23,303 bases of DNA from Salpingoeca rosetta. Its lineage: Eukaryota > Protista > Choanoflagellata. The first letter of the stretch is position 1; each line of letters begins with the position of its first letter. A program made the position numbers and the translations under genes. The notes beneath the pieces were generated by a model. That model saw only the letters and a list, made by a program, of their open reading frames with translations. It was not told the DNA's origin and ran no database searches. Positions 1 to 23,303 of this stretch are shown here, one piece after another. The stretch spans positions 189,150 through 212,452 of the forward strand of contig JAWQFM010000023.1 in NCBI GenBank assembly GCA_033442325.1. Direction: 5' to 3'.

Positions 1-26
1 TTGTTCCTTTTTTCAATCGCTCTAAA

Positions 27-62
27 ACACACACACACACACACAGCTCTCTCACTCTCTCC

Positions 63-93
<31 letters not shown>

Positions 94-121
94 AGACACA
101 CACACACACACACACACACAC
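27..121. repeat. (CA)n/(CT)n compound microsatellite, intronic
   Basis: Visible dinucleotide runs upstream of the acceptor at 180. Confidence 0.9.
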
Positions 122-180
122 GGCTCATGCCCGCTTCTCTGCTTTGATTCCACTTGACAATGCGTTTGTGCATGGCCCAG

Positions 181-2484
<2,304 letters not shown>

Positions 2485-2950
2485 GAGCATTCACGACTGA
2501 TGCAATATGACGTTGTTGTCACATGTGACACTTTGGCAACAACAAACAACAACGCCATCTCACAGGCCAGCCCCCCCCCACACCTTAGAACCACAACACA
2601 CAACTACATCACTCCACACTTCCTCTTTCCTCCATCCCCTCAGTCCTCAGCTTGCACCACGCTGTCAAGTACACACGAGTTGATTGCGTTCAAGCAGCAG
2701 GTGTTCCCTGTTTGAATATTTCATGTACTTTTGGAAGTTGTGGTAACTGACTGACCCACTCGGGGAACACGTAGACAACTGCACGTAGACAGACACAAAT
2801 TAAAAGTCAAATCAGGCACAGGGACACATGCATAAGGAAGGTCGCACGCGGGCAGTGGTTGTGCACACATGTTGTCCTCGCATGACGATTTCTGGAACGC
2901 GTGACAGCAGGGCCAAACACCCAAAACGACTGTTGCATGGGCGTGGTCGT

Positions 2951-4060
2951 TCAAAGTCCCATCAGCAACTGGATTGGACAAAAGCGAGCAACAAACAGCG
3001 TCAAACGTGAGATGGTTGGGGTGGATGCCTTCAATATACACACAGGCAGACACACCGACACCCACACCCACACGTACAGACACACGTACAGACGCAGACA
3101 CAGACACGCCCCTCCCCCCCCCCCAAAACACACACACACACACACATAGCAAGCTCACCTCAAAGCCTTCGTCGTCATTTGGATCTGTAAAGTCCACGTC
3201 GTGCGTGTCCTCTGAAGGCTTTTTCTTCTGCATGTATTCCTTAATCTCTTCAAGCGAGAACAGCTCCTTATCCTCCTCATCATCTTTGTCTTTCGTCTCC
3301 TTCCGCTCTTCCTTCTTCACCTGTTCTGCCTTCTTTCCTGCGTCTTTGGTCTTCTTGTCCTTCGGGGTTGTTGTCGCCGCCGCTGGCTTCGCTGTTGTGG
3401 CAGCTGGTTTGGTAGCTGTTGCCGGCTTTGCGTTGGCTGCGGGCGCTGCTGCTTTCTTGGCAGCAGGGGCCGCCTTGGTTGTCGCTGTCGTGGACACCGC
3501 TGCCTTTTTCTTCTTGGCTACTGCAGCGGTTGTGGATGGTTTTGATGCAGTTGCTGGCGTGCGCTGCGGTGGCTTCGCGGTGCTGGCATTCACAGCTTGT
3601 GCCGCCGTCGTCTTCTTCTTTGTCGACACGGCTGCTGCTGCTGTCGTTGCGGGTGCCGTTGCGGGTGCCTTTGCCTTCGACACAACAGCGGGCTTCCCTG
3701 CGCTGCTCGGCCTGCGAACACCGGCTTTGGTTGGCGCTGGCTTTGCAGCAGCAGCCGTGTTGCTTGCCGCCGTAGCCACCGCCTTCTTCTTGGTCGTCTT
3801 CGCTGGCTTGGTTGTCGTGGTCGTGGTCGTGGTCGCGGTGGACGGTGTTGTTGTCTTTGTAGCTGTCGCTGCTGGTGCTTTTGCTGGTGCCTTCTTGCCA
3901 GCGGTGGCAGCGGTGGTTGCAATCTTCTTTTTCACAACCGCCGCAGCGCCGGCTGTTGTTGTTGGCGTTGCTGCTGTGCTTGTGCCCTTGACTGGGGCTG
4001 TTTGCTGCTTAGGGGTCGTCGTCGTTGTCGTCGTTGACGCTCGCTTCGCCTTCGTCTTCG

Positions 4061-4095
<35 letters not shown>

Positions 4096-5652
4096 GGTTG
4101 CGGTTTGGTCGCCGCCACCACCGGCTTAGTCGATGCTGATGCTTTGCTCGTTGCAGCAGGCGCCGCTGTCGTTGGAGTTGGCGTTGGCGTTTTGGCAGGG
4201 GTTGTTTCCTTCTTCTTCAGGGTTTGCAAAGTCGGTGTCGTCGTCGTCGTCGATGTCGTCGTCGTCGTCGGCGTCGCTGGCTTGGCTGTTGAAGGTCGCT
4301 TTGCCGACGCCTTTGCCTTTTTTGTCATGGGCTCGGTTTTTGCTGGCGCGGTGACTGCTGTTTTGGGTGACTTGATTGGCTGCTCCTTCTTGATATCTGC
4401 GAGGCGCTTGATCGTGAACACTGGCGCTGGTGCTGGTGTTGACGTTGTTGCGACCTTTGCCTTCTTCGCTGCCACCGCTTCGCCACCCGCTGTTGACGCT
4501 GATGACGGCGTGCCAGACACCCGCCGCTTCGGGCTCGTTCGGCCACCAGCTTTACCTGCTGCTGACGCCACTGCTGCTGTCGTCGTTGCCGTCGTCGTTG
4601 CCGTCGTCGTCGTCGTCGCTGAACCTGCTGCCTTTGTAGCTACCGCCGCCGCTGTTGCAGTGGAGGAGGAGGAGGAGGAGGAGGCCTTGGCAGCACCATT
4701 TTTGGACTGGCGGATGCGGGAGAGGGGAAGAACCTCAAAGGTCGCACCACCACCACCACTGCCGCTGCTGCTGGCGGCAGGGCTGGTCGTAGTCTTCTGG
4801 CCAGTAGCAGCCAGCTTCTGCGCAACCTGCTGCTGCTGCTGTTGCTTGTTGCGCTTGGGGACAGGTGGCATGATGAGCTTGGCACGCTTTGCAGCATTGT
4901 CTGCATCTGTGCCAGTGCCGTCTGCGCCGCCGCTGCCGGTGTTCTTGTTCTTGGTCGGCGCTGTCTTGCTGCTGGGGTCGGCCTTGGCCACGGCTGGGCC
5001 AGATGTTGCTCGCGTGAACAGGAGTTGCGCACCCGCACTCTTCTTCCCCTGCCTACCGCCAGCACTGCCCCTCCTAGCTGCTGCCGCTCCTGCAGTTATT
5101 CCAGCCGTTGTTGCTGGTGTCGCCTTTGCAGCTGCCGCATTGGGCTTCTTGGTTGTCGGAGCAGCGGCCTTGGTATTGCTGCCACCGGGCACCTTAACAC
5201 CCTCCAGCCGCGCGTGCACCGGTACCTTCTTCTTGGTCGTTGATGCCGCTGCCGCCGCTGCTGCGGGTGCGTGTGTCGTTTCCTTGCGTACGTTCACGTT
5301 CTTTGGCTTGGCCGCCCCATCCAACTGCTGCTGCTGCTGCTGCTGCTTCATCTTGTGCTGTTCCTTGGCCTTCTTCTGCTTGAGCTTGGCCTTGAGCTGC
5401 TCCCGCATGCGCGCCTCAGAGCGCGAAATCACATTCACAGAAGACGATGATGATGGCGCTGATGATGATGTTGTTGGGGGTGGCGGCATGCGAGCAGACG
5501 GCGCATGGGCTGGGCGATGTTGCGGGTGTTGCTGATGTTGCATCAGGCCGGGATTGCGGCCCATCATGGTGACATGACCAACATTGCCAGGGCCACCACC
5601 GACAGGACCGTTTGCCATCATCCCAATGCCACGCCCAGCCATCATCCCACGC

Positions 5653-5700
<48 letters not shown>

Positions 5701-7948
5701 ATCATCATCGTTGGCATCGTTGGTCCTCGCGGCCCGTAGCTGCCCATGCCCATGCCAATACCCATGCGCATGTGTTGGGGCGGCATTGCTGTCCCCGCCG
5801 CCGCCGCTGTTGTGGGCGGACGCGGGCGCGACACGGGGGCAAACCTGCCCATTGGCGGCGATGTGGGCGTTGTTGTGGCTGTGACTGGTGTTGCGTGTGG
5901 TGTTGGCAGGGCCGAGTAGGGCGGCGCATTCATCGTCGTTGCCGGAGCTGGTGGACGGCCCATGAGGCCCGGGCGAAACTGCCGCTGCGGGGACACAGGG
6001 CCGGGCGTTGGTTGTGGGCCATAAGGCATGCCACGCGCCCCGGCTGGCGGTTGCTGGTGAGGTCCACGGGAGGGCGATGGCATCAGGCCAAACAGCGGCG
6101 CTGACGATGATGATGACGACGAAGATGACGATGGTGGTGCAGAGAATGGTGGTGGCGCAGCCGCCCTTGTTGTCGGTACCAATCTCGACGTCATCGTTGT
6201 CGGTGTGTGTTGAGTGTTGGCACCTGTGGAGGCGAGCTTGAATAGAGGAGTTGACGAGGATGACTTGGCAGGTGTGGTAGTTGTCGGTGGCTTTGTTGTG
6301 TTGAGGGGCCTCTTGTTGCCGATTGCTGGTGTTGCCATTGTTGTCGATGGGCGTTTGGGGCCGCTCACGGAGAAAGGGGCTCTGTTCTTGTGTCTGAAAG
6401 GGCAGTTTGGCTTGGTACATCCGCCCGGCTGTGTTTCCCAGTAGCAAGGCACAGTGCTGCGGTCCTTGGTGTCCTCAAAGTGCCTCAGTTTACAGCCGGG
6501 GTTGGTGCACTCGCCGTTCTTCCAGTGCGGGCAGACAATGTTTGTCTTGAGGGCCGCTTCCGAGTGTCGGAAGGGGCATGCCGCGCCCTGTGTTGCGACG
6601 AAAGAAGAGACAATGGACGAGACGTCGTTAACGAAGGGGCCGGTGGGCGTTGTCGTCGGTCAGGTTGTTCAGGTTGTGATTCGGGTTGGTGGAAGATGAC
6701 GAGGGTGATGGAGGGCGTGCCGAGTCCCGGAGAAGGGGTCGCGGGAACCAGAAGAAGTTCAGTTCAGGGGGAGAGGGGCACGCGAAGTTGCATCGTCATC
6801 ATGAGTGGAAGATGGATGGATGTTGGTTGAATCGGAATGAAAGAGTGGAGAGGGTGGAGACGACCGCGATCATGACGATGACTGTGTCACTGCCCATGAA
6901 GCTGATGTCGAGTGGATGACGCGATTGCACGCCCCAAGGTCAAGGGCTGACGAGCACAAGGCAAGAGACGACAGAGAAGAGAGGTGGTGGGGCGGAGGGG
7001 TGTGTGCGTGTGTGGACCACAGCCACTGCGCTGTTTTGTGTCCACCATGCAGACGGACAGCACACATGGGAAACTGGAATACAACGTTGTTGGTTGGGTG
7101 TGACCAACAGAGCAACGCACACTCTCCAGCAGGATGTGGGACAGACGTGCAGCCAACAGAAAGGGAGCATAGGGCGAGGCTGGCTCTGGTGATCAAGACC
7201 ACCAGAACCTGATGGGGAAGGGCAGAACACAGACGACATGAAAGGGACGGGCGGGGGAGAGGAAGCAACTCGAGGAAAAAAAAAGACAAACACGTTACAG
7301 CGCGTGCGCGTGTGTGTGTTTGCGTGTATTTGCGCAAGTTTGGGTGTTGGCCTTGGCACTTGTCGTGCAATGGCAATGGTGGGGGTGGAGGTGCTTCTTG
7401 TTGTGGCGTGTTTGCTTCTTGTTGTGGTGTGTTTGCTTCTTGTTGTGTCTGGGTGCTGTGGGGTGTGGGGTGTGGACCGGCCGAGGTGACATGGACACGG
7501 CTGCCAAGGCACACGGAGGGCACGTCACTCAACACAACACGGAGCACAGGAGACACAAGCCGCTTCCCCATCACCTTGCGCCCTCGCCCCGCGACAAACG
7601 AGCAGATTGACGAACAGATAGAGAGAGAGAAAGGGAGAGAGGGAGAGAGAGGAAAGCGACGGTAGGAAAGGGAGCCTCGAAGGAGGGGAGAAAGGTGGGA
7701 AGGCAAGGTGCACACAGACACACACAGACACACACAGACACACACAGACACACAGACACACAGACACACAGACAAACACAGACAAACAAACACAAACACA
7801 AGCACAGACACAAACCGACATACAAGCAAGGGCTCGCGAGTTCAACTAACAAGGGGGTTGTTTTCTAATTCACTCATACGCCAGGCTACCCTACCTTTGA
7901 GCAAGTTGAGAACAGGAAGAACCTGCAGTCTGTGTTGCTGCTGGCCAT
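2951..7948 (-). CDS. ZC3H11A: ZC3H11A-like triple CCCH zinc-finger RNA-binding protein (~1166 aa) with a long disordered Q/P/T/A/K-rich region
   Basis: Exons (minus) 7948-7895, 6587-3159, 2968-2951. N-terminus MASSNTDCRFFLFSTCSK|GAACPFRHSEAALKTNIVCPHWKNGECTNPGCKLRHFEDTKDRSTVPCYWETQPGGCTKPNCPFRH mirrors the ZC3H11A N-terminus ([24 protein letters not shown]...IPCYWENQPTGC, recalled). The last mini-exon (LLMGL*) is the least certain part. Confidence 0.88.
7390..7447. repeat. Short tandem repeat, 21-bp period (GTGTTTGCTTCTTGTTGTGGY), ~3 copies
   Basis: TGCTTCTTGTTGTG recurs three times at 21-bp spacing in intron 1 of the ZC3H11A-like gene. Confidence 0.8.
7711..7820. repeat. (CACAGA)-type compound microsatellite
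   Basis: Visible repeats in ZC3H11A-like intron 1. Confidence 0.85.
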
Positions 7949-8301
7949 TGTTGCCGTTGTGGGGTGTTGTGGTTGATGGATAGTCGTGAGGTGGTAATGA
8001 TGGTTGGTGATGGTGCGTGCGTGTGGTGTCGGCTGTTCGCTGCGTGCTCGTAGCTGCTACCGCGCGAGAACGTTCACGGCAGAGACGAAAATTGGATGGA
8101 AATTTTGCATAGATTTCTTCATTTGCGTTGAAGATGGTTTGTGGTGTCGTGTTTACTTGGCGCAACTGGTTGGTTGGTTTGTGTGGTTGGTGTGGTGTGG
8201 TTGCTGTTGGGATGCTTGGTGTTGTTGTGAGTACGTTTTGCAGTCCCAACGACAACATGTCTCACGCGCACGCACACGGTCCAGCGGGCGGGCCATCCGC
8301 T

Positions 8302-9384
8302 TTAGAACGGCTGGTTGTTGAGGAAGCGCTTGAACATGGTCAAGGCTTGGGCTGTTGTTTGGGGTTGGGGCAAGAAGGAGAAAGGTGAGAGGTAAATGTG
8401 ACCACGGCGAATGCTCCATGAGATCCAACAGACACATGAGCACATACACAGACACACACACACACACAGACAGACAGACACACAGACAGACAGACAGACA
8501 CACACACACACACACAGACAGACACACAGACAGACAGACACACACACACACACACAGACAGACAGGCACACACACACACAGACAGACAGACAGACACACA
8601 GACAGACAGATACACACACACAGACAGACAGACAGACACACACACACATGAACGCACACCCCACACACAACATATACACACACAGACATAGTGACTGACC
8701 TGGTTTGTGCTGTGGCACAAGGTGGCCGGCGCCAGAGACGGTGAGGAAGGTGAAGTTGTGCTGGCCAGCGTTGTATGTGGTGACGTAGCCAGCCTGGATC
8801 TCCTGGTTTGGCTCGTCCGAGCTTGGGCTGGTCCACGGGCGCCAGGCCTCCTTCTCCGGGAAGCCGAGCTCGCGGGTCCACTCCTCAGAGCCCCAGTAGG
8901 GCACGCAGGCGTCGACCGAGCCAGAGTAGATGAGGATGCGGTACTTCTGTGCCAGCGTCTTGTAGAGCGGGCGCAGGTCGGCGGCGGTGCGGCGGTACTG
9001 CTGGCGGCCCTGGTGGTCAACGTGCAGAGCCTTCTGCACATCGGGCTTGGACAGCCACATGCCCATCACCTTCTCCGCGCCGCACGCGTAGTCGTTGAGG
9101 GCGCCGGCAACGCCCTTCTGCAGCTGCGGGTGCACGGCAAACGCCTGGGAGCCGGTTGTGGTGAACTCGCGTGCCTCGCGCAGCTGGCGGTAGATGTCAG
9201 ACACCCTGGTGGTAGTGAAATAAGTGTGTGTGTGGGGGGGGGAGGGAAGGGCATGCAAACAGGGGAGCGTAGAGAGGGAGCGGTGAGCGGTGTAAGGCGA
9301 GAAGAGGAGAACAACTTCAGCATGGCAGAGAAAAGGGAGACAGACGCAGAGGAAATCTGAGACAAGAGAGAGAGAGAGGCGGGT

Positions 9385-9471
<87 letters not shown>

Positions 9472-11242
9472 TACGTGACTTGGTCGCTGCCACACTGGTC
9501 GTAGACGTTGTAGATGTCAAAGTTGCCAATCTTGCGGTTCATCTCGGAGAGGGCGGCGCGGCACTGTTGCGTCTCCTTGGTGAAGTTGCCGCAGGCATCC
9601 TTGATCTTGGGGTACAGGGTCTGCGGGTACATGCCGTGGCCGTAGTAGAACTCCACAGCAATGCGGTCAGCCTGGTTCTGGAAGCCGCACGTCGACACCT
9701 CGTTACCGATGCAGCCATCGCCAATCGCAGCACCCTATTCGCGCGGGTGTATGTCGAAGAGATGGCGGTGAGGCAAAGGCAAAGTGGGCATGCAGTCAAG
9801 CAAGGAGCAGATGCAAACATGCAGGGGCGACCGACACGATGGTGAGAGCAGCATATCAGTCCCAACAGACCTTGAGGTTCAGGTTACCGCGGGCATCCAC
9901 GGCCTTGAGAATCTCGGGAATGTAGATACCGGCATACGACTCGCCTGCGAACACACACGCATGCGATGGGGTGTGTGAGCGAGGACCATGAAACGAAGAA
10001 GGGAAACGGGCTCGTGTGCACACAAAAATGGATCACACATGATGCTCACGCGTGTGCAGACAAAGCTGGAGACATAAGCGCATAGACACAACCAGGCAGA
10101 CACGTAGACAGACACACACACACATAGACAGACAGACACACACACACACACAAACACATACACAGACAGACACACGTACCGGTGATGTAGAAGTCGTTCT
10201 TCTTGTACTCGGAGAAGCCGTTGAAGAAGCCGTCGAGGAAATCGGCAAACTCCTCGCCAACGCTCTCGTCCGTGTTGACGCAGTCAACGCCCTCGGCGCA
10301 GTAGCTGAAGCCAACGCCCTTGGGCTGCTCGACGTACAGCATGTTGGCGATGGTGCTCCAGGAGTATGGGTTGTAGAGCAGGGTGATGTTGCCGTGCTCG
10401 TCAAGGCTGTTGTCGTTGGTCTGGAACTGGCCATTCTCCTGTTAAGGGGGAGGGAGGGGGAGGTGACAAAACAAACCAACGCAGGTGAAACACAAACGAA
10501 GCGTGAGCGTGAGCGTGTGTATGTGTGTGTATGTGTGTGCGCGTGCGTGTGGTACGTGTGTTGTTGCTGCGGGTGTTGTTGTTGTATGTATGTGTGTGTG
10601 TGTGCTACGTGTGTAGGTGCTATTGTTGGCTTGGACGTTTCCGCAATCGATAACCACCACAAGACATCATGCACACACACACACACATACCGTGAGGAGG
10701 CCAACGAGAGAGGAGGAACCGGGGCCTGTGAAATCGCCAGATCGAGTGTGGACGAGGACGTGAGAATGCAGCAAAGCGAACGAGCGTGGCATGCGTGCAT
10801 GGGTTGGTGTGTTGGGCGTGTATGGGGAAAGTGAAAAAGAGATGCAACAGGGACAAGTGCATGTTGTACGCGTGCGTGTGTCTGCGTGTGCGTGTGTCTG
10901 TGGTTGTGTGTGTGTGTGTGTCTGTTTGTTTTGGCTTTGCATGTGCGCCTGTGTGTGCGTGTGTGTCTGCATGCCTTTGTCATGCATGAGCAATACTCAC
11001 CGCCATTGAGCCAGACGACGACAGGGGCGGTGGATGGGTTCTTCTCGGACTCAATGAACCAGTAATGGAGGAAACCCTTGCCGTTTCCAACAGGGAGATA
11101 GCCGGAGTAGTGCTTGGAAGGAAGTGCCTTGTCCCAGCCTGGGTAATGTGTGAGCAAGCAAGTGTCGTGCGCAGGGCGTGTGTGCATGTCCAGATGAGAC
11201 GGGGAGGGAGAGAGAGTGTGTGTGTGAGAGAGAGGGGGGGGG

Positions 11243-11304
<62 letters not shown>

Positions 11305-11517
11305 CACAGAAACACCGACACACAGACACACAGACACACAGACACACAGACACACAGACACACAGACACACAGACATACAGACACACAGACACACAGACA
11401 CACACGCAGACATCCACCCGTACCTGGGAGGGAGGTCACTTGATCCTTGGTGATGGCTGCGTTGCAGGTGGCCGCCACAAGGGCGAGCACAAGCGCAGTT
11501 GCCAAAACAAACCTCAT
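8302..11517 (-). CDS. Serine carboxypeptidase, peptidase family S10 (cathepsin A/SCPL-like), signal peptide, ~471 aa
   Basis: Exons (minus) 11517-11424, 11138-11001, 10725-10691, 10438-10180, 9944-9871, 9734-9475, 9205-8700, 8351-8302, all phase-consistent. Motifs: signal MRFVLATALVLALVAATCNA, HYSGYL, WLNGGPGSSS, ENG, NPYSW, MLYVEQPKGVGFSY, GESYAG (catalytic Ser), YSGSVDACVP (Asp), GAGHLVP (His). Confidence 0.96.
8441..8648. repeat. (CA)n/(CAGA)n compound microsatellite
   Basis: Visible, in the last intron of the carboxypeptidase. Confidence 0.9.
9386..9467. repeat. Perfect (CA)n microsatellite, ~40 units
   Basis: Uninterrupted run next to the donor at 9474 (minus strand). Confidence 0.95.
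11246..11405. repeat. (GA)n plus (CACAGACA)n microsatellites
   Basis: Visible, in carboxypeptidase intron 1. Confidence 0.9.
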
Positions 11518-11624
11518 CTTCGATCGCAGGTGGTTCAGTGGCAGCAACAGTCTGGAGGGAAATGGAGGGAAAGTGCCGAGTCAGCACAAATCAATCAACA
11601 TCGGCGACAGCGACAGACAGTGAC
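11518..11624. promoter_or_regulatory. Putative bidirectional promoter/5' UTR region
   Basis: Only 107 bp separate the divergent start codons of the carboxypeptidase (11517) and ALKBH4 (11625). Confidence 0.6.
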
Positions 11625-13178
11625 ATGACAATGGTGGTGATGGAGAAGAAGAAGGATGACCGTGAGGAGGCAGCACCACCACCAGCCACGGTGCAGCACA
11701 GACGGTGTGGGTGCAAAGGAGTTCGCACGTGTCTCCTATGTTCACCGCGGGACGAACAAGAGGTGCATACACCTGTGCTTGACAGCAATTGGCTGCGTAC
11801 TTTTTGTCATCATCACGTCAGAGTGCTCACTCGCTCACACTCATCTTCACACACACACACTCAAGGTTACACTCACACTCTCACTCACACTCACACACAC
11901 ACACTCCCTCTCTCTCACACACTCTCATTCACACAGGTGTCTGCACCACACGTGCAATACCGGTGGTGTGAGGCATGTGGAAAGTTGCGCATTATGCCTC
12001 CAGGTGATGTGCCGTGCACCGGAGCCTCCACATGTGCCTCTGCAGAGTCGCTTGGCCTTCCCGCCTTCGAAGGTGTGCATGTATTTCGCGAGTTTGTGAC
12101 AGCAGACGAGGAGCAGGCGCTTCTCTCCCAAATGGACGAATGGCCGTGGAAGCTTTCCCAATCCGGCCGCTGGAAGCAGGTGCGCGCGCGCGTGTGTGTA
12201 TGTACGTATGCGTGTGTGTGTGTGTGGTGGGGAAAGGATTGGTTGGTTGGTTGGTTGTTTTTGTCGTTGCGCAACCATGTGTGTGTGTGTGTGTGACATT
12301 GCGTGCCACCGTGCGCGTGTCTGTGTACGCTCATAAGTAACAAATGGTTCCTTGCTTATTCTATGCTCGCTGTCATGTGATGAAATGATGTGATGGAACA
12401 GGACTTTGGCCCAAAGGTCAACTTCAAACGCAAAAAGGTCAAGGTTGGCAACTTCACGGGACTACCATCCTCATCCCGCGACCTGGTTGCGCGAATGCAG
12501 GCTCTCCCATGCCTCCAGGTGCGTGCGCCTGCGTTGATCGCTGTTGTACATCACCAGCCTAGCCCTTGTCTGCCCGACGCTCTTCTGTCCCTTTGAGCTG
12601 ATCCCGCTTTGCCCACACTGAAACAAACCATCTTGGCAGGACTTTGAGCCTGTGGAGCAGTGCCACCTCGACTACCGGCCAGAGCGCGGCGCAGCCATCG
12701 ACATGCACTTTGATGACGACTGGTGAGCGTCATGGTCGTGAGACACTTGCACGTGCTGTTGTGACACAACGTCGTGGCCACGAAAAGCACCAACTGTTCG
12801 TGCGGTTCGCTTCATTCACTTCCTGACTCCATTCACTTCCTGGCTGCGTTCACTTTCTGGCTGCTCGCGGTTGTGCAGGATCTGGGGCGAGCGCCTGGTT
12901 ACGGTTAACTTGCTGTCCGAGACGCGGCTGAGCTTTGAGCATCCACAACACGAAGGAGCACAGGTGTATGTGGTGCTGCCGGCACGCAGTCTTGTGGCTG
13001 TGCAGGGGAGTGCGCGGACGCAGTGGAAGCATGCCGTTCATCGCGGCGCAATCACAGACCGGCGCATTGCAGTCACGCTCAGGTGAGCTGGTTGGTGTGA
13101 TTGTGCGTGCGTGTGTGTGTGTGTGCAGGTGTGTGTGTGTGTGTGCAGGTGCGTGTGTGTGTGTGTGTGTGCAGGTGT

Positions 13179-13219
<41 letters not shown>

Positions 13220-13573
13220 CGTGGCACCGCCACCTTGCCTCTTTCTCTTTCTCTGTCTCTCCATCCCCCTCCCTCTCTCCGTCTCTGTGTCTGTCTGTCA
13301 TCGTCGCTCTCTTTGCTCGCTCTCTTTGCTCGCTCTCTTTGCTCGCTCTCTTGACTCGCTGCGTTTGTTGCGGCCGTGAACATTTCAAACGTGCGCTCAC
13401 TCCCTTACACCCCGCACTGTCCCTCCCCCCCCCCTCCAACTCCCTGCTTTGCACCACCACCACACGGCAACAGAGAGCTTGGCCCCGACTTTGTTGCGGG
13501 TGCCGGTCGTGCAGAGGAAGGGCGCCACCTGTTGGACATTGCGCACACATTCAAGGGCACGCCACTGCCGTGA
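11625..13573 (+). CDS. ALKBH4: ALKBH4-like alpha-ketoglutarate/Fe(II)-dependent dioxygenase (~294 aa)
   Basis: Exons 11625-11762, 11937-12179, 12402-12518, 12640-12722, 12879-13082, 13474-13573. ALKBH4 signatures: CGCKGVRTCLLC, PWKLSQSGRWKQDFGPKVNF, PVEQCHLDYRPERGAAIDMHFDD (HxD), WGERLVTVNLLS, LPARSL, WKHAVHR (His), RRIAVTLRE. In-frame alternative ATGs at 11631 and 11640. Confidence 0.95.
13102..13221. repeat. (GT)n interrupted microsatellite
   Basis: Visible, in ALKBH4 intron 5. Confidence 0.9.
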
Positions 13574-13625
13574 TTGCCCATCGACGACACTCACCAGCAT
13601 TGGCATCTTGTGCCCTCCCCGCACC

Positions 13626-13628
<3 letters not shown>

Positions 13629-13660
<32 letters not shown>

Positions 13661-13678
13661 CACACACACACACACACA

Positions 13679-13719
<41 letters not shown>

Positions 13720-13761
13720 ACACACACACAAAACACAACACACAAACACACACACTCTCTC
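13629..13761. repeat. (CA)n interrupted microsatellite downstream of the ALKBH4 stop
   Basis: Visible. Confidence 0.9.
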
Positions 13762-14399
13762 TGTCATATTTGAGCTGTAGATCGCAGGAAGCCTTCGATC
13801 TTCTGTCTTCCTTTGCACTGTTCCGTGTGCAGTGTGTTTCTCTTTGTATTTCTGTTTGTGTACACACAGCTGAGCGACGCTTAACTAAACGAAATTGTGG
13901 ACAGCGAAAAGACGGCAACGTGTTGTGGACACACAAAACTACTACAGCAGCTAAAGCATGTACAAGGAACAACAAAGAGCGAAGGAACAGCCGCCGCCAA
14001 CACAGCAATTGTGAGACCAGCTAAAACGAACAGCACCAAAAAAAAAAAAAAAAGGAAGGCGAAAGCGAAAGCGACGGTTGTGTATCGACATGTAAGGGTT
14101 GTGTTGTTGGGTCAGCATAGAGAAGCAGAGCCGAGGAACACTACAGGAAAAAAGGAAGAGGAGCAATTATGCAAGCGGTCAGTCAGACAGAAAAAGCATG
14201 AAAGCACAAAGTGAGGCAAGGGCGACAGGGGGAAGAGAGAGGGAGAAGGCTGAAGAACAAGCCCGCACAGGCGACAAGTACAGGCATGATTGAGCTGAGA
14301 AACGAAAAAGGAAATGAGTGTCGTGGTGACACGTTGATTGGAAGAAGAAGATGAGCAAGACGTATGTGCTTCAACCCAAGCGATGATAACAAGCAAAAC

Positions 14400-14512
14400 A
14401 GAGAGAGAGTGTGTGTGTGTGTCTGTGAGAGTGAGAGTGTGAGAGAGAGAGTGTGTGTGTCTGTGAGAGTGAGTGTGAGAGAGAGTGTGTGTGTCTGTGA
14501 GTGTGAGTGTGT
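14400..14512. repeat. (GA)/(GT) compound microsatellite
   Basis: Visible, intergenic or 3' UTR. Confidence 0.85.
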
Positions 14513-15040
14513 ATGTACGCGTGCGTACGTTGTGTGTTTTGTGTTTTGTGCAATGTGAGTGTGTTTTTTTGTGTCAAAGAGGAAAAGGGTAGGTGCAGAT
14601 GTCCACTGGACAGGAAAGCCAGTGTGCCGACGAGGAAGAGCAGCAGCAAAGGAAAACAAGGCAGCGTGGGGGTGGCAGCCGGGAAAACAAGACGAAGAAG
14701 AGCGACAATGAGGGCTGCTCGGGGATGCGTTGGTGTTTGATGGTGCCTAGAGTCGAGAGGTGTGGGTGCATGTATGCTTTTTTGGGATGCAGTGAGCTGG
14801 AAGGGAACCAGCCCACCGACCAGCCAAGAAAAAAACAACTGCACCACCGGTCATCGACATCCATGGGCGCAGCACCAGTCCTGTCCCCGTCAGCCGCGTA
14901 CATCGCCGTGATCGTGTGCGGTAACGTAACACTACCGCCAATCGCTTTGTCAAGCATCCACGTCGGCCACTCGTACTCACAGTGCGCCAAACCAACCATC
15001 CAGCCGCCAACCAAACCAAGCATGCGCGAGCACGCCCCGC

Positions 15041-16720
15041 TTAGATGGTGAGCAGGAGGACAACGTCTTCCTCGCGCATGGCAATCTCTGCGGGCTGCAG
15101 GCTGTGCCGCTCAAGGGCGAGGGCCAGGTCCTGGTTGCTGGCAATGGCGTTGCGGATGGTGTCGTTGGCAACCGCCATGATGCGGGCCGTGATGGCCTTC
15201 TTCACCGCAGGCAGGTCGCGGTACGACACGAGCGGCAGGTTCACCGCGTGCAGGTGGCCGGCAACGCGCAGGAAGCGGATCCTAAACGGCACCTGCGGCG
15301 CGCCAGCTTCCCCAGCACCGAGGCCACGCGCAGCTGACGACCCCGCCGCCAGAGAGGAAGAGGAGGAGGACGAGGACGAGGACACATCCATTGGCGCACT
15401 GCCCTGTTGATTTGCAGCTGTTGCTGGTGTTGGTGTTGTTGTTGTTGTTGTTGCTCCTGCTGTCGCTGATGGAGCAGCTGGCACTTCTTCAACGGCCGGC
15501 GCTGGCGGTGCACGCAACGATGATGACGACGACGACACCGGCAGCGCGCCCGACTTGTGCAGCGGTGACCCCGGCACGGGCGTCAGCGACACAGACCCGC
15601 GCTCCTGCTCCGGCTTGGGCTCCGGCTGTGGCTGTGACGATGAAGAAGCAGAGGTGGGCATTGTTGTCGGCATTGCCGCCGTCGTCGAAGTTGTTGCTGT
15701 TGTCATCATTGTGGGTGGCGCGGGAGTTGGCGGGTGCGTCGCAGCAGCGGTGACGGCGGCGTATGCGACCTGCTGGATCTCCGAGGTGGGGACGTAGCTC
15801 ATCACGCCGTTGCACACAACACGGCACCAATCTGAAGCAGCAAGAGAAGCACACGCGGCGCGTTTTGTGAGTTTTGAGTGTGACAGCATGGGGGTACCAT
15901 CACAATGAGCCGCACATTGCAAAGAACCACCCGACGCAAACAGCCAAACATCAAACATCAAGCTCTACAGCTCACACCAAGCACACCACACACACCAAAG
16001 ACAACCACGACCAAAACTAGTAGGACAGGTGCAGTGAGTCTGGACGGATTTCCCAATCACAGCAACAAAGCGAGACAAGAGGCGAAAACGCACCAATCTG
16101 GAGCCACAAATCAAGGAGCCGACAGACAGTTGGGTCCTTTGTACGCGCGGTCCACTCGGCCTCCATCTCCGCCCGGATGCGCACGCGCGTGGCCAGGTCC
16201 GTCGCCTGCGCAGGCTGACGCGCCTTTGTCTCGAACACAGGAATGACTGATTTTGTGAGATGCGTTTTGCGGCAGGCGTTGCACAGCATAAACTTGTGGC
16301 GCATGCCTACGGCATAGCGTTCCTCCAGCTCCTTGGTCTTCCAGCACCCAAGGCAGAAGCCTGGTGCCGCAAAAACGTGGGGCAAAATAGGGGAGGAAAG
16401 GCGGGCCACAAAACAAAACAAATCATGAGCGTGAGTAAGTGAACGATTGAGAGGTAGCGTTTTGGGGGAGGGGGTGGAGGTGGCGTTGCGCTCTCCAGTA
16501 AGAGTGCAAGGTGGGCGTGTTCAAGAGCAACAACAACAACAAGCATAACAACAACAAGAGCAACAACAACAACAAGCATAACAACAACAAGAGCAACAAC
16601 AACAACAACAACAACAAGCATAACAACAACAAGAGCAACAACAACAACAACAACAACAACAAGAGCAACAACAAGAGCAACAACAACAACAACAACAACA
16701 ACAAGAGCAACAACAAGAGC

Positions 16721-16779
<59 letters not shown>

Positions 16780-19150
16780 CGCCGACGAAATAAGGTCGTA
16801 CCTCGTGTGGACTGGCGCTTTTGCCCCCGTCGGGTGGTCTTGCCACTCCCAGGCGTGCCTGTGCTACTGCTGCTGCTGGCGGCGGCGGTGGCGGCGGCGG
16901 TGGCTGCTGCGCGGCCTGCGGTGCTGTGCTTCATCACAGACGATGGAGTGCCTGCAAAGGGGGCGGTGGCGGGCTTGGTGGCCGTGGATGGCTGTGTGGA
17001 TGAAGACTGCATCCCAGCAAGCATATGCGCCACATTCACTTCCTCAGACGAGTGCTGCATATTTTGTTGGTGGCTCTGCTGCTGCATATTTTGCTGCTGC
17101 TGCTGCTGCTGGTGCTGGTGGTGCTGTGGGGTGAGGTGCTGCTCGTGCTTGATTGGAACATGCATGCTCGGCCGGAACATGCTCGGTTGTTGCGGCGGCT
17201 GCTGCTGTTGCTGTACTTGCGGGAGGAACCGCGGGCGCATGCCGTACAAGCCTGGCATGTGCTGCTGGTGGTGCTGCTGCATGAAGGGCGACTGCTGGCT
17301 CCCCGGTGCATGCGGGATCAGGCCAACAGGCGCCTGCGCATGCGCGTGTGCGGACGGGTACATGGCAAATGCGGTGCGCTGCTGTGTCGGCGCAACCCGC
17401 GGCACAAACCCTTGTGGCGGCGTCTGCTTCTGTTGCAGCTGTTGCAGCTGCTGCTTCGCTGGTAGCTGGTGGCGCGGTGGTGCGGTGGGTGCGACAGGCG
17501 GCGCTCGTGCCGGTGCCTTGCGGCCACTTTCGCTCTCACTGTCACTATCGCTGCTACTGCTGCTATCACTGCTGCCGCTGCTGTCATCGCTTGATGCGGA
17601 TGATGAGGAAGATGACGAGGATGAGGAAGACGATGATGCGCGATGGCGAGTGTGGCTGTGGCTGCGGCTGCGATGGGACGCCTTGCTGCCGCCAACACGG
17701 CTGCTATGGCCGCGGATCTCTGCCTCGTCGTCATCGTCGTCCCCGACCTCGTCGTCGCTGCCACTGCGGCTGCGGCTGCGGCTGCCGTCGCCCTGCTTGC
17801 TGTCTGTGTCGCTCACGTAGGACGAGCTGCGCCTCTGTTGTCCGCGTTGTGGCTCCTCAGCGGCCTTGGCGCCCGTGCTGGTGCTGTTAGCGGTCACGTC
17901 CCCGCCTTCACCACCACCACCACCACCACCAGCAATGGCACCGGCAGAGACGCTGGCAGAGCGGCGTCTGTCGTGTTTGTGCTTCCTGTGCTTCTTGTTG
18001 GCCTTTTTCGTCTTCTTCTGCACCTTCTTTTTGCTCGCCTTGTCCTTGTCCTTGTGCTTGTGCTTGAGTGTGCCGGGCGCTGGGGTTGATTGGGACGGCA
18101 GCTCTGCCGCTGGCTGCTGCACGCCGCTGATGCCTGCGTGCGCGGTTACGCCCGGGCCCGTAACACCGGCCGACGGTTGTTGCGCAACGGTGCTCATCTG
18201 CATCTGTTGGCTGTGCCCCTTCTTCTTCCTGCTGGGGCTGCTGCTGTTGTCTGCGCTCTCGTGGTCGTGGTCGTCGTGGTCATGGTCGTGGTGGTGGTGG
18301 TGCCTGTGCCTGTGCTTGTGTCTGGATGAGGGGGAGGATGAGGCGTGGCGGTGGTGCTTTTTTGCGTGCTTGCGCTTGCGCTGCGGGGATTTCATGGCGG
18401 ATGGTGACGGGGCGGCTGGCGCACCTTCCGCTGCACCCACAGGCATGGAGGTGGTACCAGTGGTGGTGGGTGTGGTTGCCGGGGTGGCGGCGGCTGTGGT
18501 GGTTGCAGCGGCCATGGCAGAGGAAGAGGAGGATGCCATCTTGCCTTGATTTGCCGCCACAGGCTGTTGTTGCTGCTGGGAGGAGGGTGTGGCCGCTGGC
18601 ATGGCTGATGACGACATGGCGGAGGGCGTGGTGACAGGCACGGCCTCCGTGTCCGGCTCGAGCTTTGGCTTCTTCTGCTGGCCGGTGGTATCAGGGAAGG
18701 CGTCCGCGATAGAGCGCGTGTGCCGTATCCCCACATCCAAACACCGCTGGTACAAGCAGCCAAAGCAGTGGCGGACGCTGAGCAGGCCTTGGGATAGCAA
18801 GCACGCGGGCGGCGCGGCGTGCGTGCGGTAGGTGGGGTGATCAATTGCTGTCAGAAAAAACTTGATGCAGTAGGTGCACACGTATTCCTTCTCAGGTGCA
18901 CAGCTTTCCATTTCGCTGCGGTCATACTCCATAGCACATGCGCCACACCGTAACCTGACGGGCGGCGGGCCCTGCTGTTGTGGGTGCTGCGGGTGCTGCA
19001 TCCGCATGCCTGGCTGGTGTGACATGAGCTGGTGCTGCTGGTTGGTCTTAGGGGGACCTGAAAAGCTAGACGCGTGTCCGGACATGGCCTGGCACGTTGG
19101 TAGCGGCGGCGGCGGCGGTGCTGCTGCTACTGTTGTTTGGACCGCCGAGC
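15041..19150 (-). CDS. Uncharacterised multi-zinc-finger protein, probably nuclear (NR-DBD-like finger pair, GATA-like finger, C-terminal globular domain), ~1113-1158 aa
   Basis: Exons (minus) 19150 (or ATG 19085)-16802, 16360-16094, 15831-15041, joined by two phase-1 GT-AG introns that keep the frame. TAA at 15043-15041. Acceptor with a branch-like CTGAC at 19153-19151. Contains Cys-rich domains, K/H/R basic tracts, and S/D- and Q/P-rich regions. Confidence 0.85.
16272..16355 (-). other. GATA-like C4 zinc finger CX2CX20CX2C
   Basis: CLGC-WKTKELEERYAVGMRHKFML-CNAC. LCNAC is the GATA hallmark, but the TPxWR and following GL motifs are absent. Confidence 0.5.
16523..16780. repeat. (AAC)n compound microsatellite with AAGAGC/AAGCAT interruptions, intronic
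   Basis: ~258 bp inside intron 16361-16801. It explains the poly-N/L/V/C ORFs in the track. Confidence 0.95.
18726..18947 (-). other. Nuclear-receptor-DBD-like double zinc finger (74 aa)
   Basis: CGAC-x19-CTYCIKFF; 15 aa after CTYC comes H-x5-C-x11-CFGCLYQRCLDVGI. The canonical NR pattern is C-x2-C-x13-C-x2-C-x15-C-x5-C-x9-C-x2-C-x4-C-x3-GM. Confidence 0.6.
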
Positions 19151-21580
19151 CTGGTGTCAGAAGCAACCAGTCAAAACAAAGTCAGCGAGGCGGACACGAG
19201 GTCCAGGTGTTTTGGGGAGAGGTGGGTGGGTAGGGTGAGCGAGCAGCTGAGAGAGAGAGAGAGAGACTTGGAAACAAAACGGAGAATGGGAGGGGGGATG
19301 TGTGGAAGTGTGTGTGTGTGTGTGGGGGGGGCAGAGGTAGCCCCCGAAGAAGTGAAGAGAACAGGCAGAGGGAGAAAGGAAGTCGCTGGCGTTGTCGACA
19401 AAACACAAACAAACAAACACACAAAACAAAGGGGGTGGGATGGGAAAGTGTGGACAAGACAAGACTTCAGAAGTCACAAAGAAGACAAAGAAGAGGTCGG
19501 TCAGGTGCAAGGGTGACCAAGAGGGAGAAAACAAACCAAACAAGCGGAGCGCGAGAGCAATGGGTGGGTGGACAACACCCCTTGCAGAAACTCGACACAG
19601 TCGCTCACAAGACTGAAAGGAAGGGCACAAGAAGGTAAGGCGGCTGCTTGCTGGTGAGGGGGTTGGTGTTGCTGGTGGTGCGTGGTGCTGTGTTGTTCCT
19701 ACGGGGAAACAAAAGCTCAAGTTGCGGATGGGAGACGGGCTGCTTGTGTGCTGTGAGTGAGGGTGGGCTGGGTTTGCTGTGTGCGTGAAATGAAGAGGCG
19801 GAAACGGCCGGTTGCTGGTGGTGCGATCGATCGATCGATCTTGGAGACTCTCTCGACGATGACAAATGAGCAATAAAAGAGCCGGTATTGCGTGGTTGCC
19901 GAAGCGGATAAAGAACGCCAACACACACCCAACAAAGAAAACAAAGAAAGAAAGAAAGCATGTCATGTGACGAGACGGTGCAAGACACAAACCCACATGG
20001 GGGGGGAGGTGGATGGCCGGAAGCGAAAGACGGTGGATGCAACAGGGCGCAATTTCAAGGCAACGCCAGTGTTCTCAGAACAATGTGTTACAATACAAAC
20101 AACAACGGCCACGCGTGCATATGTGGTGGTTGGTTGCTGTGCGGCATTCGGAACCCCTTTGAAACGGAGGACGCAGCCGTGTGCGGAGAGAACGAAACAC
20201 ACAACCACAAGAATGTGCGTGCGCGCGCGTGTGTGTGTGGTGGTGGGTAGGTTGGACATTGCATTCCGCCACACCCAAGCAAGCTGGTTGTGTGTGTGCT
20301 TCTTGCCGCAAAGCCGGGTGCGGTTGCAGCAACGCAACACACACACACACACATGCACACACACACATGCACACATGCACCGTGCACGCCAATCAAAGAC
20401 ACAAGCGGCCGAACGCAGATGCAAGAGGAAGAAGAAGGTCAAGTGGGACGAAGGGTTTGGTTGGCTGGTTGGTGGGTGGCGTAGCCCGCCCAGAAAAGCC
20501 ACAAACGCACTCACACACGCACACACATACGCCGAAGGTTCTCGACAAGTATGTGAGAACAGAAGAGGCACGAAGGCCTGGAGGGAGAGACGCGGAGACA
20601 GAGAGAGACGTGGCAAGCAAGCGCGTGCCATATCTGGCAGGATGACATCAACGGCATGCATAGTTGCGTGTGTGTGTGTGTGTGTTTGGGCGTGTGTGTC
20701 GTGGTTGGCAGCCAGCCAGAAATAATTCAGAAAAAGGGGACAGTCGGAAGTGTCGAAGCACTTGGACTTGAAGAAAATTAAATAAAGACTTAGGGGAAAC
20801 ACCGGCTACGAGGCACCGAACACAAGGCGGCGTTGCGGGTGTTGGTGGCCAGTTGCTGATGGTGTGTTGGTGGTGTTGACCCACCAGCGACCACGCCTTG
20901 ATGGCTTGCATGCATGCAGCAGGCCAGCGGACGGGCAACACAACACACTCAAAAGCAAGCGCGACCACCACGCACGCGCACTCAAAACTTACAAGCAGAC
21001 ATCGGAGCAGGCAAGTCTTAAGCGCGTGATGGTGCGTGTGCGTGCGCGCGTGTGAACGGAGAGGGAACAAACCAACAAAGCCACTGGCTGGGTGCTTGAA
21101 GCAACAAACCAAGCACAAGCACAAGCAACAAAGCGTGACGTTTGTTGGTGGCTTGATGTGACATGACGTCACAACCAACGAAGGTCAGCAGCCACTGACG
21201 CGTGGCTTGGTCACAGGAGGAGGAGGAGAAGGGACAAACTGTGTTCGATCAAACACGCGATGCAACACACTGGACGCAAAAGAGGAGGGGAAGAAGACAA
21301 AGGGCGGAGAAGAGACGCATTGCTGCTCATCGTCTCTGCGAAGGAGCTCATCAGTGAGCTCCGGTGGTGTTGCTGATGGCGTGATAATTGCTGCTGGTGT
21401 GGCTGGGAGTTGCTGCTGCAGTTGGAGATATCACGAACAGAGGAGGGCGGGGGGGGGCAGAGGAAGGGGAGAAGAGGAGAGAAAGATGGAAAGAGGTACA
21501 GAGAGGGAAGGGGGAGGAGAGAGGGAGAGGAGCGAGGTTGTGGTAACAGGGAGGAGCGATCATTGCAACGCTGTACGTAC

Positions 21581-21650
21581 CGTGTGGCTGAGATGGCTTG
21601 TCAAAGTGAGACAAGCCTTGCATGTCTCGCCCTGCAAGCCGCATGTCCAT
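21581..21650 (-). CDS. Candidate first coding exon of the zinc-finger gene (MDMRLAGRDMQGLSHFDKPSQPH-G)
   Basis: ATG at 21650 and a phase-1 donor G|GTACGT at 21580, which matches the phase-1 acceptor at 19151. No homology support. Confidence 0.4.
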
Positions 21651-22838
21651 CCTAGAGAATGGCTCTGCACAATGAACTGATGGTGGTTCGACAAGCACCT
21701 CAACACTGGGTGTCGGTACTTTGTCCTCCTCGAGCAAAACACGCAACAAGGAACAGAAGAAGGGAACAGGCAATCAAACAAAACATGGGTGTGAGTGGTA
21801 GCAAAGGCTCTTCTTGTATGCGTGTGCGTGCGGCTGTTTGTCGATTGGCTCTGCAGGCTGGGTTGTTGGGGGATGGAGACGAGGAAAGTGAACGTGAAGA
21901 AGAAGAGGAACAAAGAAAGACCACGAGGAGTAGGGAGCGAAAAGTGAACGTGAAGCCGAGGTTACGGTCATGAACAACAAGCCTTTGTGTTATTGATGTG
22001 ACCTGCCAAGCAATGTAAACCAACGACCACAAGCAAGGACGAAGATGGAGAAAGGAGGAAAGAAGGAGGGAAGGTGTGCACACACACACATACACCGAAA
22101 TTGCTGTGACAATTAGTCACTGCGAATGTGGAACCTTCGCCTTCCACCTTTGTCAGTGCACACACCACGTGGTGGTGGTGGTGGTGGTGTTGCCCAACCA
22201 GTGGCGCAAGCTCACCTTTTCTTGTTCCGCGCCGAAATCCAAGACACAAAACCAGGCAAAGGAGACCACAAGCCGGAAAAAAGGCACTGGCTGCACTGGC
22301 GTGCGGGCGTGCGGGCGTGCGCGTGGTGGTGGTGGTGGTGTGGTGCTCAGGCCCTCTTTGTGTGCGTGTGTGTGGTGCGGTGTTCCAATGTTTGTGGCCA
22401 GCCAACCAGCAAGAAAGCCCACCACGCAGAAGTGCGGCGAGGGCAAAAGCCAGCAAGCAAAGCAGGAAAACCACAAGCAAGCAGCAAGGCGAGCGGGCGT
22501 GGGACAGGCACGGGCTTGTTTTCTTGGTCAATCAATCAGTGTGACGAAAGTTTATGTACATCTTTCAACAAACAGGGGAAGAAGCGAAAATTTTCTGACA
22601 AGCAAAAGCGGGACAAGCGAAGCCAAGCACAACCCAAGGTTGCCAGGCCTTTTCAACGGTAGTCACGCTGTTGTTGTGACGCGCTGTCAACGGTTATGGG
22701 TCGTGCACGAGCAAGCAACGCATGCAACATTCATGTGGGCGTGAGCGATGCAGTGGCGTGGTGGAGAGTGGTGGCGATGAAGGGGGTGGTGGCTGGAAGT
22801 GCTTGCGCAAGATGGTTGCCCGAGCATCCAGTGCGGCT

Positions 22839-22910
22839 TGTGTGTTTGGTGTGCGTGTTTTGTGTGTGTGCATGTGTGTGTTTTGTGTGTGTGTATGTGT
22901 GTGTGTGTGT

Positions 22911-22955
<45 letters not shown>

Positions 22956-22965
22956 TGTGTGTGTT
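22839..22965. repeat. (GT)n interrupted microsatellite
   Basis: Visible. Confidence 0.9.
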
Positions 22966-23257
22966 TGGACGACCTCTCAAGCGAGCGAGATAAATCTCTG
23001 ATGCACGTGTGGACGTGCTTGCAGTTTGTGTGCGATGTAAGGTGCTGACTCACAGTAAGTTTGATTGGAGGGCGGCGATGGTGTGCCCATCCGCCTCAGA
23101 GTGCATCGTTTGGCGCCTCACGTCGTCCCTGCAACAAAGTGATGGTTGTGGACAGGATGCGATCGATGATTGAGGGGTGCGACCAAGGGTGTTGAAAAAG
23201 CGGTTGAGCGCAATGGGCAACGGTCAAATGCGCCCTGTGTGCCGCACGTTCACAGCG

Positions 23258-23303
23258 TCTCTCTCTCTCTCTCTCTGTCTGTCTCTCTGTCTCTCTCTCT
23301 CTC
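23258..23303. repeat. (CT)n microsatellite at the window end
   Basis: Visible. Confidence 0.9.

What the first reader, a model, noticed from the sequence alone, without database searches (positions are those of the whole stretch)
18726..18947. Nuclear-receptor-type DNA-binding-domain-like double zinc finger in an apparently non-animal genome
Seen: CGACAMEYDRSEMESCAPEKEYVCTYCIKFFLTAIDHPTYRTHAAPPACLLSQGLLSVRHCFGCLYQRCLDVGI. Compared with an RXR-type DBD recalled from memory (CAIC-x13[49 protein letters not shown]), it shares Y-x-CxxCxxFF and the exact 15-aa spacer (containing TY) to the fifth ligand, which is His here instead of Cys. It also shares the exact 5-aa D-box spacer followed by CL, and the terminal CxxCxYQ[RK]CLxxG[IM]. 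Differences: loops of 19 vs 13 and 11 vs 9 aa, and loss of the P-box E/K and basic recognition-helix residues, so DNA specificity is probably different or lost. Established: nuclear receptors are regarded as animal-specific and absent from choanoflagellates. Inference: if the host is a unicellular holozoan, this may be a pre-metazoan relative of the NR DBD fold that standard thresholds miss.
Basis: partly seen in the sequence, partly recalled or inferred. Interest (0 to 1): 0.92.

Follow-up and report, generated by a model that had tools for sequence, protein, structure and literature searches.

The report
Choanoflagellate nuclear-receptor-like zinc domain
An expressed gene of the choanoflagellate Salpingoeca rosetta begins with a conserved two-zinc domain that weakly matches, and is predicted to fold like, the DNA-binding domain of animal nuclear hormone receptors. 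This gives a concrete, testable example for earlier reports that this "animal" domain is older than animals.

Summary
It forms residues 47-120 of an RNA-supported, annotated 1113-aa protein with three coding exons and no Pfam hit. The genome is Salpingoeca rosetta, not an animal. Orthologues were found only in choanoflagellates (S. infusionum, Choanoeca perplexa, C. flexa and two environmental fragments). They conserve exactly the residues needed for two zinc sites, C4 then HC3, plus the ninth Cys, the FF pair and a C-x-G-C-L-[YF]-Q-R-C motif.

Sequence links to the nuclear-receptor DNA-binding domain (zf-C4) recur but all fall below threshold: Pfam gives 16.9-20.4 bits against a cut-off of 21.1, and the best PDB profile E-value is 0.026. 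An AlphaFold model matches nuclear-receptor DBDs clearly better than any other solved fold: Z 5.2-6.7 for the top 11, next a RING at 3.6. The basic DNA-reading residues are absent, there is no ligand-binding domain, and the most conserved part of the protein is a separate central finger.

The premise is dated: zf-C4 alone was reported in choanoflagellates in 2019. This scan also noted a different 8-Cys receptor-like family elsewhere in this genome, which I did not test. Verdict: a new variant of a known kind, of moderate interest.

The parts
18726..18947 (-). Nuclear-receptor-DBD-like two-zinc domain (residues 47-120 of the 1113-aa protein). Proposed Zn1 ligand codons: Cys 18947-18945, Cys 18938-18936, Cys 18878-18876, Cys 18869-18867. 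Proposed Zn2 ligand codons: His 18821-18819, Cys 18803-18801, Cys 18767-18765, Cys 18758-18756. Conserved ninth Cys: 18743-18741.
   Evidence: Translation. Invariant columns in 5 sequences. Pfam zf-C4 below threshold. AlphaFold model with pLDDT 81.8. Best structural matches are nuclear-receptor DBDs.
16802..19085 (-). Coding exon 1. It runs from the first in-frame ATG (19085) through the zinc domain and a roughly 650-aa low-complexity linker rich in His/Lys, Ser/Asp and Gln, with a conserved short motif near its end.
   Evidence: ORF. Continuous RNA-seq depth. Splice model. NCBI gene model of 1113 aa at this place.
16361..16801 (-). Intron 1 (GT..AG on the minus strand), containing a long (GTT)n microsatellite.
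   Evidence: RNA depth is about 0. Loose ends at 16366 continue at 16808. The 2011 contig joins the two exons with one mismatch, which fits the canonical GT..AG placement.
16094..16360 (-). Coding exon 2: a central C4 finger (CxxC-x20-CxxC, with C-N-A-C) followed by conserved helices. This is the best-conserved part of the family (82% mean column identity).
   Evidence: There is no Pfam hit, GATA included.
15832..16093 (-). Intron 2 (GT..AG on the minus strand).
   Evidence: Joint supported by 76 and 225 RNA-seq reads and by one contig.
15041..15831 (-). Coding exon 3, with the stop codon at 15043-15041: a disordered Thr/Ser/Pro stretch, then a conserved C-terminal alpha/beta domain (R-V-A-G-H-L-H motif). 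No match to a nuclear-receptor ligand-binding domain.
   Evidence: AlphaFold pLDDT 78. Foldseek finds nothing at E<1 and the best VIA Z is 5.1 without a gap to the rows below.
19086..19300 (-). 5' untranslated region. A splice acceptor at 19151/19150 is used by alternative upstream exons that end at about 19609 and about 21582.
   Evidence: RNA depth reaches about 19300-19368. Loose ends at 19150/19151 map to 19609-19638 and 21582-21611, each next to a GT donor.

Best explanation
The segment encodes the N-terminal domain of a single-copy, expressed gene that has so far been found only in choanoflagellates (Salpingoeca rosetta, 1113 aa). The domain is a divergent relative of the nuclear-receptor DNA-binding domain (zf-C4, the 'double treble clef'). 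Two zinc ions are held one after the other, not cross-braced. Zn1 is bound by C47, C50, C70 and C73. Zn2 is bound by H89, C95, C107 and C110. Each CxxC knuckle caps an alpha-helix, and the FF pair and the L-Y-Q-R-C segment pack the two helices together as in receptors. Shown here: the residues and their conservation, expression, gene structure, and the predicted fold with its best matches. Inferred: zinc binding, which residues are the ligands, and shared ancestry with the animal domain. The Lys and Lys-Arg residues that read DNA in receptors are replaced by hydrophobic or neutral residues, and the domain is not basic. It therefore probably does not read hexameric half-sites as receptors do. 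It more likely serves as a structural or partner-binding module, or as a nucleic-acid-binding module with other rules. The rest of the protein looks nuclear and regulatory. Its most constrained part is a separate central C4 finger with helices, and it has no ligand-binding domain.
For: Conservation: 16 invariant columns include all eight proposed ligands that can be scored, plus the ninth Cys. Pfam: zf-C4 is the only family hit by more than one member, with the window at 17.2-17.6 bits (E 0.0055-0.0074), S. infusionum at 16.9 and an environmental fragment at 20.4 (E 7e-4). Family profile against PDB sequences: 33 of 35 hits are receptor DBDs, best E 0.026, and the alignment places the His exactly on the fifth Cys and the next Cys on the sixth. 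Single sequences give the same picture: 12 of 19, 17 of 19 and 1 of 1 hits are receptor DBDs. Language-model features: the nearest clusters are zf-C4 for three members, with scores 0.90, 0.84 and 0.79. AlphaFold on the 5-sequence alignment gives pLDDT 81.8 and pTM 0.74, with helices starting at the two CxxC knuckles. Foldseek against PDB: 49 of the top 50 are receptor DBDs, probability up to 0.99. An unbiased VIA-align pass over 48,161 chains puts receptor DBDs in ranks 1-11 (Z 5.2-6.7, 70-84 residues aligned), and the next row is a RING at Z 3.6. The same search on the C-terminal model gives no such gap. The gene is native: it has spliceosomal introns, is expressed, is single-copy, lies in S. 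rosetta and has choanoflagellate orthologues.
Against: No sequence test is significant. All Pfam scores are under the 21.1-bit cut-off. In a six-frame search of the genome the hit has E 0.46, and a spurious segment scores higher at 24.1 bits. The two Choanoeca members give no Pfam hit, and the only PDB hit of C. perplexa is a Not4 RING at E 0.48. Foldseek E-values are only 0.02-0.09, TM-scores are 0.45-0.64 and rmsd is 3-4.5 A. Only one of the five AlphaFold models is confident (81.8, 69.7, 48.9, 47.1, 42.9) on a 5-row alignment, and AlphaFold may simply recall the receptor fold from the Cys pattern. A shape search of the ESM Atlas returned RING/IBR models at TM 0.42-0.51 and no zf-C4 row. Loop lengths differ from receptors (19 against 13, 11 against 9), and one ligand is His. 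The domain is near neutral, with pI 6.2-8.9 and K+R about equal to D+E.
Confidence: 0.6

Rival explanations
1. It is a conserved two-zinc module of independent origin: RING/IBR-like, or a fold of its own. On this reading the likeness to the receptor DBD comes from shared Cys spacing, short motifs and AlphaFold's recall of a familiar pattern. It would act as a protein-interaction domain.
For: All sequence scores are below threshold, and genome-wide E is 0.46. The ESM Atlas shape search lists only RING/IBR/RBR families at TM 0.42-0.51. One member hits RING zf-C3HC4_3 at E 0.043, and C. perplexa hits a Not4 RING at E 0.48. Only one confident AlphaFold model out of five. No basic recognition helix.
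Against: The ligand spacing does not fit the RING or IBR consensus: there are 15 residues between ligands 4 and 5, and 5 between ligands 5 and 6. It fits the receptor order, with two lengthened loops. In the PDB the RING and RBR chains score Z 2.5-3.6, against 5.2-6.7 for receptor DBDs. The RING Pfam hit covers only the first half of the domain, in one member. Three diverged members independently point to zf-C4 by features.
Confidence: 0.28
2. It is a working receptor-type DNA-binding domain. On this reading it recognises specific DNA sites through the helix after the first CxxC knuckle, making the protein a DBD-only transcription factor like the animal DBD-only receptors.
For: Predicted receptor-like fold. 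The protein has Lys/Arg/His clusters that look like nuclear-localisation signals and Gln-rich tracts typical of transcription factors. A second zinc finger sits in the same protein.
Against: The residues at the positions of the invariant receptor Lys and Lys-Arg are I/V/F/L and L-T, V-R, A-N, I-R or V-V in the five members, and no basic residue is conserved in that helix. Net charge is about zero. That receptors need these residues for DNA contact rests on my own knowledge of receptor-DNA structures.
Confidence: 0.1
3. The sequence is of animal origin, either contamination or a recent transfer of a degenerate nuclear-receptor gene, so it says nothing about pre-animal history.
For: None found. 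It was considered only because the domain is otherwise typical of animals.
Against: A neighbouring gene is 98% identical to S. rosetta PTSG_12946 and 70% identical to Monosiga brevicollis. The locus is in the NCBI S. rosetta assembly with the same 1113-aa model. All 20 indexed runs that hold the stretch, from six studies, carry the same species label. Orthologues with the same three-domain architecture occur in three other choanoflagellates. No animal protein was found at E<=0.001 among 1.8 billion representatives.
Confidence: 0.02

Closest known systems
Nuclear-receptor DNA-binding domain (Pfam PF00105 zf-C4, double treble clef)
   Same: It has eight ligands in sequential order. The spacings CxxC, 15 residues, 5 residues and CxxC-x4-C are identical. 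The FF pair follows the first knuckle. A [YF]-Q-[RK]-C-L-x-x-G-type motif follows the second knuckle (the receptor side of this motif is shown by the PDB alignments). The predicted fold matches receptor DBDs best.
   Different: The fifth ligand is His. Loops are 19 and 11 residues instead of 13 and 9. P-box and basic recognition-helix residues are absent, and the domain is not basic. It sits at the N-terminus with no ligand-binding domain. It scores below the Pfam cut-off.
zf-C4-only proteins reported in choanoflagellates (Lopez-Escardo et al. 2019, PMC6792448; cited in PMC8092661)
   Same: A receptor-type DBD without the hormone-receptor domain, in choanoflagellates. The conclusion is the same: the DBD predates animals.
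   Different: That report rests on Pfamscan hits (Pfam 29) and names no proteins or species in the text or supplement held here. The family studied here fails the current Pfam cut-off in every member, so it may or may not be the same set of proteins.
RING / IBR (RBR) zinc domains
   Same: Two zinc sites in about 60-80 residues. They are the nearest shapes in the ESM Atlas search and rank 12 and below in the PDB search.
   Different: The RING cross-brace spacing is not met. Z is 2.5-3.6 against 5.2-6.7 for receptor DBDs. Pfam RING hits are weak, partial and limited to one member.
Animal DBD-only nuclear receptors (e.g. Knirps, ODR-7; from my own knowledge, not tested here)
   Same: A receptor-type zinc domain near the N-terminus with no ligand-binding domain.
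   Different: Those are canonical all-Cys, basic, DNA-binding domains derived from full receptors within animals. This one is pre-animal or parallel, carries a His ligand and is not basic.
GATA-type C4 finger (for the central exon-2 finger)
   Same: CxxC ... C-N-A-C in a single finger followed by basic residues.
   Different: The loop is 20 residues rather than 17-18. There is no Pfam GATA hit even at E<=10, and the AlphaFold confidence is low there.

Membership tests
Nuclear-receptor DBD (PF00105 zf-C4) | Score at or above Pfam's gathering cut-off (21.1 bits) | tested here: not met
   Window 17.2-17.6 bits, S. infusionum 16.9, environmental fragment 20.4, and the two Choanoeca members give no hit. 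Genome-wide six-frame E is 0.46.
Nuclear-receptor DBD (PF00105 zf-C4) | Eight Cys ligands with the spacing C-x2-C-x13-C-x2-C-x15-C-x5-C-x9-C-x2-C (spacing as shown by the PDB alignments) | tested here: not met
   Order, number and four of the six spacings agree (x2, x2 with x15, x5, x2 with x4-C). But the fifth ligand is His and two loops are 19 and 11 residues. This pattern is conserved in the orthologues.
Nuclear-receptor DBD (PF00105 zf-C4) | Fold: two sequential zinc modules, each knuckle capping a helix, with the helices packed against each other | tested here: met
   Prediction only. AlphaFold pLDDT is 81.8, with helices at 33-44 and 70-79. Of the Foldseek top 50, 49 are receptor DBDs. 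VIA-align wide ranks 1-11 are receptor DBDs at Z 5.2-6.7, and the next fold scores 3.6. Caveats: a shallow alignment, one confident model of five, and the Atlas shape search gives RING/IBR.
Nuclear-receptor DBD (PF00105 zf-C4) | Conserved basic residues of the recognition helix (Lys after the knuckle, Lys-Arg after FF) and a basic domain overall | tested here: not met
   These positions are hydrophobic or neutral and not conserved. The domain has pI 6.2-8.9 and K+R is about equal to D+E.
Nuclear-receptor DBD (PF00105 zf-C4) | Binds two Zn(II) ions and specific DNA | not testable with these tools
   This needs metal analysis and DNA-binding assays on recombinant protein.
Nuclear receptor (full receptor: DBD plus ligand-binding domain PF00104) | A C-terminal ligand-binding domain | tested here: not met
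   No Pfam hit on the full-length orthologues or on the C-terminal pieces. The C-terminal model has no receptor-LBD match by Foldseek or VIA-align.
RING / IBR zinc fingers | Cross-brace ligand spacing (C-x2-C ... C-x1-3-H-x2-3-C-x2-C ... C-x2-C; consensus from my own knowledge) and a profile match | tested here: not met
   There are 15 and 5 residues where RING has 2-3 and 2. zf-C3HC4_3 gives E 0.043 in one member, over the first half only. PDB RING/RBR chains score Z 2.5-3.6.
GATA zinc finger (central finger of the same protein) | Pfam GATA match and a C-x2-C-x17-18-C-x2-C spacing (spacing from my own knowledge) | tested here: not met
   The loop is 20 residues and there is no Pfam hit at E<=10 for four family members.

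The most novel reading that the evidence does not exclude
This single-copy choanoflagellate family may be a surviving pre-animal lineage of the nuclear-receptor DNA-binding domain, and the one that still shows residual sequence similarity to it. If so, the double-treble-clef module existed in a non-receptor protein before it was fused to a ligand-binding domain on the animal stem. That ancestral module may have been non-basic, with a C4 plus HC3 ligand set, and may not have bound DNA. The origin of nuclear receptors could then be tested directly in the genetically tractable Salpingoeca rosetta.
Probability: 0.4. Interest if true: 0.75.

Novelty: new variant of a known kind. Interest (0 to 1): 0.55.

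Why it matters
Nuclear receptors are a hallmark animal transcription-factor class, and where their two domains came from is unsettled. The literature already states, from Pfam hits alone, that the DBD occurs by itself in some choanoflagellates. It names no protein, structure or function.

This locus supplies a concrete case in the main choanoflagellate laboratory model:
- a defined, expressed, single-copy gene;
- a conserved ligand set, C4 then HC3;
- a predicted receptor-like fold;
- an architecture with no ligand-binding domain.

It also suggests that the pre-animal form lacked the DNA-reading residues. If that holds, DNA recognition by this fold would be a later gain, or was lost in this lineage. 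Metal analysis, a structure, DNA-binding assays and a knock-out could settle each of these points.

Tried and rejected
- Plus-strand reading: it gives an unrelated peptide with a stop.
- Second zf-C4 hit in the genome (contig C31, 24.1 bits, above the cut-off): rejected as spurious because it has no CxxC pairs and lies in a low-complexity frame.
- Weak hit of the family profile on contig C5: rejected, because it contains a stop codon and has no Cys pattern.
- Word-based search of the 881-aa frame, region 50-170: nothing found.
- P0004 from the exhaustive search: a C2H2 zinc-finger false positive.
- DUF7836 hit (E 0.0043, first half of the domain, window sequence only): not shared by the relatives, so not pursued.
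- Metagenome scan with the N-terminal alignment: no relatives.
- Metagenome scan with the central domain: one Choanoeca-like contig (L006) and one spurious locus (L007).
- A non-canonical CA..GG reading of intron 1: rejected in favour of GT..AG six bases away, which fits the single mismatch in the RNA contig and gives R-G-F-C as in C. perplexa (P0005).
- Ligand-binding-domain hypothesis for the C-terminal region: no support.
- GATA membership of the central finger: no support.
- Supplement of the 2019 paper: it holds no zf-C4 entry, so the reported proteins could not be identified.
- Profile-profile comparison with a receptor DBD alignment: not run, because no receptor sequences were available by reference and I did not type any in.
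- The separate 8-Cys family noted by earlier scan reports: could not be located, so its relationship to this domain is untested.
Full report
**Observation.** The plus strand of 18726-18947 gives an unrelated peptide with a stop. They lie near the start of an 881-codon open frame, 19166-16521(-).
- CxxC, then 19 residues;
- Y-V-C-T-Y-C-I-K-F-F, then 15 residues to a His;
- 5 residues to a Cys, then 11 residues;
- C-F-G-C-L-Y-Q-R-C-L-D-V-G-I.

**Organism.**
- The assembly has 55.4 Mb in 68 contigs. The published Salpingoeca rosetta genome is 55 Mb (abstract of PMC4054682).
- A serine carboxypeptidase exon in the same window is 98% identical to NCBI PTSG_12946 of S. rosetta. The next named relative is Monosiga brevicollis at 70%.
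- The NCBI S. rosetta assembly (GCA_000188695.1, GL832984.1) carries, at the place of this gene, a 1113-residue gene model with no Pfam hit on record.
- The host is therefore a choanoflagellate, not an animal.

**Gene and expression.**
- Two stranded RNA-seq runs of 2026 cover the domain at depths of 33-35 and 313-379, with almost nothing on the other strand. A 2011 contig spans it as well.
- Reads and contigs define intron 2 (15832-16093, GT..AG on the minus strand) and a junction from exon 2 to about 16808.
- The exact-match reading of that junction would be non-canonical. A GT..AG intron at 16801-16361 fits the single mismatch in the contig and yields R-G-F-C-L-G-C-W as in C. perplexa (P0005).
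- From the first in-frame ATG (19085) to the stop (15043-15041) the product is 1113 aa, equal to the NCBI model.
- The zinc domain is residues 47-120.
- It is followed by about 650 residues of low complexity: His/Lys clusters, Ser/Asp runs and Gln tracts.
- Next comes a central C4 finger with helices on its own exon, then a disordered stretch, then a C-terminal alpha/beta domain.
- Alternative 5' exons near 19609 and 21582 splice to an acceptor at 19150/19151.

**Relatives.**
- An exhaustive HMMER pass over 1.84 billion representatives found three true relatives and one C2H2 false positive. A word-based search added a fourth relative.
- The relatives are Salpingoeca infusionum (593 aa, E 2.6e-22), Choanoeca flexa (463 aa), Choanoeca perplexa (471 aa) and a 242-aa fragment from a public run.
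- A metagenome contig (L006) is a further Choanoeca-like member.
- No animal or other protein reached E 0.001. The gene is single-copy in its genome.
- All full-length members share the order: N-terminal zinc domain, linker, central finger, C-terminal domain.
- In the N-terminal domain the invariant columns are C9, C32, C35, F38, A42, H51, C57, L64, S65, C69, G71, C72, L73, Q75, R76 and C77. C12 is present wherever the sequence reaches it.
- That is exactly one C4 site, one HC3 site and a ninth Cys. The other Cys and His residues of the window sequence are not conserved.

**Is it a nuclear-receptor-type domain? Sequence evidence recurs but is never significant.**
- Pfam zf-C4 scores against a cut-off of 21.1 bits:

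| Member | Bits | E-value |
|---|---|---|
| Window (S. rosetta) | 17.2-17.6 | 0.0055-0.0074 |
| S. infusionum | 16.9 | 0.0091 |
| Environmental fragment | 20.4 | 7e-4 |
| C. perplexa, C. flexa | no hit | - |

- In a six-frame search of the whole genome the window hit has E 0.46. A segment on another contig that is plainly not a zinc finger scores 24.1 bits. The single score alone therefore proves nothing.
- Against PDB sequences, the family profile returns 35 hits at E<=10. Of these, 33 are receptor DBDs, the best being VDR at E 0.026. The alignments put the conserved His on the fifth Cys and the next Cys on the sixth.
- Single sequences behave alike for three of the four members tried. C. perplexa instead finds only a Not4 RING at E 0.48.
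- Language-model features put zf-C4 clusters first for three members: 0.90, 0.84 and 0.79. Only the first reaches the tool's lead level.

**Fold evidence.**
- AlphaFold on the five-row alignment gives pLDDT 81.8 and pTM 0.74, with helices beginning at each CxxC knuckle. Only the top model of the five is confident.
- Foldseek against the PDB lists receptor DBDs in 49 of the top 50 rows (probability up to 0.99, E 0.02-0.09, TM 0.45-0.64).
- VIA-align gives Z 6.1-6.9 over 70-81 residues.
- A pass that does not depend on Foldseek, over 48,161 representative chains, puts receptor DBDs in ranks 1-11 (Z 5.2-6.7). It then drops to a RING at 3.6 and to ZZ, FYVE and other RING chains below 3.3.
- As a control, the C-terminal model shows no such gap: best Z 5.1, then a smooth decline.
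- Against this, a shape search of the ESM Atlas returns RING/IBR models at TM 0.42-0.51 and no zf-C4 row.
- The ligand spacing does not fit RING or IBR, but fits the receptor order with two longer loops.
- I put the receptor-like fold at about 0.7 and shared ancestry at about 0.5.

**Function.**
- At the positions of the receptor Lys after the first knuckle and the Lys-Arg after FF, the five members carry I/V/F/I/L and L-T, V-R, A-N, I-R, V-V. No basic residue is conserved in that helix.
- The domain has pI 6.2-8.9, with as many acidic as basic residues. Reading DNA half-sites as receptors do is therefore unlikely.
- The central finger region is far better conserved than the N-terminal domain: 82% against 51% mean column identity. 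It has no Pfam match, GATA included.
- The C-terminal region folds with pLDDT 78 but matches nothing solved, and is not a receptor ligand-binding domain.
- The basic clusters and Gln tracts suggest a nuclear regulatory protein. This is inference.

**What is known.**
- Lopez-Escardo et al. 2019 reported the zf-C4 domain alone in choanoflagellate proteins, using Pfamscan with Pfam 29. They concluded that the DBD predates animals while full receptors remain animal-specific (PMC6792448).
- Beinsteiner et al. 2021 repeat this (PMC8092661).
- Neither names proteins. The supplement held here has no zf-C4 entry. I therefore cannot tell whether this family is what they saw, and every member fails today's cut-off.
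- Earlier notes of this scan describe a different family in the same genome: at least 13 genes with a C-terminal 8-Cys domain, said to fold like the receptor DBD but to have no sequence link. I could not locate or test these genes. My family profile finds nothing else in the genome.

**Verdict.** I class it as a new variant of a known kind, a His-containing, non-basic, N-terminal receptor-like domain in a choanoflagellate-specific protein. Interest is moderate, because it gives a defined and experimentally tractable locus.

Noticed in passing
window 16094-16360 (-): The central exon encodes a C4 finger (CxxC-x20-C-N-A-C) plus helices. At 82% mean column identity across choanoflagellates it is the most constrained part of the protein, and it matches no Pfam family.
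   Followed up: partly
window about 17000-17040 (-), within exon 1: A short motif in the disordered linker, [VA]-A-[HQE]-[MVL]-L-[AVM]-[GS]-[ML] (here V-A-H-M-L-A-G-M), is kept in all family members. It may be a docking helix.
   Followed up: no
window 16361-16801 (-): Intron 1 carries a long (GTT)n microsatellite. In the exon-1 frame it reads as a poly-Cys tail, which makes the raw ORF look longer than the real exon.
   Followed up: yes
window 19150-19151, 19609-19660, 21582-21640 (-): Alternative upstream 5' exons splice into the leader. The distal one carries an in-frame ATG that would add about 36 residues to the N-terminus. Few reads support it.
   Followed up: partly
L001 1501-1662 (G000 contig C31:210311-210472): A six-frame segment scores 24.1 bits on zf-C4, above Pfam's cut-off, yet has no CxxC pairs. 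It is a false positive, and it shows that the cut-off is not safe on raw six-frame translations.
   Followed up: yes
L006 1-330 (metagenome contig Ga0307933_1052726): A Choanoeca-like environmental member of the family has a GT..AG intron inside the zinc domain, between C-S-G and C-L-Y-Q-R-C. S. rosetta has no intron there.
   Followed up: partly
window 849-2510 (+), 2721-6452 (-), 8302-11547 (-): The neighbouring genes are a DEAD_2/Helicase_C_2 helicase, a long low-complexity protein with a weak zf-CCCH_3 match, and the S10 serine carboxypeptidase PTSG_12946, which is split by introns.
   Followed up: partly
window 15044-15340 (-): The conserved C-terminal alpha/beta domain (R-V-A-G-H-L-H motif) has a confident predicted fold but no Pfam or PDB match.
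   Followed up: partly
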